Source of the DNA: a virus
Taxonomy: Duplodnaviria > Caudoviricetes
DNA: 64,000 nucleotides
Direction: 5' to 3' (one strand)
Virus record (IMG/VR): IMGVR_UViG_3300001487_000106
Span: 1-64,000 of that record
Part shown: positions 1 through 64,000 of the stretch, piece after piece
How positions within the stretch are numbered: the first letter of the stretch is position 1
How the letters are laid out: each line of letters starts with the position of its first letter
Translations under genes and position numbers: made by a program
Notes under the pieces: model-generated
What the model saw: only the letters and a program-made list of their open reading frames with translations
What the model was told of the DNA's origin: nothing
Databases searched by the model: none

Positions 1-2003
1 TCAAATATACCTTTAGCAGTATCAGTAAATATTGACTTAAATTCAATTTTACCTTGCTTAAAATCTCCAGCCATAACAGCTTCCATAAACGATGTAGCTC
101 TTTCAGTTGCTGGAGCTATAAGATGACCAAGAAGTCCTGTTTTCTGGGTATCAGAGGTTAATACTTGACGACGTGCTAAAGAGTTGGCTTCTCTTCTAGC
201 ACCATGTTTTCTTTTATATTTTTTAGATCGTTTATTATATATATCCTCGTTCACAAGGTCCCAAGCCTCAACACCTTCAACACCTGCATCACGAAGATTA
301 TATGTATTAGAATTTTCACTTAATTCTTCTGCAACTTTATTAACAGCTTCTCGAGCTTTGATACGACCTATATTAGATGTCTGTCTTGTTGTAGTATCAA
401 GATTTTTGATCATACCAATCAGCTCTTCTAATGCAACAGTATCTGTTCCTTGCTTTGCATTTAAGCTGTTAACTACTTTCATTATTTCACTAGTAGCTGA
501 CATATCATTGAGATTGATGTGTTGATCATGTTTAGCCATACCACTAAGAAGAAGATTGAAAGTATTTTCAAGTGTTCCTCTATTCTTTTCATCAGTCTCA
601 GCAGCAATCATTGTAGACATTTTCTTATAAAAATCAGTATCAGAAAATGCCTCAATCATTGAATTTGATAACATTTCAGCAATGTTACCACGAAGTTTAT
701 CTTGAGTCTGGTAGCTTTCAGTAGCATAATCCCAGTACTCTCTTCTATTCATTGACTGCTCTATTTTTCTTTTAGAAACTACCTTTTCAGCTATTGCTCG
801 TAAATAAGCTGTTTGATCACGGAGTTCTTTTGTAATAACTTGAGTGATTGCATGCTTTGTTTCACCATCAAAAGGTATAGCACCTCTTTCAATTTTTGTA
901 GACTCAAGTTTCTTACCAGTACCTGCTCTCTTTAAACCAAAAGACCTTGCTGCATATCGAGTGAGCTTACCGAACATGGAATCAGTATATGTTTCACCAA
1001 AATCAGCAAGTCTTTCAAGCATAGTAGGTACAAACGTTTCAAATGTTTTTTCAACATTTGAGATTGTAGTACCAACAAGTTTTGGTATCATATATGTTGT
1101 AAGAGCATTTGTTGCAAATCCCAAAGGGTTGCTAGTAACCATCTCAAGTGTACTATCATCGAGCATATCGACAACCATAGCAACTTCAGGCGAAAGACTT
1201 TCTTTTAATTGAGATTTAACATATGCTTTATATCTTGAAAGGTTTATACCGCCTTTACCATTAGAAAATGTACCAACAGCGGTAACCTTATCATTACTCA
1301 TATAATCATCATTACTTGTTAATTTGCTACCCATCTGTTCATAGAAAGCCATCGATGCTTCCATGAATTTGTTCATATTCTCATTTTGATATTGAACTAT
1401 CGCAGAAAGGCTATTATTAATATTACTGAGGTGAGTATTAATCTCACCTCCAAGTTTTTCAATCTGATACATACTAGCAGCACTGATGGATAAATATGCA
1501 TCCATAGTAGCTTTATTAGTTTTCATCATGTTCTCAGATTGTTTTTGAACATTAGATGATAAGTTTAATACGGCATCTCGTGTTCCGTCATCAGATGTAA
1601 CATTAATATTATTGGTGACTGGAGTATCCTCATCACCAAATGAAACATCATCAAAATCATCAAATCCTGAAAAATCACTATCATCAAAACCCATCATTCT
1701 GTCGGTCTGATCGAAATTTCCTGATTTGAAGTCAGAAAGTGCATTCTTATATGCTTTATTAGCATATTGAACATATTTATTATTTTTCAGAGTTTCAGTA
1801 ACTCTTCTAACAGTTGTACGTCCATTACGAATAGACGATACTATTGTCTTTGATGCATTAAAAGAAGCACTACCAACTTCTGCTAAGTTAGGGTATATAC
1901 TCTTTAATGAACTAGTTGTTGATGCACCTATACTCTTCATGGCATTTGTAAGCCATTTAGATTTATTTTTGTGAGTTGTATCAACAGTTGCTTTATTAGC
2001 CAA
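1..2003 (-). CDS. Large virion protein, N-terminal part (possible tape-measure/tail-associated protein); runs off the window
   Basis: Not in the ORF track. TTG start at 2003 after RBS AAAGGAG, begins MANKATVDTTHKNKSKWLTNAMK. The frame is open where spot-checked. Late-type promoter at 2045-2059. Product is inferred. Confidence 0.5.
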   Translation of the reverse strand, partial: MANKATVDTTHKNKSKWLTNAMKSIGASTTSSLKSIYPNLAEVGSASFNASKTIVSSIRNGRTTVRRVTETLKNNKYVQYANKAYKNALSDFKSGNFDQTDRMMGFDDSDFSGFDDFDDVSFGDEDTPVTNNINVTSDDGTRDAVLNLSSNVQKQSENMMKTNKATMDAYLSISAASMYQIEKLGGEINTHLSNINNSLSAIVQYQNENMNKFMEASMAFYEQMGSKLTSNDDYMSNDKVTAVGTFSNGKGGINLSRYKAYVKSQLKESLSPEVAMVVDMLDDSTLEMVTSNPLGFATNALTTYMIPKLVGTTISNVEKTFETFVPTMLERLADFGETYTDSMFGKLTRYAARSFGLKRAGTGKKLESTKIERGAIPFDGETKHAITQVITKELRDQTAYLRAIAEKVVSKRKIEQSMNRREYWDYATESYQTQDKLRGNIAEMLSNSMIEAFSDTDFYKKMSTMIAAETDEKNRGTLENTFNLLLSGMAKHDQHINLNDMSATSEIMKVVNSLNAKQGTDTVALEELIGMIKNLDTTTRQTSNIGRIKAREAVNKVAEELSENSNTYNLRDAGVEGVEAWDLVNEDIYNKRSKKYKRKHGARREANSLARRQVLTSDTQKTGLLGHLIAPATERATSFMEAVMAGDFKQGKIEFKSIFTDTAKGIF

Positions 2004-2092
2004 TTAACTTCAACTCCTTTCTCTAAATTATAGAGAAATCTCATTTAAGGTATTGTTTTCATGAGGGATTTATATGTAAAAAAAAAGAAAAA

Positions 2093-2130
2093 AAGAAAAG
2101 GGATACACTATATAGTGTATCCCTTTTCTT
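2093..2130. terminator. Intrinsic terminator; perfect 38-bp palindrome
   Basis: aagaaaagggatacactat|atagtgtatcccttttctt, followed on the minus strand by a long U-run downstream of 2154..2726. Confidence 0.8.
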
Positions 2131-2153
2131 AAAAATAGGAAGTTAGATGTGGA

Positions 2154-2726
2154 TTACTTTTTCTTCTCCTCGACCTTGATTCTTTCAGCAAGCCAAGGAG
2201 GACAGGTTGACTTAACCGCAAGCTCCTTATGCTTTTTCTTGGTCGTCTTGTAGGTACCAAGATACGACCTATCCTGCGGACTATGTGCATCCGCTATTGT
2301 CGTCTTCTCGTCAATGTCTTTCAGATATATCGATCCCTTAAAATCCTTATTAGGAATGAGATCGAACTGATTACCAGCATTAATATATTCATATAATGCT
2401 GTTGCGAAAAACTCATAGAGTCCTTCCAGACTAGGAATCTGGAATTCTCCATCCAGAACCCTCACAGATTCATTCTTATCAACCCCAGCCTTTTCAAGCA
2501 GTGACTTACACCACTGCCTAAATCCTTTGGTAACCATGATATCTTCAACACCTTCAAGCTCACCCTTCTTGGATTTAGCCAGCTCAGCCTTAAACTCAAC
2601 ATCGTTAGCGATTGCTGTCATGAGCTTGACAAAGTTCTTCTTGTTGAAACGGTTGATTACAACCTTTCCGTTTCCATTTGTTTTTGCACTCATTTCACTG
2701 AGTACTTCATTAACTGTTTTTGCCAT
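2154..2726 (-). CDS. Divergent HU/IHF-like DNA-binding protein
   Basis: C-half LYEFFATALYEYINAGNQFDLIP...HSPQDRSYLGTYKTTKKKHKELAVKS resembles the HU helix, strand and arm pattern; RBS AAGGAGGT. Confidence 0.45.
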   Translation of the reverse strand: MAKTVNEVLSEMSAKTNGNGKVVINRFNKKNFVKLMTAIANDVEFKAELAKSKKGELEGVEDIMVTKGFRQWCKSLLEKAGVDKNESVRVLDGEFQIPSLEGLYEFFATALYEYINAGNQFDLIPNKDFKGSIYLKDIDEKTTIADAHSPQDRSYLGTYKTTKKKHKELAVKSTCPPWLAERIKVEEKKK

Positions 2727-2740
2727 TTTAAAATACCTCC

Positions 2741-2860
2741 TTAATTATTTTTGGTTTTGGTTTTCTTCTTCTTGAGTTTTTTTCGTTCCTTGACCATTTG
2801 TAAAACCTCGTCAAGAAAGAAAGAATCAAGATTTGGAATTTTGATTTTAAAGGTTGACAT
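2741..2860 (-). CDS. Small basic protein (39 aa)
   Basis: MSTFKIKIPNLDSFFLDEVLQMVKERKKLKKKKTKTKNN; RBS GAAAGGGTG; early-type motif at 2954-2963. Confidence 0.65.
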   Translation of the reverse strand: MSTFKIKIPNLDSFFLDEVLQMVKERKKLKKKKTKTKNN

Positions 2861-3003
2861 AAAATAATCACCCTTTCATTAATAAAACGTATAGAGTATA
2901 ATAAAATAATAATTTAATTCCAATAAAATCATTACTATTTCTCTATCTTAAATATATTATATAATTAAATTTTCATTAACTATTGCATTTGATAAGAGTG
3001 CAT

Positions 3004-3627
3004 TCATTTTCTTAAATCATATTCAACAAATTCACCTTTATATTCACCTTTATCATTATATTTTTTAAATCCCATTTTTTTAGCTAAAGAGATAGAAGCA
3101 TCATTCCCACTATGTGCATACCATCTCAATTCTTTAAGTTTTGACTGTTTTTTAAACCAGTCAACGGCTTCATTAATTACTATAGTTCCGTATCCTTTTC
3201 TACGATATTGTCTACCGTTTCGTGTTCCGACACATACTTCTCCAGTTTTCTCTGCTCCTTTATGCTCAAATACATCAGCAAACGCAACTGGTATATTATT
3301 TTTATATAATATTACATGAAATAATAATGAGCCTTTTCTACCATACTCTTTTGCACTAGCATACTCTTTAGGAGCAACAGGATTACCTATTTCACCTGCT
3401 AAAAAGATTTTATCTTTAGTAGTCATGGTGTTGTATATATTATTAACATCTTTTCTATTTCTTGTATATCTAATTTCAATATCATCATCTTTAATAACTT
3501 TTTCAAGTAATAATATCACTGATTCTTCATCAAGATTATTATTACAATAATTTTCAAAAATAATATCAATGAATTTATCTTTTTTCTTTTTAAAATTTTC
3601 ATTTAGAATAGGGTGGTTATGAGACAT
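3004..3627 (-). CDS. GNAT-family acetyltransferase
   Basis: Motif A QYRRKGYG and motif B NDASISLAKKMGF. Confidence 0.85.
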   Translation of the reverse strand: MSHNHPILNENFKKKKDKFIDIIFENYCNNNLDEESVILLLEKVIKDDDIEIRYTRNRKDVNNIYNTMTTKDKIFLAGEIGNPVAPKEYASAKEYGRKGSLLFHVILYKNNIPVAFADVFEHKGAEKTGEVCVGTRNGRQYRRKGYGTIVINEAVDWFKKQSKLKELRWYAHSGNDASISLAKKMGFKKYNDKGEYKGEFVEYDLRK

Positions 3628-3697
3628 ATAAAATCACTCCTTTAAAATAATTGGTTACTATGATGACAATTATATCATCATAGTAACCATTTTCTTA

Positions 3698-6600
3698 TTA
3701 CTTACTTTCTTTTTCATCATATATTTCTTTTAACGTACGTTTTAATTCGATAATACATTTATTACCAAGAGCAGTTAAAAGAATAGACGGAGTCATACGT
3801 TTAAGTATAGAGTTTGATGCAATAATTGTACTTACTTCTTCTTCGGGTCTAAAACTACTCCATGGTTCATATCCCCCTGGAATAATTTCACCTATTGTAT
3901 TTTTTAATGCAGTAAAGTTTGCAATCTTTGAACCGATTTCAAGTGGCTCTGAATGCTTGATATAAAATTCAATCATCACACCGCCCTCTTCGATTTTCTG
4001 TCCTTTAATTACACCAAATTTATTTGGTTCGATTTTATTAGTCGTTTCGTTTAATAATACACCACATTTTACTATACTATCTTTAGATTCTGGGTCGTAC
4101 TGTTCGAGGAACTTCTTTTTTCTATTTATTTGGTTATAGTAATTACTTACTATTTTTCTTAAACTTGGTGACATCTCATCAAGTTCTACAGTTGAGTATA
4201 TTTTAATATCCTCAATGACTCCAGAATATTTTGAATGTATATCATTTCTACTTCCCTCAAGCAAACTCTCCTGCTCATCAGTACTAAGATTTGCAAGGAG
4301 CGTATTAAGAGAATTATCTTCATAAGATGTATCAAATTGGATTAAAGAGTCTCCAACTTTTATTTCTTGACCTTTCTTAACCATATATTCAACATTGGCA
4401 TTTTTACCAATTGTAGCTTGTTTTACAAAGCACATCTCAGTTGCTGCATCATCTGATAACTTTTCGGTTATCATAGTAGCATCCTGATATGTATTGTACG
4501 TAGACATTATTGCAACTTTAGTAAGTGTGCCCATATTCATACGACAGTTATTAAATTTATCATTGGTAAAAAAGTCTTTGTGATAAGCAAGCACATCATC
4601 TTTCTTAAATTTGTCACCAACCTTTAAAGGTGTTATGAGTTGGTTACTAAGGAAGAATCCGCCACCACCATTTTTAACTATTTTATTACCGAGGTCAACT
4701 GCTCTGCATTTACCAGAATTATACTTTACAATCATCACCTTACTTACTTCATCATAATCAACAACAGTGCCAGCTTCATCGGCATTAACAACAAAGTCTG
4801 ATGACAATTCAAATCTGCACACTTCTTCCATACCATTTGATATTAATACAGGAGAAGATTTTTTTACAGGTATAACGTGCTTACTTTGTTTTATAGCATG
4901 ACCGAGTCGTGTTGGGTCATCTCTTGTTGCTCCAAGTGGAATTGATAGTTCGCCAGGTGAAAATAAATCAACATCACGTAAATCTTTAAGATCGTTATCT
5001 TTTAAATCAACATATCCACGAAGTGATTTAACAGATGGATTCATTGTCAGTGTTTTCATAACTCCAGCGCCAGCATCGGGAGATGTTGAAGGAGATATAA
5101 TACCAGTACATGTTTTATCATATGTTCTCTTAGCAAGTGTATATGATTCATCAAGGTTTGCACCTCTAAATCCCTTACTCGATATGCCTCTTGTCATTTC
5201 AAGTTCGAGAATCGGGTTTAATGTAGAATAATCTTCTACAGTTTTAAGTGCTAATACTTCTTTTATTACACAATCCTGAGGAACTGAAAATGGTGTTTTA
5301 CCATTAGAATTTCTATACAGGATATATTTCTTTGCAAGTCTCTCATAAAGAATTGCTGGTATAATTTCGTTACTACGAATTCTCGACAGACCTTGATTTA
5401 TTTCTGGTGTATATTGAGAATCTGATAATAGTGAAACTGCATATATAATTATCTCAACTAAATCAGTAGGAAGATTGATATCTTCACAAACTTCTATTGT
5501 AATCGGGTCCATCATGAACTCGTATACATTAAGAAGAGCATTTGCTATTGCAGCCTTACCATATACCTTTATGAGATATGGCATATATGGTTCTTTAGTA
5601 TCCATCTCTGCTATTGTATATTTAGATGTATCAATAAGTCTAAAACCATTGATAAGTAAATCAATACCAACGGTCGATTCGTATATAAAATAACAGTCAG
5701 CAAATCTTAAATAGTTTTCATTCGGTTTAAGAGCTGGAAGTTTGTCTTCTAAACGATATGAAACTTTACCTTTTTTAAGGAGTGAACTTAAACCTTCCCA
5801 AAAACCAATAAGTAATCCAACAGCAACATACTGACTCATTACCTTAGCTCTAGTATACATAAGTCTCTTAGGAGCTTTAATTGAATCATATAATGCTTTA
5901 CTTTCATTATCAAAATTTTCAAGAAGTAACTCCATTATTCCTTTTTCATCATCTGTCTTCTGTGTTTTATTATTAATAAATATAGGACTACCCAATTTAT
6001 CTAATCCAATAAATAAATAGTTTTTAGGAATAGAAATATTCTTGTTTGCAGCAAATTCATGAGCTTCGTGTTGATCAAAATACAATTGCATTTTGCCATT
6101 TTTGTACTTAGTAACTACTTTTGATAGTTCGTCATATTCAATAGTAGTTACATATTTATTATTTATTGATAAGGCGTTTCCAAATGTAAAATGTGATTCA
6201 AGATTTTCAGATTTAGACAGTGCAATTTTAAGTCTCTCAATTGAAGATAAAGACTTGGTACCAACACGTTCAATAAACATCTTGTTATAGTTTGTAGTCA
6301 ACTGAACTATATTTTCACTTGTTTTAACAACTGGATATAATAGGTTTTGTTTTTTAATAAGTTTTCTATTACCACCTATATAAAGGAACTTATCCTCTAC
6401 AAATTTAGGAATATCAACTTTTATTGTATGACGTTTTCTGTTACTATCTTCAAGATATATAGTGTATGTATCTTTATAATTTAACTCATCAGATGTATCT
6501 TGAATTTTTATATCTCTTACATACATAGGAAGAGATTTATTGTTGAGAGCCAAAATTGCATTTGTAATATCTTTAGGCATCAACTTTTCGTTATATGTCT

Positions 6601-7966
6601 TTTCAAAGTTATCAAATCTAATTTTGGTCATATTTGTATTAGTAGTTCTAACTGCATTAGAAACATCTTTCACTGGGATAGGAATATGGTCTGCTTGTAT
6701 TTTTTCTATTTCACGTATACTCATATTACCTATCTTAATATCTTGCTGTGCTTTTTTAAGCTCTTCATCTCTAGCACTTGATGCTGTTGATTTAGGCAAC
6801 TTAGGTGTTACAGTCTGGTCGTATATCTTATTAAGTAATTCCTTATCCGAATCAATATCGTTTTCTACTTTTGTTTGAATAGCATTTCTTATAGTCGATG
6901 CTGGTACTGATGATGTATCAGGTACTATTCTTTCTATTTCATGTCTAACGATATCAGCTTTTTGTCTGATTTTATCATATACTTCAGGACTTGAAAAAAC
7001 TGATGTTACTTCAGAGTCAGGTTCTTTAATAGTTGTATCCGTTACTATTTCTGTATTTTTTGATTTATTGATTGCTTCATTAATCTTATTAACAGAAAAT
7101 TCAACAGCCTCATCTTTCTTGATTGTTTCTTCATCTGTTATTTCTTCAATTGTAGGAACAAATGAGTATAATCTAATCATTTCTCTACGAAGACTGATAT
7201 AATCTTTCTTTCCCATCTTAGAGGGATTTACCTTAAGAGACCTTCTGTCAGCAAAAAAGTAAAAGTCGATATCAAACTTTGAAAGAATATCTGGATATTT
7301 ATATGCAGTATAGTATAACATAAAAAGAGGATTATGGAGATTTTCCTTTAAACTCTTTTTCATCTTCCAATGATTAATATTTATGAGGACAAATTTATTT
7401 TCATAAAAATTGAGATTATTAGCAAAGAAAATTGCCTTTAAATAATCCCAATACATGCTAACCTTTTTTGAAGGCACCAGCTTTTCGCAAAGGGTATTAA
7501 ATATTTCAAGAAATTTTGACATATCATAATATATATTACGATTATCAGTATTATTAATAACAATCTTTTTATATCCACGCAGTTTTGTCTTTTGTTCTAT
7601 CGTTTTATATAAATCTTTTCTTTCTTTAATCATTCTAATTCTGTATATTTTATTATATAACCTACCTCTATATATTGGCTGGAAATAATAATAAAAATAT
7701 TTATTATTATGATTAAAATTAGTAGTATTATTAATAATCTCAATGGATTCATTTGTATTATTTGTGTATAAAAAACAAAGATTACCCCTACCTGGCTTGG
7801 TATTTCCTCTAGGTAATGTAACCTTCTTATTCATTAATTTAATATAAGGAATATTTTCAGGATAAACAGCTTCAGTAATATATTCAGTATCAGTTGATTC
7901 AGTAATGATATTACTTGTTTCATCGCTGTTTAATATATCATCAAATAAACTCATATTATCAGTCAC
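3698..7966 (-). CDS. Multisubunit RNA polymerase beta subunit, large N-terminal polypeptide (phiKZ gp178-like, probably virion RNAP)
   Basis: Beta motifs FLYIGGNRK, TSPDAGAG, DDPTRLGHAIKQSKH, YNTYQDA, GSKIANFTALKNTIG, SILKRMTP. It ends before the clamp segment, consistent with a split subunit. Late-type promoter at 7986-8000. Confidence 0.88.
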   Translation of the reverse strand: MTDNMSLFDDILNSDETSNIITESTDTEYITEAVYPENIPYIKLMNKKVTLPRGNTKPGRGNLCFLYTNNTNESIEIINNTTNFNHNNKYFYYYFQPIYRGRLYNKIYRIRMIKERKDLYKTIEQKTKLRGYKKIVINNTDNRNIYYDMSKFLEIFNTLCEKLVPSKKVSMYWDYLKAIFFANNLNFYENKFVLININHWKMKKSLKENLHNPLFMLYYTAYKYPDILSKFDIDFYFFADRRSLKVNPSKMGKKDYISLRREMIRLYSFVPTIEEITDEETIKKDEAVEFSVNKINEAINKSKNTEIVTDTTIKEPDSEVTSVFSSPEVYDKIRQKADIVRHEIERIVPDTSSVPASTIRNAIQTKVENDIDSDKELLNKIYDQTVTPKLPKSTASSARDEELKKAQQDIKIGNMSIREIEKIQADHIPIPVKDVSNAVRTTNTNMTKIRFDNFEKTYNEKLMPKDITNAILALNNKSLPMYVRDIKIQDTSDELNYKDTYTIYLEDSNRKRHTIKVDIPKFVEDKFLYIGGNRKLIKKQNLLYPVVKTSENIVQLTTNYNKMFIERVGTKSLSSIERLKIALSKSENLESHFTFGNALSINNKYVTTIEYDELSKVVTKYKNGKMQLYFDQHEAHEFAANKNISIPKNYLFIGLDKLGSPIFINNKTQKTDDEKGIMELLLENFDNESKALYDSIKAPKRLMYTRAKVMSQYVAVGLLIGFWEGLSSLLKKGKVSYRLEDKLPALKPNENYLRFADCYFIYESTVGIDLLINGFRLIDTSKYTIAEMDTKEPYMPYLIKVYGKAAIANALLNVYEFMMDPITIEVCEDINLPTDLVEIIIYAVSLLSDSQYTPEINQGLSRIRSNEIIPAILYERLAKKYILYRNSNGKTPFSVPQDCVIKEVLALKTVEDYSTLNPILELEMTRGISSKGFRGANLDESYTLAKRTYDKTCTGIISPSTSPDAGAGVMKTLTMNPSVKSLRGYVDLKDNDLKDLRDVDLFSPGELSIPLGATRDDPTRLGHAIKQSKHVIPVKKSSPVLISNGMEEVCRFELSSDFVVNADEAGTVVDYDEVSKVMIVKYNSGKCRAVDLGNKIVKNGGGGFFLSNQLITPLKVGDKFKKDDVLAYHKDFFTNDKFNNCRMNMGTLTKVAIMSTYNTYQDATMITEKLSDDAATEMCFVKQATIGKNANVEYMVKKGQEIKVGDSLIQFDTSYEDNSLNTLLANLSTDEQESLLEGSRNDIHSKYSGVIEDIKIYSTVELDEMSPSLRKIVSNYYNQINRKKKFLEQYDPESKDSIVKCGVLLNETTNKIEPNKFGVIKGQKIEEGGVMIEFYIKHSEPLEIGSKIANFTALKNTIGEIIPGGYEPWSSFRPEEEVSTIIASNSILKRMTPSILLTALGNKCIIELKRTLKEIYDEKESK

Positions 7967-8058
7967 TTCCTTTCAAATGTATTCATTAATGTTATGTTTT
8001 CAAAGGGTATATTTATTAAAATAATAAAGAGAGATAGAAACCTATCTCTCTTTATTAT

Positions 8059-9924
8059 TTACATTGTCATTACATCATATATAAAATCAAGATTAGACAT
8101 TAAATCATCAACTGATTCTACTTTAATGTCACGTCCTTTTCTATCTTTAGTTTCAACTTCTTCAGCATTACTTTTTACTCTATCTGGAAGATTATCAGCC
8201 CATGTTCTAAGTGTCTCCATATATCTATTTTTCCATTTTGCAAATGCTTCATCAGGAGAGCCATCTTTGGGATTATAGTATATGGGCTCAATATCGAGAT
8301 AATCCTTTCCATCAACATTTTTCCAGAACCAATGTTTGGGAGAATTAGGAAATTTAAAATCACCATCAAACATTATTCTTGCATCAGAATAGAGTTTGTC
8401 GTGATATACTCCATCTCGTTTACCATCTGTTTTTTTACGTAAATGAACATGTCCTGCTGATGAATACTTTGTTTTATATCCTTTTTGATTAAGGATCTCG
8501 ATAACTGGTTTAATTTCAGCATCAATATTAGCAGCTTCGTCGATATCTGATTCAATAACTATAATGTTTTCATCAGGATTCATCTTATAATACTTAAGCT
8601 GATTTTCATACTTTCTAATTAAATCAAAATTATTATCATTACGAGCATTCTCAAGTTTAGCTTCAATTACATCACTTGGATATAATAATTCAAAAGGAGT
8701 TGATTCAACAGTTTCTTTGATATTTGAACCCATCTCAGTATTTTTTTTATCAGTGGCAGTTTCCAATGGTTTTTCATTAGGGTTATTAATGTTTTCTTTC
8801 TTTACATTACCATCAATTTCATTTTCAACTTTTTTAACTAAAGCATCAACTGCAGCTTTATCCTTAGGATTGAGTTCCTTCTTTAAAATTCTGATTTCTT
8901 TTTCTTTTTCAATCAGGTTTCTTTTTAATTCATCAATACGAGCCCTATCAGTCCCTTTTTTCTTTGCAACTTTAAGTCTTGATTTGATGAGTGCTTTTTC
9001 AACAGCGGCTTTCTTAATACTAGCAGAAAGTTCTATGTTGCATTTTACATCTTTAATGAATTTCTTAATTTCAGCCTCTACATAATATGTATAACCATAT
9101 TCAGGATTCATAACATATTCAAGAGTACTTTCAAGTTCAATATCATCAGGAAGATCTATACCATCGAGTTCATCTTTATCAACTTTTTTATCAACGGTAT
9201 TAATATCCTTTATAACATCATTAGGATTACCAAGACCATCAGTTGAACCAGTTTGAGGAAGCATTGCACATATAGAGTTTTCAGTTTTTTCATTGTTTTT
9301 ATTTACTTCAGTAGTTCTAGCAGCAGCTTCTGCTGCACCACTATCATTATTTTCAGGTGGCTTATCAGGATTTATATCTTTTGATACATCGACATTCTCA
9401 AAATTCATAGCCACTTCCTCCATTTCAGATTCGATACAATAGTCATCATATACGTCATCTAATAATGAACTGATAACCGATTCTTTTTGAATTTCAGGAA
9501 CTCTTATAGAAGCATAGTATAATGATCTAGGTCCGAACTCAACCTCACATTTTTTCTTATATTGACGTAATATATCTTTTGTTCTATCTGTTTTAGAAAT
9601 AGCAACAGCTATTTTGTATAATTTATCTACATCTTTAAGTTCCTGTGTTAATTCTTTTATAGTTTCTTTATCCTTGGGATTTTCTCGCTTAATTTTCTTA
9701 AGTTTCATCTCAAGCTTTACTTTTTTCTTTATTGTTTCTTTTACCTCTTGATCTAATGGATATTGAATTTTATCAACAACCTGTTTACCAGCAATCTTAG
9801 CTAAAACAGTCCCCGCTCCTTCCTTTACAAAAACATACGGAGCTTCAGTGACAAATTCTTCAACACCAACTTCTTCTCGTATATCATTAATGATTTTATC
9901 AAAATAATCAATTTGATTTTCCAT
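8059..9924 (-). CDS. Probable internal head protein with C-terminal TYW3-like phage domain
   Basis: Many xxE-S/A motifs and coiled coils; DAEIKPVIEILNQKGYKTKYSSAGH; late-type promoter at 9962-9976. Confidence 0.5.
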   Translation of the reverse strand: MENQIDYFDKIINDIREEVGVEEFVTEAPYVFVKEGAGTVLAKIAGKQVVDKIQYPLDQEVKETIKKKVKLEMKLKKIKRENPKDKETIKELTQELKDVDKLYKIAVAISKTDRTKDILRQYKKKCEVEFGPRSLYYASIRVPEIQKESVISSLLDDVYDDYCIESEMEEVAMNFENVDVSKDINPDKPPENNDSGAAEAAARTTEVNKNNEKTENSICAMLPQTGSTDGLGNPNDVIKDINTVDKKVDKDELDGIDLPDDIELESTLEYVMNPEYGYTYYVEAEIKKFIKDVKCNIELSASIKKAAVEKALIKSRLKVAKKKGTDRARIDELKRNLIEKEKEIRILKKELNPKDKAAVDALVKKVENEIDGNVKKENINNPNEKPLETATDKKNTEMGSNIKETVESTPFELLYPSDVIEAKLENARNDNNFDLIRKYENQLKYYKMNPDENIIVIESDIDEAANIDAEIKPVIEILNQKGYKTKYSSAGHVHLRKKTDGKRDGVYHDKLYSDARIMFDGDFKFPNSPKHWFWKNVDGKDYLDIEPIYYNPKDGSPDEAFAKWKNRYMETLRTWADNLPDRVKSNAEEVETKDRKGRDIKVESVDDLMSNLDFIYDVMTM

Positions 9925-9975
9925 ATTTTTATTTTCATTCCTTTCTATATCAGAATTATTGTTAATATCTTGTTT

Positions 9976-10581
9976 TTATCTGCTAATTTTAAGGAATTCA
10001 TCTATCATACTGTTATATTTTGTTAATAATTCGATAAATAAATTAAAGAACCGTAAAATATATAATGATTTTAATCGGTCATCATCTGTTTTATCCAGAT
10101 AATTACTCACATTAAGTATAAGTTTTTTATTGGATTTAATAAGTTGAATATTTTCATTTTTTTGTTTCATGAGTTCCGTTCTATGCTTACGGATTTCGCT
10201 TATAATATTATTAGAATATTTATCTGATGGAATTTCAGAATATGTAGATACAATTATTCTATTATATTCTTTAATTCTTCCAACTGTTACTTTTAAATGA
10301 TCATTGATTTTATCGTGTTTATCTATAGTATTCATCTTAGATGTATCATATCCAAAATATTTTTTAACATTTGTTTCATTTGCAAATACTTTCATATATT
10401 GAAGCATTTCTTTTCTTATCTCATTAAGATTTTTGATAAAAGATACTATATCATATTTTACATTTTTTTCAATTGTCTGTTTAAGGTTTTCTTCTTGATA
10501 TCTTTGTGCATATAATTCAGCAATTGTTTTACCAGAACTATATATTTCATCTAAATCGGATATACTTAAATCTATCATCAA
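9976..10581 (-). CDS. Hypothetical helical protein
   Basis: ORF with RBS GGATGGTG, directly downstream of 10595..11884. Confidence 0.6.
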   Translation of the reverse strand: MMIDLSISDLDEIYSSGKTIAELYAQRYQEENLKQTIEKNVKYDIVSFIKNLNEIRKEMLQYMKVFANETNVKKYFGYDTSKMNTIDKHDKINDHLKVTVGRIKEYNRIIVSTYSEIPSDKYSNNIISEIRKHRTELMKQKNENIQLIKSNKKLILNVSNYLDKTDDDRLKSLYILRFFNLFIELLTKYNSMIDEFLKISR

Positions 10582-10594
10582 TTATTCACCATCC

Positions 10595-11884
10595 CTACAG
10601 ATATTTTTTTAACCTATTTTTATCACCAACAACGGATGATGATATGTTAAATTTTTTCATAGCTTTTATAATGTTTTGTGCAAGTTCTTCCTCATATTTA
10701 GGTTCTACTTTATTAAAAAATCTTATTGCAGCCATTACATGAGATTTATCATTTAAAGGATACTTACGTAATTCTGGAATACCGAATGTTTTTGTTTTGA
10801 GATTATTCCTTTTTTCTGATGTAAGGGTTGCTTCAGTCATTTCATCATCTGTACAGGCATTAACGAATTCATCGAGTGTCATACCATATTTCGTATTCCT
10901 AACAGTTGATATATAGAGCTCTGGGTACTTTCTTTTTTTATCCCAGCGTTTTTTAACTTCATTTTTAAGGTCATTTAAATTATCATATGGACCATGAATA
11001 CCCTTATTATTTCCCCATGCTGTTTCTAACCAGTAATATTTTTTCTTTTTTACATAATAGGAAAATGAGTGTGTCTCTCCACCCTTTCCACTCGAAGGAT
11101 CATACTCGATTACAAATAATCGCCCTGGATCAAGATGCATCTTTCTTAATGCATGGTATGTGAACTCTGATTGATCATGGCATGATCCTTTTCTAGTTTC
11201 ATATAATTCTTCAGGACTTTTCAGCTTAGTATAATTAGCATAAGATATATTTGATTTCATCCATTCGAATAATGCTTCCGGTGTCTTTATATTATGATAA
11301 ATAAATTTATCAACACCATCTTTGTACATAGATTCTACCACTATCTCATCACTTCCAACATGATTTTTCAAATACCACTTTAATGCTTCTCTATGTTCAT
11401 CTTTGAAAAATTGTAAACATTGCTTAATTGGATAGAATTTACCACTAAGAATAAATGAGTCCCTATCAACTTTTTTTATTTGACCTTTATACATAGATAC
11501 GTATGTTGCAACATATATATCAGTAATAGCACCATCCCAGATATGTTTATCGTCTCTTTCATCAGGTTTATTAATCTGCTTTATTTGAAATCCACTATTT
11601 TCAACGTCTGATATATTTAGTCTAGCTTCTTCTCTACATTCATTCTCTGCCTGTAAAGCATCATTGGAATCTTTTTCTTTTGAACCACCTGGTAAAAAAT
11701 ATTCACCATTAGGTTTTTTCTTAACGAAAACTTCTTTATTACCACGTACCACTATAGTTTCAACACGATTGCGATAAACATGATTATCAAAAGGAAATGT
11801 TATTAGTGCATTCCATGTTTTATTTTTATCATAAAAGCCACCATGCTCTTTAGCAAGCTTTCTACCTTTTTCTAAATTAGTCAT
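10595..11884 (-). CDS. Multidomain protein: NUDIX hydrolase + transglutaminase-like domain + small C-terminal phage domain
   Basis: NUDIX box PGGSKE...ECREEA; papain/TGase triad GSCHDQS...TH...WLE; C-terminal FGIPELRKYPLNDKSHV. Start moved to MTNLEK (RBS GAAGGTG). Confidence 0.75.
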   Translation of the reverse strand: MTNLEKGRKLAKEHGGFYDKNKTWNALITFPFDNHVYRNRVETIVVRGNKEVFVKKKPNGEYFLPGGSKEKDSNDALQAENECREEARLNISDVENSGFQIKQINKPDERDDKHIWDGAITDIYVATYVSMYKGQIKKVDRDSFILSGKFYPIKQCLQFFKDEHREALKWYLKNHVGSDEIVVESMYKDGVDKFIYHNIKTPEALFEWMKSNISYANYTKLKSPEELYETRKGSCHDQSEFTYHALRKMHLDPGRLFVIEYDPSSGKGGETHSFSYYVKKKKYYWLETAWGNNKGIHGPYDNLNDLKNEVKKRWDKKRKYPELYISTVRNTKYGMTLDEFVNACTDDEMTEATLTSEKRNNLKTKTFGIPELRKYPLNDKSHVMAAIRFFNKVEPKYEEELAQNIIKAMKKFNISSSVVGDKNRLKKYL

Positions 11885-11938
11885 TTTATCACCTTCTTGT
11901 ATTAAATTAGTTATTATAATGTGCATTATCTGAAAAAA

Positions 11939-11976
11939 ATAAAGGGTGCAACACACATGTGTGTTGCACCCTTTAT
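11939..11976. terminator. Terminator; perfect 38-bp palindrome
   Basis: ataaagggtgcaacacaca|tgtgtgttgcaccctttat. Confidence 0.8.
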
Positions 11977-11981
11977 GTCAC

Positions 11982-12575
11982 TTATAAATGAAGAACGAAT
12001 GCGATGGGCGTATTCTTATCGTTTAGCAATGCAAATGAATGAGTCCATCTTGCCGTCTGAATAAGCTTGTCAATATCACTATCAACTTCACTTACCTCAT
12101 CATTTTCATTAATCTGATATTTCTTTTTCATTAGATTAATGAAATCTGATACTGGTATATTAACACCAATTAATTCCTGAGTAGTCAGGTATGATACTAA
12201 TGGTTCTTCTATTCTTGCGTGATATTCTCTTTCAAGAGATGAATAATTAGACTTAGGTACAGTGAAATATACATAACGTACCTTTGACATATCGAATAAT
12301 CTATAATTGCACAGTAAAAGTGAATTATACTGTACAGCTATTCGATTCTTTACATTCGTACATATCGGATGATATGACGGTATTTTTGTTATTATTAAAG
12401 GATACATTTCAGACATTTTTGTACCCGAAGGATTGTCGTCTTCTGATTTCAAAACTTCATATTTGTTATTGTCATAATGTGTATAGTAGTTTATCACATC
12501 ATTGAATTTAACATACACAACCTTTTTTGTGTATGTCAATTTATCAAGTTTTTTTGTTTTTATAGGTTTTTTCAT
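11982..12575 (-). CDS. Hypothetical protein
   Basis: ORF with RBS GAAAGGA; last gene of a minus-strand early operon. Confidence 0.65.
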   Translation of the reverse strand: MKKPIKTKKLDKLTYTKKVVYVKFNDVINYYTHYDNNKYEVLKSEDDNPSGTKMSEMYPLIITKIPSYHPICTNVKNRIAVQYNSLLLCNYRLFDMSKVRYVYFTVPKSNYSSLEREYHARIEEPLVSYLTTQELIGVNIPVSDFINLMKKKYQINENDEVSEVDSDIDKLIQTARWTHSFALLNDKNTPIAFVLHL

Positions 12576-12599
12576 TGTTTTTTCATCCTTTCATTTTTT

Positions 12600-12752
12600 T
12601 TATAATTGATTTTCTATATAATCCTTTAAAGCATTTAATATATCATCAGTTGATGATATATTAACATATGTCACTCTTGCAGAATTTGGTGAACTTATAG
12701 CCAACTTACCGTCCTTCAGTGACATAGTCATGTCAAAATTATTTATATCCAT
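12600..12752 (-). CDS. Small hypothetical protein (50 aa)
   Basis: MDINNFDMTMSLKDGKLAISSPNSARVTYVNISSTDDILNALKDYIENQL; RBS GGAAGGTG; fills the gap in the operon. Confidence 0.6.
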   Translation of the reverse strand: MDINNFDMTMSLKDGKLAISSPNSARVTYVNISSTDDILNALKDYIENQL

Positions 12753-12758
12753 AAATTA

Positions 12759-13235
12759 TCACCTTCCAAATCTTGTATTATATATATAATAGTTCATATC
12801 TGATTCCATTTCTTTCAGATCTTTTAGACTAGGTGTGTATGAACCCTCATCTTTTGCTAAGTCCTCCATTAACATTATGACCTTACGTATTGATTTTAAA
12901 TCTTTTTTACTAATATCATATGTTTGAACAGTTCTTAACAAAATATCTTTAACAGTAATGAAATCATCAGTATATCCATCATCATACAATTCAAGTGTAT
13001 CAATATACTTTCTTTGGATAAAGGTTTCTTTATACCGTACTAGATATAGATCATCAAACTCTATCCGTTTATATGATTTTTTATTTTTCTCTTTATTAAT
13101 AGAGAGCCTCAAATCATCATATTTTTGTAATAGTAGTTCACAGTATTTTTGAACTACTCGCTTTTCACGATGAAAAGCAATAATTTCTTTTTCATTTTCA
13201 ATCACATAGTACATTATAAAACTTTTCCCCTGCAT
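12759..13235 (-). CDS. Hypothetical protein, possibly a distant member of the 16.7-19.1 kb paralog family
   Basis: IIAFHREKRVVQKY loosely resembles LYAYTDNKELAKQF. Confidence 0.6.
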   Translation of the reverse strand: MQGKSFIMYYVIENEKEIIAFHREKRVVQKYCELLLQKYDDLRLSINKEKNKKSYKRIEFDDLYLVRYKETFIQRKYIDTLELYDDGYTDDFITVKDILLRTVQTYDISKKDLKSIRKVIMLMEDLAKDEGSYTPSLKDLKEMESDMNYYIYNTRFGR

Positions 13236-13644
13236 ACTGTATCTCTATAAGGTCTATCTTTTCGACAGACATATGATCTATAAGATACTTACTGGCTTCG
13301 GTCTCTGTTAATCTACCATTATTTGCTACTGGAGATTTACAATAATCAAAACCATTTATTTTGAATTTAATTAATTCCTTATCATTGGATGCATTTTCGA
13401 TAAATTTATCAATAAATGATTCTACTGATTCATCATCAAAAAGTTCATCGCTGATTATTTCGATTTTAATATTTAAAATCTTTTCATCATTTTCAAGATG
13501 AATATATCCTTTTGTGAGTAATTGTTTCCATTGCTCATTGGTTATTTTAAACTCATCAGGTATATATTCATTAACTGATGTAAAGGTATCTAGTTTGGAT
13601 AGTGGCTGTTTAATTGTCAAGTCAATCCTTTTTTTCTTGTTCAT
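13198..13644 (-). CDS. Hypothetical protein, tandem paralog B
   Basis: Shares KQLLTKGYIHLENDEKI and CKSPVANNGRLTETEASKYL with 13656..14093. Confidence 0.75.
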   Translation of the reverse strand: MNKKKRIDLTIKQPLSKLDTFTSVNEYIPDEFKITNEQWKQLLTKGYIHLENDEKILNIKIEIISDELFDDESVESFIDKFIENASNDKELIKFKINGFDYCKSPVANNGRLTETEASKYLIDHMSVEKIDLIEIQYAGEKFYNVLCD

Positions 13645-13655
13645 TTCATCGCTTC

Positions 13656-14093
13656 CTATTCATTTGGATAACTAAGTTCAAAAGATATTACTTCTTGAGT
13701 CGACATAAAATCCATAAGATACTTACTGGCTTCAGTCTCTGTTAATCTACCATTATTTGCTACTGGAGATTTACAGTAATCGTAGCCATTTATTTTGAAC
13801 TCGTCTAACTCTTTATCATCTGATGCGTTATTGATAAAATTATCAATAAGCGCATCGATGCTTTCATCTCTCATAATATTATCATCCAAAAATTTTAGAT
13901 GTATATCTATGATCTTCTCATCATTTTCAAGATGAATATACCCTTTTGTGAGTAATTGTTTCTCCTGTTCGTTGGTTAATTCAAACTCAGCCAAATCATC
14001 GTATGACTTAATATCAAAAGTATTTATTTTTGATATCGGATGTTTGATATCAATCAATACTTTATCTTTTTCGGTATCGTTCATTGTTAACAC
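13656..14093 (-). CDS. Hypothetical protein, tandem paralog A
   Basis: Near-duplicate of 13198..13644; RBS AAAGGAG. Confidence 0.75.
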   Translation of the reverse strand: MLTMNDTEKDKVLIDIKHPISKINTFDIKSYDDLAEFELTNEQEKQLLTKGYIHLENDEKIIDIHLKFLDDNIMRDESIDALIDNFINNASDDKELDEFKINGYDYCKSPVANNGRLTETEASKYLMDFMSTQEVISFELSYPNE

Positions 14094-14097
14094 TCCT

Positions 14098-14532
14098 TTA
14101 TTTTATATTTAATGAACTCTGATAAATCTTCTGTAACTTCGAGAGTGTTTCAGGTTTAATATGAGTTTTAATAGGGTCGAATGATAAAATAGCAAGAATT
14201 AACGAAGCAATCAATCTTGCTATAATAATTACAATAGGACATATGTCCTTGAAAACATTTTCTATCCTATCAAGAAGATTGGTTCCTTCTATTCTCTGAA
14301 TCACTTCCTTTCGAGCTTCTATTCGTTCAAGCGAATTGTCAAAATAGTAAGGATCTTTCTTTATCTTCTTTCTCGCCTTCTTTCTAGCTTTCTCTTCAGC
14401 AAGATAAAGTTCCAACTGAAGCTCTTCAATTTCTGACATAATAGCATCGTATGTCATATTCAAAGTCTTATCAACCTCATTTATGATTGATATTGGCTTC
14501 TTATTTTCCTTCTTTTTCTTAGCTTTTGACAT
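14098..14532 (-). CDS. Hypothetical protein with basic coiled coil and hydrophobic helix
   Basis: RBS AGGAGG; PIVIIIARLIASLILAILSF; early-type motif at 14594-14603. Confidence 0.7.
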   Translation of the reverse strand: MSKAKKKKENKKPISIINEVDKTLNMTYDAIMSEIEELQLELYLAEEKARKKARKKIKKDPYYFDNSLERIEARKEVIQRIEGTNLLDRIENVFKDICPIVIIIARLIASLILAILSFDPIKTHIKPETLSKLQKIYQSSLNIK

Positions 14533-14637
14533 TTTAAAAACCTCCTAATTTAAATATATAAAATATATATCTGAAATATATTTTATCTTAAATATGATGT
14601 ATAAATTGAAGTTGAAAATTAAATTTTATTTTTTTAT

Positions 14638-14650
14638 AACATTCTATTAA
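14638..14650 (+). promoter_or_regulatory. Late-type phage promoter AACA-N6-TAA with no downstream ORF
   Basis: aaca ttctat taa immediately before the GGGGG/polypurine element. Confidence 0.6.
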
Positions 14651-14826
14651 GGGGGAACCCCTACCAGCTGGGGGAGCGAAAAGCGAGCCCACAAATGGGG
14701 GATAAAAAAAAATAAAAAAAAGAGAAAGAAAAAGGAAGAAAGAGAAAATAAAAAAGAAAAGAAAAAAAAAGAAAGAGAGAAAGATAAAAGAAAATAAATA
14801 AGATAAGAAAGAGAAAGGAAACCCCT
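14649..14826 (+). other. G-cluster plus ~120-nt polypurine tract (candidate non-coding transcript or origin)
   Basis: Three G5 runs (14651, 14670, 14697), then an almost pure A/G run 14702-14821, closed by CCCCT. Confidence 0.5.
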
Positions 14827-14954
14827 GAATAATTTAAAAAATAATGATTCGTATATGAACGATGATTTAATTTATCAGTCATCTTTCATAACATTTAAAT
14901 AAAAAATGAATTCACATTCTAGTCCTAGTCTCCTTTCAGAATATTATCTAAATC

Positions 14955-14995
14955 AATTGACTATTACGTATTTTATGCGTAATAGTCAATTTTTT
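14955..14995 (+). terminator. Intrinsic terminator
   Basis: aattgactattacgta...tgcgtaatagtcaatt followed by a T-run. Confidence 0.7.
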
Positions 14996-15065
14996 CTACA
15001 TATATTAATATAAAAATATATTAAAAAATGGGTCTATAGATTTTTAATTCTATAGACCCATTTTT

Positions 15066-16322
15066 TTAATTATTATCATCTAATACACGTCGTTCAAGTT
15101 CTTTCGATGAGGATAACAATACATCATAAATACTCTTTGATGTTGATTTGATTGAATTAATTATATAAAGTATCTCATTACTTAATGCTGAATTCATGTT
15201 ATAAATATGGCTATTTCTAATTGCAGTTTCATACTTCAATAAAGTTGAAGAAATGTCATTTAGAGAAATCTTCATACTAAATTTAATTGACGTATTTAAT
15301 GGAATAAATTTATATCTTGTAAGATTAGCCTCAGGTTTAGAAGATACTTCATCTTTCATTTTCTTTATATCTCCAAGTTTAGATGATAATCTCATACTAT
15401 ATTTATCTAATCCTTCCGGTATTATCATTTTAGCATCTTCTCTAAATAAAAGTTTCATATCCTGATGGTCTATGAAAAATACGTTAGGAAGAGCTACAAA
15501 CATCTCTAGGAACGCATAAAAACTGCAATTTATAACAAAATATAGATTTATTGATTTGTACATTAAACCACGTGCATCATCTATCACATCTAAAAATACA
15601 CTGGAAGTGTGTGATATATCTGTCTGTATATTATCTGTTTTATCACCAAAAAACGATATTGAACCTGTAGGAGATACAACATCTGATAATGATACAGAAG
15701 TTTTTTTATCATCGATAAAACTATAGAAATTATTATGAATGTACGAATCAACAACAGTATCAATTTTATTTACATATGATTGATAATAATTATAAAAATT
15801 ATTAACAAAGTTTGTAATTAATGAATTCTCAAGAACTTTATAATCTAGAATTTCAGGAGAAAAATCGCTGTTTGATTGATATCCAAATGTTTTCATAAAA
15901 AATACATCAGGCATCATACTAAAAATAGAGAATAACTGAGAACCAGATAACGACAAAATAATTCTCTTAGTTATACAGCCAGCTGTTAGGAAGTATTGAC
16001 CAATTGAATATTTTATATCAGCATCATGATTAATGCTGTTAGATAACGTTAAGATGTTATCTATAACTTGTTTATATTTATCGCCTAATGCTTCATTGTC
16101 ATAAAATGTCGCTACTGGAATAATTTCAGAGTTTGTAAAGACTTTAATGATAAACTCTTCAAATAAAGTCAGGTCATCAATGAAAAAAGTTATTGTGACA
16201 TGAGATAGTAATCTATTAATATTATCATATATTTTTTGATCATAATCTGGATTGTGCTTACCTATTGCAATAGCTTCATATAATTTGTCAATATTTGACA
16301 TTTCTACATTCTGTACAATCAT
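15066..16322 (-). CDS. Tandem degenerate ThyX-fold protein (catalytic motif absent)
   Basis: Two ThyX-like repeats: SHVTITFFIDD/YFLTAGCITKRIILSLS and SINLYFVINCS/RYKFIPLNTSIKFSMKIS...SNEI; no RHR-S-SxR motif. Confidence 0.4.
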   Translation of the reverse strand: MIVQNVEMSNIDKLYEAIAIGKHNPDYDQKIYDNINRLLSHVTITFFIDDLTLFEEFIIKVFTNSEIIPVATFYDNEALGDKYKQVIDNILTLSNSINHDADIKYSIGQYFLTAGCITKRIILSLSGSQLFSIFSMMPDVFFMKTFGYQSNSDFSPEILDYKVLENSLITNFVNNFYNYYQSYVNKIDTVVDSYIHNNFYSFIDDKKTSVSLSDVVSPTGSISFFGDKTDNIQTDISHTSSVFLDVIDDARGLMYKSINLYFVINCSFYAFLEMFVALPNVFFIDHQDMKLLFREDAKMIIPEGLDKYSMRLSSKLGDIKKMKDEVSSKPEANLTRYKFIPLNTSIKFSMKISLNDISSTLLKYETAIRNSHIYNMNSALSNEILYIINSIKSTSKSIYDVLLSSSKELERRVLDDNN

Positions 16323-16480
16323 TATTGATCTTCCTTTTCTTTAATTTTGTCACATGTTATTGTTCCATCTTCATATATAAGATGAGGACATTTATTACAT
16401 TTTTTAATAGAATCATCAGATTCTCCGAAATATGATTCAATTTCTGAATCATCATAGTTATTAAGACATTCATTATTCAT
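16322..16480 (-). CDS. Small Cys-rich protein (52 aa)
   Basis: MNNECL...KKCNKCPHLIYEDGTITCDK; RBS AAGGAGG; stop overlaps the next ATG (TAATG). Confidence 0.65.
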   Translation of the reverse strand: MNNECLNNYDDSEIESYFGESDDSIKKCNKCPHLIYEDGTITCDKIKEKEDQ

Positions 16481-16582
16481 AAAAAATCCTCCTTGTCAAT
16501 AGTTATATTAAAGTATATTGAATGAATTGTGAATTACTTATATATCATTTTCATATAATTTAGGTAAAGGATATGAAAATGT

Positions 16583-16789
16583 ATGAATAAATTTGATAAA
16601 GATATAAAAAATATAAAAGAATCGGTTGATGATCTTTTATTGCTTTCTGATTTTTTGATTTACAATTCATTAGATAAAAGTCCTAAGAAAATTAAAAAGA
16701 AATTGGAAAAGTTAAAGAAATATCTTGATGAAGAGGATTTCGAAAAATGTATGAATGAGGAGTGGTTATCAAAATATGAAAACTACTAA
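16583..16789 (+). CDS. Small hypothetical protein
   Basis: RBS AAAGGA; first gene after the early-type motif at 16539-16548. Confidence 0.65.
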   Translation: MNKFDKDIKNIKESVDDLLLLSDFLIYNSLDKSPKKIKKKLEKLKKYLDEEDFEKCMNEEWLSKYENY

Positions 16790-17321
16790 TAAATATAAGT
16801 ACTACTTATATTATCTATATGATGAAAATATAGATGATAATGTAGAATTATATGCATATACTGATAATAAAGAATTAGCAAAGCAATTCGAAAAAGAACG
16901 AGATATGAATTTATTTCATAAAAAGGTGATGAAATTTGACAGAAGTACTGTGAACAATTTAGTCAGATATAATCAGCCGAATAATCTGATGCTCATGAAC
17001 GGTTATACTAAGGATATAGATAATCCAGGTATACCTGTTCCTTTTTCATTAGTTGTCACGGAAGCTGAAGAACTGAGTTTAATTTCATCATACGATTCGT
17101 TTATCACATATGAAATATTTTCGATGGCACGTGTAAATCCATTTTGTTTTAACAAGAGAATTTTTAATGCTTTGAAGTATATTGATTATGTATATAGCTA
17201 TATGTATTGCTATGAACCTGAAAAAATAGAAGAATTATTTCCGAATGCACAATATGATTATGAATTTGATATATTTGGTGGGTTTATAAAGGCATTTGGA
17301 AAATATCTCAGAAAGGATTAA
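16776..17321 (+). CDS. Paralog family member 1
   Basis: LYAYTDNKELAKQFEKERDMN; RBS GAGGAG. Confidence 0.75.
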   Translation: MKTTNKYKYYLYYLYDENIDDNVELYAYTDNKELAKQFEKERDMNLFHKKVMKFDRSTVNNLVRYNQPNNLMLMNGYTKDIDNPGIPVPFSLVVTEAEELSLISSYDSFITYEIFSMARVNPFCFNKRIFNALKYIDYVYSYMYCYEPEKIEELFPNAQYDYEFDIFGGFIKAFGKYLRKD

Positions 17322-17322
17322 T

Positions 17323-17970
17323 ATGATAATTTATTGTATTTATGCCGCAGTGCCAAAAAAGGTTTTTATTGACTCAGTTTCTGGTGTTATACCAAATACT
17401 AAAGATTGGTCATATGATGATGAAACTGAAAAGTACACTGGGTTATATGCTTGGACAAAGAAAAAAAGTCTATTTATTGATTTCATGAATATTCGTTCAG
17501 GATGTAAATATTATATTCCGTTGAAAAAAGATTTTTCTAAAGATGAATATATGAAATTTAAGGAAGTATATTCAGAGTATAAACTTGGGTATTATGAATA
17601 TGATCGTGGTGATACATCTAAAGTATCATCAACTATATTTCCTTCAACACTATTTGAATTTTTACTTACTGATAGTGCTGAAGGATATGGTGAAATGTAC
17701 TATAATTATATGCCTGAAATAATGGTTGATTATTATCCATTTAATCAAGCATTGATTGATGCCCTTGATGCAATATCTTATACAACTGAATATGATCTTA
17801 TGGTTGGCGGTGATCCAGAATGTTTTACTGATGATGAGATAACTGAACGATCTGAATTTGCTGAATATAATAAATCTTATGGATTTACAGTATTTGGACG
17901 TAGATATTTTGATATTTGCGCTGATAAATTACAAATGTTAATTCAGTATATAAAATATATGATATATTGA
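17323..17970 (+). CDS. Paralog family member 2
   Basis: LYAWTKKKSLFIDFMNIR; RBS GAAAGGA. Confidence 0.75.
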   Translation: MIIYCIYAAVPKKVFIDSVSGVIPNTKDWSYDDETEKYTGLYAWTKKKSLFIDFMNIRSGCKYYIPLKKDFSKDEYMKFKEVYSEYKLGYYEYDRGDTSKVSSTIFPSTLFEFLLTDSAEGYGEMYYNYMPEIMVDYYPFNQALIDALDAISYTTEYDLMVGGDPECFTDDEITERSEFAEYNKSYGFTVFGRRYFDICADKLQMLIQYIKYMIY

Positions 17971-17981
17971 GAGGAAAACTA

Positions 17982-18611
17982 ATGAAAGTATACATGTTTT
18001 ATTTAGTTCATGAATTTCTTACAGAGACTTATTTTCCAGGTATCAGTAATGATAACGTTAAAAGAAATAATGACACATTTTATGCATTGTATGGATTCAC
18101 TAATGATAAATCTATTAGAAACAAATTCATCAATACTCGCAATATGAATATATTCTATTATAAGACGGAAAATATGAGTAAAGATGAATATGAATCATTT
18201 TCTGAAAAATACGATGATTATGTTATAAAATTCAGAGGGTATAAAACTAAGTTTATTAAAAATGACAAAATAGTCACTGATATCATATTAATTCTTAGTA
18301 CTGGAAAAGAATTCAATAAGGTATATTTTGATGGTATATCTTCATTACATCAAATATTTGATGAAGTCCACAAGAATTTATCATTAATCTCTCCAGATAT
18401 ATTTAATGATACAATATCTAATATATTAAAAAGAATATTTAATTATTATGATTTTATAGACTGGGTAAGACAAATGGATTCAATGCCCTTTTATTCATTC
18501 GAAATAAACTTATTTGCATTATATTTTCATGAATTTGAAAATACGTATAATATAGAAAGGATGTGCGATGCATGCATTTATGGCGATACATTAAAAAACC
18601 TACTGATGTAG
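17982..18611 (+). CDS. Paralog family member 3
   Basis: LYGFTNDKSIRNKFINTRNMN; RBS GAGAGGA. Confidence 0.75.
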   Translation: MKVYMFYLVHEFLTETYFPGISNDNVKRNNDTFYALYGFTNDKSIRNKFINTRNMNIFYYKTENMSKDEYESFSEKYDDYVIKFRGYKTKFIKNDKIVTDIILILSTGKEFNKVYFDGISSLHQIFDEVHKNLSLISPDIFNDTISNILKRIFNYYDFIDWVRQMDSMPFYSFEINLFALYFHEFENTYNIERMCDACIYGDTLKNLLM

Positions 18612-19132
18612 AATTAAAAGAGGACGACTTCCCTTCAATTAGTAAGTATAATCTATATGCATTAACTGTCGATAAGGAGTTGGCAAAGCGCTTTGAAAAA
18701 GAGCGTGATATGAATAGATTTATTAAGAGGGTTACTAAAGTTAGTAAAGAAGAATATGCAGAATTTGCTAATTCACATAGAGGTAAAGTGTTGACATTGC
18801 AAAAAATAAGAACTGTTGAAAATAGAAATACTAATTCACAGAGGATATTTGATGTTGAGTTATTAGTAACTCAGGATGAATATCAATTTGTTAAAGAACC
18901 TCAAATACCTATAAATGACGAAGGATGGTGGGCATCACTTGATACTTTTAAATTATTATTTAATAAAAAGATAATGAAAGCGCTTGAATATCTTGATTTC
19001 ATTGATGGATATAAATTATTCAACATGTGTGAGCAAATGACATATGAGGAATCTCTATATACTAAATTGTCTGACTGGAAATACGATGAACTCGCATATT
19101 TTATCGCCATATATGGCGATACGTTTAAATAA
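18563..19132 (+). CDS. Paralog family member 4
   Basis: LYALTVDKELAKRFEKERDMN. Confidence 0.75.
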   Translation: MRCMHLWRYIKKPTDVELKEDDFPSISKYNLYALTVDKELAKRFEKERDMNRFIKRVTKVSKEEYAEFANSHRGKVLTLQKIRTVENRNTNSQRIFDVELLVTQDEYQFVKEPQIPINDEGWWASLDTFKLLFNKKIMKALEYLDFIDGYKLFNMCEQMTYEESLYTKLSDWKYDELAYFIAIYGDTFK

Positions 19133-19169
19133 TAAACAGTCTACAATTTATTAAGTGAGGTGAGTTTGA

Positions 19170-19844
19170 ATGTCAAAAAAAAGTTTGAATGACTATATCA
19201 ATACGGTGTCTATATCTACTCCAGAACCAATGGAATATTATGTTAATATAGATACTGATAAAGATAGATGTAAATATATAAAAAGGGTTGAAAAAATAAT
19301 CAGAACATCCATGGAATATCGTGATTATATTCAATTTTTAAAAGATCATCTAGACTTGAATAAATGTATATTCTTTCAAGAAATTACTTCAAATAAAGAA
19401 CAAAATAAACGAGGAAGAGTGAGTATTGAATTACATCATGAACCTTTTACATTATACGACTATGTAGAAGTAGTTTTATCAAAATTTCAAGACGAAGGTC
19501 TTCCTATTAATGATTTATTAATTGCCGATGAAGTCCTCGAGCTTCATTATTTGAATATGGTTGGTCTCGTACCATTATCCAAAACAATGCATGAAGTTAT
19601 ACACAAATCATCAAAACTTATAGTACCACTAAATATGGTATATGGTGATTATTCTCAGTTTTTAGAAAAATATGAGAAATATATAACTGATGATATGTAT
19701 GATAAACTTCAACGTAAGCTTGATATGACTAAAAACTTAACACCAGAGTCATTTGAAGCAATACGTAAAGAGTTTACATATATAGATGTTGATGGATTTA
19801 ATGATATTAGTAAAATGGAGACAACATCAAGTGCGGTAGTATGA
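19170..19844 (+). CDS. HNH-like (beta-beta-alpha-Me) nuclease-fold protein
   Basis: SIELHHEP...LVPLSKTMHEVIH; paralog of 27549..28175; late-type motif at 19142-19154. Confidence 0.55.
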   Translation: MSKKSLNDYINTVSISTPEPMEYYVNIDTDKDRCKYIKRVEKIIRTSMEYRDYIQFLKDHLDLNKCIFFQEITSNKEQNKRGRVSIELHHEPFTLYDYVEVVLSKFQDEGLPINDLLIADEVLELHYLNMVGLVPLSKTMHEVIHKSSKLIVPLNMVYGDYSQFLEKYEKYITDDMYDKLQRKLDMTKNLTPESFEAIRKEFTYIDVDGFNDISKMETTSSAVV

Positions 19845-20028
19845 AAAAATGAAGTTGTACAATTTTTGTACAACTTCATTTTTTTAAGGAATCCGGCGAA
19901 TAATAAATTTCTTTCAGTTTATTTCTATGTTATAAAAATTAAAAATAAACTTGAATCAAACTCTCATTTAATATTTTCTATTAGTTTATATATTATTTCA
20001 TAGTAAGAAAATATTACCATAGAAAGGA

Positions 20029-21303
20029 ATGGTTAATTTTATGGAAGACGAAAGAATGTTATTAATCGGTTTTGACGAAGAAGAGGAAAAAAATATACGA
20101 GAAATCTTCGACGAAACTGAGGAAGAACCTAAACCACAAGGTCAACTTTTTTCAAAAGTTGAACGTAAGCCAGTGTACATTTCACCTGAACGTTTGAAGG
20201 TGATTGAAGCTGGAATGAACTGTGTGGTAGTTCATGATTTTGGTGATGAATATCATCTAAGTGAGGAAGAACGTCAGGCTAAAAACCATTTTTATGAAAC
20301 GTTTAAAATTCTTAGAAAAGCTAAGAATAACTATAGACATATTGATGAATATGTCACAGTTATGAGAGAAGCACTGCATTGTTTAGATGTAGTTGCAGAA
20401 AACAATGGTGTATATACACCAGAGGAATTCAAGAAACTCTTTATGCGAAATAAGATATATATAAATGGCTTGAAGTTTCCTAAATATAAGGGAAAAAATA
20501 GGAAAGATATTTCATGGGAATATCTTTCTGAATTTATTCTTTCAGATGAAGACCCGAAAAAATTACTTCATCAGGAAACGGATATATTTACCGATGATGA
20601 ATTAATTGACGACATTCCTCAAATGTTTAACGAATCTGAACTTGATTCGACCGTTGACGAATACATCAATGCAGATACATCTAAGGATACAATGTACTAT
20701 GATCCTGATGATGAAAATGATGATACTGAAAGATCGGTTGCAGTATCGTTAACGTCGAAAGAAAGCAAGCTAGTGCTTAAATATTGTCCTGAGATATTCA
20801 AAACTATCAAAAGGATAAAAAGAAATCAGTCTAGTACTAAGCACTTGAGTTCATTTGCGTTTGAACTTACAGCGGATGACATCAGTCATATTGAAGAATA
20901 TGACAGAAAGCATAATTATAAGTCATCATCGGATATACCTGAATTTACAGGTAGTATTCTCGATGATGATAATTACAACAGGTTCATGATGGAACTTGAA
21001 GAATATGCCGATGAGAATATCAGAGACGACTATCATGGTCGTCTTAAGACATTAGGTGCCATTAAAGAACTTGAGATAAAAGAGGTGCTTGAAGAATCTG
21101 GATGGAATATCAAGGCATTCTCTGATAATAAAGAGCGTGAGAAGAAGCTTCGTAAAGCTCAGAAGCGTGATAAAGAGCGTGAGAAGAAGCTTAAGAATCA
21201 ACTTCTCAAAGTTCAGAAACGTCAAAAACGTCGTATGGGTGACGACGTAGTTTCTAAGAAAAAGAAGAAAAAAAATAAAGTAAAAGATGATGGAGATGAT
21301 TAA
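20029..21303 (+). CDS. Hypothetical protein with Lys-rich tail
   Basis: First gene of an operon after TATATATTAT at 19987-19996; the frame stays open 49 codons past the TAA. Confidence 0.7.
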   Translation: MVNFMEDERMLLIGFDEEEEKNIREIFDETEEEPKPQGQLFSKVERKPVYISPERLKVIEAGMNCVVVHDFGDEYHLSEEERQAKNHFYETFKILRKAKNNYRHIDEYVTVMREALHCLDVVAENNGVYTPEEFKKLFMRNKIYINGLKFPKYKGKNRKDISWEYLSEFILSDEDPKKLLHQETDIFTDDELIDDIPQMFNESELDSTVDEYINADTSKDTMYYDPDDENDDTERSVAVSLTSKESKLVLKYCPEIFKTIKRIKRNQSSTKHLSSFAFELTADDISHIEEYDRKHNYKSSSDIPEFTGSILDDDNYNRFMMELEEYADENIRDDYHGRLKTLGAIKELEIKEVLEESGWNIKAFSDNKEREKKLRKAQKRDKEREKKLKNQLLKVQKRQKRRMGDDVVSKKKKKKNKVKDDGDD

Positions 21304-21455
21304 GATGTATTAAAATCATACAAGCATAATGCAAGAGAAGCGATTGATTGCATTTTGCTAAATACTGTAGAAAGTTCTCATGAAGATTTTGATGATTATA
21401 AAGAAGAATCATTAGATTGGTCATGGGATAATATTTATAAAGGGAGTGATTAAAA

Positions 21456-22346
21456 ATGAGTGAACCTCAAATGACTAAAAGGAGATCACTTATTCAGAAT
21501 TATTTCTCCATGGAACTTAAGGATGAAATCTTTAAAGTTACATTGGAGCATATCCTTGATAATAATGAAAAAGGTAAAATTATCAAGGATCTTCTAACAA
21601 AGTATAGCGTACCATATACTTCGTTAGGAAGCGGAACAAACAGAATGGCTGTGTTAATAGATGGTTATGCTGTTAAAATAGGATTGGACAAAGATGGAAT
21701 GATAGACAACCGGCGCGAATTCTTATATACACGAGAATTACAGCCGTATGTTGTAAAAGTGTATGAATGTACACAGAATGGATTACTTGCAGTAACCGAA
21801 TATGTCAGTATATTCACACTTGATGATTTCCATAATTATCAAGAAGATATGCGTGAAATCTTATCAGAGATTTCAAATTTCTTCTTGATAGGAGATGTTG
21901 GAATAACCGGTAAAAATTACGTAAACTGGGGTTTACGTAATGATGGTACAATATGTATACTTGATTTTGCGTATATATACTCAGTCAAGTATAAATTATT
22001 TGTATGCACTTGCGACGATGAGAGCATACTAAATTATGATAAAGACTACAATGTCTTAATTTGTCCACATTGTGGAAAAAAGTATAGATTTGCAGAGATA
22101 CGGAAACGTATAACTGCAAAGAACCAAGAAGATGAGATTGGCGATATTCGTCGTCTCGGGTATAATATAACAAAGCCTGAAGAACTGGTACCAGTAAATC
22201 CAGACTTTGAAAATATAAAACCTGAAAAGAAGAAGAAAAAGAAAGTTGACCCTGCTGATGAAGCTAGGAAAGCTTTAAAAGCCGAAAAGAAAAAACGTAA
22301 AGAACAACGTTTAAAGTTTGGTATTGATGATTTTGATGAGAATTAA
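21456..22346 (+). CDS. Ser/Thr-type protein kinase with C-terminal Zn ribbon
   Basis: Gly loop LGSGTNR, AVK lysine, NRRE helix C, D...NWG catalytic loop, LDFAY; CTC...CPHC. Confidence 0.8.
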   Translation: MSEPQMTKRRSLIQNYFSMELKDEIFKVTLEHILDNNEKGKIIKDLLTKYSVPYTSLGSGTNRMAVLIDGYAVKIGLDKDGMIDNRREFLYTRELQPYVVKVYECTQNGLLAVTEYVSIFTLDDFHNYQEDMREILSEISNFFLIGDVGITGKNYVNWGLRNDGTICILDFAYIYSVKYKLFVCTCDDESILNYDKDYNVLICPHCGKKYRFAEIRKRITAKNQEDEIGDIRRLGYNITKPEELVPVNPDFENIKPEKKKKKKVDPADEARKALKAEKKKRKEQRLKFGIDDFDEN

Positions 22347-22368
22347 TTTTTGAAAGGAAGTAATTATA

Positions 22369-23559
22369 ATGAGTAAAAAAAAATATAGCAAAGAATGCAA
22401 CCAGCTGGATGCAATGAACCGGATAGCTGAACTGGAAGCTAATGAAATTTCGATTAATGAATTCATGGGTTGTGATAGACCCGCTGGGTTTGTTAATGAT
22501 TTGAACGATCGTATCAAATCACGTAACAAAAAAGTTGCAACTTTAAGTAGTAATGAGTCAACAGCGCCGTCGTATGATGTAAAAGAAGTATCTAATCCTC
22601 TTATATTTGAGGAGATTGAAGAAGTATCTGATCCACATGTTATAAATGCTCCTTCAATTGATGATACTGATGGCATAAACGTATCGTATAATTATAATCT
22701 TAAGAGGATTGTAATAGATGATGGAATTGCACCTACGGTGTTATCAATTCCGACAATTGATTATATAGATTTGAATAGTAGTGTATACGAAGCCGATTAT
22801 GATGCTGATTATATTGGTGATATATGCGAAACATTAATGCGCTTCACATTAATTAATAAGCATCCATTTGCAATAGTAACACTGGATGAATACGAAAACC
22901 TGTTCAAAAAATATAGAAATATAAATACAAATAAATTCTTTATTGTCGCAATAAGTGGTCACTACTGCCTCTATTATATTAGTGACAGTGATCATAATAC
23001 ACTTGTGTCACTTCCTGATATATTTGGATTAACAGATGACATTAAGCGACTCAAATTCTGGGTTAACGCTGCTACCCAGTCGGAACTCGGTAATGTCGCA
23101 TTTTATCGTTATAACAGCAACTATGTAACTGCTGTAAAGAATTTACGGGGTGAAGATGCTGTTAAAAGGTATCTGGATTTAATCGATAATGATTCAGATA
23201 CTATTTTTAACACCATAGGAGATATCAATGCTCGTAATGAGTATGATATTTATGATGATGATGTCTTGGAAAGAATCATCAGAACTATTCATACAGAACT
23301 TCTTGATGATACTGATGAAGACGACGAAGATGATGATTATGATACTTCATCAGATAATATAGAGTATAATCCAGCATTCCCATATGAACCTATAAGGGAT
23401 GATGATACTGATGAAGGAATAATGGAAATATCTGCTGATGAAATTGATAAAATCGATTTTGATATTAATGAAACATCTGAAGAAACTAAAATAGAATCAT
23501 TGAAGTCTGATAATGATGGTTCAATGAAACTTCCTATAAGACACAAAAATAAGGAGTGA
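22369..23559 (+). CDS. Acidic hypothetical protein
   Basis: Long ORF, RBS GAAAGGA, D/E-rich C-terminus. Confidence 0.7.
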   Translation: MSKKKYSKECNQLDAMNRIAELEANEISINEFMGCDRPAGFVNDLNDRIKSRNKKVATLSSNESTAPSYDVKEVSNPLIFEEIEEVSDPHVINAPSIDDTDGINVSYNYNLKRIVIDDGIAPTVLSIPTIDYIDLNSSVYEADYDADYIGDICETLMRFTLINKHPFAIVTLDEYENLFKKYRNINTNKFFIVAISGHYCLYYISDSDHNTLVSLPDIFGLTDDIKRLKFWVNAATQSELGNVAFYRYNSNYVTAVKNLRGEDAVKRYLDLIDNDSDTIFNTIGDINARNEYDIYDDDVLERIIRTIHTELLDDTDEDDEDDDYDTSSDNIEYNPAFPYEPIRDDDTDEGIMEISADEIDKIDFDINETSEETKIESLKSDNDGSMKLPIRHKNKE

Positions 23560-23568
23560 TTCATCATT

Positions 23569-24219
23569 ATGATGTTCATTATGAACAGCAAAGTGTTTCA
23601 AAATGATTTTCTGGAAAATGAACCAGATGATGCTATTTTGAATGCACAGTATGTGGTCATTTCTACAAGAATACGTAAAAGTAGTAATAGATTTGACAAT
23701 ATTGTACTGGCTCATAATGACCTGTTTCCCAACTCTTCGTCTATGCTTAAATTAGACGAAGAGTCTAAACGGGAAGCATATTTTGAACAGCTCGATGAAA
23801 AGCGTGCACTCTTAGCTATTTTGGTTATGGGTTGTATAGAGAAAGGTTATAATATAATTTTTATATGTGCAAAAAATGAAGATAAACTTCATTATTTACA
23901 ATATCTTTCTGAGTATATATACTTAACATTTGGTTATCCTGTGTACGAATATCGAAAATATTCAAAAGGTAAGATTGGGCTATTAAAGTATAAGAAAAAG
24001 GAAGTTCTTAAAGAATGTAAGAAATATTGTAAAGAAGCTTCCTTAAAAAGTCGTCGTGAAAAAATGAAAACCGAACGAGGGCGACGAGAACTCAAAAAAG
24101 AATTCAAATCATTGTCTAAAAAGAAAATGAAAAAAGAACTCGAAAGACGAGACCTATATATTGATGGTATGAGTCGAAAAGAGATGGTTGAAGTTTATGA
24201 GCTCTTTGTTTTGAACTAA
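23569..24219 (+). CDS. Hypothetical protein, possible C-terminal SAP/HeH-like DNA-binding motif
   Basis: SLSKKKMKKELERRDLYIDGMSRKEMVE. Confidence 0.55.
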   Translation: MMFIMNSKVFQNDFLENEPDDAILNAQYVVISTRIRKSSNRFDNIVLAHNDLFPNSSSMLKLDEESKREAYFEQLDEKRALLAILVMGCIEKGYNIIFICAKNEDKLHYLQYLSEYIYLTFGYPVYEYRKYSKGKIGLLKYKKKEVLKECKKYCKEASLKSRREKMKTERGRRELKKEFKSLSKKKMKKELERRDLYIDGMSRKEMVEVYELFVLN

Positions 24220-24226
24220 AAAATGT

Positions 24227-24256
24227 ATGTGTGACGTTTTATAAAACGTCACACAT
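24227..24256. terminator. Terminator; perfect 30-bp palindrome
   Basis: atgtgtgacgtttta|taaaacgtcacacat followed by a T-run. Confidence 0.75.
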
Positions 24257-24292
24257 TTTTTTAATTAAAAATATGAAAGAATGTGATGCATA

Positions 24293-25051
24293 TTGGAAAA
24301 TATATGGGAAAAAGATACTTTTCTTAATGATAACATCATATACACTTTCAATAAAGATATTATTGAATATGATATGAAAGAAGCTGGTTTCTCATTAATA
24401 CAGGAATATGGACTTCTTCCCAATGACACAATATCTCAACTTAAAAAAATGAGTAAAGATAAGAGGAAGATACAAATTGGTAAGATACAAATAAAAAATG
24501 AAGATTTAAAAACTAACTTAAAACTGGCTTTTCAAGATGCTAGACATTCATTTTTCGTAATGAATGATTTAGATGAAAATGATGTTATATCTATTAAGAA
24601 AGACGCTATATTTGTGATTAAGTATTGTAGTCATCAAGAAATAGGTAAACATATAAATTTTCGTCCCAAACATTATTATTCATCATATATTCGTTTAGGA
24701 AAACGATTAGAACTATATTATAGTCCTGATGATTTTTCAGTAAAAGGGATAGGTGATGAACGAACTAAACTTCATAATGAATATATGATTAAATTTCTTC
24801 GTTTATATTTTAAAAAGATGGAGACATCTGATAGTAAAACTGTAATAGACTTTACTAGGTCTTTTATTGATAAATATAAATCACGAGAATTAGCATTAGG
24901 ATTTTATCGTAATTTTAACGAAAAATCAGATTTTACAATCATTGGAGATGATAATAAGTATATGCAATATTGGGAAGATGAAAAAGACCAAGTTGATATA
25001 TCTTATAATTATTTCAATATATTATTAAAATTAATTAAAATACCATTGTAA
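24293..25051 (+). CDS. Divergent family-B DNA polymerase palm-like polypeptide (jumbo-phage type)
   Basis: Motif A-like IIEYDMKEAGFS and motif C-like VISIKKDAIFV. Confidence 0.55.
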   Translation: MENIWEKDTFLNDNIIYTFNKDIIEYDMKEAGFSLIQEYGLLPNDTISQLKKMSKDKRKIQIGKIQIKNEDLKTNLKLAFQDARHSFFVMNDLDENDVISIKKDAIFVIKYCSHQEIGKHINFRPKHYYSSYIRLGKRLELYYSPDDFSVKGIGDERTKLHNEYMIKFLRLYFKKMETSDSKTVIDFTRSFIDKYKSRELALGFYRNFNEKSDFTIIGDDNKYMQYWEDEKDQVDISYNYFNILLKLIKIPL

Positions 25052-25068
25052 GAAAGGAAAAGATAGTT

Positions 25069-25725
25069 ATGATAAACAATAATGAAATTAATAATATTGA
25101 ATACACACCTGGTGATAGAACATGTTTCATATATTTTGATACTGAATTCACTGGTTTGAGAAAGGACACAACTCTGATATCTATTGGTCTTGTTGACTGT
25201 AATGGTAAAAAATTCTATGCAGAATTTGAGGATTATAACAGTTCACAAGTAGATGATTGGATAGATGAAAACGTTATCAGTAATCTTTCATCACCAGAAA
25301 ATCATTTCGATGAATACCGTGATTATTGGACAATGACTGGACGACGAGAAGAAATATCCGAAAAACTTCGTACATGGCTTTCCCAATATTCAGATAGGCG
25401 TGTACAATTTGTAAGTGATGTATCTCATTACGATTTTGTACTTTTAATTGATTTGATTCTTAATAATCCTGAAAGTACCGCTATGCAGTTACCTAGTTGG
25501 ATATCGCCTGTTTGTCATGATATAAATCAAGATATCGCACTTCATCTTTATATGGATGAAAATGTTAGAAAGAAAGCAGATACAACTGATGCATGCGCAT
25601 TTTCAATGAGTAGAGAAAAGATACTTGAGTCTCTTGATGTTAAACTTCCTACAGGAATTAAGCATAACTCACTATTTGACGCAGAGGTCATAAGAAGAAT
25701 ACATCAATGTATCTGGAATATATAA
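25069..25725 (+). CDS. DEDDh 3'-5' exonuclease (Rv2179c-like)
   Basis: FDTEFTGL, ISIGLV, FYAE, HYDF, HNSLFDA. Confidence 0.85.
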   Translation: MINNNEINNIEYTPGDRTCFIYFDTEFTGLRKDTTLISIGLVDCNGKKFYAEFEDYNSSQVDDWIDENVISNLSSPENHFDEYRDYWTMTGRREEISEKLRTWLSQYSDRRVQFVSDVSHYDFVLLIDLILNNPESTAMQLPSWISPVCHDINQDIALHLYMDENVRKKADTTDACAFSMSREKILESLDVKLPTGIKHNSLFDAEVIRRIHQCIWNI

Positions 25726-25728
25726 TAT

Positions 25729-25770
25729 AAATAAGTGGAAGAAATCATATATGATTTCTTCCACTTATTT
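25729..25770. terminator. Bidirectional terminator; perfect 42-bp palindrome
   Basis: aaataagtggaagaaatcata|tatgatttcttccacttattt between convergent genes. Confidence 0.85.
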
Positions 25771-25773
25771 TTT

Positions 25774-26283
25774 TTATAAATCCGTAGTATCTGGGTTTCG
25801 ATAATTATTATTATACTGAAGAACTAGACCCATAAATATAATACTAGTTTGTTGAGAAATGTATTTCATAATATACTCATTAGATATAAATACATTGGGA
25901 TTATCGAATATCATTTCTTTTCGTAATCCCTCATATACGGATTCAGATATGCTCTCAATGTCTTCAGCTAAAGTTGTATATTCATATTTTCTATTTAGTG
26001 GTGCATATATTTTTAATTTAGCATCACTTTCTATTTGAATTAGTTGATTAATTAAGTCCATTACATCTTTAGTTATTTCAATTTGTGTGTTTGTTGGTAA
26101 TGTTCTATCTATCGGTTTAGTTAGATTCATTATCTCAATTTCAGTTTTAGCCTTAAGCCTAATACGAATTTGTCTCATTAATGTAATAATCGTTATAAAA
26201 CCGTACATTATAGTTATTGCTCCAACACAAACTAAACTAAAAATAATAATTTCCATTATCATTTGATTATGTAAAAAAGGCAT
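25774..26283 (-). CDS. Membrane-anchored hypothetical protein
   Basis: N-terminal TM IIIFSLVCVGAITIMYGFITII; late-type motif at 26316-26328. Confidence 0.65.
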   Translation of the reverse strand: MPFLHNQMIMEIIIFSLVCVGAITIMYGFITIITLMRQIRIRLKAKTEIEIMNLTKPIDRTLPTNTQIEITKDVMDLINQLIQIESDAKLKIYAPLNRKYEYTTLAEDIESISESVYEGLRKEMIFDNPNVFISNEYIMKYISQQTSIIFMGLVLQYNNNYRNPDTTDL

Positions 26284-26424
26284 AAAAATTCCTCCATTAT
26301 AATTTAATATTTAAGTTATGATAATGTCGTCTACATAACTTTAAAATGAGTGCATAATGTAAATACATAATTATACATCATATAAATGTATTCATTTTAT
26401 TAATAAAAATAGGAGGTATTATTT

Positions 26425-27513
26425 ATGAATGAGTTATCAATAAGAAGAGATGAGAATGTGACTGTTCTAACAGTTACCCCTTTTACAGGAAAGAGAAAGA
26501 TTGTGCTTTTCGGAGGTCTTGATAAGAGACTATTTGAAGAGCACAATGACGAAGATGTACTCTCGTACATCTCTGAAATGTACTCTAATCGCTTTTTGAC
26601 CGAAGCTGATATAGAATATCGGCAGCGGTTCTTCAATGACACAACACGACGTGTCGTTGAAGGCGATGACGTAGAATACTACGAATTTAATGGAAACTCT
26701 GATGAGTTTTCCGATCTAATTGTGAAGCTTGTAAAATACGACACAAACTTCACACCCAAAGAGCAACTATTCCTGGATGCGTTAATGATGTCGTATCCTC
26801 GTCGACATACACAAATTCTGTATGATATTTATCACAATATTATACAGAAGGGTGTTAAGACCTTGCCATTTAAGATTGTCGTAAATGACAACCTTAATGA
26901 CAAGCTTTTCTTACCTGAAATAATGGTAAGAAAAAATCGGGTTGAAAAGGACATCGGTAGTGTGAAAGAGTACGACCGTGTAAGTAGTAAACCATATGGT
27001 GCGTACGACAAGGTATATACCGACTACCGAAAATATTTTCGTAAATGTAATGAGCTCGGAATCGAGCCTCATGATTGTGAAGCGTTTGTCGCAATAAAGC
27101 GGCATCTTGAAAATGATGACCGCTTTGAAAATAAGGTGAAGGCTAACATAAAATTTATTTCAATTTTATTGTTTGTCGTAACCTTAATATGCTGGGGAAT
27201 TTTCCATACCAGCATACCTTCAGATGACGAAATATATTCGAAGGGATTTGAAAAATCAGTTGTTGGCGTAACGGGAGTTACGACAACATATGAGGCTATT
27301 GGATACGTGCATCAATATTACCCCGTGACATTCTCGGTATATACAGAGAAGCAACTCCGGAAGGAGTTATTATCTCTTAACAAAAATGCGGATGACCGCT
27401 TTTTGAATAAAGAGATTAAAATTCCTGTGTTGGTGCCGAGAAAGACCGATAAGGTCGAAAGGAATCATGGGTACAAAACACAGGAAAGAGAGGAGATGTT
27501 TAAAAGTGTGTAA
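26425..27513 (+). CDS. Single-pass membrane protein, possible degenerate C-terminal LysM-like domain
   Basis: TM FISILLFVVTLICWGIF; ELLSLNK...EIKIPV; own early-type motif (26372-26381) and terminator (27517-27550). Confidence 0.55.
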   Translation: MNELSIRRDENVTVLTVTPFTGKRKIVLFGGLDKRLFEEHNDEDVLSYISEMYSNRFLTEADIEYRQRFFNDTTRRVVEGDDVEYYEFNGNSDEFSDLIVKLVKYDTNFTPKEQLFLDALMMSYPRRHTQILYDIYHNIIQKGVKTLPFKIVVNDNLNDKLFLPEIMVRKNRVEKDIGSVKEYDRVSSKPYGAYDKVYTDYRKYFRKCNELGIEPHDCEAFVAIKRHLENDDRFENKVKANIKFISILLFVVTLICWGIFHTSIPSDDEIYSKGFEKSVVGVTGVTTTYEAIGYVHQYYPVTFSVYTEKQLRKELLSLNKNADDRFLNKEIKIPVLVPRKTDKVERNHGYKTQEREEMFKSV

Positions 27514-27548
27514 AGGAGAACGGTGAGAGAAATCTCACCGTTCTTTTT

Positions 27549-28175
27549 TTATAATAAATTCTTATTTAATTCGAGAACACCAAAATCATTAGAGTCGTAT
27601 AATAATGAGCGGTCTATGTATCTATTCAGTTGTTCTCTATACTCATCAGTTATTGCTATTCCATATTTATCTATAAATTCTTTCAGGTTACCATATGCTT
27701 GATGATAGTTGATAAATATGTTTCCTGCATGTATCTGTTCGTGTACTGATGTACTAACCATAACTACCTGTATTCTATTTTTTTGATGTTCATCAAGAAC
27801 AACATCAGCAATACGAGCAGTTGTTATTTTCCACTTTTTAAGTATAAAATATTCAAGGACTATTGCACAATAATCAAATAAATTAAATATCGGTCCATGG
27901 TGCATTTCAATTGATGCATCTTCATCAGTAATATTTTTTAAAACTTGACATCTATCAAGCTTAATTTCTTTTTTTAGATATCTTATATATTTGCTATACC
28001 TATCATTCTGTCTTACAAGCTTTTCACAACCTTTTATGAAATTAACATAACTTTCATAGTTTGAAAAATATTCTATATTCTTATAATATGGGATATTGTA
28101 GAATGATGTCTTTGCATCTATAATTGGTGTATTTTTTTCAGTACTAAATATAATATCTGGTAATACTTTTGCCAT
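27549..28175 (-). CDS. HNH-like nuclease-fold protein (paralog of 19170..19844)
   Basis: SIEMHHGP...VVMVSTSVHEQIH; late-type motif at 28206-28218. Confidence 0.55.
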   Translation of the reverse strand: MAKVLPDIIFSTEKNTPIIDAKTSFYNIPYYKNIEYFSNYESYVNFIKGCEKLVRQNDRYSKYIRYLKKEIKLDRCQVLKNITDEDASIEMHHGPIFNLFDYCAIVLEYFILKKWKITTARIADVVLDEHQKNRIQVVMVSTSVHEQIHAGNIFINYHQAYGNLKEFIDKYGIAITDEYREQLNRYIDRSLLYDSNDFGVLELNKNLL

Positions 28176-28288
28176 TTTTCTATGTTCCCTCCTAATATTT
28201 TTATGTTATATTTTTGTATATTACTAAAAATTATATTCATTGAAAGACAATCTTTTAATAACTCTAAATAAAAAGGAGCTGATTACTT

Positions 28289-31200
28289 TTGAGTTTAGAA
28301 TATATTAATCCATTAGCTAACCTTTATAATGAATTCCTTATTATGTTAAATAATATGGTAATTAAGTATAATAATAAAGCTGATGAATTTGAGACTGTTG
28401 AAATGACTCGAAATGCAAATAACTACTTGGATGCATTGGATAAAAAAGATACATTTTTTACATATCGTGACTATACTGAGAAAGATTTTGATGCAGTTGG
28501 TTTATATGATTATGAAATAAGAAAAAAAGCTCTCATAGATATCCGTGCTATTCCTGTTGATAATTATAACGAGAAAACTGGAAAAGGTACTCAGTACAGG
28601 CAAAAACTTCTGGAAAGAAGAAGGCAACGAGTTATTGATGAATATGAAGAACCCAATAATTACTATCGTATGTTAAATGGTCAGCCTGACATTGGGGCTG
28701 ACGAAAGATTTTTTTACTATGTTGATAGTGAATATTGTAAAAAATATAATATTGACCCAAATATACCAATACATGAAATACAAGATTATTATAATAATCT
28801 TGATCCTGAATTCCCAGACAGAGGTGACCAACTTATGGTTATTCTTGAGGGAACTGGCTTTATTGATATATTAAAAAATGCTTCAAAGAATGCATATCAG
28901 ACACATAGTGAAGCGATGATATATGGTGGTTCATTATCTGCTGGTGTTGCTACGCTTACACCTGCTGCAAGATCAGCATTAAAGACTACATCAATAAGAT
29001 TAAATTTGACCAATGATACAACTCCAATTACTGGATATAAAGCTAATAAAAATATTTACTATAGAGTGACAACAGTTGGTTCTTTTGCTGGTATGTCACT
29101 TACTGTTGACGATTGGATAATGGGTACAAATACTGGATGGAAAAAGGTTGATACTTCAGTAAATATTGAAGGTACTACCAACGCTGAAGCATCTCCATAT
29201 CTTAATTATTTAGGCTCCCATAGGATAAGTGTACAAACTGCAAGAAAAGCAAAAAATTTTTCTATATTATATCTTGATAAGAATATAGTTAGATCAAATG
29301 TGTATGATACATTTATTAATGTATATGAGCAATGTAGAGATTATATCATGACTGTAGTTTATCAGTATGAGTTTAAATCTTTTATGGCATATTATGATAA
29401 TTTTATGGCTATGTGTATAATGCTTATGGCAGAGTTACAACTGATAACTAAACAGATACCGTTTGAAGTTAAAAGAAATTTCTTCGATACTTATGCGGTA
29501 AGAATGTTGTATGAAGCATACAATATGCCATATGACATCTATGCTGATATAGATACACAAAATCTGATAGCACAGAATTTAAACATGATTATTATTAATA
29601 AGGCCACAAATAAAGTTATATATAATATAGCTAATTTACTTGGCTTTAATAATATGACTGCGTATAAATATTATCTTGCAAAAAAACACAAAACTGATCA
29701 ATATGGTTGTCCCATATTTAAAACGATTGAGAAATTTAATACTGATACGGGATATAAAGAAACCGTACCAGATTATCCTGCGATGTATGATATTTATTTC
29801 CAAAAAGAAGAACTTATGGAGAATGATTTCATACGTTCTTTTAATTCTCAAGTAAATAGAGTAGAATATAATAATATAACACTTGATGATGCATTTTGGT
29901 ATGAAGATCAAAATCTTATAGACCGTAAGTATCAGACCGAATATAATTTTGTTGAAACAAAATATTTGAGTTTAGGTCTTGAATATAATATGACGGAAGT
30001 TTTATTTGAGAATATATTACTTCTTAAATCTATATTCCATTATAAGGAAGTTATTGATGGTGTTAGTGTTTCTATACCTAAAATTATCAATGGTGCTACA
30101 GTATCTTTATTTGATACTGTTATACTTTTAATCTGTCTTGTATTACGGAAACATAATTTGAGTGGAGATATAATTTCTCTTCCCACATCCATCATATCAG
30201 TATTAGATTATCTTAATTCTAGAAACCAATCAGAACTTGGTCTGGTTGATACATTTTCTTTTGATTTTGATTATCTTATGTCTGAAGATGGTATACGAGA
30301 TATTGAAAATGTTAAAAAATCTCTTGGTAAGATAGTTCAAGGTTTAATTGATGAAGATGGAAATTATTATGTTTTTGATAATTCTCCGTTTTATACCTAT
30401 TATTCTGGTAGTAAAACAGTAGATGATAAACCTGTTGTACTTGAAAAAAATGTAAATCATTATACCGTAGAAAATCTTATAAAAGAGGGAAAAGTTGTTG
30501 AAGGATCTATTGATATTCATGGAGATGATGTTGATAGATTTGAAAATTATATCAAAAATGTTTTAGCTCTTGAAGGTGGACAAAAATCGAGAGCTGAAAA
30601 ACTTGAAGCATTAAATCTTGTATATAAAAATATAAAAGGATTATATAGATTCATAAATGAAAAACTTCTTGATGAAGATGATAAATATAGATATAATTCT
30701 CTCAGAACTTTTTATCAAGCGGCTTTTTATGCTAAGGAAATACAAGATATATTTACTATTTCTTATACAGATATAGATGGTTCTACTCAAAAAAGGATTG
30801 CTAAATCATTTTTTGAGTATTTATATTATATAAATCCGATGCTGTATAGGTCAATTTTTCATTTTGATATAGATGAAGAATATGATACATTTAAGAGAAC
30901 TCGTAACTTTCCTACATTCATATATAGCACAGTTGATGACCCCGATTCTCTTTTAGTTGTAGATGATAGCGACCCTCTCGGAGAAAATCAGATACATTAC
31001 AGCGATGTAGCTTCACATATTAGTAATGTAAAAGTTGGAGATCGAGTAAAAATATTTAGTAATCCTGAGGATTATAATGGATTTAAGCAGGCAGTTAATG
31101 CTGGTTTAATTGATGTTAAATATGATAATATAAGCGGTATAACTGAGGGTGAAGCTAATAATGCAAGTTTCATCAGTTCAAAGATATATTACTTTATAAA

Positions 31201-32371
31201 CCATATCATATCAAGATTAAAGACATTGATTGATGATATTAATTTTTCTCATATGTTAAATGGCGTATCATCATTACTTGAAGAATTATTAATGAAAATG
31301 ATTAAATTTATAAAATCATTCACTGTTGATTTCATAGGTTTAGATATCATTTTTATATGTGATTTTAAAGAAGAAAATTTATTACGATTAATTGATAAAG
31401 TGCATTATATTGATAAAACAATAGTCCCTAAAGAAACACTTAACTTTAGTTTCTGGGATAGTATTTCTTCATATGTAAATTACAATCTTAATGATAACTG
31501 TAAATTTACTGATATAATCCCAAAACCATGGTTTACGGATCCTGATAATACTGGAAAAATGCCGTCAAAGCGTGGTATATTTGCATGGTATGATTCTACA
31601 TCAACTATAACAGCAGCAGCAACTTCTGTATTATTATCAAATTTAATGAGCGGAAGTAGCGGTAGTGAAGGAGAAATAGACACACCTATATCAATGCTCA
31701 TATCATCACCTGCTGTTGAATTAATTGATGATTATTTTAATCTGATTTATGATGAGAGATATACAAATGATCCATTAAGTTATAATGGCGGTTTCTTTAA
31801 TATTAGTCCCAATTATATTATACCAGATAGATATAAATATACCGCATATATAATCTGTAAATCAGAAGATATTGGTGATTTTACAGGTTTTCCTGATGCT
31901 GGTAAAGGTCCCAGTGTTAGATTTATAAGTACACCAATTGTTGATATACATTCTGGATTAGGAACCACGAATATAAATATACGAGAATATATTCCAAAAA
32001 CAAGTTCAATAGAACTCAAAAATGATTTTGTTGAAATAATCACAAATAAAGATGTTAGGGATTGGCATGTAATAGGTATATCTCAATCAAATAATACAAT
32101 TAAAATTTATATTGATGGTGAACGTTGTCTTGATCATACATTTTCAAATCTTGGAGATTTTGATGATGGCGATACAGCAGATTTCAATGTGAAAGTAATG
32201 CCAAATAATAATATTGGTAAAGGATTTAAAGATGTTCATAACGGATATTCACATTATATGTGTGGTATTCAAATGAAAGCATATCTGGTTGCTAATATTA
32301 ATCACAATAGTTCAGAGTTACAAGAAAATACAAAATGGCTCTATAATAAATATATTGGTTCGCTTGATTAA
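28289..32371 (+). CDS. Large baseplate/virion structural protein with C-terminal LamG/ConA-like domain
   Basis: YEEPNNYYRMLNGQP motif typical of jumbo-phage baseplate proteins; DWHVIGISQSNNTIKIYIDG; late motif at 28246-28258. Confidence 0.6.
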   Translation: MSLEYINPLANLYNEFLIMLNNMVIKYNNKADEFETVEMTRNANNYLDALDKKDTFFTYRDYTEKDFDAVGLYDYEIRKKALIDIRAIPVDNYNEKTGKGTQYRQKLLERRRQRVIDEYEEPNNYYRMLNGQPDIGADERFFYYVDSEYCKKYNIDPNIPIHEIQDYYNNLDPEFPDRGDQLMVILEGTGFIDILKNASKNAYQTHSEAMIYGGSLSAGVATLTPAARSALKTTSIRLNLTNDTTPITGYKANKNIYYRVTTVGSFAGMSLTVDDWIMGTNTGWKKVDTSVNIEGTTNAEASPYLNYLGSHRISVQTARKAKNFSILYLDKNIVRSNVYDTFINVYEQCRDYIMTVVYQYEFKSFMAYYDNFMAMCIMLMAELQLITKQIPFEVKRNFFDTYAVRMLYEAYNMPYDIYADIDTQNLIAQNLNMIIINKATNKVIYNIANLLGFNNMTAYKYYLAKKHKTDQYGCPIFKTIEKFNTDTGYKETVPDYPAMYDIYFQKEELMENDFIRSFNSQVNRVEYNNITLDDAFWYEDQNLIDRKYQTEYNFVETKYLSLGLEYNMTEVLFENILLLKSIFHYKEVIDGVSVSIPKIINGATVSLFDTVILLICLVLRKHNLSGDIISLPTSIISVLDYLNSRNQSELGLVDTFSFDFDYLMSEDGIRDIENVKKSLGKIVQGLIDEDGNYYVFDNSPFYTYYSGSKTVDDKPVVLEKNVNHYTVENLIKEGKVVEGSIDIHGDDVDRFENYIKNVLALEGGQKSRAEKLEALNLVYKNIKGLYRFINEKLLDEDDKYRYNSLRTFYQAAFYAKEIQDIFTISYTDIDGSTQKRIAKSFFEYLYYINPMLYRSIFHFDIDEEYDTFKRTRNFPTFIYSTVDDPDSLLVVDDSDPLGENQIHYSDVASHISNVKVGDRVKIFSNPEDYNGFKQAVNAGLIDVKYDNISGITEGEANNASFISSKIYYFINHIISRLKTLIDDINFSHMLNGVSSLLEELLMKMIKFIKSFTVDFIGLDIIFICDFKEENLLRLIDKVHYIDKTIVPKETLNFSFWDSISSYVNYNLNDNCKFTDIIPKPWFTDPDNTGKMPSKRGIFAWYDSTSTITAAATSVLLSNLMSGSSGSEGEIDTPISMLISSPAVELIDDYFNLIYDERYTNDPLSYNGGFFNISPNYIIPDRYKYTAYIICKSEDIGDFTGFPDAGKGPSVRFISTPIVDIHSGLGTTNINIREYIPKTSSIELKNDFVEIITNKDVRDWHVIGISQSNNTIKIYIDGERCLDHTFSNLGDFDDGDTADFNVKVMPNNNIGKGFKDVHNGYSHYMCGIQMKAYLVANINHNSSELQENTKWLYNKYIGSLD

Positions 32372-32430
32372 AATATCAACCGAAAACATCATAATAACAT
32401 AAAAATATTCAAGAAAGGAATGATTTATAA

Positions 32431-33468
32431 ATGCCTATAATTGCATCAGATAAATTATCTATTCAGGATCAGCGTCATGTTGCTATACCTGATTTCCCTG
32501 AAATATTGAAGAAGTCCCCTACATTATGGAGAAAGACAGAAATTCTCTGTAGTAATGGAGAAATAGTCAATAATCCAAATGGTAAGTCATCTTTTGCACC
32601 AGGTTCACCATTTTCAATATCATCCAATATGGTTCCTCTTGGAGGAGTTCAATATGTCATGGAACAACTTTTTGGTGTTAAAGGAGAAATCGAGATTCCT
32701 ACCCTTTACGACATAACTAATACAAATGATAGCAGCCTTGCTCATTTTGCTAGTTATGAGCATCCAGTAGGACCCCCTAATTCAGTTCCTCCCGATGAAA
32801 CATATACAACACCTGATGGTGAAAAAACTATTATTTATAGACATGGACATTTAGTACAGCTTTTTGGTATTGGTATCACTGGTACTGCTGAAAATGATAT
32901 AACTAAATTTCCTGTGAACTACAGAGAAAATTCACTGGATATAAGTATTGCATCTGAAGATGGACAGACTATTCAGGGTGCAATGGTACCTTTCAGGTAC
33001 ACCAATGCACAGCTTCAAGCTGAAAGTGAACGTAAAAAGTATTTTGGTAAAGTTAAAAATGATGAAGGTATTATATCATACTATCTTAAACGATTTGAAG
33101 CCGAACCCACTATCAAACACGTGTGGAAAATTGGTGAAGATGAGGAAATAGATGATGCAGAAAATGTAGTATCTGAAGAAGATGTACGTAAAAATACCAA
33201 TTCATTAAATGATGTTGAATCATTTACCGAAATTTTCTTAAAGATTTCTAAAAAGGATGTAAAAGAGTGGTTTGCTGCTCTTGGTCAAGAAGATAGGGCA
33301 CGTGTTAATACGATTGCTTTATTTAGTGGAAGATTTATTACCGAAGGAACCCTCGATACTGATGGAGATTATCAGGATGTAAGACTATTTTCTAAACTTA
33401 CAATTCCTACAGAGTATCTTACATTATCTAGAGACCTTAATATCATTTACAGAGTATATGGTGCTTAA
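32431..33468 (+). CDS. Virion structural protein (baseplate/tail-associated)
   Basis: LFGIGITG, VPFRY, YYLKRF, RLFSKL...IIYRVY; late motif at 32385-32397. Confidence 0.55.
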   Translation: MPIIASDKLSIQDQRHVAIPDFPEILKKSPTLWRKTEILCSNGEIVNNPNGKSSFAPGSPFSISSNMVPLGGVQYVMEQLFGVKGEIEIPTLYDITNTNDSSLAHFASYEHPVGPPNSVPPDETYTTPDGEKTIIYRHGHLVQLFGIGITGTAENDITKFPVNYRENSLDISIASEDGQTIQGAMVPFRYTNAQLQAESERKKYFGKVKNDEGIISYYLKRFEAEPTIKHVWKIGEDEEIDDAENVVSEEDVRKNTNSLNDVESFTEIFLKISKKDVKEWFAALGQEDRARVNTIALFSGRFITEGTLDTDGDYQDVRLFSKLTIPTEYLTLSRDLNIIYRVYGA

Positions 33469-33533
33469 TAATACATTTTATTTAGTACAATATTTTATTG
33501 AAGTAATTCATTAAAATATTTAGTAAAGGAGCG

Positions 33534-34694
33534 ATGAATACTATGCTAAAAGTAGGTATAGTAGGAATAGGAAATACAGGAAATCAGGTTGCTGCTTTAG
33601 CTCAGGATAAACTAAAGATACCGGTGCTTGCTATAAATAGTAGTGAAAAAGACCTTGAAACAGTTCCTGCATCTATTCCTAGAAAATTAATATCTAGTGC
33701 AGATGGTTTATCACAAGGTGCTGGTAAAAATCGTGCACTTGCAAAGAGTTATTTAAAAGATAGTATTATGGCATTTTTATCAGCCAATGATGTACAATCT
33801 TTTATAGACGAACTCGATGTGCTATTTATTGTTAGTTCTACTGGTGGTGGAACTGGTAGTGGAACAGCACCTCTTATGGCTAACATCATTCAGGCTACAT
33901 ATGTAGATCTTAAGGTCATACTCATAGGTGTATTACCAGTTAATAATGAAGCTCTGAGTGCTCATGTTAATACGCTTGAATATCTCAATGAGCTTTATAC
34001 ACAATTATCAAATCAGACATATATGCTGTATGATAATGACAAGCTTGCTTCATTACCATCATATCAGATGATGGAAAAAGTTAATGAAGAAATAGTAAAC
34101 GACATTGATGTACTTAGATGTACATATAATATGACTACCAGATTTGATTCTATAGACGAACAGGATATGATGAGACTTATTTCATTCCCTGGACGTATTG
34201 TAGTAGCAAGACTTCAAAAGATTGCTGAGAAAGATCTGGATAATAAGAGTATTGAAGATATGCTGATAGATGTGATTAAGAAAAATTGTCATGTTGAAGC
34301 ACAGCGTGATAAGAAGATAACTGCATCTGGCATTATTACAAATTTATCAACTACAATATCGGAAACATTTGATAATCATGTGCCTAAGGTACGTGATTTT
34401 ATTGGAGACCCGATTCATGATTTTAACCATATCTATATTAATGAGGAACGTAAACTTCCTAATAATGTATTTCTTATTCTGTCAGGTCTCACACCTGTAA
34501 ATGATAAGATACATAAGATATCAGATAGAGTTGATGAAATAAAAGAGAAACAAAGAGCTCTTGAAGAAGATAATGCTTTAAATGAAATAGAACTTTCTAA
34601 GCTTAGTGGCGAAGTTGCATCAAAAGACTCCAAATCATCTAGCAATGTAAAGGAAGTTGATTTAAAGGATATCTTTGATAAATTCATGATTTAA
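33534..34694 (+). CDS. Tubulin/FtsZ-family GTPase (PhuZ/TubZ-like)
   Basis: GIGNTGNQ, GAGKN, GGGTGSG signature, YDNDKL, T7-like loop IDEQD. Confidence 0.92.
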   Translation: MNTMLKVGIVGIGNTGNQVAALAQDKLKIPVLAINSSEKDLETVPASIPRKLISSADGLSQGAGKNRALAKSYLKDSIMAFLSANDVQSFIDELDVLFIVSSTGGGTGSGTAPLMANIIQATYVDLKVILIGVLPVNNEALSAHVNTLEYLNELYTQLSNQTYMLYDNDKLASLPSYQMMEKVNEEIVNDIDVLRCTYNMTTRFDSIDEQDMMRLISFPGRIVVARLQKIAEKDLDNKSIEDMLIDVIKKNCHVEAQRDKKITASGIITNLSTTISETFDNHVPKVRDFIGDPIHDFNHIYINEERKLPNNVFLILSGLTPVNDKIHKISDRVDEIKEKQRALEEDNALNEIELSKLSGEVASKDSKSSSNVKEVDLKDIFDKFMI

Positions 34695-34822
34695 GTTGAA
34701 ATCATATATTATATATACGATATATTGTGAGTAATGTGATAATAATATTTTATCACTTTACTCACAATTATCTAACCACAAACCGGTTTAAAAAATTTAT
34801 ATTTTGAAAGGAGTTTTCCGAC

Positions 34823-35770
34823 ATGTCTGAAAACAAAAACAAGTTTAAAGTACCTAGTGAGGTAAAAGAATTTGCCAAAGCTTCTTATAAGAAGTATAAG
34901 AAGCATAATGACTTCGATAGTAAAAAAGAGGCTATGAAGTCATTTAACCTCTACCTTATGGATATGCTTCCTGAGGTAATAGAACCGATGGTAAAATACG
35001 GTTACCTTATTAAGCGTGAGGAGCCTGAAATTTACAATGCTGTTCTTAATAAGTTCTGTAATGAAGACTTCATAAAGTCTGTGAAGAAAGAACTTAAGCG
35101 AGGTAATAAGATAAAAAATATCAAGTTGTTCCCGATTATAATTGGCGAGATGATCGAGACAATCAACTCTCAGAATGCACAGATTCTTGCCGAGAATCCA
35201 AACGCTACAGTATACACTGGTAGTGACTTAATCGAACTTGGTCAGATGATTCTGAGCAAGAAAATTAAGAAGTTCACAAAAGCTGGAATTGATGAAAATA
35301 TCGCTTTTGATATTCTGTCGATAATACCGACAGACAGCTGTCTCGAAAAGTCTTACAACTTCAGGATAGCAAGCTTTGAGAAGGTTCTGTACGAACATTC
35401 GAAGGCAAAGGCTATACCTTTTGCTGAAATCATGAGCCTTCTGGTTGACAAGGAGTGGTATGCTCCATTTATAAAATTCTTCCTTTGTGAGAGAAAGGAA
35501 GTATTTGGTCATCTGACTGATAATCAGAAGGCATTTTATCTCAGTGTATCAAATTGGTGTTTCGATACATTAGAGTCTCTCGATAGAGATTCTATTGAGA
35601 GAGTTCTGGATACTATTATTCAGGCTCGAAAGATAGATGAGTCTAAGGGTAAAGACTCGCCCAGAAGATATTCTCTGACAAGTCTGTCTGAAACAGATTA
35701 CCCGAGGATCTTCAAAATGGTTCAGAAAAAGGTATCTGAATCAGAGGTAAATAAAAAGTACCTCAGTTAA
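34823..35770 (+). CDS. Hypothetical protein (early)
   Basis: RBS GAAAGGAG; early-type motif at 34703-34712; hairpin leader; terminator 35797-35841. Confidence 0.7.
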   Translation: MSENKNKFKVPSEVKEFAKASYKKYKKHNDFDSKKEAMKSFNLYLMDMLPEVIEPMVKYGYLIKREEPEIYNAVLNKFCNEDFIKSVKKELKRGNKIKNIKLFPIIIGEMIETINSQNAQILAENPNATVYTGSDLIELGQMILSKKIKKFTKAGIDENIAFDILSIIPTDSCLEKSYNFRIASFEKVLYEHSKAKAIPFAEIMSLLVDKEWYAPFIKFFLCERKEVFGHLTDNQKAFYLSVSNWCFDTLESLDRDSIERVLDTIIQARKIDESKGKDSPRRYSLTSLSETDYPRIFKMVQKKVSESEVNKKYLS

Positions 35771-35867
35771 AAAGCTATTTTAGTAGTAACTTTAAAATAA
35801 AAACTAGCCCCGGATTAAGTTTCGGGGTTAGTTTATTTTTTCAAAAAAATAAAGGAGAGAATTTACG

Positions 35868-36938
35868 ATGATTTACAAATTTACAATCGGAACTACATCC
35901 GAAGATAGGAACCTTGATGTAACATATGATAAATATGGAAACAAATTTTTTGAGTTTCCTGATATAAGACAGAAGCTGCAGATAAAGAGTAATGTAAACT
36001 CACTGCAAATGCTTAGAAAACCTGATATTAAGTCATTTATCAAGGATTTCGAAGTAAGCGAAAGGAATGATGTTTCTATTCCTTTTTCAGTTGAACAGTA
36101 TAAACTTTATAAGAATGCTGACAAGGCATATAAGTTTGTAAATAACAGAAAAAATCTTAAGCCAATGCTGTTTACAAACTTTGTTCCCAAGGATGCTGAA
36201 GCATCTGAGTATCACATTGTATATATTGCTGTAGAACAGCCCAGATATAAGATTCTTACTTATGCTACAGATTATCCGATACTTTCAAGTTTTGGTAAAA
36301 CAGACAAGTATACTGGATGTGTTGCTGTAGTAGATAGTATGGCTCATATGTTTGCTGAAACCGATACAGTATTTAAGATTAGTTTCTTTGATAATGAATC
36401 AAAGGTTTATAAAACTGCATCAATTATTATTGACGGAAATGGCAATCCTGATTTCAGAATTGATGACGCTGATAGTAATGCAGTTGCAAAACTTAAGTCT
36501 CTTAATAACAAGTATAAGGGAAGTCTCAAGATAAGAATAAGACCCGATGAAAATTCAATGCTGACTCAAGTGTTTATCTGTAAGGCAGATGAAAATGGTA
36601 TGGTAGAAGCAAAGGGTCATCAGATACCTGCAAATACAGTAACTATCGACCCCACTGATAATGATAGACCATCATCATATAATAGCGCGGTTGATGATTA
36701 TCTCTTTGAAAGATTCAAGGATACAAAACTTAAATATGAGATTACTTCTCTTACTGGTGAAACTGATGAAGAAAATGAACGTATTCTTGATAGTTATCTT
36801 GCAAGTCTTGAAAAAGATCATATAACAGCAATAACAACTATCGACGTTGATATCCCTATTGAGCTTCTTAAGAAGTATTCTATAAGAAATGTTATAGCTC
36901 TTGATATTAGTACAGGTAAGAGCTATTCAAGAAGATAA
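35868..36938 (+). CDS. Hypothetical protein
   Basis: Long ORF with RBS AAAGGAG. Confidence 0.7.
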   Translation: MIYKFTIGTTSEDRNLDVTYDKYGNKFFEFPDIRQKLQIKSNVNSLQMLRKPDIKSFIKDFEVSERNDVSIPFSVEQYKLYKNADKAYKFVNNRKNLKPMLFTNFVPKDAEASEYHIVYIAVEQPRYKILTYATDYPILSSFGKTDKYTGCVAVVDSMAHMFAETDTVFKISFFDNESKVYKTASIIIDGNGNPDFRIDDADSNAVAKLKSLNNKYKGSLKIRIRPDENSMLTQVFICKADENGMVEAKGHQIPANTVTIDPTDNDRPSSYNSAVDDYLFERFKDTKLKYEITSLTGETDEENERILDSYLASLEKDHITAITTIDVDIPIELLKKYSIRNVIALDISTGKSYSRR

Positions 36939-37039
36939 TCAAAACTTAAATTAGTGATTTGATTATATATTATATTTAAGTATAAGAAGTCATAAATGAC
37001 TTGAAAATACAATAAAAAAAATGAAAGGATGATTTAATC

Positions 37040-37516
37040 ATGGCAAAGAAAGAAAGCACTTTAAGGCTGATATCAGCCAATGTGACAAAAAAGGGCAAGA
37101 TCAAGGGCAAGAACAAGAAGGAAACCAAAGAGTTGAAAGCGAAGTGCGAACACTGGCGCTTCAACAAAAAGGGTAAGAAGAAACCCACAATCTATAATGC
37201 TGGCGATGGAACTTGTACCTGCACAATGTGTGGTGCTAAGTTTAGCGCATCACCGTATAAAGACGATGAACTTACGAAAATATTTGATGATATAAATAAG
37301 GTCATCAATCAAGCAAAGTTCATGTCGGTTGCAATCGGAGCTGATGATGCAGCAGAGCTGTTCTCTGGAACATCAGTTGCTTTAAAGAACAGCAAAAAAG
37401 CGTATAAGAAAGTACGTAATGTTGCCGTCAAGTCAAGCAAGCTTGGTGGTAAAAAGAAAAAGAACCATGAAAACGGCGGTGGTTCATCGCAGTTCGGTTC
37501 ATGGGGAACTGTTTAA
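37040..37516 (+). CDS. Basic Zn-finger protein
   Basis: CEH...CTCTMC, Lys-rich; early-type motif at 36964-36973; terminator 37552-37596. Confidence 0.65.
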   Translation: MAKKESTLRLISANVTKKGKIKGKNKKETKELKAKCEHWRFNKKGKKKPTIYNAGDGTCTCTMCGAKFSASPYKDDELTKIFDDINKVINQAKFMSVAIGADDAAELFSGTSVALKNSKKAYKKVRNVAVKSSKLGGKKKKNHENGGGSSQFGSWGTV

Positions 37517-37705
37517 TGCCCCTCTAAGAGGGAATCACTCTCTTTTGCATAAAGATGACGTTAGGAAGAAATTCCTAACGTCATCTTAATTTTTTGTTTA
37601 TTATTCGTATACCTCTACGGATAAATTATAATTAAATAATAAACAAAAAATTAAGTATCTAATGCCAATAAAAAGGATAGTTAAGATGAAAGGTTGTGAA
37701 TAAAA

Positions 37706-40183
37706 ATGGCAAAAGACGTACAAATGTTTTATATCGAATCTGATATAAAGAAGATTCAAACTAAAACAAATCTGTATATTCAAAAGTATGGTCCCGCTGG
37801 TGCTTTTCATTTAGCACGTGAGATTATACAAAATAATATCGATGAATGTATAGACCCAGAATCAAATGGTTCAAATATCTATATATCTTATGATAAAGAA
37901 TCTGACATGCTTATTTGTGAAGATGATGGTAGGGGATTTCCTGAAAAGGATTATCCTCTTGATATTTTTTGTACTAAGAACCAGAGTGGCTCTAAGTTCT
38001 TTAGAGACCAGGGTGGTGAAAGTGCAGGAGAGTTCGGCGTTGGTTTAACGGTCGTCAACGCACTTTCTGATAAATTTATTATCACTTCATTCAGAGAAGA
38101 TGAAGGATATAAGCATACAATAACATTTGCTGATGGTGAGAAAATTAGTGATGAAAAAGTACCGTTAAAGAAGTCTGATCCTCGTCATGGTTCGAGGATT
38201 TCATTTATTCCAGCAAGAAAATATCTTGGTGCGAATACAGTTATTCCATATAAAGATATGATTGAATGGATAGAGAAAATGACTTTCTTTATTCGTAAAA
38301 AGAAATTAAAGATAAAGGTGGATATTTTCAAAGGAATGAAGCTTAAGGAAACATACACCTTTAAACCAAGGAAGTTTGATGAACTCCTTGATAAAATCGC
38401 AACTGATACTAAATACTCTCCCAAGTGTAACTTTAGTGGCGATACTGTTATAAAAGAAAAAGTTATGAAATCTGTCATAGACCCTGAAACAGGAAAAGTT
38501 AATACAAAGAGTGAAATAGTTAAGAAAAATATTCATATTGACGTCGCTCTTAGATATGTCCCCGATTCAGTAACTTACTATGACACATATTGTAACTACA
38601 CTAATACAATAGACGGTGGTATTCATCAGGATACTTTTGAAAGATGCTTCTGTAATTATATGCAGAATAAAGTCAAAGCAACAATGACTGATAACCAGAA
38701 AGAAAAAACTCCTATACTTTGGGATGATATTCGTTCTGGTCTCTGTTGTGTTATTAATCTCTCAACCAATGCACAGGTAGGATTCGTTGGTAATGCTAAA
38801 ACAAAAATCGGATCAGATACACTGATACCATATTTAGCTGAAATTCTTAATAGAGAAATTGATAAGTTCTTTGGTGAGAACCAGAATTGTCTTAATGAAT
38901 TTATTAAGATCATTAAGCTTAATGCTAAAGCAAGGGTTGAAGCTAGTAAAGTCAAATCTGCTGTCAAGAAAGAACGTATAAATTCATTCAGTGAACACCA
39001 GATGTCCAATTTCATACGCTGTAATAACACTGGTAAAAAGTTTAAAGAGATATTTCTTGTTGAGGGAAACTCAGCTTCAGGTTCTGCTCGTAATGGATGT
39101 GACCCGGATACTCAGGCATTTTTCTTGTTCAGAGGTGTTGTTGCCAATAGCTTTAAATGCTCTCTTTCAGAGATTATGCAAAATAAAGAACTGCATGACT
39201 TGGTAACAGTAATGAGATGCGGAATTGGACCAACATTTGATCCTAACAAGCTTTACTATGATAGAATTAATATCTTTACAGATGCTGATATTGATGGTGC
39301 TTATATCAGTAGTGGTATGTTAGCATTCTTCTATAAGTATTATAGACCTCTTATTGAAGCTGGTAAGATATACAAGGTATTTTCACCTTTATATGCTCTT
39401 GACGATAAAGAGCACCCATATGTAGCAAATAAAGCAGAGATGGTTGAATTATATCATAAGAAAGTTGCCAAAAACTATAAGATTCGTCTTAAAGGTGAAA
39501 GTAAATTCATGGATAAACATGAACTATACGATTTTCTGATGGATACGTATGACTATAGAGAAAATCTTATGCGAGTTGCAAAAGATATGGGCAATGTTAA
39601 TAAGTTTCTTGTTGAATCAATAATTGCTTATTTAGTCTTAATGGGTGTTGTACGAAGTTCAGATGATTACGACGACTTAAAGTCAACATTTGATAATCAA
39701 AAGTTCATCAAAACATTCATGAGTAATATTCAGAAAAAATTCCCTGAGATCATCATTGATGATAAAACTGTATTAAGCGGTGTTGTTGAAGGCAAGTTCT
39801 GCAGTGTCAATGTATCAAATCGTTTTATTCGTAAGAATAACGGTATTATACCAGCAATAAGCGAATATGGATATATTCTTGAGGTTCAGGAAAAGGGTAA
39901 AGATATTCGAGAAATGACAATTGGAGAATTTCTTGATGATGCAATGAAGTATTCTCTCAAGATAAAAACACGTTTCAAGGGGTTAGGTGAGTTGGATGGC
40001 AAACAGTTGAGAAGTACAACCCTTGACATGAATAACCGTGTTTCAGTACAATTTACAGTTGAAGATTTTGAGAGAGAACTCTCAATTATGAATATGATTC
40101 ATGGTCCTGGAAAACAGGATCTTGAACGTCGTAAACAGCTTATGAAAAAATATCAAATAAAACGTGATGATCTTGACAACTAA
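37706..40183 (+). CDS. gyrB: Type IIA topoisomerase / DNA gyrase B-like subunit
   Basis: GHKL motifs REIIQNNIDE, DDGRGFP, GEFGVGLTVVNALS; TOPRIM FLVEGNSASGS, TDADIDG; RFKGLGE. Confidence 0.93.
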   Translation: MAKDVQMFYIESDIKKIQTKTNLYIQKYGPAGAFHLAREIIQNNIDECIDPESNGSNIYISYDKESDMLICEDDGRGFPEKDYPLDIFCTKNQSGSKFFRDQGGESAGEFGVGLTVVNALSDKFIITSFREDEGYKHTITFADGEKISDEKVPLKKSDPRHGSRISFIPARKYLGANTVIPYKDMIEWIEKMTFFIRKKKLKIKVDIFKGMKLKETYTFKPRKFDELLDKIATDTKYSPKCNFSGDTVIKEKVMKSVIDPETGKVNTKSEIVKKNIHIDVALRYVPDSVTYYDTYCNYTNTIDGGIHQDTFERCFCNYMQNKVKATMTDNQKEKTPILWDDIRSGLCCVINLSTNAQVGFVGNAKTKIGSDTLIPYLAEILNREIDKFFGENQNCLNEFIKIIKLNAKARVEASKVKSAVKKERINSFSEHQMSNFIRCNNTGKKFKEIFLVEGNSASGSARNGCDPDTQAFFLFRGVVANSFKCSLSEIMQNKELHDLVTVMRCGIGPTFDPNKLYYDRINIFTDADIDGAYISSGMLAFFYKYYRPLIEAGKIYKVFSPLYALDDKEHPYVANKAEMVELYHKKVAKNYKIRLKGESKFMDKHELYDFLMDTYDYRENLMRVAKDMGNVNKFLVESIIAYLVLMGVVRSSDDYDDLKSTFDNQKFIKTFMSNIQKKFPEIIIDDKTVLSGVVEGKFCSVNVSNRFIRKNNGIIPAISEYGYILEVQEKGKDIREMTIGEFLDDAMKYSLKIKTRFKGLGELDGKQLRSTTLDMNNRVSVQFTVEDFERELSIMNMIHGPGKQDLERRKQLMKKYQIKRDDLDN

Positions 40184-40205
40184 ATAGAGAGGAGAGTGAA
40201 TACTG

Positions 40206-42596
40206 ATGTCTGAAAAAATATCTAGACAAAATGTAGCAGATGCTACATTAGAATATTCTTGTTTATTCGGTGCAAATAAGAACGTTTATCGTATCGCACC
40301 AAGTTTACAAGATGGAAAAAAACCCGGTGCTAGACGCTTGTATTGGTCATGGTGGTTAACTGAAAAGAAACCAAAGGACACATCTAAGGAAACTTTAAAG
40401 AAACTTAGGTTTATTAAAGCTGGTACCATATCTTCAAATGCTATGGCGTATCATCCTCATGGTGATGCTGCTATGTCTGAATTGATTGTTCGTGAAGGAC
40501 AATACTGGAATAATAATGTGCTCTCTATAGTACCACAGGGCTCTTATGGAAATATCAGAGGAGATCAAGCTGCCGCTGGTCGTTATGCTGAAGCTAAAAT
40601 AAGCGAATACATGATTGACTGTTTCTTCGATGATTTTGATAAGTATTGTGTGCCTATGAAAATGGCATATGATGGAGTATCACCTGAGCCCGAATATCTT
40701 CCTGCTAAGTATCCTCATATACTATTCAATCCTCAGATTTCAGGAATAGGTTTTGCACTCGCATCAAATATTCCACCTTTTAATGTGACTGAAGTTTTGA
40801 ATGCAACGATAAAGTTGATGAAAGATCCTGAAGCAAAAATTCTTCTTATACCCGATTCACCGACTGGAGCGGATATTATTGATGAGGGTAATTTTAAGGA
40901 GATAAATAAGACTGGTAAGAGTAAGTTGACAATGAGAGCAACATCTAATATTGATTATCAGAATAATATTATTACTTTTACCAGTCTCCCTCTTCAGATG
41001 ACTTCAATGCAGGTTATTGATAAAATAATCGCATTAAAACTTCCTGAAATATATGATATTAAGGATTATACTAAGGAAGGTGAAGTTAAATTCCAGATAC
41101 TCCTTAAGTCTGATGCTAATCCTGATAAGATTCTCAATACTCTTTATAAGAAGAACACTGGTCTTAAAATGACATATCCAGTTGGAATTACAGTCATCGA
41201 TGATTATGTGGCATATGAGTATGGAGTTAAGGATTTACTTCTTGAATGGATTGAATATCGTAGAGATATAGTTCGTTCAATGTTTTTAAATAATCTTCAG
41301 ATTACAATGGAGAAACTTCATATGAATAAGGTTCTTTTAATGGTATTCAATAAGGATAATATTGAAACTACTGTTAAGATTGCTAAGAACTCATCTTCAC
41401 GTAAAGATACTATTGATAAACTTATGAAGAGATATAAGATAACATCTCTTCAGGCTGCTACTATAGCAGATATGCATGTCTATAATTTTAATGCGGATTC
41501 TTATAATCGTTATAAAGAGGAAAAGCAGAAGCTTGAAGCTGAATTAAAAGATATTAAAGATAGGCTTAAGCATAGTAGTAAGATTGATGAGTTCATCATT
41601 GGACAGTTACAAGAGGGTATAAAGAAATGGGGTCGCCCTCGTATGTCTAAGGTAGTTAAGGAAAATGATGATGATAAAAAAGAAATACCAAATACTGAAC
41701 ACCTTATCGGTATCAGTGAAAGTGGATATATAAAGAAGCTTTCTATTAAAGATAATAGTAGTATTGGTTTAGTTGGTAAAGAGAACGGAAATCTGTCAGT
41801 GATGCAAATTAATAATAGGGAGAATATTCTCGTTATTGATAGTTCTGGCAGGGTATCTAAAATATCAGTATCAGCTATTCCTGATATGAAATATGAGGAT
41901 ATTGGTGTTGAGATAAACAGATACTTTACGTCAGATGGAAAGATAATATCTCTGATGAAGTTACCAAACATGGATATACTGAAATCAAAAGATGATGATT
42001 TATGTATTATCTTTGTTACAAAGAATGGTTTGGCAAAGAAAGTACCGATAAACGAGTTTAATAAAATCACTGACTACAAAATGGGTATTACTCTTAATCC
42101 CGATGATGAAGTTGCCGCAGCAATGTTTTCATTTGATAAGAGTAGTAAAGATTGCATAATTTGTACGAACCTAGGTGATGGAATTCGTATATCAATTAAT
42201 GACATTAAAACACTGGGAAAACAGGCTAAAGGCGTTAAACAGATAAATCTTAAAGAAGATGAATATGTTGTGAACGCTTGTAAAATCAATCCTAGTAAAA
42301 AACTCTTATTCTATGTAACATCAAGCGGTCGTGTAAAATTAACTGAAACAAAATATTTCCCTGTTATGCAGAGAAAAGATGAAGCTTTATCACTTATATC
42401 GCTTGATAAAAATGAAACACTTATAGGAATATCATCTGTAAGTAAGAATGATGTTGTTATGGTATACAGAAAGAACTCTGAACCAGTAGAGATTAATTTA
42501 AATGATATTAAAGTAAGTACAAGAATTGCAAAAGGAGAAAAAATGATAAAGACTCCTAAAGGCGATAAGGTTGTTGCTTATAAAATATTCGGATAA
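40206..42596 (+). CDS. gyrA: Type IIA topoisomerase / DNA gyrase A-like subunit
   Basis: QDGKKPGARR, YHPHGD, active-site AAGRY, SNIPPFN; beta-pinwheel CTD repeats (FVTKNGLAKK, AKGVKQINL). Confidence 0.93.
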   Translation: MSEKISRQNVADATLEYSCLFGANKNVYRIAPSLQDGKKPGARRLYWSWWLTEKKPKDTSKETLKKLRFIKAGTISSNAMAYHPHGDAAMSELIVREGQYWNNNVLSIVPQGSYGNIRGDQAAAGRYAEAKISEYMIDCFFDDFDKYCVPMKMAYDGVSPEPEYLPAKYPHILFNPQISGIGFALASNIPPFNVTEVLNATIKLMKDPEAKILLIPDSPTGADIIDEGNFKEINKTGKSKLTMRATSNIDYQNNIITFTSLPLQMTSMQVIDKIIALKLPEIYDIKDYTKEGEVKFQILLKSDANPDKILNTLYKKNTGLKMTYPVGITVIDDYVAYEYGVKDLLLEWIEYRRDIVRSMFLNNLQITMEKLHMNKVLLMVFNKDNIETTVKIAKNSSSRKDTIDKLMKRYKITSLQAATIADMHVYNFNADSYNRYKEEKQKLEAELKDIKDRLKHSSKIDEFIIGQLQEGIKKWGRPRMSKVVKENDDDKKEIPNTEHLIGISESGYIKKLSIKDNSSIGLVGKENGNLSVMQINNRENILVIDSSGRVSKISVSAIPDMKYEDIGVEINRYFTSDGKIISLMKLPNMDILKSKDDDLCIIFVTKNGLAKKVPINEFNKITDYKMGITLNPDDEVAAAMFSFDKSSKDCIICTNLGDGIRISINDIKTLGKQAKGVKQINLKEDEYVVNACKINPSKKLLFYVTSSGRVKLTETKYFPVMQRKDEALSLISLDKNETLIGISSVSKNDVVMVYRKNSEPVEINLNDIKVSTRIAKGEKMIKTPKGDKVVAYKIFG

Positions 42597-42737
42597 ATTT
42601 CAATGATAAATAAAAAAAGAGAGTAGTGATATAATAAAATTCACTACTCTCTTTTTTTATTTCAATAAAGTTAGTTTACGGATATGATAAAACATAACAA
42701 TAATATCATATCTTCAAGTAAGTGAGGTGAATATTTA

Positions 42738-44177
42738 TTGTATATAAATGAAGAGGCTGATTATAATGATGAAAATAGATATCCTGTATTTATTGTACTA
42801 ACATATGGTAATAACCCATTAGGTATGGCAATAAAACATTTCACTGGTGATGAATGGACTCACTCACTTATATCATTTAATCCAGAACTATCACCTATGT
42901 ATAGTTTTGCAGCTCGAACACAAAAAATAAAAGGTCCACACTCATTATTTGGATATACATATCAAGGAACTACTGATAACTGGTATAAGCATAAACAAAC
43001 TAAGTATTTAGTATATGTGATGTATGTAAATAAATTTGCGATAAAAAAAATGAAAGATCATGTTAATTATTTTACATCGCATGAAAAAGACTTTAAATAT
43101 GATTTTGTAGGTTTAGCTAATATTGCTCGCAATAAAGATAGTGAAACACATCGAAAATATTTTTGTTCACGTTTTGTTGCTGAAGTAATAGGTCAGGGAG
43201 TACCATTAGGAAAACTTCCATCTTTATATAGACCTCAGGAATTAAAAGATTTAAATAATATATCATTAGTTAATGCCGGTACAGATATGTACATGTATAA
43301 TCCAAAAGTGACTATTTCTAATTTAAAAAAAGTAAAAAATAAAATATATAATAAATTTAATTATCAAGAAAAATATATTGAGAAAGAGGATGAAAATATG
43401 TATGATTATTTAGATTTATATCTTGATTATATTGTTGAAGAGAGTCGAAATGACAGTATTTCCAATACAAGAAAACAGCATATAGATGAAGCAAAAAAAA
43501 CAATTGATGATAGTAAAAAAACACAAAAAATGATTAAAAAAGCCATTGTTTTATGTTTAGCATGCATTGGTTTAGGTATATGGTTAGCTAATAACCATGC
43601 TAATAAAAAAATGTATAAACAAGAAGTAAGTAATCTCAAAGAAAAATTAAATGAACTTCAAAATGACAACAACGATTTAAAAAGAAACGTTGGTAAATTA
43701 ACAAGAGCTGTGAATAAATTAAACACTCAACTAAATGATACTAACTCTCGTGTTGACGATCTGGAGTCTAAAACTAAAAGAGCATATAGTAGATTAAATA
43801 AGATAGATGGCCCAGAGGGACAACTTGCTGAGTTGCGTGCTGAAAATAAAAGTACAAGAGAAGTCTTAAAAAAAACAGGAAAACGTGTTGGACAAATTGT
43901 TGGAGAATTGGAAAAACAAAAGAAAGAATATGAAAAAGATAAAGATAGGTATAATAAACAAATAGGTAACATAACTGAACATATTAAAAAACAGGATAAT
44001 GCTATTAAAGCAACAGGTCAGAAAGTTAGTAAAGCACAGAAAGATAGTCTTGGTGCAGCTGCAATGAACTTGTTAGCTGCAAAAATAAATTCAGATTCAA
44101 AAGACAAATCTGACAGAAGGGCTCTTACAACTAGTAAGAATCGACAGAAAAAACCATTAATAATAGATGTAAATTAA
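42738..44177 (+). CDS. Permuted papain-like (YiiX/NlpC-P60) domain fused to a TM/coiled-coil module
   Basis: WTHSLIS...YDF...YFCSRFVAEV (His before Cys); internal RBS and ATG at ~43398; late motif at 42691-42703. Confidence 0.65.
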   Translation: MYINEEADYNDENRYPVFIVLTYGNNPLGMAIKHFTGDEWTHSLISFNPELSPMYSFAARTQKIKGPHSLFGYTYQGTTDNWYKHKQTKYLVYVMYVNKFAIKKMKDHVNYFTSHEKDFKYDFVGLANIARNKDSETHRKYFCSRFVAEVIGQGVPLGKLPSLYRPQELKDLNNISLVNAGTDMYMYNPKVTISNLKKVKNKIYNKFNYQEKYIEKEDENMYDYLDLYLDYIVEESRNDSISNTRKQHIDEAKKTIDDSKKTQKMIKKAIVLCLACIGLGIWLANNHANKKMYKQEVSNLKEKLNELQNDNNDLKRNVGKLTRAVNKLNTQLNDTNSRVDDLESKTKRAYSRLNKIDGPEGQLAELRAENKSTREVLKKTGKRVGQIVGELEKQKKEYEKDKDRYNKQIGNITEHIKKQDNAIKATGQKVSKAQKDSLGAAAMNLLAAKINSDSKDKSDRRALTTSKNRQKKPLIIDVN

Positions 44178-44357
44178 AAAAGAATATGAAGACAAGGTGC
44201 TAAGGTTCCTTGTCTTCTTCTTTTTTATGTACTTCTCAGACGCATATCTTACAATATTTAATAGAATATAGCATGTGGTTTTCATGAAAAACATATACTG
44301 AAAACAAATATTTAAGTTGATTTCATAATAAAATCTTTGAAGAAAGGAATGAACTTT

Positions 44358-46202
44358 ATGGCATATTTAGATACTGATAAGATTCTCAACGGTTCTCCTA
44401 AAAAGAGACTTATTATCGGTTATAATGAATTAAAGAAAGATTTTAATGAATCTACAGCACAAAAATATTCTGAATTATATATGAATCAACCTTTATCTTT
44501 CATATTAGAAAATTCAAGAATGATATTTGCTGAACCTTTTTATGGTTATGAATTTTATTCGGATATTATTACTGGAGATGAAGAACTTTGTATGTTCCCA
44601 AAGTACGAAGTTGAACTTGAAAAAATTAATAGATATATTGACGAAAATCGGGACAATATGGATCCGGCACAACTCAAAATGTATACAGATTTACGAGATA
44701 AGCTTGTAAATAAAATGAACGAGTGTAAGAATACTACTATTATTGCACAAAGAGTTGATGATAAAACTCCCGAAATAGAAGATAAAGTATCAAATAAGAT
44801 TTCTAATGCGTTATTTGATTATAAGATGGGTCTTAAAGAAAATAACAATAATAAATGTAAGGAAGCTAAAGAAGAACTTGATACTGTATTCAGAAATTCA
44901 GATAAAGAAACTAATCTAACTTATGCTCCTTTTGTTAATAAAGCAATTCCGAATTCTTCAGCTTCCGGAATAGCTATATCTAAAATTGAAGGTAATGCTA
45001 CTAATGATCCTGCTACAAGGATAAATGAGTCAGTCATTGTTTCCAAGTTATTTGCTGATAAAGCATATCAAGAAGCAGTATCAAATATTCCCAAAGCAAT
45101 GGATAGAATAGTATTCACAGAATTAGCAAATGAAAACATAATTGAACAGCTTGATGAAATTATAACTGAAAGAGTTAATTCAGTTGAAACATATTATGCA
45201 AGTCCTAATTCAGCAGTTAATAATATCTTTGATGATGAAATTGATGAGGAGTTATTCAGAGAAGATAATAATAATTATAAGCGTGAAAGATATGGAATCC
45301 GTCTGGAAGTATTAGAATATGTCAGAGACATAATAACATCTGAATATCAGATATGTGATGACATTAATGCACCCATTACAGGATTTTCATTCTTTAATGA
45401 AAATACAAGCATCGAAGATGCATTTAGAATTATAAATGAAATGTGTAATGATACTGCTGAATTTGCTGGTATTGTTACTGAAAAACCTGTTGGTGATGAC
45501 GAAGATGTCACTGATGATGATATTGATAGTATGGATAAAGAAATAAATGATGATGATGGTGATGAATCAAAAAAATCTAATGCCTCTGAGCACGAGTCTG
45601 AAAAAAATAACGTGAACGATAAATCTGATGATACTAGCAGTAGTCCTATAAGATCTTTATCTGGTAAGTCTGAAGCACCTGAGACTAAGAATCTTGCTAA
45701 TAAAGTTCAGTTTAAAGCTATGGACGCTGAAGTAAAGCAGAATAAAGCACGTGCTGTCGCAAAGCAAAAGGGGCAAGAAGTTAAAAATGCGGCTAAGGCA
45801 GTTACTCAACTTCCTAAAAATGTAATGAATGATGTAAAAGACCAAATTGCTAAAATAGATAAGGCAGATGATGATCGACGTATGAAATATATGTCAGAAC
45901 CGGGCTTTAGGAAAAAAGCTTTACGTAACTTACGTTTGGCAACGCTATATGGTGGTGCTGCAAGAGTTAACTTAGCATTAATACCAGTTATTCAGATTTG
46001 CCGTCATTTTAGTAAAAAGAAAGATGCCCGTATACGTAATCAACTCGTAAGAGATATTGATACTGAAATCAAAATTACTGACGAAAAGATTAATGATGCA
46101 AGTTCTAATGGAGATAATGCTGAAAAGTATAAGCTCATGAGAATTAAATCAGCTCTTGAAGCTGAAAGAGTTCGTGTAAGAATGAATAGTAAATATGTAT
46201 AA
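44358..46202 (+). CDS. Head-associated/morphogenesis protein
   Basis: First gene of the head cluster; late motif at 44303-44315; helical C-terminus; function inferred from position. Confidence 0.5.
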   Translation: MAYLDTDKILNGSPKKRLIIGYNELKKDFNESTAQKYSELYMNQPLSFILENSRMIFAEPFYGYEFYSDIITGDEELCMFPKYEVELEKINRYIDENRDNMDPAQLKMYTDLRDKLVNKMNECKNTTIIAQRVDDKTPEIEDKVSNKISNALFDYKMGLKENNNNKCKEAKEELDTVFRNSDKETNLTYAPFVNKAIPNSSASGIAISKIEGNATNDPATRINESVIVSKLFADKAYQEAVSNIPKAMDRIVFTELANENIIEQLDEIITERVNSVETYYASPNSAVNNIFDDEIDEELFREDNNNYKRERYGIRLEVLEYVRDIITSEYQICDDINAPITGFSFFNENTSIEDAFRIINEMCNDTAEFAGIVTEKPVGDDEDVTDDDIDSMDKEINDDDGDESKKSNASEHESEKNNVNDKSDDTSSSPIRSLSGKSEAPETKNLANKVQFKAMDAEVKQNKARAVAKQKGQEVKNAAKAVTQLPKNVMNDVKDQIAKIDKADDDRRMKYMSEPGFRKKALRNLRLATLYGGAARVNLALIPVIQICRHFSKKKDARIRNQLVRDIDTEIKITDEKINDASSNGDNAEKYKLMRIKSALEAERVRVRMNSKYV

Positions 46203-46216
46203 AGGGGTGATGAAAG

Positions 46217-47914
46217 TTGTTGCTCAAAACTCCTAAAAGGATAAATAACAAATATGGTAAATATTTTCTAGCTGATGAAAGTGTCGATACAATACCAGAT
46301 ACACAGGAAATATTTATTGAAACGAAGAAAAGACAAGATGATATAGACTTACTATCATCAATAGATATTACCGATGATGAAATAGATGATTTAGAAATTA
46401 ACGTGGATTTATCTGATATGGATTTGGAAGATGATGAGCTTCCTGCAGATCTGGATATTGCGGAATTAGACGAAGATGATTATGATGTTGATATCCAAGA
46501 TATCCCAAAAATTCCTAAACCTAAAAAGAAAAAGACTAATAAAAAGAAACCACAAAAAAAATCCAATAAAAATGATGATAAACATATCAATGATATCGAA
46601 CCATTAGATGATGAAAATGAAGATAATTTGGAAGATATCGATTCAATGGATATAGCTGACATCGAACCTATTAGTGATGATGATATATCAGACATTGAAC
46701 CTCTGGAAGATTATACATCCGATGATGATATTGAACCAATAGAGGATGATAGCACTAATAATGATATCAAACCTATTGATGACTCATCTGATGTTGAAAT
46801 TGAACCTATTGATGTTGCGACTGATTCTGATGACATTGAACCTTTGGAAGATGATACACCCGATGATGATATTGAACCAATAGAAGACGATGTCTCTGAT
46901 GACGATGGTAATATCCAACCAATAGAGGATGATAGCACTAATAATGATATCAAACCTATTGATGACTCATCTGATGTTGAAATTGAACCTATTGATGATG
47001 GGACTGATTCTAATGGCATTGAACCAATAGAAGACGATGTCTCTGATGACGATGGTGATATCCAACCAATAGAGGATGATAGCACTAATAATGATATTAA
47101 ACCTATTGATGATAAAACCGATTCTAATGACATTGAACCATTAGAAGATGATGCCTCCGATGACGATGGTGATATCCAACCAATAGAAGATGATACCACA
47201 TCAGAAGAAGACACAACAAATGATGATTCCAGCGGTTCTGATGACTCATCTGATGCATCTGGTGATATCCAACCAATGGATGATAATGATCAGAATGATA
47301 ATGAGAATCAAGACGATCAAGCCACCGATAATAATGCAAGTGGTGATATAGAACCTATGAGCGATGACCAAGATGCAAATAATGAAAATCAATCACAAAA
47401 CAATGACCAAACAGATACAAATGGTGAAAATCAAAATACTCAAGATACAAATTTTAATGATAATAGCGATAATGCATCTGGTGATATCCAACCGATGAGT
47501 GATGATAATCAAAATAATGATGCTGACCAAACAGATACAAATTTTAATGGAACAGGAACAAATCCAAATAATACAGTTCAAGCTGCTCAAAATAATGAAA
47601 AGAAAAAACCTGGTTTGGAATATGATACAACTAGAAAGTACAATCTTTTCAGAGAATATATGTCACTTTACAATGCAATAGATAACTACATATCAAAACT
47701 TGATACAAATATCAAAGATGACTTAGCAGTTAATCAGCTTGTAAAAACAGCAGTTTCTAAATTAAGAGAAGTTAAGGATTTAACATACGATTATATGATG
47801 ATTAAATTTGAAACCAACTCGTATATTCAGTCATTACTCTTTTATCAAAATTTAGTAGTTTCTGTTCAGTTAATATTTAAACTTCTTACCAAAACAAAGA
47901 AAATCAATAAATAA
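46217..47914 (+). CDS. Highly acidic repeat protein (possible scaffold/core protein)
   Basis: Many DI(E/Q/K)P(I/L/M) repeats; helical C-terminal domain; directly upstream of the capsid gene. Confidence 0.55.
   Translation: MLLKTPKRINNKYGKYFLADESVDTIPDTQEIFIETKKRQDDIDLLSSIDITDDEIDDLEINVDLSDMDLEDDELPADLDIAELDEDDYDVDIQDIPKIPKPKKKKTNKKKPQKKSNKNDDKHINDIEPLDDENEDNLEDIDSMDIADIEPISDDDISDIEPLEDYTSDDDIEPIEDDSTNNDIKPIDDSSDVEIEPIDVATDSDDIEPLEDDTPDDDIEPIEDDVSDDDGNIQPIEDDSTNNDIKPIDDSSDVEIEPIDDGTDSNGIEPIEDDVSDDDGDIQPIEDDSTNNDIKPIDDKTDSNDIEPLEDDASDDDGDIQPIEDDTTSEEDTTNDDSSGSDDSSDASGDIQPMDDNDQNDNENQDDQATDNNASGDIEPMSDDQDANNENQSQNNDQTDTNGENQNTQDTNFNDNSDNASGDIQPMSDDNQNNDADQTDTNFNGTGTNPNNTVQAAQNNEKKKPGLEYDTTRKYNLFREYMSLYNAIDNYISKLDTNIKDDLAVNQLVKTAVSKLREVKDLTYDYMMIKFETNSYIQSLLFYQNLVVSVQLIFKLLTKTKKINK
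46590..47500 (+). repeat. Coding tandem repeats (D-I-E/Q/K-P-I/L/M-E/D-D units with higher-order duplication)
   Basis: e.g. ccaatagaggatgatagcactaataatgatat recurs at ~46736, ~46919 and ~47066. Confidence 0.85.
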
Positions 47915-47930
47915 TGATATCCATTATTTA

Positions 47931-47943
47931 AACATATAAATAA
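47931..47943 (+). promoter_or_regulatory. Late-type promoter of the capsid gene
   Basis: aaca tataaa taa. Confidence 0.65.
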
Positions 47944-48062
47944 TTATAGTTAATCCGAATGGATTAATTTCTGTTAATACTTGAATTACATATTCTTATT
48001 AACAGGTAATAATTACAAAAAAGTTTAATCCATTAAATTTAGAAAAGGAGTTGAAATTTTAA

Positions 48063-49874
48063 ATGGCATTAACATTCATTTCTGAATCCGCTAAGGATTT
48101 CCAGGAGACCGCAACCGTTGGTGGTTTCGGCGCTGGTGTAAAGAACACATTTGATGACATTTTTACTGAGGCTTATAACTCTATGCTTAATAACGGTGTC
48201 GATATGATGATTGATATCAATCCTATTATTAAGAATAAGGCTAAGCTGAACGCTGTTAAGGAGGCTCTTCTGGGCGAACTTAAGACTGAGTGCGCTAATA
48301 TGGATGATCCTGATGGCAGCTATGGTACACACGCTCATCTGTATGAGCAGGTTTCGCAGATGTTTGATAACTGCTGTGAGGATTTCGTCAAGGAGTCTAC
48401 CAGAGTTCCTCAGCTTCTGCCTATCAAGGCTATTGATTTCCCCATTCTGATTAAGCAGCAGCTGAAGCTTGCTACTAAGGATATTATTCAGACCGAGGTT
48501 ACAAAGAGCCCTATAATTAAGAAGCATATTGAGCAGACTTATATTGTTGATAACAATGATAAGACTAAGAGATGGAAGTATCCTCAGTGCTTCTTCACTG
48601 ACGAATTCAAGGAAGTATATGCAGCAGGTAAGGGTCTTCCTATCAAGAACACTGTTGTCAATCTTCCTGCTGTTGACTTTGATGTAGTTGCTAATCTGAC
48701 TGATGCTAATGCTGAGGGTTCAAAGACAAACGCTGCAAGAGAAGAGTTTACTATGGACCTGAAGATCATCAAGTTTGTTGTAGCAGATCCTGATGATGAT
48801 ACTAAGACTATTGAAGTACCTCTGAACAGACCTATGAGAATTAACCTCTCTGATAATATGTGGCTCGGTGGTAAGATTGATACCACTGTTACTGGTTCTG
48901 AAGGTACTGAACTGCACGTTGATGATATCGTTACCGGTGTTGTTGACTTTGTTACTAAGAGGACATCTGTAAACAGCCTGAAGGGTGTTGTTAAGGGTGT
49001 TGTATTTGACGGTTATCTGTCAAATGAAAAGAACGAGAGACACGTAACATTTGATTACGCTCGTGAAGAGATTGAGTGGAAGATTGAAGACGGTACCAGA
49101 GTAAACGTTCCTTATTCTCTCGAGGAGCTTGAGGACGCTAAGGCACTGATGGATATTGACCTCTATAAGAAGACATATAATAACCTCGCAGACTATATGA
49201 CTCAGATGGAAGATTCAACTATTCTTTCATGGCTGGATGAGCAGTTTAATCTGTATGATGGTGTTGAGATTTCTCAGGATGATATCCTTGGTTGGGGTTC
49301 ATTTATCACCAAGAGAGTATTTGACTGTGATTCTACTTCACTGACAACTGCTCTGCCTAATGAGTACATTGAGAAGATGCTCAAGTTTAAGATTGACAGA
49401 CTTATCATTGATATCTGTGATAAAGCTAAGCTTGAGGATATGACCTTCGTTATCTACGGTAACCCCAGATTTATTTCTCTGCTGAATCCTGTAGTAAACT
49501 GGATTACAAGACCTGGTTCCACTGCTAACGGCGTAAAGCTTGACTATAGCTATGGTATCATGACATCTGGTGATGTTAAGGTTCAGGTAGTTTCTACTAA
49601 GAAGGTTAATGCTTCGTATGATGAAGAGAAGAAGGAATTTAGCGGTATTCGTATTATTCCTTTCCCGCTCTCTAACGAACAGTTTACATTCAAGCACTAT
49701 AAGTATACGACTCATATTCTGACCGCTCAGAACTCTGCTTATCGAGCACCTGATCTGCCTGGTGGTTCAATGACTAACCTGATGGGTGTATCTAGATATA
49801 CTAATGCATCTATTCAGGGTATTCAGGCACAGCTTAAGTTTGCTAATGCGGAAGATTATATTAATCTGGATTAA
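48063..49874 (+). CDS. Major capsid protein
   Basis: Strong high-expression codon bias (aag/gag/ctg); processed-looking N-terminus (FVKES); position in the head cluster; size typical of this lineage. Confidence 0.75.
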   Translation: MALTFISESAKDFQETATVGGFGAGVKNTFDDIFTEAYNSMLNNGVDMMIDINPIIKNKAKLNAVKEALLGELKTECANMDDPDGSYGTHAHLYEQVSQMFDNCCEDFVKESTRVPQLLPIKAIDFPILIKQQLKLATKDIIQTEVTKSPIIKKHIEQTYIVDNNDKTKRWKYPQCFFTDEFKEVYAAGKGLPIKNTVVNLPAVDFDVVANLTDANAEGSKTNAAREEFTMDLKIIKFVVADPDDDTKTIEVPLNRPMRINLSDNMWLGGKIDTTVTGSEGTELHVDDIVTGVVDFVTKRTSVNSLKGVVKGVVFDGYLSNEKNERHVTFDYAREEIEWKIEDGTRVNVPYSLEELEDAKALMDIDLYKKTYNNLADYMTQMEDSTILSWLDEQFNLYDGVEISQDDILGWGSFITKRVFDCDSTSLTTALPNEYIEKMLKFKIDRLIIDICDKAKLEDMTFVIYGNPRFISLLNPVVNWITRPGSTANGVKLDYSYGIMTSGDVKVQVVSTKKVNASYDEEKKEFSGIRIIPFPLSNEQFTFKHYKYTTHILTAQNSAYRAPDLPGGSMTNLMGVSRYTNASIQGIQAQLKFANAEDYINLD

Positions 49875-49962
49875 TGCAGTTGTAAAAAATGATTTATAAG
49901 TAAAATAGAGAGTACAGTTTCTGTACTCTCTATTTTTTATCAAATTTCTATCAAAAACCAAT

Positions 49963-50047
49963 AACCTCATGGGTACTAACGCTGCTGTTCAAGGGTATTC
50001 AGGCACAGCTTAAGTTCGCTAACGTTGAGACTTATATTGAGATATAA
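49963..50047 (+). pseudogene. Degenerate second copy of the capsid gene 3' end
   Basis: NLMG-TNAAV(+1 nt)QGIQAQLKFANVETYIEI* vs NLMGVSRYTNASIQGIQAQLKFANAEDYINLD*. Confidence 0.8.
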
Positions 50048-50121
50048 TTGTGCGTTAATAATTTACTCCGAATTTTTATAAAAAAAATAAGCCCGACACA
50101 TATCAAGTGTCGGGCTTCATC

Positions 50122-50478
50122 TCATTCAGACTGACATCTCTTATGCCAGTCTGGTATAAGAGATGTCATTTCGGTAACTGAGAATCCTTTTCTCTTTATT
50201 TTTGTGTATCTTCTATACACAAAAATAAATTTCTCATAATCAGGGTCTTTGAAACCTGCCCCGCAGGTTCTACCTATATCTTCTGCGAGGTCTAAAATAC
50301 GCCCAGTTACCACCCCAGGCATGTCATTCTTCAGCCCTGAATAGAAAAGCCTTATCGCTACCTCTAAATTCTCATACTCAGGTGGATCTACAAATGCCTG
50401 GATAGCCATGGATAACCAGTAGCTTCTCCAGTATTTCTCTGTTTTTCTATTAGCTTTTTTTATTTGTCTTTTATTCAT
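50122..50478 (-). CDS. Small early hypothetical protein
   Basis: RBS GAGGAGG; early-type motif at 50575-50584; terminator 50089-50118. Confidence 0.75.
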   Translation of the reverse strand: MNKRQIKKANRKTEKYWRSYWLSMAIQAFVDPPEYENLEVAIRLFYSGLKNDMPGVVTGRILDLAEDIGRTCGAGFKDPDYEKFIFVYRRYTKIKRKGFSVTEMTSLIPDWHKRCQSE

Positions 50479-50482
50479 AATA

Positions 50483-50558
50483 AATCCTCCTCAGGATTAT
50501 TTCGTTTTTCTGACAAGGGATAACGAAACAGACTTGACATGTCTGAAAGAACCCTTTT
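50483..50558 (-). promoter_or_regulatory. Structured 5' leader, copy 1 (pseudoknot + SD hairpin)
   Basis: Aligns and covaries with 51024..51098. Confidence 0.6.
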
Positions 50559-50599
50559 ATTTATTTTCACTAAGATATTATATAAACAAAAAAAAACGA

Positions 50600-50635
50600 T
50601 TTACGGGGAACGTACTAAAAAATGGAATATACAAT
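50600..50635. repeat. 36-bp direct repeat, copy 1
   Basis: tttacggggaacgtactaaaaaatggaatatacaat, identical at 51207-51242. Confidence 0.95.
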
Positions 50636-50761
50636 TTCTTGAGATAAAAACAAGTATATATAAAAAAAAGAACGCTGTGTAAGATTGAATCTTACACAGC
50701 GTTCTTTTTACCAGAAGCACCACATGTAACGCGGTTGAAACCCATGCAGCGCTTCTAAACA

Positions 50762-51016
50762 TTAGAGAAGCTCTCTGAGCTTCTCTATTCCCTTTATGAA
50801 TCCTATATCAGGCACCTCCTCAAGGTTTGAAATCAGAGCGTTAATGACCGATTCAAAACTTTCTTCAGTCAGCTGATCTCCTATGGGATCAGCGATTGAA
50901 TTTGCGGCTGCTAAGATAGCGCAATCAGTATTAGATTGAAGTGATAACAAATCATAATAGAAGAGGTCCATGATGATGTCGTGAGCTCTGTTTGCTCTAC
51001 CAACTATATTTTTCAT
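50762..51016 (-). CDS. Small early hypothetical protein (84 aa)
   Basis: Start moved to MKNIVG after RBS AGGAGG; early-type motif at 51182-51191; terminator 50666-50708. Confidence 0.75.
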   Translation of the reverse strand: MKNIVGRANRAHDIIMDLFYYDLLSLQSNTDCAILAAANSIADPIGDQLTEESFESVINALISNLEEVPDIGFIKGIEKLRELL

Positions 51017-51023
51017 ATTATTA

Positions 51024-51098
51024 GTGCCTCCTAGCACAATACTTTGTTTTTGTGACAAGAGTAAACAAAGGAACATAGAAAGTTCGAAAAACTCTTTT
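51024..51098 (-). promoter_or_regulatory. Structured 5' leader, copy 2
   Basis: Same stem order and spacing as copy 1, with compensatory changes. Confidence 0.6.
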
Positions 51099-51206
51099 AA
51101 ATAATTTTTATGTAATCTTCTTATAATAACTAACTCAACGCCTTCGATATGAAGTTGATGCTATTATTTGATTACACTGAGATAGTATATAAACAAAAAA
51201 AATCAC

Positions 51207-51242
51207 TTTACGGGGAACGTACTAAAAAATGGAATATACAAT
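51207..51242. repeat. 36-bp direct repeat, copy 2
   Basis: Identical to 50600-50635; overlaps the late motif taca ataata taa (51237-51249). Confidence 0.95.
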
Positions 51243-51261
51243 AATATAAAGAAATCCTTAT

Positions 51262-52527
51262 ATGAAAGGAGTGTCATACACTTTGAAAATAAATCTCAAC
51301 AAAGACAAATTCAAAGAAATAGATAATGCATTTTCAGTCTTAATAGAAGACCCGCATAATAAAGCAGCTCTTGAAATTATAGAGAAATCTCTTACTGAAT
51401 GTTTTAAAGGAAAATTTACTATCAATGTAGTTAGCCCTACCAATGGTAAAATGTCTCCATTTTTTATTATGTCAGTATTTCCTGAGATGGATACTGTTAG
51501 TAAAATAATAAATGTAGTATCATCAGATGGTAATAAAAAAGATGATATTATAAGAAAGATATGGGAAAAGAATACAAACTGGGTTATAGAAATTGACGAA
51601 CGTATTTTTAATAAAACTGTGATAGAATTTACTCCCACAGAACTAACAGCTTTATTAATGCATGAGATTGGTCATGTAGTATTCTCTAATTCTGTACCAT
51701 ACAGAGTAACGACTGTTCTTCAATATGAGATTGCCCAGTCACATATGGAAAATAAAATATTACTTAAAGATCAATTCTTTAGGAAAATTTTATCTCTTCC
51801 TATTCTTAATGCTTGTGTAGCTGACGGTAAATCAAAGGATTCAATTAAATTTGAATTAAAAGCTGATAAGTTTGCTAAGAAAATGGGATATAGCAAAGAA
51901 TTATTTAGTGTATTGAATAAATTACTCAAATCTAATATGTATCCCAAGGGTAATCCTGATAAAGATATGGCAGCTATTACAAAATTTTCTATGGAAACTA
52001 TTGATCAGCTCAGAACACGTCAAGATCAACTAATGAAAAGAAATCTTATATCACTTAAGAAAGAATGTGCTAGTCCGTATATTGAAAGTGTTATAACTGA
52101 TTTCTATAATACATTTTTTCAGGAGCATGAAGATAGTTCAATGAGCAGTGAAAAGAAACTTCGCTGCATGAATGAAAGAGTTGAATATCTTATATATACA
52201 ACAGAGAGTCTTTTAACGCGAAAACTGGAAAAAATTGATCCTGCGACTTTTGATTATATAGATATAAAGATTCAAGAAATTAAATCTGAGTCTGATAAGA
52301 TGATGATAGTAAGTTATATTCATAGTAAGTTAGATATAGTTGAATATTATATATCTATACTTAATGACCCAAAACTTTCGAAGAAATACATCATACCATA
52401 TTCTATTGAACAACTTGAAATGATTAAAAAGAAGCTACTTCAGTCTAGAGCTAATGCAATGGCATTTAGAATTCCCGAAAGACAGAGAGGACTATTAATT
52501 GCATGGCCCGAAAACTATGATGGGTAA
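51262..52527 (+). CDS. HExxH zinc-metallopeptidase-like virion/head protein
   Basis: ALLMHEIGH and downstream ELKADKFAKKMGY. Confidence 0.7.
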   Translation: MKGVSYTLKINLNKDKFKEIDNAFSVLIEDPHNKAALEIIEKSLTECFKGKFTINVVSPTNGKMSPFFIMSVFPEMDTVSKIINVVSSDGNKKDDIIRKIWEKNTNWVIEIDERIFNKTVIEFTPTELTALLMHEIGHVVFSNSVPYRVTTVLQYEIAQSHMENKILLKDQFFRKILSLPILNACVADGKSKDSIKFELKADKFAKKMGYSKELFSVLNKLLKSNMYPKGNPDKDMAAITKFSMETIDQLRTRQDQLMKRNLISLKKECASPYIESVITDFYNTFFQEHEDSSMSSEKKLRCMNERVEYLIYTTESLLTRKLEKIDPATFDYIDIKIQEIKSESDKMMIVSYIHSKLDIVEYYISILNDPKLSKKYIIPYSIEQLEMIKKKLLQSRANAMAFRIPERQRGLLIAWPENYDG

Positions 52528-52591
52528 AAAATATTATTGAAAAAAAAATGACAATAATATAAATATTTTTTAATAAGGAGTGTTTATAACC

Positions 52592-53443
52592 ATGAAAGAA
52601 TTATCTATTTATGAAAAAGAATTCGATATTAACCTCGGTAAGATTAATACATTCTTTGAATATGCTTTCGGTGTTTATGCTGCCGAGTCTGCTATATATT
52701 CAGAAAGTGTCATATATGAAGGTACCGCTGAGGTTAAAGAAAAGATTAAGAAAACATTTGATGCTATAATTAAGGCTATTCGTGAATTTATCAATAAGTG
52801 TATTGCATCTATTCGAGAAAAGATGGCTGAAGCAAAACTGAAAAAAGGTTTTAAAGAATTTAATAAGATTAAAAAAGAACAGCTCAAGAATATGGTTACA
52901 AGAGGAACAATGAGCAAGACTGCAGCCAAAAATGTAATAAAAATGATAAAAAATGCTGAAGATGCTTATGTTAAAATATCACGATTAACCGAAAAGTGTT
53001 CAGCTGCTATTTTAAATAGTTCATCCGTTTCTGAAGCTGGTGAAATATTTAATAAGTATGAAAAAGAGTGTGATTCTATTCTTAAATCAGAACAAATTGG
53101 TGCTGATGTTGCAGCATTTATCAACTGGAAATCTAGTGATTGGGAGTCTATTGGAATATACTGCGATATGTCAATCATTGAAGAGAATAATAAACGTTTA
53201 TCAGCTATTATGGAAGATGCAGATAAACATATTTCTAATTTACGAAAACAAGCAGAATCTAAAGTTGATGATGCTGAGATTGATGAATCCGGTACAGCTA
53301 ATGAAAAGATAAGTGTAATACAAAAGATTACTGCTAAATTTTCTGAATTTGTAAAGAAAATTTCAAGCTTTTTAACACGTATAACAATAAATATCATGAA
53401 TGGAATTAATAAGGTTTTAACTGAAAGAAAAACTAGATCATAA
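52592..53443 (+). CDS. Probable internal head protein
   Basis: N-terminal YAAES/IYSES/VIYEG motifs, then amphipathic KKTFDAIIKAIREFINK; late motif at 52550-52562. Confidence 0.55.
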   Translation: MKELSIYEKEFDINLGKINTFFEYAFGVYAAESAIYSESVIYEGTAEVKEKIKKTFDAIIKAIREFINKCIASIREKMAEAKLKKGFKEFNKIKKEQLKNMVTRGTMSKTAAKNVIKMIKNAEDAYVKISRLTEKCSAAILNSSSVSEAGEIFNKYEKECDSILKSEQIGADVAAFINWKSSDWESIGIYCDMSIIEENNKRLSAIMEDADKHISNLRKQAESKVDDAEIDESGTANEKISVIQKITAKFSEFVKKISSFLTRITINIMNGINKVLTERKTRS

Positions 53444-53556
53444 TTGTATAAAAGAATAAGCTAAGAGAATTTAATTCTCTTAGCTTATTTTTATTTAGTA
53501 ACCACAAGTTATATAAATTAATTAAAAAAGTTTTTATTACTTATTTAATCAATTTT

Positions 53557-54285
53557 TTATAAATTAAATTTCTCCAACTTCTTTTCACGTTTATCTATTT
53601 CATATCTATATTTTTCTAAGTCATCTTTAGTTTCTCTGTAAATTTTATACAGTCTTTCTCTTGATTGTTTTAAACGGGTTATCGTAGTATTATATACGTC
53701 ATTTACTAATTCAAATTCATCAGGACCTATCTTATTCCTCGTGTTATTAATTTCTTTCTCATTTTCATCAAGCTCTTTTTTGACTTTTTCAAGTAATTCT
53801 CTAGCAACAGTATAATTCTTACTATACATCTCTAATTCTTTCTGAAGTTGTTTAATCAAATCTGCGTCATCATTTCTAGATTTTTCAAGTTCATCTTGTT
53901 TTCTTTTTTTCTCTTTCTCTCGTTCTAATCTTTCTTTTTCACGCTCATTTCTTTCTTTTTCATCGTGCTCATGCCACCATTTAATTTGATTTTCATTTTT
54001 TCTATCTTCTGCTTTTAACTGGTCTAGACGATGCTTTACAGCTATACCAGCAGCAACACCAATACCAACACCTATACCTATCTTTTCATTTCTTGACTTT
54101 TTATACATTTCATATTTCTTTTTCTCGGCTTCAGTAAGTTTCTCCTTCTTCTTTATCTTTTCTTTTATTCTTTTTATTTCCTCTTTATTCGTATTACTTG
54201 CTTCTAATAAAAGTAGCATCTTATCTTCACTTAATTTACCTTCATTGTATTTTTCAAATATGATATCATCAATAATATTAAACAT
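53557..54285 (-). CDS. Probable internal head protein (Gly-rich hydrophobic segment + coiled coil)
   Basis: IGIGVGIGVAAGIAV; N-terminal leader shared with the GNAT; late motif at 54317-54329. Confidence 0.55.
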   Translation of the reverse strand: MFNIIDDIIFEKYNEGKLSEDKMLLLLEASNTNKEEIKRIKEKIKKKEKLTEAEKKKYEMYKKSRNEKIGIGVGIGVAAGIAVKHRLDQLKAEDRKNENQIKWWHEHDEKERNEREKERLEREKEKKRKQDELEKSRNDDADLIKQLQKELEMYSKNYTVARELLEKVKKELDENEKEINNTRNKIGPDEFELVNDVYNTTITRLKQSRERLYKIYRETKDDLEKYRYEIDKREKKLEKFNL

Positions 54286-54392
54286 TAAGTAATCAGTCCT
54301 TTCAAGTATAATAACTTTATCAATTTGTTTTTTTTTTGTGTATAAATATGAAAATTATCTAATACACTTCTTTAAAATTTTTTAAATAGGAA

Positions 54393-55331
54393 GTGTATAA
54401 TATGTATATTGATAAAAATACTAAAAATAAAACATTTCAGAATATGTTTTATGAACTACAGGATAAAGGAGTAAACTATGTTGGTTCATCAGAAATACTC
54501 AAAACTGAGAATAAATCGTTACTAAATTTTGATTATCAAAATATGCCAGAATCAGACCCAATATCTGGACGAAGTTATTATGATATGATTCTATCAGAAT
54601 GTAAAAAAAATATATGGTTTTTCTTTAGAGAGATTGTACGTATACCAATTATAGGGCAAGATAGTACGTATGATCATTCAATGCAGTTTCCTCTAAATAA
54701 AACGTCATTACTCATGATTTGGTGTTACGAAAATAAGATACCTTTTTTTGTAGTTGGTGATACAAAGAAATCAGAAATGCGAATCGTAACGCTACAGTTA
54801 CTTTGTCTTTATGATTTTTTGTTTCATTATAACAGTACACCATATATGCACATCATAACCGATGAAAATGATGTTGTAAATCATCTTAGTGATCTACAGG
54901 ATGATTTTGAAACATATTCAAGCATTAATAGCGCTGTAATACCAAGACTACTTACTATGAATTTCTATCACGCTGTTACTGCAGGAAATATAAATAAATC
55001 TTTATCTTGTGGGATTGACAATATCAATTTTAAAAATGATGATGAGACAAAATATTTTGGAAACTATTTTGGATTCTCTGTGGGTAAAAACAAACATCTT
55101 TGTAAGATTTTAAGTACACTTAAGAAAACTATGCCAAATGATACTCATATAGCATTTGAAGCTAATATTCATGATATATGCGATAGTGATATTGGATATT
55201 ATATTCTTGATTTGATGCCTAAGATTACAACTGAATATATATCAAAAGAAGACGATGGTGAAAAGTTTACACATCAGCATTTTATTCAGAATCATTTGAG
55301 AAATAGTATATGTGTGATAATTGATGAATAG
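54393..55331 (+). CDS. Degenerate paralog of the terminase large subunit N-terminal region
   Basis: ILSECKKNIWFFFREIVRIP vs IMTECMRNPWYYLREISRIP; no Walker A. Confidence 0.65.
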   Translation: MYNMYIDKNTKNKTFQNMFYELQDKGVNYVGSSEILKTENKSLLNFDYQNMPESDPISGRSYYDMILSECKKNIWFFFREIVRIPIIGQDSTYDHSMQFPLNKTSLLMIWCYENKIPFFVVGDTKKSEMRIVTLQLLCLYDFLFHYNSTPYMHIITDENDVVNHLSDLQDDFETYSSINSAVIPRLLTMNFYHAVTAGNINKSLSCGIDNINFKNDDETKYFGNYFGFSVGKNKHLCKILSTLKKTMPNDTHIAFEANIHDICDSDIGYYILDLMPKITTEYISKEDDGEKFTHQHFIQNHLRNSICVIIDE

Positions 55332-55471
55332 AACAAAATTATAAAAAGTACCTCCGAAGTTTTATCTTCATATTTAAACGATACGAATGGACTGACATAC
55401 CATTCGTATCGTTTATTTTTTAAGCATGAATACTTTATTATAATCAATATTTTTTGAAAGGAGAAAAAAAT

Positions 55472-57203
55472 ATGGCTAAATCTCGTATTGCAAGAATAGG
55501 TGATAAGTTATATGACTTAGGAACACAGAATAGGTCATTTTTACAGGTTGCAAAAGATTTACAAACAGTTGGAATCAAAAATTGCTATTTTATGCTTGAA
55601 ATATATGATTATAGTTTGGTAAATATTGACCCGTTTTCTGTTGGACCCGATGGCCATACTAATTTAACACAAGATCAAATAACTAGAATTATGACAGAAT
55701 GTATGAGAAATCCTTGGTATTATCTTCGTGAAATATCTAGAATTCCTGATCCAGGTGGTACTGCTGTGCCATATAAGGCAAATAGGGGTAATATTGCACA
55801 GGCATGGTGTATTTTACATGGTTTAGACTCATGGTTAAATTTAACACGTCAACAAGGTAAAACACAGTCAGCAATTGCTATGGAAACATGGATGTACTCA
55901 TTTGGTACTTCGCAATCTCAATTTATATATATAAATAAATCGGGTGAAGATAGTAAAACAAATCTTAAGAGAACTGGTGACCAAATAAGATTTTTACCTG
56001 AATATTTAAGATTTGAATCATTTACTGATGATGATGGCAAGGTTACAAAAGCAACTAATAATGCTACAAAAATGGGACATCCTATAAATGGTAATACTAT
56101 TATTACTAAAGCTAAAGCAACATCATATGATACTGCATTATCATTGGCTAGAGGTCTTACATCGCCAATACAACATTTTGATGAGGCTGAGTTTACACCT
56201 CATATAAAAACTATAGTAGCAAACTCGGTATCTACATATGAAACTGCAGCAGCTAGAGCTAAAGCGAATGGTGCTATGTATGCTCGTATATTTACTAGCA
56301 CACCTGGAGATCTTGATTCACCTGCTGGTCAAGAGGCACAGGAAATTTTAGATAAGACTGCTAAATGGACCGAACGTCTTTATGATATGACTGAAGAAGA
56401 AATACAGGAATACATAGATTCACAAGGTAAAGATTGTAACAAGATTCTTTATATAGAATATCAGTATTATCAAATAGGATTAACTGAAGATTGGTTAAAA
56501 AATATATCTGCTAAAATTGGAGATCCCTTAACAGTAAGACGTGAAATACTACTTCAAAGATTACACGGTTCATCACTTTCTCCATTTAATCAAGAAGATA
56601 TTCAATATCTTATTGAGATTGCTCATAAACCAATAGATGAAATGTGGTTACTTGAATATTATAGATTTGATATATACAAAAAACTTAATCCACGTATAAC
56701 TTATCTTATCGGCGTCGACTGTTCAACGGGAACTAACGGAGATAATAATGCTATTACAATATTGAATCCATATACGTTAGAAGTGGAAGCTGAATTTGAA
56801 TGTTCATATATTGGTGAAACAAAATTTGAAGCATTACTTATAGAACTAATAGGTATTTTACCTAGAGCAGTATTATGTATCGAAAGAAATAGTGTTGGTG
56901 ATTCCATTATAGACCATCTTCTTAATAGTAAAATACGTGCAAATCTTTATTATGATAGAGCTAAAGATTTAGTTGAAGATAATGCTATAGCATCTGGTAC
57001 TATTGAATCTATGCTTAAAAAACAAGCATCAATGAAATCATATTATGGAGTCTATACAGGTACTAAATCTCGTGAAGATATGATGGCTATTCTAGTAAGA
57101 CATGTCCAAGAATATAAAGAAAAATTTATTACTCAAAACATAACAAGAGATATATCAAGATTGATAAGAACATCATCTGGTAAAATTGAGGCAGGACCCG
57201 GTT
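55472..57203 (+). CDS. terL: Terminase large subunit, exon 1
   Basis: Walker A TRQQGKT, Walker B HFDEAEF, TSTPG, nuclease IGVDCS and IERNSVG; RBS GAAAGGAG. Confidence 0.93.
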
Positions 57204-57572
57204 CAAAAAATCAAAAATTAAAAAGCATTCATCATGAGGACCGGGATAAACTCCTTTAATTGCGGGGAACTCTCGTTAGGTCTTAACTACTAAACTAATA
57301 TTTATATTAGTGGCGAAGGGTAACTCCTTAGGTATAGTAAAAAGGTTAAGAATAGAGACAATCCGCAGCCAAGGCTCTTATTAAGAGCAAGGTTCAACGA
57401 CTATCGAAAGCATAGCTTAAGAGAAATACTTAAGTAAAGAAGTGAGTAGAGTAGTGCCTATTTATAGGTTAGTTTTATGGTGATATTAGCCATAAGTAAT
57501 TCTATTAAAACGAAATGGGGAGCTCTTCATATTTGGTAATAGAATATGAAGATGATGATATAGTCTATATTG
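57204..57572 (+). mobile_element. Group I intron (IA-like, 369 nt, no homing endonuclease)
   Basis: P AATTGCGGGG (57258), Q AATCCGCAGC (57360), R GTTCAACGACTA (57392), S GATATAGTCT (57557); P1 with U57203.G57239; 10-bp P10; terminal G57572; splicing restores GPG-F-HDD. Confidence 0.92.
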
Positions 57573-57970
57573 TTCATGATGACTCTGTAATGAGCTATCT
57601 AATGTGCCTTTATGTTTATTATCATGGTAATAATCTCCCTGTATTTGGAATTATTAAAGGTAAATTAAACGAAGATGAACAAAATAAAGGATTGAAACAT
57701 GCCTCTGAAATCGATCCATCATTAGTTGATCCTAGGTTGATAGAGTCTGTAAAAAAACAAGAGCAACAGATAGCTCAACAGGAACAATGGAAACAGTTAA
57801 TGAAAGAGGCTGCTATTAAAGCACAGAAAGATACGTATAAACTGGTAAAAGCTGGTGAAATTCAAAACACGGTTTATAATAACACACCTGGAGAAATAAT
57901 CGAACAGATGGACGATGATACAAATGGTTCTATAGATTTGAGCTTTTTCAATAGTATAAACGGATTTTAA
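57573..57970 (+). CDS. terL: Terminase large subunit, exon 2
   Basis: Supplies the nuclease HDD motif in frame; spliced product is 709 aa. Confidence 0.9.
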
Positions 57971-57971
57971 C

Positions 57972-58021
57972 AAAAAAAAGATACAATATAATCTTTACTC
58001 TCGATTATATTGTATCTTTTT
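57972..58021. terminator. Bidirectional terminator
   Basis: aaaaagatacaatataatc...gattatattgtatcttttt. Confidence 0.8.
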
Positions 58022-58056
58022 ACATATCTATTTACGGTTTCATGTTGTGATTGAAA

Positions 58057-58098
58057 TTAATCAATCACAATATCGCAATCATTAAAATCGGGATACAT
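58057..58098 (-). CDS. 13-codon small ORF MYPDFNDCDIVID in a structured RNA
   Basis: Perfect RBS AAGGAGGTGA; early-type motif TATATATTAT at 58213-58222 (-); terminator downstream. Confidence 0.45.
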   Translation of the reverse strand: MYPDFNDCDIVID

Positions 58099-58297
58099 TT
58101 TATTCACCTCCTTATTTTTTTAAGTATCCCGTAAATAGATAATAATACAAATAACGGTTTGTATCCTTTAAAAACCGTTATTTTTTATTTGTATTATTTT
58201 TTATGCAAAAAAATAATATATATGTATTTATTCTGAATATGCGGTTTTATTATCATTATAACGTTACTATAATTTTTTATTGAAAGGAGACATGATT

Positions 58298-59548
58298 ATG
58301 TCTATTGAAGAAAATACTATTAACTCGGAAATTATCAATTCAGAGGAAAATGAATCCAATCCTATGAATTATAAGGTTATAGTTGATCTTATTAATGAAA
58401 TGGAAGATCAGTATAAAACATTGAAGTCTTTAGGTGAAGAGACAATTCATACTGCATATGATCTTAAGCCGGAAACGCTTATAGATATAATTCCAATAAC
58501 TAAAAATGATATAAAGGAAATGAGTAAAGAAGATGCTACAAAGTTTCTTAAAGCTCATAAATATAATATTAATATCAACGATGAACATGATCCATTAGAA
58601 GTTATGGATGCTGTTAAAGAGACTTCATTAAATATTCTTTCAGCTAAGATTGAGGCTGATAATATTCGTAAAGATTCGAAAGAAGTGCTTGAAGAATATT
58701 TTAATTATGCATCATCATCTAAAGCAAAAGAGGTCAGAATTCAGCGTCTTAATACATTAAAAGAAGCTGTTGAAAAGGAATCTGATGAGGGTAAGAAAAG
58801 AAAGATGATGCGAGAAATAAATGCAATGGAAGCATCACAAACTCTTTCATTTATTTTCGAAAGATTTAATTCAATAGGTTCTAAAGAAATTAAATCAATT
58901 AAGAATGCATTTTTTGATGCAAAACTTGGAAAAGAAATTGTTGATAGATATAAAAAGAAAATTATTAAGTTTGGTTTTGACCATAAACTTTATAGATATT
59001 TCTTAAATCTTGAGGAGAATTTCCTTGAGGAAGAATACCATTGTTTTAATAATCTTTTCCTGTTTATATTTATGAGAGCAGTTGTTCATTATGACCCATA
59101 TAATAAGACAGACAAGCTCTATGTACAGGCTATGGTAACATCTATGACAAATCTTATTTATCATAGATTTGATTCAACTACATCAGAGGATAATTTTGTT
59201 TCTATAATCAGAAAGGTTGTATCTTACTTTGATGAATATAGAGAATATTTTAAGGAAAATAATGAAACAGCACCCGATCATCCAACGAGAATTGAATCAG
59301 ATAATCGTTACAATAAGGAGAGGCGTGAACTCCTTATTAATAAAATGAATGAAATGAAGATAACTGATTATGATCCCAATGCATCTGCGGATGAACTTCA
59401 GCAGTACTTAAATGACTCACTTGAGAAAATGATAAAGGAACAGCTTCCTGAGAAGAAAGAAGAAAATAATGAAAATGATATTGATGATAGTGATACTGAT
59501 GAGGTTTTTGATGAGCCTGAGAATCCAGTAATCAATGATGTAGAATAA
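58298..59548 (+). CDS. Hypothetical protein
   Basis: Long ORF; RBS GAAAGGAG; terminator 59566-59602. Confidence 0.7.
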   Translation: MSIEENTINSEIINSEENESNPMNYKVIVDLINEMEDQYKTLKSLGEETIHTAYDLKPETLIDIIPITKNDIKEMSKEDATKFLKAHKYNININDEHDPLEVMDAVKETSLNILSAKIEADNIRKDSKEVLEEYFNYASSSKAKEVRIQRLNTLKEAVEKESDEGKKRKMMREINAMEASQTLSFIFERFNSIGSKEIKSIKNAFFDAKLGKEIVDRYKKKIIKFGFDHKLYRYFLNLEENFLEEEYHCFNNLFLFIFMRAVVHYDPYNKTDKLYVQAMVTSMTNLIYHRFDSTTSEDNFVSIIRKVVSYFDEYREYFKENNETAPDHPTRIESDNRYNKERRELLINKMNEMKITDYDPNASADELQQYLNDSLEKMIKEQLPEKKEENNENDIDDSDTDEVFDEPENPVINDVE

Positions 59549-59665
59549 TAGATACGTAGTATTTTTAGAGAGATGAAGATTTTATCTTCATCTCTCTTTT
59601 TTGTATTATCATTGATAAATAAAACAGAATCTTAAGAACTCTTCTTGTGAAAGGAGGTATAAAAA

Positions 59666-60400
59666 ATGAGTAGTTATTTTAGATCAGACCAAAAATTTAT
59701 TTATCTTGAAAGACCATACTGTGAGTTTTATATACCAATGGATTATTTTGATACATCTGGTAAATTTGCAGAAGATGCTGGTCAAGTTATTAAAGTTCTT
59801 GGAATATTTAATATAGGTTTTTATGAGAATGGACAATTAGAAGAAATGAAGATATTAAATCTTCCTTCATGGATAAACGTTTATGTCTATGATTATGAAA
59901 TACGAAGAGTTGAATTACCCGGAGAACCTGTTCCAGTATCATGTAAGGTTTTAAAATTCTTCCATGGTAATAAAGTTATGGAAAGTTCAGTTATTGAAGA
60001 TAGTACAAACGCTGAAACTTATCTAGACTTTATTCTTAAAGGTAAAATACCTGCATCGGTTCCATATGATAAGTCTATTACTTTATGGAGAAAAAATCAA
60101 CAAATGAATGGTGTAAATCTCGGTGTTCCTTCAGTTATTGAAGAACTGATATTATCAGCATCATATCGTGATAAAAATAATCCAACAAGTAAATTTGCTC
60201 ATGTGATTGGTAAAGACCCTAAAGGTGTATCATTATATGACTATAAAATGGCATCGGTACGACAGATATGCCAATACACGTCAACTTTCACTGCAGTAAC
60301 ATTTGAAGATATTGATAGTATGATTACTTCATCTCTAAATAGATCTAGAGATAAGATCCCAGAAGCTCAGTCCCCAATTGAACAAATCATTAAAATGTGA
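59666..60400 (+). CDS. Probable RNA polymerase beta' C-terminal fragment
   Basis: NGVNLGVPSVIEELILS ~ GVxINDKHIEVIV; STFTAVTFEDIDSMITSSL ~ SFISAASFQETTRVLTEAA; SPIEQII; late motif at 59623-59635. Confidence 0.6.
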   Translation: MSSYFRSDQKFIYLERPYCEFYIPMDYFDTSGKFAEDAGQVIKVLGIFNIGFYENGQLEEMKILNLPSWINVYVYDYEIRRVELPGEPVPVSCKVLKFFHGNKVMESSVIEDSTNAETYLDFILKGKIPASVPYDKSITLWRKNQQMNGVNLGVPSVIEELILSASYRDKNNPTSKFAHVIGKDPKGVSLYDYKMASVRQICQYTSTFTAVTFEDIDSMITSSLNRSRDKIPEAQSPIEQIIKM

Positions 60401-60519
60401 TGAGTATTTTTTATAGTAAAACCTATATAAATCCTCAAAACAAATATATAAAATCTATAATTTATAGACTTTATAAAATCTATAACTAATAAAAAAATTT
60501 AAAAGGAGGTTTATAGATT

Positions 60520-63510
60520 ATGCCGCAATCTATACAGATAGTACCTAAGTACTCATATCCGTACGTTGAAACTGTAATCAATGATAATACAAAGGTTACT
60601 GAGACAAATACTGATACTAGGATTGATCCTTCAGTAACTTATGCATTTCCGTTCGTTTCATCTAAGGGTGTGGACAATGTATTTGTAAGAAAGACGTCGT
60701 ACGATAGTTTTGTATCGACATATGGCACTTCTAATTATAAGAAATATGGTCAGCCTCTGATGATGCCTCTGGCACTTCTGAGAAAGCCTAATACTTATGT
60801 ATGGGGTATGCGTGTAATGCCTGAGAATGCTACATATTCTAATGCAGTTATTTCTCTGTATTATAAGGCTGACAAAACTAATGATACCGTTAAGGCTAGC
60901 GAAAGACGCTTCCGTATGAAGTTCATAGTTAAGTTCCTTGAAGGTATCAGTGATATTGAAACATTCAATAAAAAGTATGTTGAACTTGATGGCGCAGAGT
61001 TAGTTAATGATAAGTATGTTGATGACGAGGGCTACACTCAGGCTCCTGTTATGGGTATCCGTGTTGCTGGTAGAGGCAAGTACGGCGATAACTACTCTGT
61101 TCATATTGACACAAATAAGTCATATGAAAAAGAATACGGTATCAAAATGTATGATTTTGTCATCATGAATAATGAGGGTGGTCTTAACAAGATTGCAACC
61201 TATACTGGTTCAATTGTTTCATCGTCTAAGTATGATGCATCAACTCTTGTTAATGATATCCTTGAAAATAGCAACATTGGCGATGTTCCGGTTTATATTT
61301 CCATGAACGAAGCTGGTGTTGAAGATGTATACGATGCATATGTATCATTCCTTACTGAACTCTATCCTTCACTTGAGGCAGAGTATGATGAGACATTTGC
61401 TAAGTATGCTGAAATTTTTGCAAACGTATCTATTAGCAGAGAATCACTCACTAACATGGTTAATGGCAATGAGAGAGTTCCTACCGGTATTATTGCAAAA
61501 GATGCAGACGGTAATGATGTGAAGCTCTCTGATGCTGTTTCAGAACTTCAGAAAATAATGTCGATGATAAAGGATTCTAATCCTGATAATATTATTGACA
61601 TTGACGAGTTTGACCCGTTCTTTGCAAAGAAAGTTGCAAGCACTGAATTACTTCCTTGTATCATGTATCCTTCAGAGGTTCCGAAGGGTGGTATTCCTGC
61701 CGGTGCAAATCCTGCAGATTATACTACATCAAAGCTTATGCCTTCATTCGGCTCTGTAAAGGGTGTTGGAGTAAACTATGGTACAAATGGTTACTTCGAT
61801 AATCCCAGAATTCTTGATACTGATGGATTCATTGTAACTTCAAAGACTGTTGCAGTTGATGCTGAGGGTGAAACAGTATTCCCCAAGGAAGTTGAAGTTC
61901 CCGCAACAATCGTTAAATTCGTAGATTCAACTGATAATAGCTATTATATCAATAGTGGTACAGCTACTATTCCCGTTTATACACATTACAATGCTGATGG
62001 CACAACTGTTCAAGTTGATGTTGTTACATTCGCAGCGGCTACATCCACTACCGAAGGTGCTCTTGAAGTTGTAGCTAATGATTATACTGGTAAAACAGTA
62101 TATGCCGTAGCAACTTCTGGTGATGCTGGCGCTCTTGAAGTTGTAGCAGATGATGCTGATCCTTTTGATTCTGAAACACAGATTAAGATTAGCGATGTTA
62201 CAGGCATCACTGTAAATGTTGGTGATTATGTAACCAAGACAGAGATTCCTTTTGACCCTGAAACACAGATTAAGATTGGTGAAGTTACTGGCATCTCTGT
62301 TGTTGTTGGTGATTATGTAACCAAGACTGTGACAAAGGAAGACGAAGTTGTTAACACAGATGAAGTTACAGCTAAGATTGAAGCTGGTGAACTTACTCGT
62401 GTTGAAGATGCTGATCCTGAAAAGACTGTTACCGTAACAAAGTATTATCGTGAAGATGGTGTTACAGAAGGTGTTGAACCTATAAATACTAATGCTTCCA
62501 AGTATTACTATGAAGATGGTAAGGAATGCACTACTGATGTTACACAGTGGACAGTAGCACAGGAAATTGATGAATGCTATAAGAATGCATTTAACGGTAC
62601 TTTTGATAGAAAGGTTCTTTCTTCAAGAAGAATTCCTGTTACTGCATGGTTTGATGCAAACTATAGTTATGAGGTTAAGCAGGTTCTTGCAGAACTTGTA
62701 GTTGTAAGAAATGATGCTCCTCTGTATCTTGACTGTGGTATTGAAATGGAGTCATTCTCTAAGTCTAATATCAATAGTCTCATTCGTGATTATGCTATAT
62801 TCAGTACTATAGGTTCTGATAAGACTGGTATTGAGAATCATTGCCTGATCTCGAAGAATACACAGCACTTCATGGTAAGAGAAACTCCTTCTCAGAAGAG
62901 AGTTAAGGTTTCCATCACTTATTTCCTTGCTCAGCAGTTTGCTGATCATGTTATTGACTATGGAACTCATATTCCTATGGTTAAAGCAAAGGCACAGCTC
63001 ACTGGTCATATTAGAGATACTCTCGAGCCCTCTATTGAAGACTATGAGGCTGATCTCAAGGAAGAGCTGTATCAGAATAACTTTAACTATTTCGAGACTC
63101 TTGATGATAATGTATTCCAGAGAGCTACTCAGACAACAGCACAAACTGATCTGACTGATCTTTCTGAAGAGAATAATGTATTTACTCTTTATGCAATCAA
63201 GAGAATAATAGAAACCGATATTCATAGTAGACTCTATGACTTTGCTGATGCAAGTGAAAGAGAGCACTTCTCTGCATTTGAAAAAGCTAAGTTCTCCGAT
63301 TGGACTGGTTCCAAGGTTCTTTCAATTGATATAGAGTTTAGAGTTAATAAGTGGGAGTTTGATCGTTCTATTTTACACTGCTATGTTGCAGTTGTATTTA
63401 GAGGTCTTCAGAAGCGTGCTATTCTCGAAATTGATATCAATAAGAGAACATATGAAGATAGCACTAACACTGATGACAATGGTTCTACCACTGGAACTAT
63501 TATGCTGTAA
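60520..63510 (+). CDS. Tail sheath protein with inserted decoration modules
   Basis: PYVETVIND, SSKGVDN, YGQP, MRVMPENA, GRGKYGD, FDANY, LSEENNV, V.FRG; late motif at 60439-60451. Confidence 0.85.
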   Translation: MPQSIQIVPKYSYPYVETVINDNTKVTETNTDTRIDPSVTYAFPFVSSKGVDNVFVRKTSYDSFVSTYGTSNYKKYGQPLMMPLALLRKPNTYVWGMRVMPENATYSNAVISLYYKADKTNDTVKASERRFRMKFIVKFLEGISDIETFNKKYVELDGAELVNDKYVDDEGYTQAPVMGIRVAGRGKYGDNYSVHIDTNKSYEKEYGIKMYDFVIMNNEGGLNKIATYTGSIVSSSKYDASTLVNDILENSNIGDVPVYISMNEAGVEDVYDAYVSFLTELYPSLEAEYDETFAKYAEIFANVSISRESLTNMVNGNERVPTGIIAKDADGNDVKLSDAVSELQKIMSMIKDSNPDNIIDIDEFDPFFAKKVASTELLPCIMYPSEVPKGGIPAGANPADYTTSKLMPSFGSVKGVGVNYGTNGYFDNPRILDTDGFIVTSKTVAVDAEGETVFPKEVEVPATIVKFVDSTDNSYYINSGTATIPVYTHYNADGTTVQVDVVTFAAATSTTEGALEVVANDYTGKTVYAVATSGDAGALEVVADDADPFDSETQIKISDVTGITVNVGDYVTKTEIPFDPETQIKIGEVTGISVVVGDYVTKTVTKEDEVVNTDEVTAKIEAGELTRVEDADPEKTVTVTKYYREDGVTEGVEPINTNASKYYYEDGKECTTDVTQWTVAQEIDECYKNAFNGTFDRKVLSSRRIPVTAWFDANYSYEVKQVLAELVVVRNDAPLYLDCGIEMESFSKSNINSLIRDYAIFSTIGSDKTGIENHCLISKNTQHFMVRETPSQKRVKVSITYFLAQQFADHVIDYGTHIPMVKAKAQLTGHIRDTLEPSIEDYEADLKEELYQNNFNYFETLDDNVFQRATQTTAQTDLTDLSEENNVFTLYAIKRIIETDIHSRLYDFADASEREHFSAFEKAKFSDWTGSKVLSIDIEFRVNKWEFDRSILHCYVAVVFRGLQKRAILEIDINKRTYEDSTNTDDNGSTTGTIML

Positions 63511-63530
63511 GAAGGATGGTGAAATGAAAT

Positions 63531-64000
63531 ATGGCACAATATGCACAGAAAGATACCGCTAAAAGTAATAGTATTACTCACAACAATTCTATTCAGGCTG
63601 GCGGTAGCTCAATGAAAAACTTTCAGGATGCATCACTGACTGATTATGCACTGTTTTTAGGCGGTACTAATGTCACTCATGATGTGCTTGAAAAGTATGA
63701 TCCTCTTAAGACTGGTTATGGTCGTTTATTTATGGTTAGAACACCTTTATTTGTCAGAGAGCTCATGCCTCCTCAGATGGGTATATTTAAGCATATACTT
63801 GAATATGGTAATACAGCAGTTTCTGGTATAGGTGACGTTTCTGTTAACTTTGAACCTCTCAAAGGTGGTTATGTAGGTAAACAGTTTGAAATACCTATGA
63901 CAGCTGAAGATAGTACCAATGAATTTACCGTTAAGGTTTACGAATTTTCAGGTTCACCTATTCGTGAAGTTCTTCATACATGGATTAATGGTACAACTGA
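63531..64000 (+). CDS. Tail tube protein (runs off the window)
   Basis: Not in the ORF track; MAQYAQK...YDPLKTGYGRLFMVRTP...VYEFSGSP; directly follows the sheath. Confidence 0.7.
   Translation, partial: MAQYAQKDTAKSNSITHNNSIQAGGSSMKNFQDASLTDYALFLGGTNVTHDVLEKYDPLKTGYGRLFMVRTPLFVRELMPPQMGIFKHILEYGNTAVSGIGDVSVNFEPLKGGYVGKQFEIPMTAEDSTNEFTVKVYEFSGSPIREVLHTWINGTT

What the first reader, a model, noticed from the sequence alone, without database searches (positions are those of the whole stretch)
14638..14826. Phage promoter firing into G5 clusters and a 120-nt polypurine tract: candidate R-loop-primed origin or novel ncRNA
Seen: a perfect AACA-ttctat-TAA (14638-14650) is followed at once by GGGGGAACCCC, two more G5 runs with short GC hairpins, about 120 nt of nearly pure A/G, and a closing CCCCT. 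There is no credible ORF, and this is the most skewed composition in the window. It is back-to-back with an early promoter (14594-14603). Established: purine-rich RNA with 5' G-clusters forms very stable RNA:DNA hybrids, and T4 origins and mitochondrial CSB2 use promoter-driven R-loops as primers. Inference: this is a transcription-primed replication origin, or a structural RNA, for a phage group whose origins are poorly known.
Basis: partly seen in the sequence, partly recalled or inferred. Interest (0 to 1): 0.8.

Follow-up and report, generated by a model that had tools for sequence, protein, structure and literature searches.

The report
Gene-free late promoter unit with purine tail
An uncultured giant phage from cattle rumen carries a small gene-free unit (a phage promoter, a short G/C hairpin and about 120 bases of almost pure A/G) that its relatives keep in two copies at the most A+T-rich spots of their genomes, so it is a real conserved non-coding element and a fair but unproven candidate for a start site of DNA replication.

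Summary
The record's only three G5 runs (14651-14701) and its only 100-nt window with at least 85% purine follow an exact AR9-type late promoter, AACA-N6-TA (14638-14649).

It is not an artefact. I found 8 copies in 6 related rumen jumbo-phage records, with two copies in each of the two complete genomes. All share the promoter, a G5-6/A1-2/C4 motif found nowhere else in 805 kb, and an A-rich, C-poor tail of about 80-140 nt that is conserved in composition but not in sequence. No Rfam family matches, and there is no conserved ORF.

The two copies in a genome evolve in concert. Each lies 1-2 kb from a major switch of transcription direction. The locus holds the lowest-GC, or tied-lowest, 100 bp in all 5 records examined. 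One copy lies next to helicase, ligase and RecA-like genes.

My best reading (about 0.4) is a transcription-opened origin like T4 oriF/oriG. The rival (about 0.33) is a trans-acting decoy RNA. Against the origin reading: hairpins follow the tail, no skew remains once gene direction is removed, the RNA data are uninformative, and AR9 has no equivalent.

This scan had already found the same family in a relative (e1-5642599, e1-5642548).

The parts
14546..14645 (.). Lowest-GC 100 bp of the window and tied-lowest of the 93-kb record (10 G+C). This is the divergent intergenic DNA between the 144-aa gene and the unit's promoter.
   Evidence: The same position relative to the unit holds the lowest or tied-lowest window in G001 and G002, the second lowest in G005, and the second lowest 60-bp window in G003.
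14616..14637 (+). Conserved T-rich upstream box (AAATTAAATTTTATTTTT..TAT). Homology between the two copies within a genome begins here.
   Evidence: It is shared by the window, both G001 copies and both G003 copies, and partly by G002. It is not seen upstream of the other late promoters listed.
14638..14649 (+). AR9-type late (non-virion RNA polymerase) promoter AACA-N6-TA. The inferred transcription start is A14649.
   Evidence: 86 motif hits in the record, 30 of them in the 11% intergenic DNA, and 23 of those 30 lie 19-132 nt upstream of an ORF. The consensus and start-site rule come from passages of PMC5312081. The start itself was not observed.
14651..14661 (+). GGGGGAACCCC, a 4-5 bp G/C hairpin or clamp and the hallmark of the family.
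   Evidence: G5-A(1-2)-C4 occurs 7 times in 804,757 bp of five records, each time inside a copy of the unit, and 0 times in the reversed control. One search gives the fold.
14662..14701 (+). Extra G-rich head found only in the window/G001 clade, with two more G5 runs and a small stem-loop.
   Evidence: It is 53 of 54 identical to G001, the best-conserved segment of the locus.
14702..14821 (+). C-free purine tail (A91 G22 T7). Its composition is conserved but its sequence and length are not.
   Evidence: 23 gap columns against G001. Tails are 78-139 nt in relatives and cannot be aligned between clades.
14822..14843 (+). 3' box CCCCTGAATAATTTAAAAAAT. Homology between the two copies within a genome ends here.
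   Evidence: 17 of 21 identical to G001.
14890..14997 (+). A second late promoter (AACATTTAAATA), a short body holding TCTCCTTTCA, and a + strand hairpin with T-run (14955-14991). This is the first terminator-like site that a read-through transcript of the unit would meet.
   Evidence: It is conserved in G001 and G002 only.
14098..14532 (-). Divergent partner gene (144 aa) with a basic N-terminus and a hydrophobic C-terminal helix. It is adjacent to every type-1 copy.
   Evidence: RNA contigs of three metatranscriptome runs cover 14400-14564/14575.
15023..15066 (.). Two-way terminator-like hairpin at the end of the convergent 418-aa gene. It closes the non-coding gap.

Best explanation
This is a conserved, duplicated, protein-free transcription unit of AR9-like rumen jumbo phages. 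I think it works in cis, like the T4 oriF/oriG origins (a phage-specific promoter plus a downstream A+T-rich unwinding element).

Shown:
- An exact late promoter that is used genome-wide.
- A G/C hairpin unique to the unit.
- A tail that is A-rich on the RNA-like strand and kept only in composition.
- Two copies per complete genome, kept alike by gene conversion.
- A position 1-2 kb from the main switches of transcription direction.
- The lowest-GC DNA of each record at the locus.

Inferred:
- The phage's non-virion RNA polymerase starts at A14649, at the edge of the weakest duplex, which lies between two divergent starts.
- The G runs, and then the purine-only RNA that cannot fold on itself, stay paired with the pyrimidine template strand.
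- Transcription stops within 0-170 nt.
- The hybrid, trimmed by an RNase H, primes the phage DNA polymerase while a helicase loads on the displaced strand.

I am about 0.85 confident that this is a functional non-coding unit. The 0.4 given below is for the origin mechanism.
For: Promoter
- The motif is exact.
- It is strongly intergenic in this phage: 30 of 86 hits fall in 11% of the DNA, and 23 of those 30 lie just upstream of ORFs.
- It matches the published AR9 late consensus (PMC5312081, passages).

Family
- There are 8 copies in 6 records.
- The G5-A-C4 hallmark occurs 7 times in 805 kb of five records, only inside copies.
- Both complete genomes have exactly two copies, at two syntenic loci.

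Concerted evolution
- Copies within a genome are 0.86-0.89 identical, against 0.56-0.61 for same-locus copies between genomes.
- The homogenised unit runs from -26 to the end of the tail and excludes the hairpins downstream.

Position
- The copies lie 969 and 1791 bp (G001) and 1183 and 1826 bp (G003) from prominent strand-walk and GC-skew minima, including the global minimum.
- The chance that two random gaps of 100 bp or more do this is 0.0008-0.006 in G001 and 0.0014-0.014 in G003.
- In G005 the copy sits in the switch itself.

Duplex weakness
- The lowest-GC 100-bp window of the record lies in or against the unit in all 5 records: tied first in G000 and G002, first in G001, first and second in G003, and first and second in G005.
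- The gaps holding the unit make up only 2-15% of intergenic DNA.

Neighbours and enzymes
- The type-2 copy is followed by a Dda/RecD-like helicase in G001 or an NAD ligase in G003, with weak RecA-like and DHH hits nearby.
- G001 encodes an RNase HI (138 bits). No DNAG_N, Toprim_2 or Prim-Pol domain was found in G001 or G003.

T4 precedent (PMC3016281, passages)
- The minimal origin is a promoter plus an A+T-rich unwinding element of no specific sequence.
- The origins lie near transcription divergence.
- Dda acts at the origins.
Against: - No RNA, R-loop or DNA start was seen.
- After subtracting the effect of gene orientation, third-codon-position skew shows no significant genome-scale trend (P 0.22, 0.065, 0.44, 0.53), and its extremes are not at the copies. 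The 'skew minima' therefore reflect gene direction only.
- Other prominent divergence points have no copy: 2 of 4 in G001 and 4 of 6 in G003. About 55-62% of random gaps lie within 2 kb of some divergent switch.
- A hairpin with a T-run follows the tail in every locus, which fits a discrete RNA gene.
- The C4 that follows the G5 favours an RNA hairpin, which would compete with hybrid formation.
- In distant relatives the tail is A/T-rich (purine 0.63-0.71) rather than purine-only.
- In AR9 the lowest-GC windows are ordinary upstream regions of genes, so an A+T minimum is not specific to origins.
- The units lie in some of the longest non-coding gaps.
- The G001 type-2 copy is not among the 8 lowest-GC windows.
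- G003 has no RNase HI hit.
- The promoter is of the 'late' class.
Confidence: 0.4

Rival explanations
1. A trans-acting small RNA gene. It would make a hairpin-capped, unstructured, A-rich RNA of about 190-350 nt late in infection, and this RNA would act as a decoy or sponge for a protein that binds single-stranded A-rich or purine RNA (for example Hfq's distal face, ribosomal protein S1, or a host RNase). Two gene copies would give dosage.
For: - The unit has the generic build of an RNA gene: its own promoter, no ORF, and a hairpin with a T-run downstream in all 6 loci read. The tool scores that hairpin on the unit's strand in 2 of the 6.
- A 5' G/C hairpin is the usual protection against 5' exonucleases in Bacillota (my own knowledge).
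- The tail can form no internal structure.
- A tail conserved only in composition suits a protein that binds without sequence specificity.
- This phage group carries several other stand-alone RNA units (earlier notes).
- Two earlier follow-ups on the relative preferred this reading.
Against: - No binding motif is enriched beyond what composition gives. A-R-N runs are not above shuffles in the purine tails (P 0.65-0.69).
- Only 2 GGA occur in the window's tail, and none in G003.
- The hairpins downstream are specific to each locus and lie outside the homogenised unit.
- This reading does not explain the nearness to major strand switches or the lowest-GC DNA upstream of the promoter.
- No RNA contig was laid on the unit, though the tool skipped the low-complexity part.
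Confidence: 0.33
2. A cis-acting DNA signal of another kind: a packaging (pac) site, a recombination site, or a boundary or insulator between transcription modules. The G/C palindrome would be a protein-binding site and the A tracts would be bent or easily opened DNA. The promoter would be incidental or only activating.
For: - GGGG(G)-A-CCCC is a near-palindrome that keeps its G-then-C order in all 8 copies instead of drifting as a purely structural stem might.
- Rearrangement breakpoints abut both loci: the 52-aa/418-aa block is inverted in G005, and the helicase block has moved between G001 and G003.
- The copies sit at module borders.
Against: - The A-rich strand is always the RNA-like strand downstream of the promoter (8 of 8 copies), which a pure DNA signal does not need.
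- There is no consistent A-tract phasing. Only 1 of 7 tails shows a period near 10.5.
- Mirror repeats are not in excess (P 0.13-0.90).
- No iterons were found.
- Two pac sites per genome would be unusual (my own knowledge).
Confidence: 0.1
3. Largely neutral simple-sequence DNA. A slippage-prone A/G microsatellite would have grown behind an orphan late promoter and been copied to a second site, with no function of its own.
For: - The tail changes mainly by insertions and deletions: 23 gap columns against the 94%-related phage.
- It has long A runs, and its length ranges from 78 to 139 nt.
Against: - The unit persists at two syntenic loci in clades whose flanking proteins are only 21-50% identical.
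- The promoter and head are the best-conserved part of the locus (0.97-0.98 against 0.86-0.96 for the neighbouring genes).
- The G/C hallmark survives in genomes of 26-32% GC.
- The two copies in a genome are homogenised.
Confidence: 0.07
4. A small hydrophobic protein gene on the minus strand (the 73-aa ORF at 14661-14882).
For: The ORF is listed, and its product would be rich in Phe, Leu and Ser.
Against: - All three minus frames are open over any pyrimidine-only strand.
- The ATG frame has no start codon in either G001 copy.
- Tail lengths differ by 18 and 38 nt, and 38 is not a multiple of 3.
- There is no PHROG hit.
Confidence: 0.02

Closest known systems
Phage T4 oriF (uvsY) and oriG (gene 34) R-loop origins (Kreuzer and Brister 2010, PMC3016281; passages read)
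   Same: Both consist of a phage-specific promoter followed by about 100 bp of A+T-rich DNA whose sequence is free to vary. Both occur several times per genome and lie near points where the direction of transcription and the strand composition switch. A Dda-type helicase gene is at hand, and G001 also has an RNase H.
   Different: Here a multisubunit phage RNA polymerase promoter of the late class replaces a MotA-dependent middle promoter. A conserved G5-A-C4 hairpin sits between promoter and tail. The tail is strongly strand-asymmetric, with a purine-only RNA in the window's clade. A hairpin with a T-run follows. No R-loop or replication start has been shown.
T7 primary origin, ColE1 RNA II, the mitochondrial LSP-CSBII primer and the retroviral polypurine tract (all from my own knowledge, not checked in a paper here)
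   Same: In each, an RNA polymerase transcript becomes the primer. G runs (ColE1, CSBII) or a purine-only RNA (polypurine tract) give a hybrid that persists or resists RNase H.
   Different: There is no sequence or structural homology. The order here is G runs first and then an A-rich tail. Distant relatives have only one G run.
Protein-sponge and 5'-stabiliser RNAs: CsrB/RsmZ, Hfq class II sRNAs, and the STAB-SD/SP82 polypurine stabiliser (my own knowledge; the lead came from earlier notes e1-5467132 and e1-5655828)
   Same: They are short non-coding RNAs or leaders rich in purines, with a terminator, that work by binding a protein or the 30S subunit rather than by a long base-paired structure.
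   Different: There is no repeated GGA or GGAG motif (2 GGA in the window's tail, 0 in G003). A-R-N runs are not in excess. No downstream gene needs stabilising.
AR9 late transcription units (Lavysh et al. 2017, PMC5312081; passages read)
   Same: The promoter consensus AACA-N6-TA is identical. AR9 also has late promoters that drive antisense or non-coding transcription.
   Different: AR9 has no copy of this unit. Its only GGGG-N(1-5)-CCCC is an ordinary terminator at 117,123, and its only 70-nt windows with at least 85% purine lie at 10,318-10,594 on the minus strand, inside the span annotated as tail-fibre gene g012 (9182-11137).

Membership tests
AR9-type late (non-virion RNA polymerase) promoter | AACA-(6N)-TA/G, with the last base as the start site (PMC5312081) | tested here: met
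   The match at 14638-14649 is exact. In this record 30 of 86 hits fall in the 11% intergenic DNA, and 23 of those 30 lie 19-132 nt upstream of an ORF.
AR9-type late (non-virion RNA polymerase) promoter | An observed 5' end at the predicted base, with late timing and a uracil-containing template | not testable with these tools
   Only assembled RNA contigs were available and none lay on the unit. The DNA base content is unknown.
T4 oriF/oriG-type transcription-primed origin | A phage-specific promoter immediately upstream | tested here: met
T4 oriF/oriG-type transcription-primed origin | [quoted passage not shown] | tested here: met
   Tail GC is 18% (window), 16-18% (G001) and 8-9% (G003), against genome values of 30-31%. 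The G003 tails are the two lowest-GC 100-bp windows of 254 kb. Tails cannot be aligned between clades. In the window's clade the absolute minimum lies upstream of the promoter, not downstream.
T4 oriF/oriG-type transcription-primed origin | Position near transcription divergence or a shift in strand composition | tested here: met
   The copies lie 969-1826 bp from prominent minima in both complete genomes. In the window the switch lies at about 16.5 kb. The skew is fully explained by gene orientation.
T4 oriF/oriG-type transcription-primed origin | A persistent RNA:DNA hybrid, and RNA used as primer | not testable with these tools
   This needs S9.6 or bisulfite footprinting and mapping of RNA-DNA junctions.
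T4 oriF/oriG-type transcription-primed origin | Replication starts there (nascent DNA, copy-number peak, or plasmid replication in infected cells) | not testable with these tools
   The one read-laying run returned contigs only.
Any Rfam family | A covariance-model match | tested here: not met
   Nothing was found on the unit at E up to 10 in the window, or at E up to 1 in five related loci.
CsrA/RsmA sponge RNA | Many GGA motifs, typically in hairpin loops | tested here: not met
   There are 2 GGA in the window's 120-nt tail and none in the G003 tails, and no hairpins can form in the tail.
Hfq distal-face ligand (A-R-N repeats) | Runs of A-R-N triplets beyond what composition gives | tested here: inconclusive
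   Not above shuffles in 5 of 7 tails (P 0.65-0.69) and above in the two G003 tails (P 0.038 and 0.002). Composition alone already yields runs of 8-10 triplets.
H-DNA / triplex mirror repeat | Homopurine mirror symmetry beyond chance | tested here: not met
   The best mirror arms are no longer than in shuffles (P 0.38, 0.52, 0.13, 0.90).
STAB-SD / polypurine 5' stabiliser | A Shine-Dalgarno-like GGAG core at the 5' end of a longer mRNA | tested here: not met
   No ORF follows within 1.9 kb on the + strand. The tail has no GGAG, and no such core is conserved in relatives.

The most novel reading that the evidence does not exclude
These units are the replication origins of a clade of AR9-like jumbo phages with no recognisable primase. 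The phage's own multisubunit RNA polymerase would fire from a late-class promoter at the genome's weakest duplex. A G-run anchor plus an RNA that cannot fold and has purine-tract character would stay on the template as the primer. Two such origins per 250-kb genome, kept identical by gene conversion, would set the direction of the long gene blocks.
Probability: 0.35. Interest if true: 0.75.

Novelty: new variant of a known kind. Interest (0 to 1): 0.6.

Why it matters
To my knowledge, how jumbo phages with their own multisubunit RNA polymerases (the phiKZ and AR9 groups) start DNA replication is not known; my two literature searches turned up no mapped origin, but I did not search AR9 or PBS1 origins specifically. 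This unit gives a concrete, sequence-defined candidate that recurs in every related record examined. Simple experiments can separate its two plausible roles, cis primer or origin versus trans decoy RNA. Either way it is an RNA or DNA element of no catalogued family whose function lies in base composition rather than in sequence or fold. Motif- and covariation-based searches miss elements of that kind.

Tried and rejected
**RNA evidence**
- Six RNA runs were listed, four of them with 11% of the query's words.
- Laying four of them gave contigs only over 14400-14564/14575, the mRNA of the neighbouring gene. X17 and X18 gave an identical 434-nt contig and may be one data set.
- Nothing lay on the unit, and the tool skipped 14696-14811 as repeat. 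This says nothing either way.

**Database searches**
- The INPHARED phage collection gave no blastn or tblastn match.
- PHROGs gave nothing for the flanking genes or the 73-aa ORF.
- Rfam gave nothing.

**Pattern scans of viral contigs**
- In one search, 2 of 23 stretches were real and the other 21 were unrelated, mostly GC-rich DNA.
- In one search, 3 of 42 were real (L013, L017, L043); the rest were mostly ordinary GGGGGGAACCCC terminators.

**Searches for more relatives**
- The metagenome scan with the 418-aa family gave one new locus.
- The viral-contig scan with the 144-aa family gave only the four known contigs.
- The genome contigs protein scan found nothing, and the pattern scan gave 76 stretches, none real.

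**AR9**
- There is no G4-N-C4 other than a terminator, and no non-coding purine tract.
- Its lowest-GC windows are ordinary gene-upstream regions.

**Tests on the tail that showed nothing**
- Excess of A-R-N runs.
- Mirror symmetry.
- A shared periodicity.
- Iterons.

**Other checks**
- The inverted repeat between the upstream T-rich box and the start of the tail (15 nt, 93% complementary, 64 nt apart) is low-complexity and I give it no weight.
- The pairing of the closing CCCC with the third G5 is not chosen by the fold, and the CCCC is CCTT or CCC in the G001 copies.
- Orientation-corrected codon-position skew was not significant.
- The nearest-neighbour stability ranks use parameter values recalled from memory. 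I rely on the plain G+C counts instead.
- Literature search for jumbo-phage origins or R-loops gave only general R-loop papers (listing only). Jumbo-phage small-RNA papers (PMC11512511, PMC8545117, PMC8244752) were seen as listing and abstract starts only.
- Supplementary tables of PMC5312081, which list all AR9 late start sites, were not open and could bear on whether AR9 has an ORF-less late unit.
Full report
**What is there.** The window is the first 64 kb of a 93,192-bp viral record (CheckV completeness 39%). The record encodes a 1422-aa phiKZ/AR9-type RNA polymerase beta subunit. At 14638-14650 the + strand reads AACA-ttctat-TAA, followed directly by GGGGGAACCCC. Two more G5 runs follow (14670-14674, 14697-14701), then a 120-nt tract of A91 G22 T7 C0 (14702-14821), then CCCCT. 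These are the only runs of five or more G in the record, and the tract holds the record's only 100-nt windows with at least 85% purine. No + strand ORF of 30 aa or more covers it. The 73-aa minus-strand ORF arises because a pyrimidine-only strand has no stop codons, and it is absent from the closest relative.

**The promoter is real for this phage.** AACA-N6-TA occurs 86 times in the record. Thirty of these fall in the 11% of DNA that my ORF call leaves intergenic, and 23 of the 30 lie 19-132 nt upstream of an ORF with a GAAAGGAG-type ribosome-binding site. Lavysh et al. (PMC5312081, passages read) define the AR9 late promoter as AACA-(6N)-TA/G with the last base as the start. They found it at 94 of 118 non-early start sites. 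By that rule the RNA starts at A14649. The copy at 14638 is one of 7 intergenic hits with no ORF close downstream.

**It is a family.**
- The 250,395-bp relative G001 has 94% protein identity in the neighbouring 418-aa gene. It has two copies, at 221,511-221,719 (-) and 63,356-63,540 (+).
- G002 (49% identity in the same gene) has one copy at the syntenic site, with a shorter purine stretch.
- A 227-kb metagenome contig (L077, which is IMG/VR record G005; 21% identity) has one copy.
- The complete 254,451-bp G003 has two copies, and G004 has one.
- All copies share four features: the promoter; 0-27 nt of leader; G5-6/A1-2/C4; and an A-rich, C-poor tail of 78-139 nt with AT skew of +0.33 to +0.86 on the RNA-like strand.
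- The G5-A-C4 motif occurs 7 times in the 804,757 bp of G000, G001, G002, G003 and G005. Every occurrence is inside a copy, and the reversed control gives 0.
- No Rfam family matches any copy.
- AR9 itself has no equivalent.

**Anatomy and evolution.**
- There are two locus types. Type 1 is divergent from a 144-aa gene (basic N-terminus, hydrophobic C-terminal helix) and lies next to the 418-aa and 52-aa genes. Type 2 begins 20-29 nt after the stop codon of a 131-aa gene.
- Both complete genomes have both types, so the duplication is old. Yet copies within a genome are 0.86-0.89 identical, including their tails, while same-type copies between G001 and G003 are 0.56-0.61 identical, which is background for such composition. 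That is concerted evolution.
- The homogenised unit runs from about 26 nt upstream of AACA (the T-rich box) to the end of the tail or 3' box. The hairpins downstream differ between the loci.
- Against G001, the promoter and G-rich head of the window's copy are 0.97-0.98 identical. The flanking genes are 0.86-0.96 identical. The tail is 0.885 identical, with 23 gap columns.
- The tail is therefore constrained in composition, not in sequence. I found no excess of A-R-N runs in the purine tails, no mirror symmetry, no shared periodicity and no iterons.

**3' ends.** A hairpin followed by a T-run lies 0-170 nt after the tail in all six loci read. The scanning tool scores it on the unit's strand in only 2 of the 6: the window at 14955-14991 and G003 type 2. 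The others are as follows.
- G001 type 2 and G002: the hairpin is scored on the other strand and is followed by T4 on the unit's strand.
- G005: a 24-bp perfect stem with no G-C pairs.
- G003 type 1: a 7-bp stem followed by T8.

**Where the copies sit.**
- In G001 the strand-walk minima by prominence lie at 219.8 kb (0.41, the global minimum), 62.5 kb (0.25), 17.0 kb and 156.4 kb. The copies lie 1791 and 969 bp from the first two.
- In G003 the minima lie at 99.9 kb (0.34), 206.6 kb (0.30, the global minimum), 73.05 kb (0.19) and three smaller ones. The copies lie 1826 and 1183 bp from the second and third.
- Two random gaps of 100 bp or more would lie this close to two different listed minima with probability 0.0008-0.006 (G001) and 0.0014-0.014 (G003). 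The two genomes are syntenic, so these are not independent trials.
- In G005 the copy lies in the switch itself. In the window the switch is at about 16.5 kb.
- Cautions: other prominent minima have no copy, and 55-62% of gaps lie within 2 kb of some divergent switch. After removing the effect of gene orientation, no significant skew structure remains (P 0.22, 0.065, 0.44, 0.53).

**Weakest DNA.** By plain G+C count, the lowest 100-bp window of each record lies in or against the unit in 5 of 5 records.

| Record | Lowest-GC 100-bp window(s) | G+C | Rank | Position relative to the unit |
|---|---|---|---|---|
| G000 | 14546-14645 | 10 | tied first | just upstream of the promoter |
| G001 | 221,689-221,788 | 10 | first | just upstream of the type-1 promoter |
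| G002 | 15,180-15,279 | 12 | tied first | upstream of the promoter |
| G003 | the two tails | 7 and 8 (next is 11) | first and second | the tails of both copies |
| G005 | tail and upstream flank | 4 and 4 (next is 6) | first and second | both sides of the unit |

The gaps that hold the unit are among the longest: rank 2 of 87, 4 and 11 of 237, 2 and 5 of 260, 2 of 150, and 2 of 34. They make up only 2-15% of intergenic DNA, whose mean GC is 21-26%. The G001 type-2 copy is not among that genome's eight lowest windows. AR9's lowest-GC windows are ordinary gene-upstream regions, so the property is suggestive, not specific.

**Neighbours and enzymes.**
- The type-2 copy is followed by a Dda/RecD-like helicase in G001 (AAA_30, UvrD_C_2 and PIF1, all above cut-off) or by an NAD-dependent ligase in G003. 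A weak RecA-like ATPase and a DHH/DHHA1 protein lie nearby, both below cut-off.
- G001 has an RNase HI gene at 95,024-95,455 (138 bits). G003 has none.
- DNAG_N, Toprim_2, Prim-Pol and 5_3_exonuc_N gave no hit in either complete genome. Four families are not an exhaustive search.

**Reading.** I am about 0.85 confident that this is a functional, non-coding, promoter-fed unit. For the mechanism I put a T4 oriF/oriG-like, transcription-opened and possibly RNA-primed origin first, at about 0.4.
- The T4 review (PMC3016281, passages) describes a promoter plus an A+T-rich element of no specific sequence. It places the origins near transcription divergence and has Dda acting at them.
- The present unit adds a strand asymmetry that favours a purine RNA on a pyrimidine template. 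That such hybrids are the most stable kind is my own knowledge.
- Steps not shown: the start site, the hybrid, any processing, and priming.
- The main rival, at about 0.33, is a free, hairpin-capped, unstructured A-rich RNA that titrates an RNA-binding protein. It explains the hairpins and the generic gene-like build. It does not explain the position of the copies or the low-GC DNA upstream of the promoter.
- Other DNA-signal readings (about 0.1), neutral simple sequence (about 0.07) and a minus-strand peptide (about 0.02) follow.

**Relation to earlier notes of this scan.** The same family was reported on a relative, apparently the 250-kb phage. Two follow-ups (e1-5642599, e1-5642548) judged it a new non-coding RNA first and an origin second. 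I confirm their description. I add the second complete genome, the concerted evolution, the limits of the homogenised unit, the lowest-GC result and the negative skew test. On that basis I rate the origin reading slightly above the trans-RNA reading, with both open.

**Limits.** All members are uncultured. The RNA data were assembled contigs with the low-complexity part skipped. Supplements of the AR9 transcript paper were not available.

Noticed in passing
window 14890-14997 (+): A second late promoter (AACATTTAAATA) is followed by a short body holding TCTCCTTTCA, the complement of this phage's usual ribosome-binding site CTGAAAGGAG, and then by a + strand terminator-like hairpin (14955-14991). 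The same arrangement occurs in G001 and G002 but not in G003 or G005. The fold pairs this box with part of the purine tail if the upstream unit reads through.
   Followed up: partly
window 14098-14532 (-): The 144-aa divergent partner gene has a lysine-rich N-terminus and a hydrophobic C-terminal helix, with a middle part that looks like a coiled coil by eye. It has no Pfam or PHROG family but at least 150 relatives in the protein database, many on contigs of 200-270 kb. Its mRNA is present in three bovine-gut metatranscriptome runs, with contig ends at 14564-14575.
   Followed up: partly
window 13198-14093 (-) and 16755-18611 (+): There are tandem paralogues: two 145-148-aa genes side by side, and three 188-224-aa genes of one family just across the strand switch. 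A further member of the latter family lies near the type-2 copy in G001 and G003.
   Followed up: no
L141/G005 and G001 versus G003: Rearrangement breakpoints abut both loci. The 52-aa/418-aa gene pair is inverted in G005. The helicase-to-DHH block lies downstream of the type-2 copy in G001 but across the strand switch, inverted, in G003. The two copies are inverted relative to each other in G001 and direct in G003.
   Followed up: partly
L066 (IMGVR_UViG_3300027763_000052, minus strand near 1317): An unrelated 75-kb viral contig (locus GC 0.36) has TAACAATCTATTA followed at once by GGGGGAACCCCC and a GC-rich, apparently structured stretch. It may be an analogous promoter plus 5' hairpin in another phage.
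   Followed up: no
G001 95,024-95,455 (+): An RNase HI gene (Pfam RNase_H, 138 bits) is present in the close relative but absent from the other complete genome, G003. No primase-type domain was found in either genome with three Pfam families.
   Followed up: partly
AR9 (KU878088) 83,241-83,340 and 167,191-167,290: AR9's two lowest-GC 100-bp windows (7 and 3 G+C) lie between the uracil-glycosylase-inhibitor gene and the non-virion RNA polymerase beta gene, and upstream of the tape-measure gene. Both look like ordinary promoter or leader regions.
   Followed up: partly
window 15023-15066: An 18-bp hairpin flanked by A6 and T6 scores as a terminator on both strands. It lies between the convergent 418-aa gene and the non-coding units.
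   Followed up: no

What the first reader, a model, noticed from the sequence alone, without database searches (positions are those of the whole stretch)
50483..51098. Unrecognised covarying pseudoknot leader repeated before two unrelated early genes
Seen on the minus strand. Copy 1: AAGGG-uucuuu-CAGAC(7 nt)GUCUG-UUUCGUU-au-CCCUU-gucagaaa-AACGAAA-u-AAUCCU(gagg)AGGAUU. Copy 2: AAGAGU-uuuuc-GAAC(7 nt)GUUC-CUUUGUUU-ACUCUU-gucacaa-AAACAAAG-uauu-GUGC(uaggag)GCAC. All four stems differ in sequence yet keep pairing. The a-b-a'-b' order is an H-type pseudoknot with an inserted hairpin, a conserved CUUGUCAnAAAAAC core, and a final hairpin over the Shine-Dalgarno. The downstream proteins are unrelated. 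I do not recognise it as a known family. Inference: a new cis-regulatory RNA class (riboswitch-like, protein-binding or ribozyme) travelling with accessory cassettes.
Basis: partly seen in the sequence, partly recalled or inferred. Interest (0 to 1): 0.8.

Follow-up and report, generated by a model that had tools for sequence, protein, structure and literature searches.

The report
Triple-helix pseudoknot leader of phage gene cassettes
Two small phage genes here are each preceded by the same folded RNA leader, a pseudoknot whose loop appears to lay a third strand into one of its helices; it recurs before many unrelated small genes in a group of uncultured giant phages, matches no catalogued RNA family, and its function is still unknown.

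Summary
Both copies (minus strand, 50556-50476 and 51096-51014) have the stems described. A covariance model found about 30 distinct homologues in six related jumbo-phage records and nine metagenome contigs. All three core helices covary, including the pseudoknot stem that was left out of the model. No Rfam family matches.

New here:
- The last four pyrimidines of loop 1 follow the purine strand of stem b in parallel register. The U.A / C.G rule holds in 120 of 120 cells, across three sequence types. This implies a major-groove triple helix, as in telomerase RNA, SAM-II/V riboswitches and ENE elements.
- A hairpin displays the Shine-Dalgarno sequence in its loop in 29 of 30 copies. The AUG lies 21-27 nt after the pseudoknot.
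- The leader follows a phage promoter (CCGTAAA-N17-TATAAT-N6-G) that resembles the phage AR9 early consensus.
- It precedes 23 unrelated families of proteins without known relatives, in hypervariable spots.

Best reading: a portable, generic 5'-UTR module acting on mRNA stability or translation, not a gene-specific sensor. The structure is well supported; the function is inferred. A riboswitch or ribozyme is unlikely. Other first-reader notes of this scan cover the same stretch.

The parts
51177..51242 (-). Copy 2 promoter block. It holds a -35-like CCGTAAA (51213-51207) and a -10 TATACT (51189-51184). The inferred start is G 51177, six bases after the -10.
   Evidence: The block is 82 nt and 89% identical to the copy 1 block. 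The 23-mer TTTTTTAGTACGTTCCCCGTAAA occurs twice against 0 expected. The same CCGTAAA-N17-TATAxT-N6-G layout precedes 9 of 10 copies in G001. The start site is inferred from the AR9 early consensus and was not measured.
51097..51176 (-). Copy 2 optional 5' domain: a long irregular hairpin that begins at the inferred +1 (about 51177-51110), followed by an A-rich linker.
   Evidence: RNAfold gives -15.4 kcal/mol. Comparable 43-102 nt hairpins that start at +1 occur in most G001- and G002-type copies. They are absent from copy 1 and the three G003 copies, which have 13-15 nt unstructured instead.
51042..51096 (-). Copy 2 pseudoknot core. Stem a is 51096-51091 with 51062-51057. The loop 1 third strand UUUC is 51089-51086. 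The inserted hairpin is 51085-51071. Stem b is 51070-51063 with 51049-51042. Loop 3 GUCACAA is 51056-51050.
   Evidence: Sequence read. Model matches: 79.3 bits with R1 and 71.7 bits with R2. Covariation; triple rule.
51014..51037 (-). Copy 2 SD-display hairpin (GUGC, loop UAGGAG, GCAC) and the AUG at 51016-51014.
50762..51016 (-). Cargo gene 2: 84 aa, no known family.
   Evidence: ORF. No PHROG. No family listed for it by Pfam or PHROGs when scanned as a member of A5.
50662..50709 (-). Terminator-like GC-rich hairpin with a U run, lying between cassette 2 and the promoter of cassette 1.
   Evidence: Sequence. All weak Rfam E-value hits of the region fall on this hairpin, not on the leaders.
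50570..50635 (-). Copy 1 promoter block. CCGTAAA is at 50606-50600 and TATAAT at 50582-50577. The inferred start is G 50570.
50500..50556 (-). Copy 1 pseudoknot core. Stem a is 50556-50552 with 50519-50515. The loop 1 third strand CUUU is 50549-50546. The inserted hairpin is 50545-50529. Stem b is 50528-50522 with 50506-50500. Loop 3 GUCAGAAA is 50514-50507.
   Evidence: Sequence read. Model matches: 97.7 bits with R1 and 79 bits with R2. Covariation; triple rule.
50476..50498 (-). Copy 1 SD hairpin (AAUCCU, loop GAGG, AGGAUU) and the AUG at 50478-50476.
50122..50478 (-). Cargo gene 1: 118 aa, no known family.
   Evidence: ORF. No PHROG or Pfam family.

Best explanation
Architecture: each leader is one copy of a portable expression module used by a clade of uncultured jumbo phages distantly related to AR9. 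In order, the module holds:
- a phage promoter (CCGTAAA, 17 nt, TATAAT, 6 nt, then a G start);
- an optional 5' hairpin that begins at +1;
- a pseudoknot of about 55 nt;
- 3-8 nt of linker;
- a hairpin that shows the Shine-Dalgarno GGAG in its loop;
- the AUG, 21-27 nt after the pseudoknot.

Fold: stem a closes a loop. The two pyrimidine strands of that loop flank a small hairpin and clamp a downstream purine-rich strand. One pyrimidine strand pairs by Watson-Crick bonds (stem b). The other lies parallel to the purines as a Hoogsteen third strand (U.A-U and C+.G-C). This gives a rod of stem a, a triplexed stem b and the hairpin. The topology is that of an ENE or MALAT1 clamp with its A-rich strand in cis, or of the telomerase and SAM-II/V pseudoknots.

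Proposed function (inferred, not shown): the folded block acts in cis on whatever ORF follows it. It would shield the message from 5'-end-dependent decay. It would also keep the ribosome-binding hairpin insulated from variable flanks, so that any newly acquired cargo gene is expressed as an early gene. It may in addition be the handle by which a phage factor treats the whole class alike.

My odds: fold about 0.9; generic cis-acting leader rather than a gene-specific sensor about 0.8; ligand-free stability/translation role about 0.4.
For: Shown here:
- Homologues: model R1 or R2 finds 2 copies in G000, 10 in G001, 4 in G002, 3 in G003, 4 in G009 and 1 in G010. It finds 15 matches in 9 metagenome loci. 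There is a clear score gap, at least 47 bits against at most 31.
- Helices: 92.4% of cells are paired and 14 of 19 pairs have double changes. 0 of 500 shuffles reach the covariation score. Stem a was not part of the model, yet 4 of its 6 pairs show compensatory change.
- Triple rule: 120 of 120 cells obey it in parallel register. There are three types: CUUU with GAAA (6 sequences), UUUC with AAAG (12) and UCUC with AGAG (12). 0 of 10000 permutations reach this. The antiparallel reading scores only 0-2 of 4 per sequence.
- In 3 sequences the Watson-Crick partner is U (a U.G wobble) but the third strand stays C. The third strand therefore tracks the purine, not the pyrimidine partner.
- No sequence has two adjacent C.G-C triples. 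Consecutive C-G-C triples are reported as destabilising in cells (PMC7583470, passages read).
- The 3 sequences with 1-2 extra bases in the purine strand are the 3 whose loop 1 linker is two bases longer.
- The SD hairpin is predicted in 29 of 30, with GGAG wholly or mostly in the loop. The stems differ in sequence. The pseudoknot-to-AUG distance is 21-27 nt.
- Cargo: 30 leaders precede 23 BLASTP clusters of 46-311 aa. Of 24 representatives, none has a PHROG and only 4 have weak Pfam hits.
- Promoter link: 9 of 10 copies in G001.
- Hypervariable site: the window is about 94% identical to G001 except at 49962-51319, where G001 has a different 5.7 kb. G003 has one other cassette there.

By analogy:
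- The AR9 early consensus, and early genes embedded antisense next to the AR9 capsid gene.
- Two RNA polymerase beta-like genes in this phage.
Against: - There are no expression or probing data. The two RNA runs that hold part of the stretch cover only the capsid gene.
- Single-sequence folds are not better than shuffles; the tool cannot score pseudoknots.
- All members come from one narrow phage clade, so many cells repeat inherited changes. The triple rule rests on three sequence types, which means only a few independent events.
- RNAalifold, limited to nested pairs, instead pairs the loop 1 pyrimidines with the SD GGAG. These pairs show one-sided changes only. A competing or switching fold is therefore not excluded.
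- Copies with a 5' hairpin already carry a classical 5' protector. This makes a purely protective role for the pseudoknot less compelling.
- No trans-acting factor was identified.
- The element may already sit unnamed among 8495 candidate RNAs predicted from IMG/VR (PMC10690425; its supplements are closed).
Confidence: 0.5

Rival explanations
1. Operator for a phage (or host) RNA-binding protein. One factor recognises the shared leader and switches the whole early class off or on, by translational repression or cleavage. This is what T4 RegA and RegB do for many early messages (recalled knowledge).
For: - GUCA at the start of loop 3 is invariant in 30 of 30 although the stems on both sides vary.
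- A second GUCA sits in the inserted hairpin's loop in 11 of 30.
- The element marks one promoter class and unrelated cargo.
- GGAG displayed in a loop would suit a nuclease or repressor.
Against: - No RegA (PF01818) or RegB (PF10715) homologue was found in G000-G002. Those searches had no positive control, so this is weak.
- No candidate protein was identified.
- The hairpin-loop GUCA is missing in 19 of 30.
- This reading is compatible with the best explanation rather than exclusive of it.
Confidence: 0.25
2. A new riboswitch. A small molecule stabilises the triplex pseudoknot, as in SAM-II, SAM-V or preQ1-II. Folding withdraws the loop 1 pyrimidine tract, which otherwise pairs with the SD, and so turns translation on.
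For: - The fold class is that of the known triple-helix aptamers. [quoted passage not shown]
- RNAalifold pairs loop 1 with GGAG.
- Ligand binding is one of the three functions known for natural triple helices (PMC7583470).
Against: - 23 unrelated cargo families without known relatives give no metabolic theme.
- The SD lies 10-17 nt outside the pseudoknot, in its own hairpin.
- The helix junction varies from two unpaired bases to none, so no conserved pocket sits there.
- The loop 1-SD pairing is 4 bp with G.U pairs, long-range and without double changes.
- No Rfam riboswitch model matches even at E up to 10.
- The element is confined to one phage clade.
Confidence: 0.1
3. Cis-acting antitermination or polymerase-modifying RNA, like the put RNAs of phage HK022 (recalled). 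The nascent leader would make the polymerase read through the terminators between tandem cassettes.
For: - The leader is always promoter-proximal.
- Cassettes stand in tandem, separated by terminator-like hairpins: window 50662-50709 and the G001 clusters at 12-14 kb and 131-134 kb.
Against: - Each cassette has its own promoter.
- The distance to the AUG is tightly kept at 21-27 nt, while the distance to the start site varies from 13 to about 100 nt. This points to translation rather than transcription.
Confidence: 0.05
4. Only a DNA-level recombination repeat, like the PeSL promoter-stem-loop cassettes of T4-type phages, or else a self-cleaving ribozyme. On the first view the RNA fold is incidental.
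For: - Repeated promoter blocks flank cargo without known relatives in hypervariable regions. This is the pattern described for PeSLs (PMC2839356, abstract read).
- Small pseudoknotted ribozymes are common near phage genes (recalled).
Against: - Compensatory changes in three helices, plus the triple rule, show selection on the RNA fold and not on DNA identity.
- The most repeated part is the promoter, not the pseudoknot.
- No Rfam ribozyme model matches.
- A recombination role for the module can coexist with the RNA function.
Confidence: 0.04

Closest known systems
ENE and MALAT1/MEN-beta triple-helix stability elements
   Same: A stem closes a pyrimidine-rich internal loop whose two strands flank an upper hairpin. 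These strands clamp an A/G-rich strand by Watson-Crick plus Hoogsteen pairing. In MALAT1 the purine tract is genomically encoded in cis, and G/C interrupt the U.A-U run (PMC7583470, passages read). Here the purine strand is also in cis, the C.G-C triples are never adjacent, and an A-rich loop 3 runs back along the G-C-rich lower stem.
   Different: Those elements sit at RNA 3' ends of eukaryotic, viral and transposon transcripts and protect a tail. This one is in a bacterial-virus 5' UTR, 21-27 nt before an AUG. It has only four triples and four extra duplex-only pairs next to stem a. There is no sequence or Rfam relationship. The review's main text holds no occurrence of 'phage'.
SAM-II / SAM-V (and preQ1-II) riboswitch aptamers
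   Same: H-type pseudoknot in a 5' UTR, with a pyrimidine loop 1 forming a major-groove triple helix on helix 2 (PMC6061858, abstract seen in the listing).
   Different: In those, as I recall, the SD is part of the pseudoknot and the genes share a pathway. Here the SD is outside in its own hairpin and the cargo is unrelated. Loop 1 carries a hairpin. No Rfam model matches.
Telomerase RNA pseudoknot
   Same: [quoted passage not shown]
   Different: It is part of a catalytic ribonucleoprotein and not an mRNA leader. There is no homology.
PeSL mobile regulatory cassettes of T4-type phages
   Same: Short repeated regulatory blocks (promoter plus stem-loop terminator) flank nonessential genes without known homologues in hyperplastic regions. 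They are proposed to drive modular shuffling (PMC2839356, abstract read; PMC4122927, listing only). Here a repeated promoter block, terminator hairpins, comparable cargo and a hypervariable site are seen.
   Different: PeSLs are described as sigma-70-like promoters plus terminators, with no conserved covarying leader RNA. Here the promoter is of the AR9-early type with an extra CCGTAAA box, and a structured 5' UTR is part of the unit. Recombination was not tested.
Unexplained 5' UTR motifs of phage AR9 early transcripts
   Same: AR9 early genes have a dedicated promoter (AAATATATATTAT-(6N)-G) and long 5' UTRs. A shared motif was predicted within early 5' UTRs, and its 'functional significance remains to be established' (PMC5312081, passages read). 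The gene neighbourhood is similar, with early genes antisense beside the capsid gene.
   Different: Model R2 finds nothing in AR9 or in Staphylococcus phage MarsHill (best E 0.5, 17 bits). The AR9 motif itself is in a supplementary figure that I could not see.

Membership tests
H-type pseudoknot with major-groove triple helix (structural class) | Two helices in the order a-b-a'-b', both supported by covariation. | tested here: met
   Stem a has 4 of 6 pairs with double changes and stem b has 5 of 8. Overall 92.4% of cells are paired, and 0 of 500 shuffles reach the covariation score. Stem a was not in the search model.
H-type pseudoknot with major-groove triple helix (structural class) | A pyrimidine third strand lies parallel to the purine strand of helix 2 and forms U.A-U / C+.G-C triples. 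| tested here: met
   Sequence rule only: 120 of 120 cells, three types, 0 of 10000 permutations. Physical triples cannot be tested with these tools.
H-type pseudoknot with major-groove triple helix (structural class) | An A-rich loop 3 crosses the minor groove of helix 1. | tested here: inconclusive
   Loop 3 is GUCA followed by 3-4 mostly A residues in 30 of 30, and stem a keeps G-C pairs (G5-C42 is invariant). No test of actual contacts is possible.
SAM-II (RF00521) / SAM-V (RF01826) / preQ1-I, -II, -III riboswitches | Match to the family's covariance model. | tested here: not met
   No Rfam family reaches gathering score in the window. No match of any Rfam family overlaps either leader at E up to 10, nor overlaps the leaders in five other loci at E up to 1. 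Accession numbers are recalled.
SAM-II (RF00521) / SAM-V (RF01826) / preQ1-I, -II, -III riboswitches | The SD lies inside the pseudoknot, and the genes belong to the ligand's pathway. | tested here: not met
   The SD is in a separate hairpin after the pseudoknot. The cargo falls into 23 unrelated clusters with no Pfam or PHROG function.
ENE / MALAT1-type stability element | A U-rich internal loop between two stems clamps an A-rich tract by a triple helix. | tested here: met
   Topology and the pairing rule are met.
ENE / MALAT1-type stability element | It acts on the RNA 3' end or poly(A) tail. | tested here: not met
   The element lies in the 5' UTR, 21-27 nt before the AUG.
PeSL mobile regulatory cassette | A repeated promoter plus terminator stem-loop flanks genes without known homologues in hyperplastic regions. 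| tested here: met
   The promoter block is 82 nt and 89% identical. A terminator hairpin lies at 50662-50709. The cargo has no known relatives. The locus differs between G000, G001 and G003.
PeSL mobile regulatory cassette | Recombination between the repeats (mini-circles, shuffling). | not testable with these tools
   Only the outcome is seen, namely different cassettes at one site.
Small self-cleaving ribozymes (pistol, hatchet, twister-sister, HDV-like) | Match to a family model, or a conserved catalytic core. | tested here: not met
   No such Rfam match. Cleavage itself was not tested.
AR9-type early (virion RNA polymerase) promoter class | An AT-rich TATATATTAT-like element, six bases, then a G start. 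| tested here: inconclusive
   TATA(A/C)T-N6-G is present at both window copies and at 9 of 10 copies in G001, and resembles the published consensus. Here there is an extra CCGTAAA box 17 nt upstream, and no start site was measured.

The most novel reading that the evidence does not exclude
This would be the first natural major-groove RNA triple helix found in bacteriophage messages: an ENE-like clamp with its purine strand in cis, carried as a portable 5'-UTR tag on early mRNAs made from a dedicated phage promoter. On this reading the triplex is what makes these messages resist decay, or lets a phage factor read them as a class at the early-to-late switch. It would add a bacterial-virus case, and a 5'-end case, to the three known roles of RNA triple helices. 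It would also offer a rare family in which base-triple covariation is visible in the alignment itself.
Probability: 0.3. Interest if true: 0.85.

Novelty: new variant of a known kind. Interest (0 to 1): 0.7.

Why it matters
A 2020 review lists only three settled roles for natural major-groove RNA triple helices: catalysis, ligand binding and 3'-end stability. Its main text does not mention phages. A compact, well-covarying triplex pseudoknot that serves as a generic leader for many unrelated phage genes would be a new setting for this fold.

It would also be a convenient model. The triples can be tested by swapping U.A-U and C.G-C. It may explain why jumbo phages of the AR9 type carry long conserved 5' UTRs on early genes, a point left open in the AR9 transcriptome paper. 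As a self-contained promoter-leader-RBS unit that works in front of arbitrary ORFs, it could also be a useful expression part for Gram-positive hosts.

Tried and rejected
- Rfam: 0 families at gathering thresholds on the whole window. E-value scans of 50300-51300 (33 weak hits) and of five other loci (9 weak hits) put nothing on a leader; most of these hits fall on or near terminator hairpins.
- GenBank phage collection: blastn with the window region and with a G001-type promoter-plus-leader found no match.
- Core pattern in viral contigs: 28 loci. Only L004 carried real copies. I judged the other 27 by eye as chance matches (coding context, no stems).
- My pattern had one N too many (8 loci). 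The R1 scan found no member in them. The corrected pattern was used, and a variant with a longer loop 3.
- Rows dropped as not convincing: L178 (30.8 bits, partial), L213 (30.6 bits; a simple hairpin plus GUCA and an A run), L206 and L205; G003:16697 (23-24 bits).
- Bacterial and archaeal genomes: 104 pattern matches. None looked like a member under a simple pairing filter and by eye. They were not run through the model.
- More distant relatives G004-G008 (capsid 64-81% identical; G006 is 98% complete): no match better than E 0.06.
- AR9 and MarsHill: best E 0.5. The four AR9 weak hits I inspected are SD-plus-AUG regions, three of them next to a terminator-like hairpin.
- RNA evidence: runs X1 and X2 hold contigs that cover the capsid gene and both end at 50066. 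Nothing lies on 50111-52000. This says nothing about expression of the cassettes.
- RegA (PF01818), RegB (PF10715) and ribosomal protein S21 (PF01165): no match in G000-G002. The first two had no positive control. PF00623: no match.
- A genome-wide scan of G001 for the -10/start block alone gave 180 mostly chance hits and was not informative.
- A 31-aa upstream ORF runs from the inferred +1 GUG of copy 1 to a UGA that overlaps the AUG. It is not conserved: G001-type leaders read GUG UAA.
- Literature searches that found nothing on such a leader. One jumbo-phage transcriptome paper (PMC11512511, passages) mentions 5'-UTR-derived small RNAs but no pseudoknot.
- The supplements of PMC10690425 (8495 candidate RNAs from IMG/VR) and Fig. 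S3 of PMC5312081 could not be seen and may bear on novelty.
Full report
1. What is in the window

On the minus strand two small genes lie between the major capsid gene (48063-49874, plus strand; PHROG major head protein) and a 421-aa plus-strand gene. That gene carries an HEIGH motif, read from the translation. The two small genes are 50122-50478 (118 aa) and 50762-51016 (84 aa). Each has its own upstream unit.

The units share an 82-nt block that is 89% identical (50554-50635 and 51161-51242). A 23-mer from that block occurs twice against 0 expected. I read every stem at the stated places (coordinates are under 'parts'). A GC-rich hairpin with a U run (50662-50709) separates the first cassette from the second promoter.

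2. Is it more than chance?

From the two copies alone the case is weak. Nested minimum-energy folds are no better than shuffles (z -1.03 and -0.76). No Rfam family matches, either at gathering thresholds or at E up to 10 on the leaders.

The window belongs to a 93-kb viral record estimated to be 39% complete. A pattern scan of viral contigs gave 28 loci, of which one, a syntenic relative (L004), held three true copies. Capsid-based searching gave eight related records.

A covariance model was built from five copies, with the inserted hairpin and stem b as its structure (R1). It found:
- 2 copies in the window's record;
- 10 in a complete 250-kb relative (G001);
- 4 in a 203-kb relative (G002);
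- 3 in G003;
- none in five more distant relatives.

A second model (R2) found the same set plus 4 copies in G009 and 1 in G010. It also gave 15 matches in 9 of the 117 metagenome loci that a degenerate pattern had pulled in. Scores fall into two groups: at least 47 bits, or at most 31. The final alignment A4 holds 54 matches, 30 of them distinct.

3. The fold

I wrote the three helices, pseudoknot included, on A4 and counted pairs:
- 92.4% of cells are paired, against 70.5% in shuffles.
- 14 of 19 pairs have changes on both sides.
- The covariation score is 0.623 against 0.203 (0 of 500 shuffles reach it); slid controls give at most 0.152.

A4 was fitted to a model that contains the hairpin and stem b, so those two lean towards the structure. 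Stem a was not in the model and still shows compensatory change in 4 of 6 pairs. Its variants include AAGGG/CCCUU, AAGAGU/ACUCUU, UAGGG/CCCUA, UACGG/CCGUA, GUGGU/ACCAC and GAGG/CCUC. AUGGU/ACCAU occurs in the extra copy of G010. The sequences are related, so cell counts overstate the number of events.

4. A triple helix

The four pyrimidines that end loop 1 sit just before the inserted hairpin. They match the last four purines of stem b's 3' strand in parallel register: U with A and C with G. This holds in 120 of 120 cells.

Three combinations occur: CUUU with GAAA (6 sequences, including copy 1), UUUC with AAAG (12, including copy 2) and UCUC with AGAG (12). 0 of 10000 permutations reach this value. 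The antiparallel Watson-Crick reading of the same columns scores 0-2 of 4 per sequence.

Three further details fit a Hoogsteen third strand:
- Where the Watson-Crick partner of the G is U (3 sequences), the third strand stays C.
- No sequence has two adjacent C.G-C triples. A review reports consecutive C-G-C triples as destabilising in cells (PMC7583470, passages).
- The three sequences with 1-2 extra bases in the purine strand are the three with a two-base longer linker in loop 1.

The limit of this evidence is that there are only three types. If loop 1 were any pyrimidine 4-mer, two further lineages matching their own helix by chance would have odds of roughly (1/16)^2. This figure is my reasoning, not a tool result.

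Topologically, stem a closes a loop whose two pyrimidine strands flank a hairpin and clamp a downstream purine strand. That is an ENE- or MALAT1-like clamp with the purine strand in cis, and equally an H-type pseudoknot of the telomerase or SAM-II/V kind. Loop 3 always begins GUCA and is A-rich.

5. The rest of the leader

After the pseudoknot come 3-8 nt and then a hairpin. RNAfold predicts this hairpin in 29 of 30 sequences. Its stems differ widely in sequence (GAUUAC/GUAAUC, AUACC/GGUAU, GCCC/GGGC, GUGC/GCAC and others). The GGAG lies wholly or mostly in the loop, so the SD is displayed rather than buried. The AUG follows the pseudoknot by 21-27 nt.

Upstream, the distance to the inferred start varies. 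It is 13-15 unstructured nucleotides in copy 1 and two of the three G003 copies (in the third the script found no start, but its upstream sequence has the same layout). In most others, including copy 2, it is a 43-102 nt irregular hairpin that begins at +1.

RNAalifold is limited to nested pairs. It keeps the hairpin and stem b and pairs the loop 1 pyrimidines with GGAG of the SD, with one-sided changes only. I treat this as a possible competing fold. It is compatible with any pyrimidine tract, but it does not explain why the C positions follow stem b.

6. Context

The promoter is CCGTAAA, 17 nt, TATA(A/C)T, 6 nt, then G. In G001 this layout precedes 9 of 10 copies. In a regex scan it occurs almost nowhere else in convincing form. 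The tenth copy has a TATATATTAT-type element.

Several points tie the phage to the AR9 group:
- The capsid protein is 24% identical to those of Bacillus phage AR9 and Staphylococcus jumbo phages.
- The phage has two RNA polymerase beta-like genes.
- AR9 early promoters read AAATATATATTAT-(6N)-G and are used by the virion polymerase. AR9 early genes lie antisense beside its capsid gene. The authors note unexplained shared motifs in early 5' UTRs (PMC5312081, passages; annotation).

'Early' is therefore a reasonable inference, not a measurement. R2 finds nothing in AR9 or in phage MarsHill.

The cargo is 46-311 aa. Thirty leaders precede 23 BLASTP clusters. Of 24 representatives, none has a PHROG, and Pfam gives four weak hits (best E 0.0016).

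The site is hypervariable. The window is about 94% identical to G001 except at 49962-51319, where G001 has another 5.7 kb. G003 carries a single different cassette behind the same flank.

7. Mechanism

Shown: the fold is under selection; it is generic with respect to cargo; it is tied to one promoter class; and it is tied in distance to the start codon.

Inferred: it is a cis-acting, ligand-free module. It would protect the message and present the ribosome-binding site in a fixed context, so that any gene dropped behind it is expressed with the early class. The invariant GUCA and the class-wide distribution leave room for a protein that reads the tag (rival 1).

A riboswitch is unlikely for these reasons:
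- the cargo has no common theme;
- the SD is outside the pseudoknot;
- the helix junction varies from 0 to 2 unpaired bases;
- the element is narrowly distributed.

Nothing supports a ribozyme. A recombination role of the repeated module, as for T4-type PeSLs (PMC2839356, abstract), may coexist with the RNA function but does not explain the covariation.

8. Limits

- There are no probing or transcript data. The two RNA runs that share words with the stretch cover only the capsid gene.
- R-scape was not available.
- The family is confined to one clade of uncultured phages.
- The motif may be listed anonymously among 8495 candidate RNAs from IMG/VR (PMC10690425, passages; supplements closed).
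- Earlier first-reader notes of this scan describe the same stretch as promoter-bounded cassettes. They agree with what I found but are not independent evidence.

Noticed in passing
window 49962-51319, compared with G001 179688-185406 (L237 1-5406): The spot between the capsid gene and the HEIGH-motif gene is hypervariable. The window has the two cassettes. G001 (about 94% identical elsewhere) has a different 5.7 kb with ORFs of 210, 200, 578 and 97 aa. G003 has one other cassette there.
   Followed up: partly
L042, L056, L059, L061 (G002: 42662, 152389, 174534): The long 5' hairpin that starts at +1 is a separate module with several sequence families, for example one containing CAACUUACGCAUUC...GAAAGUAAGACG. 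In G002 it also precedes leaders that lack the pseudoknot, so the leaders look built from exchangeable parts.
   Followed up: partly
window 49000-50066: RNA-library contigs from two studies cover the capsid gene and both end at 50066, about 190 nt past its stop codon. This could be a transcript end or the edge of strain identity.
   Followed up: no
window 46570-47525: A dense array of imperfect direct repeats (units of about 36-180 nt) is rich in GAT/GAA codons. It appears to encode acidic D/E-I-E/Q-P-I/L repeats upstream of the capsid gene.
   Followed up: no
window 13268-13989: Two adjacent segments 434 nt apart are 82-87% identical (families D7, D9, D19). They look like tandem paralogous genes.
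   Followed up: no
window 62160-62332: A tandem 87-nt repeat, 86% identical, lies inside a coding region (family D12).
   Followed up: no
window 3749-4498 (inside a 1424-aa ORF); G001 69009-70226: Two RNA polymerase beta-like (PF00562) genes occur in this phage lineage, as expected for a jumbo phage with two multisubunit polymerases. One leader copy (G001:67352) lies less than 2 kb upstream of the second.
   Followed up: partly
window 50475-50570, minus strand: A 31-aa ORF starts at the inferred +1 GUG of copy 1 and ends in a UGA that overlaps the main AUG. It is absent from other copies, so it is probably fortuitous.
   Followed up: yes
window 58037-58244, minus strand: A CCGCATA...TATATTAT promoter-like site is followed by a long hairpin, a strong SD and a 13-aa ORF. 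A CCGTAAA site lies at 58037. Earlier notes of the scan describe this as a structured RNA. It was not examined here.
   Followed up: no
cargo proteins (alignment A5): One of 24 representative cargo proteins gives a weak TIR_2 hit (E 0.0047), and three others give weak hits to HP1451_C, DUF4261 and DUF6278. These are too weak to name.
   Followed up: no

Follow-up and report, generated by a model that had tools for sequence, protein, structure and literature searches.

Can a group I intron without a P9 hairpin rejoin the two halves of an essential gene, and what would then position its 3' splice site? P9 is a peripheral element outside the catalytic core, and group I introns are regarded as having both this hairpin and the contact of its loop with a helix of P5 almost without exception. 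The question is raised by a 64,000-nucleotide stretch of DNA (hereafter, the window; positions 1 to 64,000 of IMG/VR record IMGVR_UViG_3300001487_000106) from an uncultured giant rumen phage, in which positions 57204 to 57572 split terL, the DNA-packaging gene that is essential for tailed phages. This segment is an IA2-like phage group I intron that lacks P9, and we consider it probable that it works and splices in the manner proposed below.

Architecture of the split terL gene

Both exons of the gene are intact:

55472..57203, + strand: terL exon 1, 577 codons plus the first base of a Phe codon (open reading frame call)
57573..57970, + strand: terL exon 2, 132 codons, completed by U57203, plus the stop codon

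The product of exon 1, which is identical to the first 577 aa of the protein P0126, matched the terminase large subunit in PHROG (E = 6.6e-45), and that of exon 2 is identical to residues 579 to 709 of P0001. Pfam searches with both exons and P0001, and a phmmer search of the PDB with the terL protein, gave no match. A profile of the exon-1 family reached phage T4 gp17 (E = 5e-6); since this match ends before the HDD motif, HDD is only presumptively the third catalytic acidic motif of the terL nuclease. The intron and the exon strands that pair with it are composed of the following parts:

57204..57572, + strand: group I intron, 369 nt, no open reading frame (ORF); RF00028, 48.5 bits, E = 3.5e-11; boundaries from uninterrupted alleles
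57197..57203, + strand: 5' strand of P1 (CCCGGTT), with the 5' splice site after U57203; seven pairs with 57239-57245
57204..57228, + strand: what is left of L1 after deletion of an HNH endonuclease gene, by comparison with L001, L002, and L181
57229..57238, + strand: P10 guide, 10 contiguous pairs with exon positions 57573-57582; recovered by RNAalifold
57239..57245, + strand: 3' strand of P1 (internal guide sequence; GACCGGG), with G57239 opposite U57203 (U.G)
57246..57250, + strand: J1/3 (ATAAA), 5 nt between P1 and P3; no P2
57251..57256 / 57517-57522, + strand: P3; RNAalifold, compensatory changes
57261..57393, + strand: P4-P6 domain, with P4 at 57261-57266 / 57362-57367 and P6/P6a at 57368-57393
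57271-57274 / 57355-57358, + strand: P5, with the extension P5a, P5b, and P5c (57271-57358)
57397..57403, + strand: 5' strand of P7 with bulged C57398, pairing with 57561-57566; invariant in all relatives
57415-57421 / 57429-57435, + strand: P7.1; RNAalifold
57445-57452 / 57499-57506, + strand: P7.2, branched, with two inner hairpins; RNAalifold
57524..57552, + strand: P8 hairpin; RNAalifold and single-sequence fold
57561..57566, + strand: 3' strand of P7, pairing with 57397-57403
57567..57572, + strand: linker of 5 nt, then omega-G (G57572); too short for P9 or P9.0
57573-57582, + strand: 3' strand of P10, the first 10 nt of terL exon 2

An earlier reading of the bare letters (the sequence-only reading) had described an intron here without P9 and P2, whose splice sites are set by P1, P10, and the restored F-HDD motif. 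This observation agrees with the sequence: the placements of P1, P10, and omega-G are exact, the P5 and P7.1/P7.2 extensions (57271-57358 and 57415-57506) are present, and there is support for the view that this is a natural group I intron whose 3' end is minimal and which has no P2. Its distance of 7 nt from the 3' strand of P7 to the 3' splice site was counted from 57566 and included omega-G; the strand occupies 57561-57566 and is followed by 5 nt, and the absence of P9 stands. P2 is likewise missing, only ATAAA separating P1 from P3, but this is not unusual. P2 is optional in several group I subgroups, every relative at this site is without it, and in the polA intron of phage A5W, as its sequence reads, P1 also leads directly to P3; its absence is thus ordinary for this intron lineage.

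Across relatives, P1 co-varies with the exon, the 5-nt J1/3 is identical in 24 aligned introns, and P8 has compensatory changes at all six of its pairs. Relative to L033, a diverged intron at the same site, there are three compensatory pairs in the inner hairpins of P7.2, and an A-U pair of P10 is replaced by G-C. G57399-C57565 is presumed to be the guanosine-binding pair because of the group I consensus. The tails of L001, L002, and L181 are identical to that of the window, and those of other relatives are 5 to 12 nt long with no conserved sequence; a by-eye search recovered no pairing partner for the 5-nt tail in L1 or elsewhere. The exon-1 frame continues for 18 codons into the intron, across the guide sequence and the 5' strand of P3, until a TAA at 57257-57259, so ribosomes reading past the 5' splice site could disturb the folding of the intron.

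Model score, fold, and class membership

The search with group I models that the sequence-only reading had suggested bore out the assignment in that RF00028 of Rfam aligned from end to end (48.5 bits; E = 3.5e-11 in a local search and 2.8e-9 against the window as a whole), although the score lies 1.5 bits below the gathering score of 50 and there is no match in gathering mode. In this alignment, the P2 positions are deleted and the P9 columns land on the first exon letters without a loop, which is a forced alignment. The single-sequence minimum free energy fold (z = -2.67; 0/100 shuffles fold as well) recovers P1, P4-P6, P7.1, and P8. Thus, of the features that define group I introns, we found P1 with its U.G pair, omega-G, P10, and a P3-P8 core with the P3/P7 pseudoknot, but neither a P9 hairpin after the 3' strand of P7 nor P2. 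The P7.1/P7.2 insertion between P7 and the 3' strand of P3 is that of subgroup IA2, whose extended 3' domain (P9.0, P9, P9.1, and P9.2) is absent. The intron-encoded homing endonuclease of mobile introns is also missing, there being no ORF in the window's intron.

Splice junction and homing-cycle alleles

G57572 is the sole G that restores the frame together with the U.G 5' site. The uninterrupted 709-aa alleles P0001, P0124, and P0129 (at least 99% identical) carry GPG-F-HDD straight across the junction, the homologues P0002 and P0003 have the same junction, and more distant homologues read GPG-F/W-HDD. In a contig from run X15, just two letters separate 57201 from 57573, and the encoded peptide is the same; the final codon of exon 1 differs synonymously there, the library is flagged as probably DNA, and the contig represents an intron-less allele, not a spliced transcript. 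No RNA spanning the junction was found among the Logan contigs; those of X17, the RNA run of the source sample, cover only 56915-57101. The contigs of X17, X18, and X1 do not join the two splice sites, a result that speaks neither for nor against splicing, and the stretch that X1 leaves uncovered (57603-57970) proves nothing. The suggestion that splicing gates packaging was unsupported; it would be trivially true wherever an intron interrupts an essential gene, and the analysis turned up no regulatory feature.

A single 90% protein cluster includes three states of the gene: intron-less (P0001, P0124, and P0129), with an ORF-less intron (the read-through product P0126, which equals the window's ORF at 595/595 residues), and endonuclease bearing (P0127/L001/L002). 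In L001, L002, and L181, L1 contains about 820 nt more, coding for a 268-aa HNH_3 protein (PF13392; 29.2 bits in L001 and L002), and the remaining intron is nearly identical. The window's ORF-less allele is recorded on only two contigs; other ORF-less P9-less introns occur in L033, L006, L125, and L185, and 12 truncated terL homologues (581 to 610 aa) were found among the 120 proteins listed.

Presence and absence of P9 at the terL insertion site

Relatives were gathered by related-locus searches and DNA pattern scans, which gave 24 distinct cores at this site: 12 with tails of 5 to 12 nt and no P9, 11 with a GNRA-capped P9 hairpin, and 1 with a 5-bp mini-hairpin. Comparison with same-site introns of relatives, also proposed by the sequence-only reading, therefore finds the P9-less tail in 12 distinct introns. 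The P9-bearing ones (L037, L038, L039, L046, L173-L177, L184, L192, and L193) share with the window's intron the insertion between GPG and F-HDD, J1/3, a homologous core, and the lack of P2, and differ from it in a 7-bp P9 with a GNRA loop and in their mostly shorter P10s. In a core tree inferred with the trait columns removed, the P9-less state needs three changes on the best tree, but when only the well-supported branches are counted, a single change of P9 state is enough, and repeated loss is therefore unproven.

The P9-less cores are under selection and retain the canonical fold by compensatory changes. On a hand-curated structure with eight rows (seven P9-less introns and L188), 20 of 68 pairs have changed on both sides and 93.8% of 535 cells are paired, with 0/500 shuffles reaching either value; slid controls gave only 29 to 42% paired cells and 2 to 7 pairs changed on both sides. 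Among the three subsets on which RNAalifold was run, that of the window's intron, L001, and L033 had 8 of 102 pairs compensated, one of them in P10, a count that understates compensation because MAFFT misaligns P5a, P6a, and P8 of L033.

The P10 duplex has a median energy of -12.3 kcal/mol in the P9-less introns (n = 12; range, -7.5 to -16.7) versus -6.4 kcal/mol in those with P9 (n = 11; range, -1.6 to -12.7), with a one-sided Mann-Whitney p of 0.0004 that treats related sequences without correction for relatedness. The idea that a long P10 accompanies the missing P9 hence fits the comparative data in that 12/12 P9-less introns have a strong P10, but it is not exclusive to them, as three P9-bearing introns also have a 9-bp P10 (-9.8 to -12.7 kcal/mol).

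Two other candidate compensators were rejected. The P5 extension is not a general one, since the compact introns L178 (about 175 nt from the guide sequence to omega-G in a 204-nt extract) and L185 have neither it nor P9, and the branched P7.2 is also carried by a P9-bearing sibling intron in the RNAP gene.

Proposed splicing mechanism and alternative explanations

The ancestor would have been a mobile intron with an HNH homing endonuclease gene in L1, which would have been deleted in this phage, leaving the ribozyme. Guanosine would attack after U57203, held by the U.G pair in the 7-bp P1; omega-G (G57572), only 5 nt from P7, would move into the guanosine site, and the unusually long 10-bp P10 would align the 3' exon, with exon joining restoring GPG-F-HDD. 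Within this lineage, P9 is an optional module. P10, which begins right after omega-G, may take over the positioning of the 3' splice site, and a ring of P5 and P7.1/P7.2 extensions may hold the core together. The data establish the anatomy, the junction, the recurrence, and the structural selection; that the intron splices in vivo, that it does so unaided, and that P10 compensates for P9 is inferred. A bolder form of the proposal, which we offer tentatively and with some doubt, is that the 3' exon is a structural part of the ribozyme, that a P10 of 8 to 13 bp after an omega-G about 5 nt from P7 replaces both P9.0 and P9, that P9 was lost more than once, including in compact cores such as L178, and that the intron self-splices without P2 or P9. 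If so, this would be a natural minimal group I architecture in which the 3' domain of the intron is completed only by the exon.

The same anatomy might instead belong to a ribozyme that is not autonomous and needs a phage or host protein (maturase-like or an RNA chaperone) or a trans-acting RNA for folding or for the second step. This is rather unlikely in our estimate. In its favor, self-splicing of the window's intron is a prediction from sequence, near-identical phages have an intron-encoded HNH protein that the window's intron lacks, and degenerate group I introns are on record in fungal rDNA. In work on a trans-spliced intron of Prasinoderma, moreover, P9 was counted among the essential paired regions, and the lack of it was read as a sign of external factors (PMC3873408). 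On the other hand, the ORF-less P9-less introns of this phage and four relatives have been maintained with no protein encoded in them, their core is complete and highly conserved, and an unsystematic look turned up neither a candidate helper gene nor a complementary RNA.

That the intron is a decaying, splicing-defective remnant, with the losses of the endonuclease and P9 marking an allele on its way out and the genome being dead or a rare variant, is improbable. The window's allele has indeed parted with its former endonuclease gene, it coexists with intron-less alleles, and its two contigs make it scarce, but it lies in an essential gene with intact exons, an identical P9-less 3' end is found in endonuclease-bearing and presumably mobile copies, the P9-less introns at the site have undergone compensatory evolution in P3, P5, P6, P8, and P10, and the assembled genome has a depth of about 60-fold in the likely source run. 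We give very little credence to an artefact, in which P9 was lost by collapse during assembly, or the supposed exon conceals P9 because the real 3' splice site is farther downstream. The sample contains the intron core more than once, contigs of the source run break within it, and the Rfam alignment places P9 over the exon as described above; however, the loopless "P9" there is forced, three other assemblies (L001, L002, and L181) have identical 3' ends, diverged relatives are also short-tailed, and, starting with the F of F-HDD, every residue encoded by exon 2 has its match in the uninterrupted proteins, so that no exon sequence is spare for a hidden P9. The artefact is already contradicted by these data.

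Relationship to known introns

Positions 57246-57403, encompassing P4-P6 and the P5 extension, are 73 to 76% identical to the introns of Staphylococcus Kayvirus polA (phage K/A5W; carrying I-KsaIII) and of SPO1-like Bacillus phages. Like the window's intron, these contain P7.1/P7.2 between P7 and the 3' strand of P3 in a P3-P8 core, and they share with the window's lineage HNH homing endonucleases and insertion at a catalytic motif of an essential gene. In contrast, the A5W polA intron has clear P9/P9.1/P9.2 hairpins, with about 110 nt after the 3' strand of P7 as opposed to the 5 nt before omega-G in the window, and the endonuclease gene of the window's lineage lies in L1, not downstream of P7. 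T4 td/nrdB/sunY and Twort orf142-I2 are also phage introns of the IA2 type. In the same genome, outside the window, the RNAP intron (G000:C1, ~83717-85572) is 86% identical from the 5' to the 3' strand of P7, including the branched P7.2, and has no P2 and an 8-bp P10. It also has a P9 stem of about 25 bp enclosing a 376-aa HNH_3 gene and a further 9-bp hairpin before omega-G, neither of which is present in the window's intron; this P9-bearing sibling makes the loss of P9 specific to the terL lineage.

Mini-ribozymes truncated at the 3' end, derived from sunY (T4 nrdD) and attributed to Xu and Shub in 1989 and to Doudna and Szostak in 1989, reportedly remain catalytic with an IA2 core and no 3' domain; they are laboratory constructs, whereas the window's is a natural intron that needs to ligate the exons of an essential gene. 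The mitochondrial Pa.rnl.1 of Prasinoderma coloniale is a natural trans-spliced group I intron modeled without P9, and its authors suspect that a third piece is missing or that external factors take part (PMC3873408). It is organellar and of subgroup IB, unlike the window's, which is cis-spliced in one piece and is found again in many genomes. The gut "Jug" jumbo phages have many small group I introns, with metatranscriptomes supporting the splicing of 37 of 76 predicted (PMC12880540), and Bastillevirinae have terL introns in 5 of 52 genes (PMC11878797). Like the window's, these are short introns in terL or other essential genes of large phages, and the main-text passages on them make no mention of P9 absence (PMC12880540, PMC11878797). 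In a literature search with thin coverage of subscription journals, classic group I catalogues, and supplements, only the Prasinoderma and degenerate fungal cases were found for natural P9-less, minimal, or degenerate introns, and no published description of P9-less terL introns was found.

The terL site offers a natural comparison, in which related introns at one insertion point occur with or without P9, the P5 extension, and the endonuclease gene, and such side-by-side introns allow the role of P9 in folding and 3' splice-site choice, and that of a long P10 as its substitute, to be tested. Natural ribozymes this compact, with neither P2 nor P9, are also candidate scaffolds for RNA engineering. 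At this site, the Rfam threshold detects 9/10 P9-bearing introns versus 0/10 P9-less or mini-P9 introns, the window's own being missed as well; because P9-less introns escape it, split essential genes of large phages will be mis-annotated as truncated.

The terL intron and its splice sites

The terL gene of this uncultured giant rumen phage is made up of two ORFs (55454 to 57259 and 57515 to 57970) with a group I ribozyme between them, the ORF-less intron itself occupying 57204 to 57572 (plus strand, 369 nt). Exon 1 matched two sets of terminase large subunits in PHROG (E = 6.6e-45 and 2.8e-29), and a profile of its homologues recovered T4 gp17 (E = 5e-6) in a match covering the Walker A region and nuclease acidic motifs one and two. 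Scanning the whole window with Rfam RF00028 returned this intron as the sole group I match, in a full-length alignment on 57210 to 57585 (48.5 bits; E = 3.5e-11 in a local search and 2.8e-9 for the whole window); as the score lies 1.5 bits below the gathering score, a default scan of the window comes back empty.

The helices by which the sequence-only reading had placed the splice sites are present: P1 (57197 to 57203 with 57239 to 57245, U57203 facing G57239), an unusually long P10 (57229 to 57238 with 57573 to 57582, ten contiguous pairs), and omega-G at G57572. The junction is independently borne out by two kinds of intron-less sequence. Three uninterrupted 709-aa alleles (terL proteins P0001, P0124, and P0129, from one 90%-identity protein cluster) read ...EAGPG-F-HDDSVMSYL..., with GPG-W/F-HDD in more distant terL homologues, and in sequencing run X15 a 745-nt contig passes from 57201 to 57573 over two intervening letters, giving the same peptide. 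The final exon 1 codon of this contig has a synonymous difference from the window's at its wobble base, and the contig hence represents an intron-less allele, not spliced RNA. The differing base is P1 paired in the intron-bearing allele; the difference is the usual exon/guide coadaptation or a homing-site difference.

Anatomy of an intron without P9 and P2

The structure was mapped with RNAalifold (window and two nearest relatives) and a single-sequence fold, the latter with z = -2.67 and equal stability in 0 of 100 shuffles.

Helices of the terL intron (plus strand; all from RNAalifold and the single-sequence fold)
57251-57256 / 57517-57522, P3
57261-57266 / 57362-57367, P4
57271-57274 / 57355-57358, P5, with a three-part extension
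57368-57393, P6/P6a, whole element
57397, 57399-57403 / 57561-57566, P7, with C57398 bulged
57415-57421 / 57429-57435, P7.1
57445-57452 / 57499-57506, P7.2, branched, with two inner hairpins
57524-57534 / 57542-57552, P8

The map contains the P5 and P7.1/P7.2 extensions that had been proposed, and it confirms a terL group I intron lacking both P9 and P2. Only five nucleotides (57246 to 57250) join P1 to P3, leaving no P2, and five more (57567 to 57571) separate the last P7 pair from omega-G, so that neither P9 nor P9.0 is possible. Correspondingly, the Rfam alignment deletes the P2 positions and forces those of P9, loopless, onto the first exon letters.

Recurrence of P9-less introns at the terL site

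In tblastn searches with P0001, 14 of 80 viral loci were interrupted at residue 577/579. A DNA pattern over P7' and the exon picked out 11 introns at the terL site in the 80 viral loci listed, and a longer one recovered 21 metagenome records, in all of which the intron sits at the terL site. Once duplicates and fragments had been removed, the alignment comprised 24 distinct cores. Twelve are P9-less (the window, L001, L033, L006, L014, L051, L125, L183, L191, L182, L178, and L185, the L-handles denoting related viral contigs or metagenome records), with 5 to 12 nt of nonconserved sequence from P7' to omega-G. In eleven, a 7-bp P9 is closed by GAAA or GAGA, and in the metagenome record L188 a 5-bp hairpin (7-nt loop) runs right up to omega-G, a tail intermediate between the two forms. 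The P9-less cores range from large ones with a P5 extension to very compact ones without it, such as L185 (281 nt in total) and L178 (guide sequence to omega-G about 175 nt, by a count on a 204-nt extract). In a maximum-likelihood core tree from which the columns of the tail, P9, guide, and exon were dropped, the P9 state has to change three times, the well-supported branches alone requiring only one change. At the Rfam gathering score, the terL-site intron is detected in 9 of 10 P9-bearing loci (L193 being missed) and in 0 of 10 P9-less or mini-hairpin loci, the window's own also being missed.

The closest known introns are those of Staphylococcus Kayvirus polA (I-KsaIII) and SPO1-like Bacillus phages, which are 73 to 76% identical from P3 to P7. 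As read from its sequence, the A5W phage intron likewise runs from P1 to P3 without P2 but, unlike the window's, continues beyond P7' with P9-type hairpins that span about 110 nt. Thus, the loss of P2, previously regarded as unusual, is ordinary in this lineage and is shared by all 24 cores; the distinctive trait is the missing P9. In the searchable literature, the only natural intron so described is a trans-spliced Prasinoderma mitochondrial one, which is termed very unusual, P9 being termed essential (PMC3873408). Many small terL introns are reported in Bastillevirinae (PMC11878797) and Jug jumbo phages (PMC12880540), and the accessible parts of both reports make no mention of P9 for them.

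Structural selection and splicing

We scored a canonical group I structure, with P10 and the P7 pseudoknot among its helices, on an eight-sequence alignment of one P9-less sublineage (seven P9-less introns and L188). Standard pairs fill 93.8% of 535 cells (29 to 42% for slid structures), and in 20 of 68 pairs both partners have changed (2 to 7 for slid structures); neither figure was matched by any of 500 shuffles. In the window and its two nearest relatives, 8 of 102 predicted pairs are compensated, one of them a P10 pair tracking a synonymous change of a His codon in the exon; the figure is 33 of 73 for the P9-bearing group with L185. A tailed phage cannot do without TerL, and neither exon is disrupted in the window, so that a nonsplicing intron should not persist across diverged genomes. 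These patterns show structural selection on the P9-less introns and suggest, indirectly, that they splice. The further proposal that splicing gates packaging is unsupported, leaving the earlier interpretation as a whole partly supported.

What might replace P9

A long P10 had been suggested to compensate for the missing P9. Duplex energies, obtained by pairing the 15 nt that precede the guide G with the opening 13 nucleotides of the exon, have a median of -12.3 kcal/mol (range, -7.5 to -16.7) in the 12 P9-less introns versus -6.4 kcal/mol (range, -1.6 to -12.7) in the 11 P9-bearing ones (one-sided Mann-Whitney p = 0.0004, which is overstated, as the sequences are related). The trend agrees with the suggestion without proving it, and a 9-bp P10 likewise occurs in three P9-bearing introns; compensation by P10 is plausible from these comparisons. 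Engineered 3'-truncated sunY ribozymes are reportedly active. As a general compensator, the P5 extension is excluded by L178 and L185, which lack it, and the branched P7.2 by its presence in a P9-bearing sibling intron in an RNA polymerase gene of the same phage genome (G000:C1, about 83717 to 85572, outside the window; L194, 118 to 1973). Between P7 and P7' this sibling shares 86% identity with the terL intron; it has an 8-bp P10, no P2, a P9 stem of about 25 bp enclosing a 376-aa HNH_3/NUMOD4 gene, and a further 9-bp hairpin. It interrupts a beta'-like gene just 5' of LNADFDGD.

Allele states and the homing cycle

L001 and L002, viral contigs from different samples with terL 99% identical to the window's, and the metagenome record L181 carry this intron with no difference at its 3' end, showing that the missing P9 is not an artifact. 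In all three, loop L1 is about 820 nt longer, and the 268-aa protein that the insert encodes has an HNH_3 domain (PF13392, 29.2 bits; cutoff, 24.8); its last codons pass through the guide sequence to a TAA in J3/4. The window copy is accordingly a clean deletion derivative: its exon 1 frame (57203 to 57259) reads 18 intron codons to the former stop of the endonuclease gene. Two recorded contigs, the longer measuring 253,895 nt, encode the read-through product (P0126, 595 aa). One protein cluster contains intronless, endonuclease-bearing, and ORF-less alleles, the usual states of a homing cycle. The window's exon 1 frame crosses the guide sequence and the 5' strand of P3, and in the ORF-less relative L033 (5217 to 5471) it stays open for 84 codons, past P7.1; ribosomes entering the ribozyme core could interfere with folding.

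The terL genes of relatives are an intron hot spot, with tblastn breaks near residues 127, 234 to 238, 275 to 279, and 577. A single terL gene has four interruptions in L037 to L039, and Rfam group I introns number four in the L037, L039, L173, and L184 loci and five in L038. Directly 5' of the window's terL, a 312-aa ORF (54393 to 55331, plus strand) resembles terminase large subunit PHROGs over their N-terminal part (phrog_32359, E = 8.4e-10; phrog_2, E = 3.6e-7); with similar weak second matches 5' of terL in L001, L002, L003, and L057 (tblastn), it appears to be a partial, conserved paralogue of terL.

What the first reader, a model, noticed from the sequence alone, without database searches (positions are those of the whole stretch)
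57972..58222. Stand-alone structured switch RNA with a 13-aa ORF, convergent with terL
Seen on the minus strand: a perfect early motif (58213-58222), a long 5' hairpin (58142-58197) with GGAUAC near its apex, and then CGGGAUAC...GUAUCCCG, a stem that loops out a perfect SD (AAGGAGGUGA) and covers the AUG. A competing 12-bp long-range helix AUCUAUUUACGG (58129-58140) / CCGUAAAUAGAU (58026-58037) overlaps that stem. A hairpin covers the stop codon and a terminator follows. Established: 5'-3' long-range pairing with sequestered starts typifies type I toxin mRNAs and attenuator leaders. The peptide MYPDFNDCDIVID is acidic, unlike typical type I toxins. Inference: a conformationally controlled micro-peptide or dual-function RNA. 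On the plus strand the same stem would display an anti-SD loop.
Basis: partly seen in the sequence, partly recalled or inferred. Interest (0 to 1): 0.7.

Follow-up and report, generated by a model that had tools for sequence, protein, structure and literature searches.

The report
Folded mini-messenger for 13-residue phage peptide
An uncultured giant phage from animal gut samples carries a tiny self-contained gene, probably switched on early, whose tightly folded RNA encodes a conserved 13-residue acidic peptide of unknown target.

Summary
On the minus strand there is a 12-of-13 match to the AR9 early (virion RNA polymerase) promoter, with a predicted start at G58206. A 5' hairpin follows, then a perfect 13-bp helix that encloses a strong ribosome-binding site, a 13-codon ORF (58098-58057 including the stop) and a hairpin holding the stop codon. 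The unit ends at a 19-bp bidirectional terminator shared with the last exon of terL.

The ORF is a real gene. Against 95%-identical relatives, 7 of 9 changes fall at third codon positions. Distant relatives keep 11-56-residue peptides at the same place, with different codons but the same acidic-hydrophobic tail.

The messenger bodies of the micro forms are unusually folded (z -2.6 to -7.6 in 7 of 7). The one long-form messenger tested is not (z -0.5).

The "switch" reading is weak. The two stems share only 3-4 bases, they can coexist (-67.2 against -70.4 kcal/mol), and no covariation test is possible. The element matches no Rfam family. It fails the tests for a type I toxin and for an attenuator.

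RNA contigs did not cover the unit, so transcription is not shown. The peptide's target is unknown.

This scan found the same element earlier on other DNA (e1-5642579), with the same reading.

The parts
58213..58225 (-). Predicted early (virion RNA polymerase type) promoter, ACATATATATTAT. Six bases follow, then G58206 as the predicted transcription start.
   Evidence: It matches the AR9 early consensus AAATATATATTAT-(6N)-G at 12 of 13 positions (PMC5312081, passages read). TATATATTAT-N6-[GA] occurs 6 times in the 93-kb genome. Five of the six are intergenic, and four of those lie 26-60 nt upstream of a co-oriented ORF. A related motif stands before the small ORF in 9 of 11 relatives tested.
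58142..58197 (-). 5' hairpin of the RNA: outer AU-rich stem and inner stem 58149-58163 with 58169-58183, with GGAUAC in the apical loop. On the plus strand the inner stem is followed by a T run and so looks like a terminator.
   Evidence: (I3, I8). There is one compensatory change against L010/L011: 58155 C>T together with 58177 G>A.
58129..58141 (-). 5' arm of the 13-bp end-to-end helix (the 'clamp')
   Evidence: (I11): 100% complementary to 58025-58037 with 91 nt between the arms. Pair probabilities are 0.96-1.0 over 11 of the 13 pairs, and 0.35 and 0.77 for the two outermost. Both arms are invariant in L010/L011.
58124..58131 (-). CGGGAUAC, 5' arm of the local stem that loops out the ribosome-binding site. 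It overlaps the clamp by 3-4 bases.
   Evidence: pair probability about 0.07 in the full RNA, but this stem is in the minimum-energy fold of nascent 5' parts. Forcing it together with a shortened clamp gives -67.2 against -70.4 kcal/mol.
58104..58113 (-). Ribosome-binding site AAGGAGGUGA, 5 nt before the AUG
   Evidence: mean unpaired probability 0.63. Equally long sites precede the micro-ORFs of L013, L014, L017, L022, L034 and L035.
58057..58098 (-). 13-codon ORF MYPDFNDCDIVID plus TAA stop
   Evidence: Against L010/L011, 9 of 42 bases differ and 7 of them are at third codon positions. The peptide changes only C8T and D13E. The tail motif recurs in 11-56-residue peptides at the same site in distant relatives.
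58046..58069 (-). Hairpin with the stop codon in its loop
   Evidence: (I20). In L010 the outer pair is lost and an inner pair is gained, so 9 bp remain. A hairpin holds the stop codon, in an arm or in the loop, in 7 of the 9 relatives' folds shown.
58025..58037 (-). 3' arm of the clamp helix
57972..58021 (.). Bidirectional intrinsic terminator: a 19-bp perfect stem with A and T runs on either side. It is shared by the small RNA and the convergent last exon of terL.
   Evidence: (I2). There are 0-1 changes in 84 bases (57972-58055) against L011/L010, while third codon positions of the neighbouring genes differ at 8.5-8.6%. The simple terminator scan did not list it, because it demands three G-C pairs.

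Best explanation
This is a self-contained early gene of an uncultured AR9/phiKZ-type jumbo phage. It sits backwards between two late genes: the last exon of terL and a conserved 422-residue protein gene.

The phage's virion RNA polymerase is predicted to start at G58206 and stop at the terminator shared with terL, giving an RNA of about 235 nt. That RNA is the messenger for a 13-residue acidic peptide.

The peptide is the smallest form of a small phage family. The only constant part of the family is a C-terminal acidic-hydrophobic strand: an aromatic residue, then [DE][DN][TSC], then three or four V/I/L, then D/E.

Shown:
- the sequence features
- the exceptional folding
- selection on the codons
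- family conservation at the same site

Inferred:
- early timing
- the peptide acts in trans as a short docking or competitor motif on an unidentified host or phage protein
- the 5' hairpin, end-to-end helix and terminator serve to keep a very short messenger compact and long-lived, while leaving its strong ribosome-binding site open inside the enclosed loop
- it is not a two-state switch
For: The phage is of the AR9/phiKZ type:
- A 1422-residue RNA polymerase beta-like protein, terL, a large tail sheath and a major head protein match PHROG families.
- The best terL matches among deposited phages are Bacillus and Staphylococcus jumbo phages at 32-34% identity.

Promoter:
- 12 of 13 match to the AR9 early consensus, with N6-G.
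- The motif is placed before genes elsewhere in this genome and before the homologous small ORF in 9 of 11 relatives.

Coding:
- Window against L010/L011: 7 of 9 changes are at third positions.
- L014 against L035: 9 of 12 codons differ, 7 of them synonymously (read).

Family:
- An acidic-tail ORF lies on the same strand at the same site in 15 of 22 IMG/VR loci examined and in 13 of 36 metagenome loci scanned.
- There are nine distinct micro forms of 11-27 residues, and long forms of 45-56 residues.
- A profile of the long forms finds only 9 proteins among 1.84 billion representatives.

Tree of the neighbouring protein: seven micro forms group together (SH-aLRT 90) and long forms make two clades.

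Folding:
- Micro-form messenger bodies have z -2.6 to -7.6 (7 of 7, with 0-2 of 100 shuffles as good).
- Long form L025 has z -0.5.
- Other early transcripts of this genome have z -1.5 to -3.5.
- In all seven micro forms the leader pairs with the ORF or the 3' UTR around the start site, using unrelated sequences.
Against: - No transcript is shown. The RNA-library contigs of three runs cover only 58291-58641, inside the neighbouring gene. Contigs cannot show absence either.
- Early timing rests only on a motif match to a phage whose terL is 32-34% identical.
- The peptide's target is unknown. The AlphaFold model of the long form is unusable (pLDDT 49). Pfam, PHROGs, PDB sequence and Atlas searches gave nothing usable.
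- The stabiliser role of the fold is an inference. In L012 and L014 the ribosome-binding site is fully paired (unpaired probability 0.02 and 0.0), which would fit translational repression better.
- Only one long-form messenger was used as a folding control.
- The direction from long to micro form is not proven, because the tree has only a midpoint root.
- 7 of 22 and 23 of 36 related loci lack the gene, so it is dispensable.
Confidence: 0.72

Rival explanations
1. Conformational switch or dual-function RNA. The RNA toggles between the local stem, the clamp and a loop-to-start contact, so that translation is gated. Alternatively the RNA also acts by base pairing on another transcript.
For: - Two copies of GGAUAC (5' hairpin loop and 58130-58125) can each pair with GUAUCC at the start codon.
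- The local stem is the minimum-energy fold of nascent RNA before the 3' clamp arm exists.
- CCC>CCU in L010 keeps a G-U pair on the minus strand only.
- The non-coding 3' part is far more conserved (0-1 of 84) than neutral sites nearby.
- In L012 and L014 the ribosome-binding site is sequestered.
Against: - The stems overlap by only 3-4 bases and can coexist (-67.2 against -70.4 kcal/mol).
- The loop-to-start contact has zero probability in the nested-fold ensemble, which cannot model such a pseudoknot-type contact.
- The relatives with the same architecture are 95% identical, so there is no covariation test. More distant relatives use different pairings.
- Complementary 12-mers elsewhere in the 93-kb genome are not enriched: 39 against a shuffled mean of 25 and a maximum of 47. 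The longest match is the non-transcribed side of another gene's ribosome-binding site.
- There is no Rfam match.
Confidence: 0.15
2. Cis-acting mini-ORF. Translation of an acidic nascent chain matters only for the fate of its own RNA (ribosome stalling or drop-off, opening of the fold), and the released peptide has no function.
For: - The ORF is very short, acidic from the first codons, and bracketed by structure. A hairpin holds the stop codon in 7 of 9 folds.
- It is established from recall (no paper read here) that short acidic or proline-containing leader peptides can destabilise ribosomes and act as sensors.
Against: - There is no downstream gene to regulate. The terminator and the convergent terL follow directly.
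- The same motif sits at the C-terminus of 45-56-residue proteins and of a 145-residue protein in L017. There it cannot act as an N-terminal nascent-chain signal.
- The distance of the motif from the stop codon varies from 0 to 13 residues.
Confidence: 0.07
3. Mainly a DNA- or terminator-level spacer. The inverted repeats serve as double terminators or insulators between terL and the next late operon, or as a packaging-related site beside terL. On this view the ORF is incidental.
For: - The 19-bp hairpin is a bidirectional terminator.
- The inner 5' hairpin is followed by a T run on the plus strand.
- Folding is equally strong on both strands.
- The region lies next to terL.
Against: - The codon-position pattern and peptide conservation across unrelated nucleotide sequences speak against it.
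- The strong ribosome-binding site and the promoter motif are conserved on the minus strand only.
- Cultured Takahashivirus relatives and several metagenomic relatives manage with gaps of 52-110 nt after terL.
- The 308-nt region has no second copy in the genome.
Confidence: 0.04
4. Type I toxin-antitoxin-like module
For: A small ORF lies in a highly folded mRNA with 5'-3' long-range pairing.
Against: - The peptide is acidic, with no membrane segment.
- No antisense promoter or partner RNA was found.
- The ribosome-binding site is largely open.
- The unit lies in a lytic jumbo phage structural gene cluster.
Confidence: 0.02

Closest known systems
AR9/PBS1-type early transcription units (virion RNA polymerase promoters; Lavysh et al. 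2017, PMC5312081, passages read)
   Same: - The promoter consensus and spacing to a G start agree.
- Early genes are set in opposite orientation among late virion genes.
- The phage encodes multisubunit RNA polymerase subunits.
   Different: - The phage is only distantly related (terL 32-34% identical).
- The cargo is a 13-codon ORF in an exceptionally folded RNA.
- Cultured relatives have no such unit after terL.
- Timing was not measured.
Phage morons and PeSL-type cassettes (autonomous promoter-gene-terminator units between two genes; concept recalled, no paper read)
   Same: It has its own promoter motif and terminator, is inserted between two conserved genes, and is present in some relatives and absent in others.
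   Different: It is held at one syntenic site across relatives whose neighbouring protein is down to 32% identical. It is not a recent mobile insertion, and there is no repeat copy in the genome.
Intergenic short transcription units or sRNAs of giant phages (201phi2-1 and phiKZ, ONT-cappable-seq; PMC11512511, passages read)
   Same: These are short (<250 nt) stand-alone transcripts in intergenic regions of giant phages, and some are conserved by position.
   Different: Those are described as non-coding. This one has a selected ORF, and there is no sequence or structural similarity (no Rfam match).
Type I toxin mRNAs
   Same: Long-range 5'-3' pairing and a tiny ORF.
   Different: The peptide is acidic, there is no antitoxin RNA, and the ribosome-binding site is exposed rather than sequestered.
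Unprocessed very short signalling peptides of Firmicutes (leaderless communication peptides; PMC10518010, seen only as a search listing and start of abstract)
   Same: They are a precedent that a peptide of about 8-13 residues, translated as such, can be functional.
   Different: No receptor gene is seen nearby, no export is implied, and no sequence relation was tested.

Membership tests
AR9-type early (virion RNA polymerase) transcription unit | Promoter AAATATATATTAT-(6N)-G(+1) on the coding strand | tested here: met
   ACATATATATTAT-TTTTTT-G at 58225-58206: 12 of 13 positions plus the spacing.
AR9-type early (virion RNA polymerase) transcription unit | Phage encodes its own multisubunit RNA polymerases | tested here: met
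   The 1422-residue ORF 3698-7966 matches PHROG RNA polymerase beta families at E 2e-159. Only 39% of the genome is held, so the full subunit set was not checked.
AR9-type early (virion RNA polymerase) transcription unit | Transcript present early and independent of new protein synthesis | not testable with these tools
   The phage is uncultured. RNA contigs did not cover the unit.
Type I toxin-antitoxin | Small hydrophobic, membrane-active toxin peptide | tested here: not met
   MYPDFNDCDIVID has 5 acidic residues of 13 and no hydrophobic segment.
Type I toxin-antitoxin | Ribosome-binding site sequestered in the full-length mRNA, and an antisense RNA antitoxin | tested here: not met
   The unpaired probability of the ribosome-binding site is 0.63. 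On the plus strand this stretch lies between the terL terminator (I2) and the next gene's start, so the only plus-strand RNA expected over the ORF would be terL read-through. The one plus-strand promoter-like site listed there (58168-58197) faces away from the ORF.
Leader-peptide attenuator | A downstream gene on the same strand whose expression depends on leader translation | tested here: not met
   The terminator at 58021-57975 is followed by the convergent terL exon. The next minus-strand ORF of 100 residues or more ends 3.9 kb away.
Any catalogued RNA family (riboswitch, sRNA, leader) | Match to an Rfam covariance model at gathering score | tested here: not met
   No match in the whole window. 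In the permissive search of 57900-58320 only hairpin-like chance hits appeared, at 17-28 bits against thresholds of 54-83.
Dual-function (coding plus base-pairing) sRNA | A base-pairing target | tested here: inconclusive
   There is no enrichment of complementary 11-14-mers in the 93 kb held. The other roughly 60% of the phage and the host were not searched.
Acidic-tail micro-protein family of these phages (defined here) | Same-strand small ORF between terL and the 422-residue protein gene, ending in aromatic-[DE][DN][TSC]-hydrophobic run-[DE] | tested here: met
   Window FNDCDIVID, compared with EDTVVLD (L012), NDTVIIE (L013), EDSVVLVD (L014), DDTVIIEE (L034), WLDDTVLVED (L030) and WCDDTVLGD (L025).

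The most novel reading that the evidence does not exclude
The 13-residue peptide is a free-standing copy of a docking tail that longer phage proteins carry at their C-terminus. These are the 45-56-residue basic proteins, and a 145-residue protein in L017 that ends in YDDNSVLEE. Made in bulk at the very start of infection, the peptide would compete for, or occupy, the pocket of one hub protein of host or phage.

The closed-loop fold of its messenger keeps the stop codon next to an unusually strong ribosome-binding site. Ribosomes could therefore re-initiate repeatedly on a 39-nt cistron.

In the window lineage the clamp arms lie outside the reach of a ribosome at either the start or the stop codon, so the loop could stay closed during translation. 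This last point is reasoned from coordinates and was not tested.
Probability: 0.15. Interest if true: 0.75.

Novelty: new variant of a known kind. Interest (0 to 1): 0.52.

Why it matters
Genes of 11-13 codons are invisible to gene callers, yet here one is kept by selection across deeply diverged giant phages. Each lineage wraps it in its own version of a closed RNA fold.

If the peptide is a minimal docking motif, it points to a host or phage hub that jumbo phages address in the first minutes of infection. It would also give a 13-residue ligand with which to fish for that hub.

Only the shrunken forms have strongly folded messengers. That suggests a general rule for how very short cistrons are kept stable and translatable, and the rule can be tested in vitro with a 235-nt RNA.

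Tried and rejected
Searches and tests that gave nothing:
- Rfam: no family.
- DNA search of deposited phages: only short chance matches outside the element. Protein searches with the 422-residue protein and a long-form peptide: no match.
- Back-translated peptide pattern in IMG/VR: only the two close relatives.
- Pfam and PHROGs on four family peptides and on the L017 145-residue protein: nothing at or below E 0.02, and nothing above a curated threshold.
- PDB sequence profile: 0 matches.
- Atlas: best score 0.88, unnamed clusters, a lead only.
- AlphaFold of the long form: pLDDT 49, not used, so no fold search was run.

RNA evidence: of 24 runs listed, four were laid. The three RNA runs X18-X20 gave contigs only at 58291-58641. 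X17, which is probably DNA, carries a third allele of the element. There is no cover of the small RNA, which is no evidence either way.

Other checks:
- Paralogues: a loose tail-motif scan of the 93-kb genome found 7 hits. Besides the ORF itself, none was a credible gene end.
- Mobile mini-element bounded by the 13-bp inverted repeat: rejected, since there is no second copy.
- sRNA target: none.
- TerL-tail mimicry: the terL C-termini are also acidic-hydrophobic, but I could not align them convincingly with the peptides. It remains an idea only.
- Host: a 258-kb contig binned with a sheep Lachnospiraceae MAG, and one Treponemataceae MAG contig, encode 30%-identical relatives of the neighbouring protein. 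The former has no micro-gene there. Binning is weak evidence of host.

Complex prediction was not used, because no partner is claimed. Supplementary tables of PMC5312081 (promoter lists) were not seen.

The statement that I found no description in print rests on searches only.

Full report
CONTEXT

The window is the first 64 kb of a 93-kb IMG/VR virus record estimated 39% complete. It encodes:
- a 1422-residue RNA polymerase beta-like protein
- topoisomerase II subunits
- a major head protein
- terL
- a 996-residue tail sheath

Its terL is 32-34% identical to those of Bacillus and Staphylococcus jumbo phages of the AR9 type. The 151-residue ORF at 57515-57970 is the last exon of terL. Its residues 21-151 are 63% identical to the last 129 residues of an uninterrupted 707-residue terL in relative L013.

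The finding therefore lies in the 310-nt gap between the end of terL and a conserved 422-residue late-cluster gene (58280-59548). That gene matched no Pfam or PHROG family.

THE OBSERVATION

- The long-range helix is a perfect 13 bp (58129-58141 with 58025-58037).
- The terminator is a perfect 19-bp stem with A and T runs on both sides, so it serves both strands.
- The region folds far better than dinucleotide shuffles on either strand (z -9.9 and -8.45).
- Without the terminator hairpin the body still gives z -6.4.
- The first 185 nt of seven other predicted early transcripts of the same genome give -1.5 to -3.5.

Corrected coordinates: ATG at 58098-58096, TAA at 58059-58057, ribosome-binding site at 58113-58104.

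PROMOTER

The AR9 early promoter consensus is AAATATATATTAT-(6N)-G(+1) (PMC5312081, passages read).

- The minus strand reads ACATATATATTAT-TTTTTT-G. This matches 12 of 13 positions and puts the start at G58206.
- In the 93-kb genome, TATATATTAT-N6-[GA] occurs six times. Five are intergenic. Four of those sit 26-60 nt upstream of a co-oriented ORF, and the fifth is this one.
- The bare 10-mer is not enriched in the window, so it is the placement that carries the weight.
- With this start, the AU hairpin that one search drew across the motif is not part of the RNA. The RNA is about 235 nt long.

THE ORF IS A GENE

Two IMG/VR relatives with 95% protein identity in the flanking genes differ from the window at 9 of the 42 ORF bases.

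- Seven of the nine are third positions. One codon is wholly changed.
- The peptide changes only C8T and D13E.

The 422-residue protein's homologues then gave 21 distant IMG/VR loci and 38 metagenome loci.

- In 15 of the 22 IMG/VR intergenic regions examined, and in 13 of 36 metagenome loci scanned, the same strand carries a small ORF with a ribosome-binding site, a strong terminator and an acidic-hydrophobic tail. Several metagenome loci are the same contigs as IMG/VR loci, and several have little upstream sequence.
- Micro forms: MGPILFEDTVVLD, MDTNDTVIIEWDD, MFFGEDSVVLVD, MFFGEDEVVLID, MDLDDTVIIEE, MDEKEVIIDLSDTCIG, and a 27-residue form.
- Long forms: 45-56 residues, ending in ...DDDDWLDDTVLVED, ...DDCWCDDTVLGD or ...NYDDSDCVAF.
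- L014 and L035 differ in 9 of 12 codons, 7 of them synonymously (read).
- In L017 a 145-residue protein just upstream in the same unit also ends in YDDNSVLEE.
- A profile of the long forms finds only nine proteins in 1.84 billion representatives, all of this kind.
- No named family matches.

On a tree of the neighbouring protein, seven micro forms group together (SH-aLRT 90), the long forms form two clades, and loci without the gene are interspersed. This fits shrinkage of a roughly 50-residue protein to its tail, plus several losses. The root is only a midpoint, so the direction is not proven.

THE FOLD

In the full RNA:
- The clamp helix is essentially always formed, with pair probabilities of 0.96-1.0 over 11 of its 13 pairs.
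- The local stem CGGGAUAC/GUAUCCCG has probability 0.07.
- The ribosome-binding site and the AUG are mostly unpaired (0.63 and 0.71).
- The stop codon sits in a hairpin loop.

The local stem is the best fold of the nascent RNA before the 3' clamp arm is made. It overlaps the clamp by only 3-4 bases. A structure with both lies 3.2 kcal/mol above the minimum. This is a branch-migration detail, not two exclusive states.

Evidence from the close relatives is thin:
- one compensatory pair in the 5' hairpin (58155 with 58177)
- a G-C to G-U change in the local stem that is tolerated only on the minus strand
- a stop hairpin that keeps 9 bp by losing an outer pair and gaining an inner one

Across the distant micro forms the sequences and exact pairings differ, but the plan recurs. 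The leader pairs with the ORF or the 3' UTR, so that the start site lies inside a closed loop.
- L013 and L034: the leader pairs with the codons for TVIIE, with one C-G to U-A exchange between the two.
- L035: the leader pairs with codons 2-5.
- L014: the ribosome-binding site pairs with a 3' anti-site.
- L022: a 12-nt loop shows the ribosome-binding site while the AUG is paired.

All seven micro-form bodies fold significantly (z -2.6 to -7.6). The one long-form messenger tested does not (z -0.5).

WHAT IT IS NOT

- No Rfam family matches.
- No downstream gene exists for an attenuator.
- The peptide is acidic, so it does not resemble a type I toxin.
- No second copy exists that would suggest a mobile mini-element.
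- No enriched complementarity to the rest of the 93 kb was found.
- Cultured AR9-type phages have gaps of only 52-110 nt after terL.

WHAT IS NOT SHOWN

- Transcription, timing and translation. Of the runs found, the three RNA runs gave contigs only inside the neighbouring gene.
- The target of the peptide.

UNEXPLAINED

Third positions of the micro-ORF differ at 7 of 14 between the window and L010. The two flanking genes differ at 8.5-8.6% of third positions, and the 84 nt of 3' UTR and terminator at 0-1. A third, intermediate allele exists in run X17. So the ORF is a local hot spot of mostly silent change set in very conserved RNA.

VERDICT

This is a real, undescribed micro-gene with an exceptional messenger fold. 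The switch interpretation is not supported, and the function is open.

The scan had already reached the same reading for the near-identical element on another genome (e1-5642579). I reached it independently before seeing that note.

New here:
- the contrast in folding between micro and long forms
- the energetic test of the switch
- the L017 tail
- the tree
- the divergence pattern

Noticed in passing
window 57260-57582 and 57515-57970: terL is interrupted. The 601-residue ORF ends at 57259. Residues 21-151 of the 57515-57970 ORF are the terL C-terminus (63% identical to residues 579-707 of an uninterrupted terL in L013). I did not test the intron fold.
   Followed up: partly
window 54393-55331: A 312-residue ORF just upstream of terL matches only the N-terminal part of terminase large-subunit PHROGs (E 8e-10). 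It looks like a truncated paralogue.
   Followed up: no
window 58057-58098 compared with 57972-58055: The micro-ORF is a hot spot of silent change: 7 of 14 third positions differ from L010, against 8.6% in the neighbouring genes. The adjacent 84 nt of 3' UTR and terminator show 0-1 changes. Run X17 carries a third, intermediate allele.
   Followed up: partly
window 58149-58192, plus strand: The inner 5' hairpin of the small RNA is followed on the plus strand by TTTTTTATTT. It could act as a second, back-up terminator for terL read-through.
   Followed up: no
L030 and L031, minus strand upstream of the 53-residue family member: The same predicted early unit first encodes a 30-residue hydrophobic peptide (MILSIGMKILIGL...) with its own ribosome-binding site.
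   Followed up: no
L017 2430-2867, minus strand: A 145-residue protein with no family match ends in the family's tail motif (YDDNSVLEE). It is followed in the same unit by the 16-residue micro-ORF. The tail therefore occurs on unrelated N-terminal parts.
   Followed up: partly
L025-L029, 3' UTR between stop codon and terminator: A hairpin of about 60 nt (GUAAC...GUUAC) has an apical part that varies between five close relatives while the base stays paired. It is a candidate for covariation analysis.
   Followed up: no
G000 about 64500-64790 (beyond the window), minus strand: A second stand-alone folded RNA ends in an 8-codon ORF (MFTIIKIP). The peptide is unrelated to the one studied here. It was already followed up by the scan (e1-6217591).
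   Followed up: partly
L074 (258-kb contig binned in a sheep Lachnospiraceae MAG): A jumbo-phage-sized contig in a bacterial MAG encodes terL and a 30%-identical relative of the 422-residue protein, with only 93 nt between them. It is probably a phage genome binned with a possible host.
   Followed up: partly
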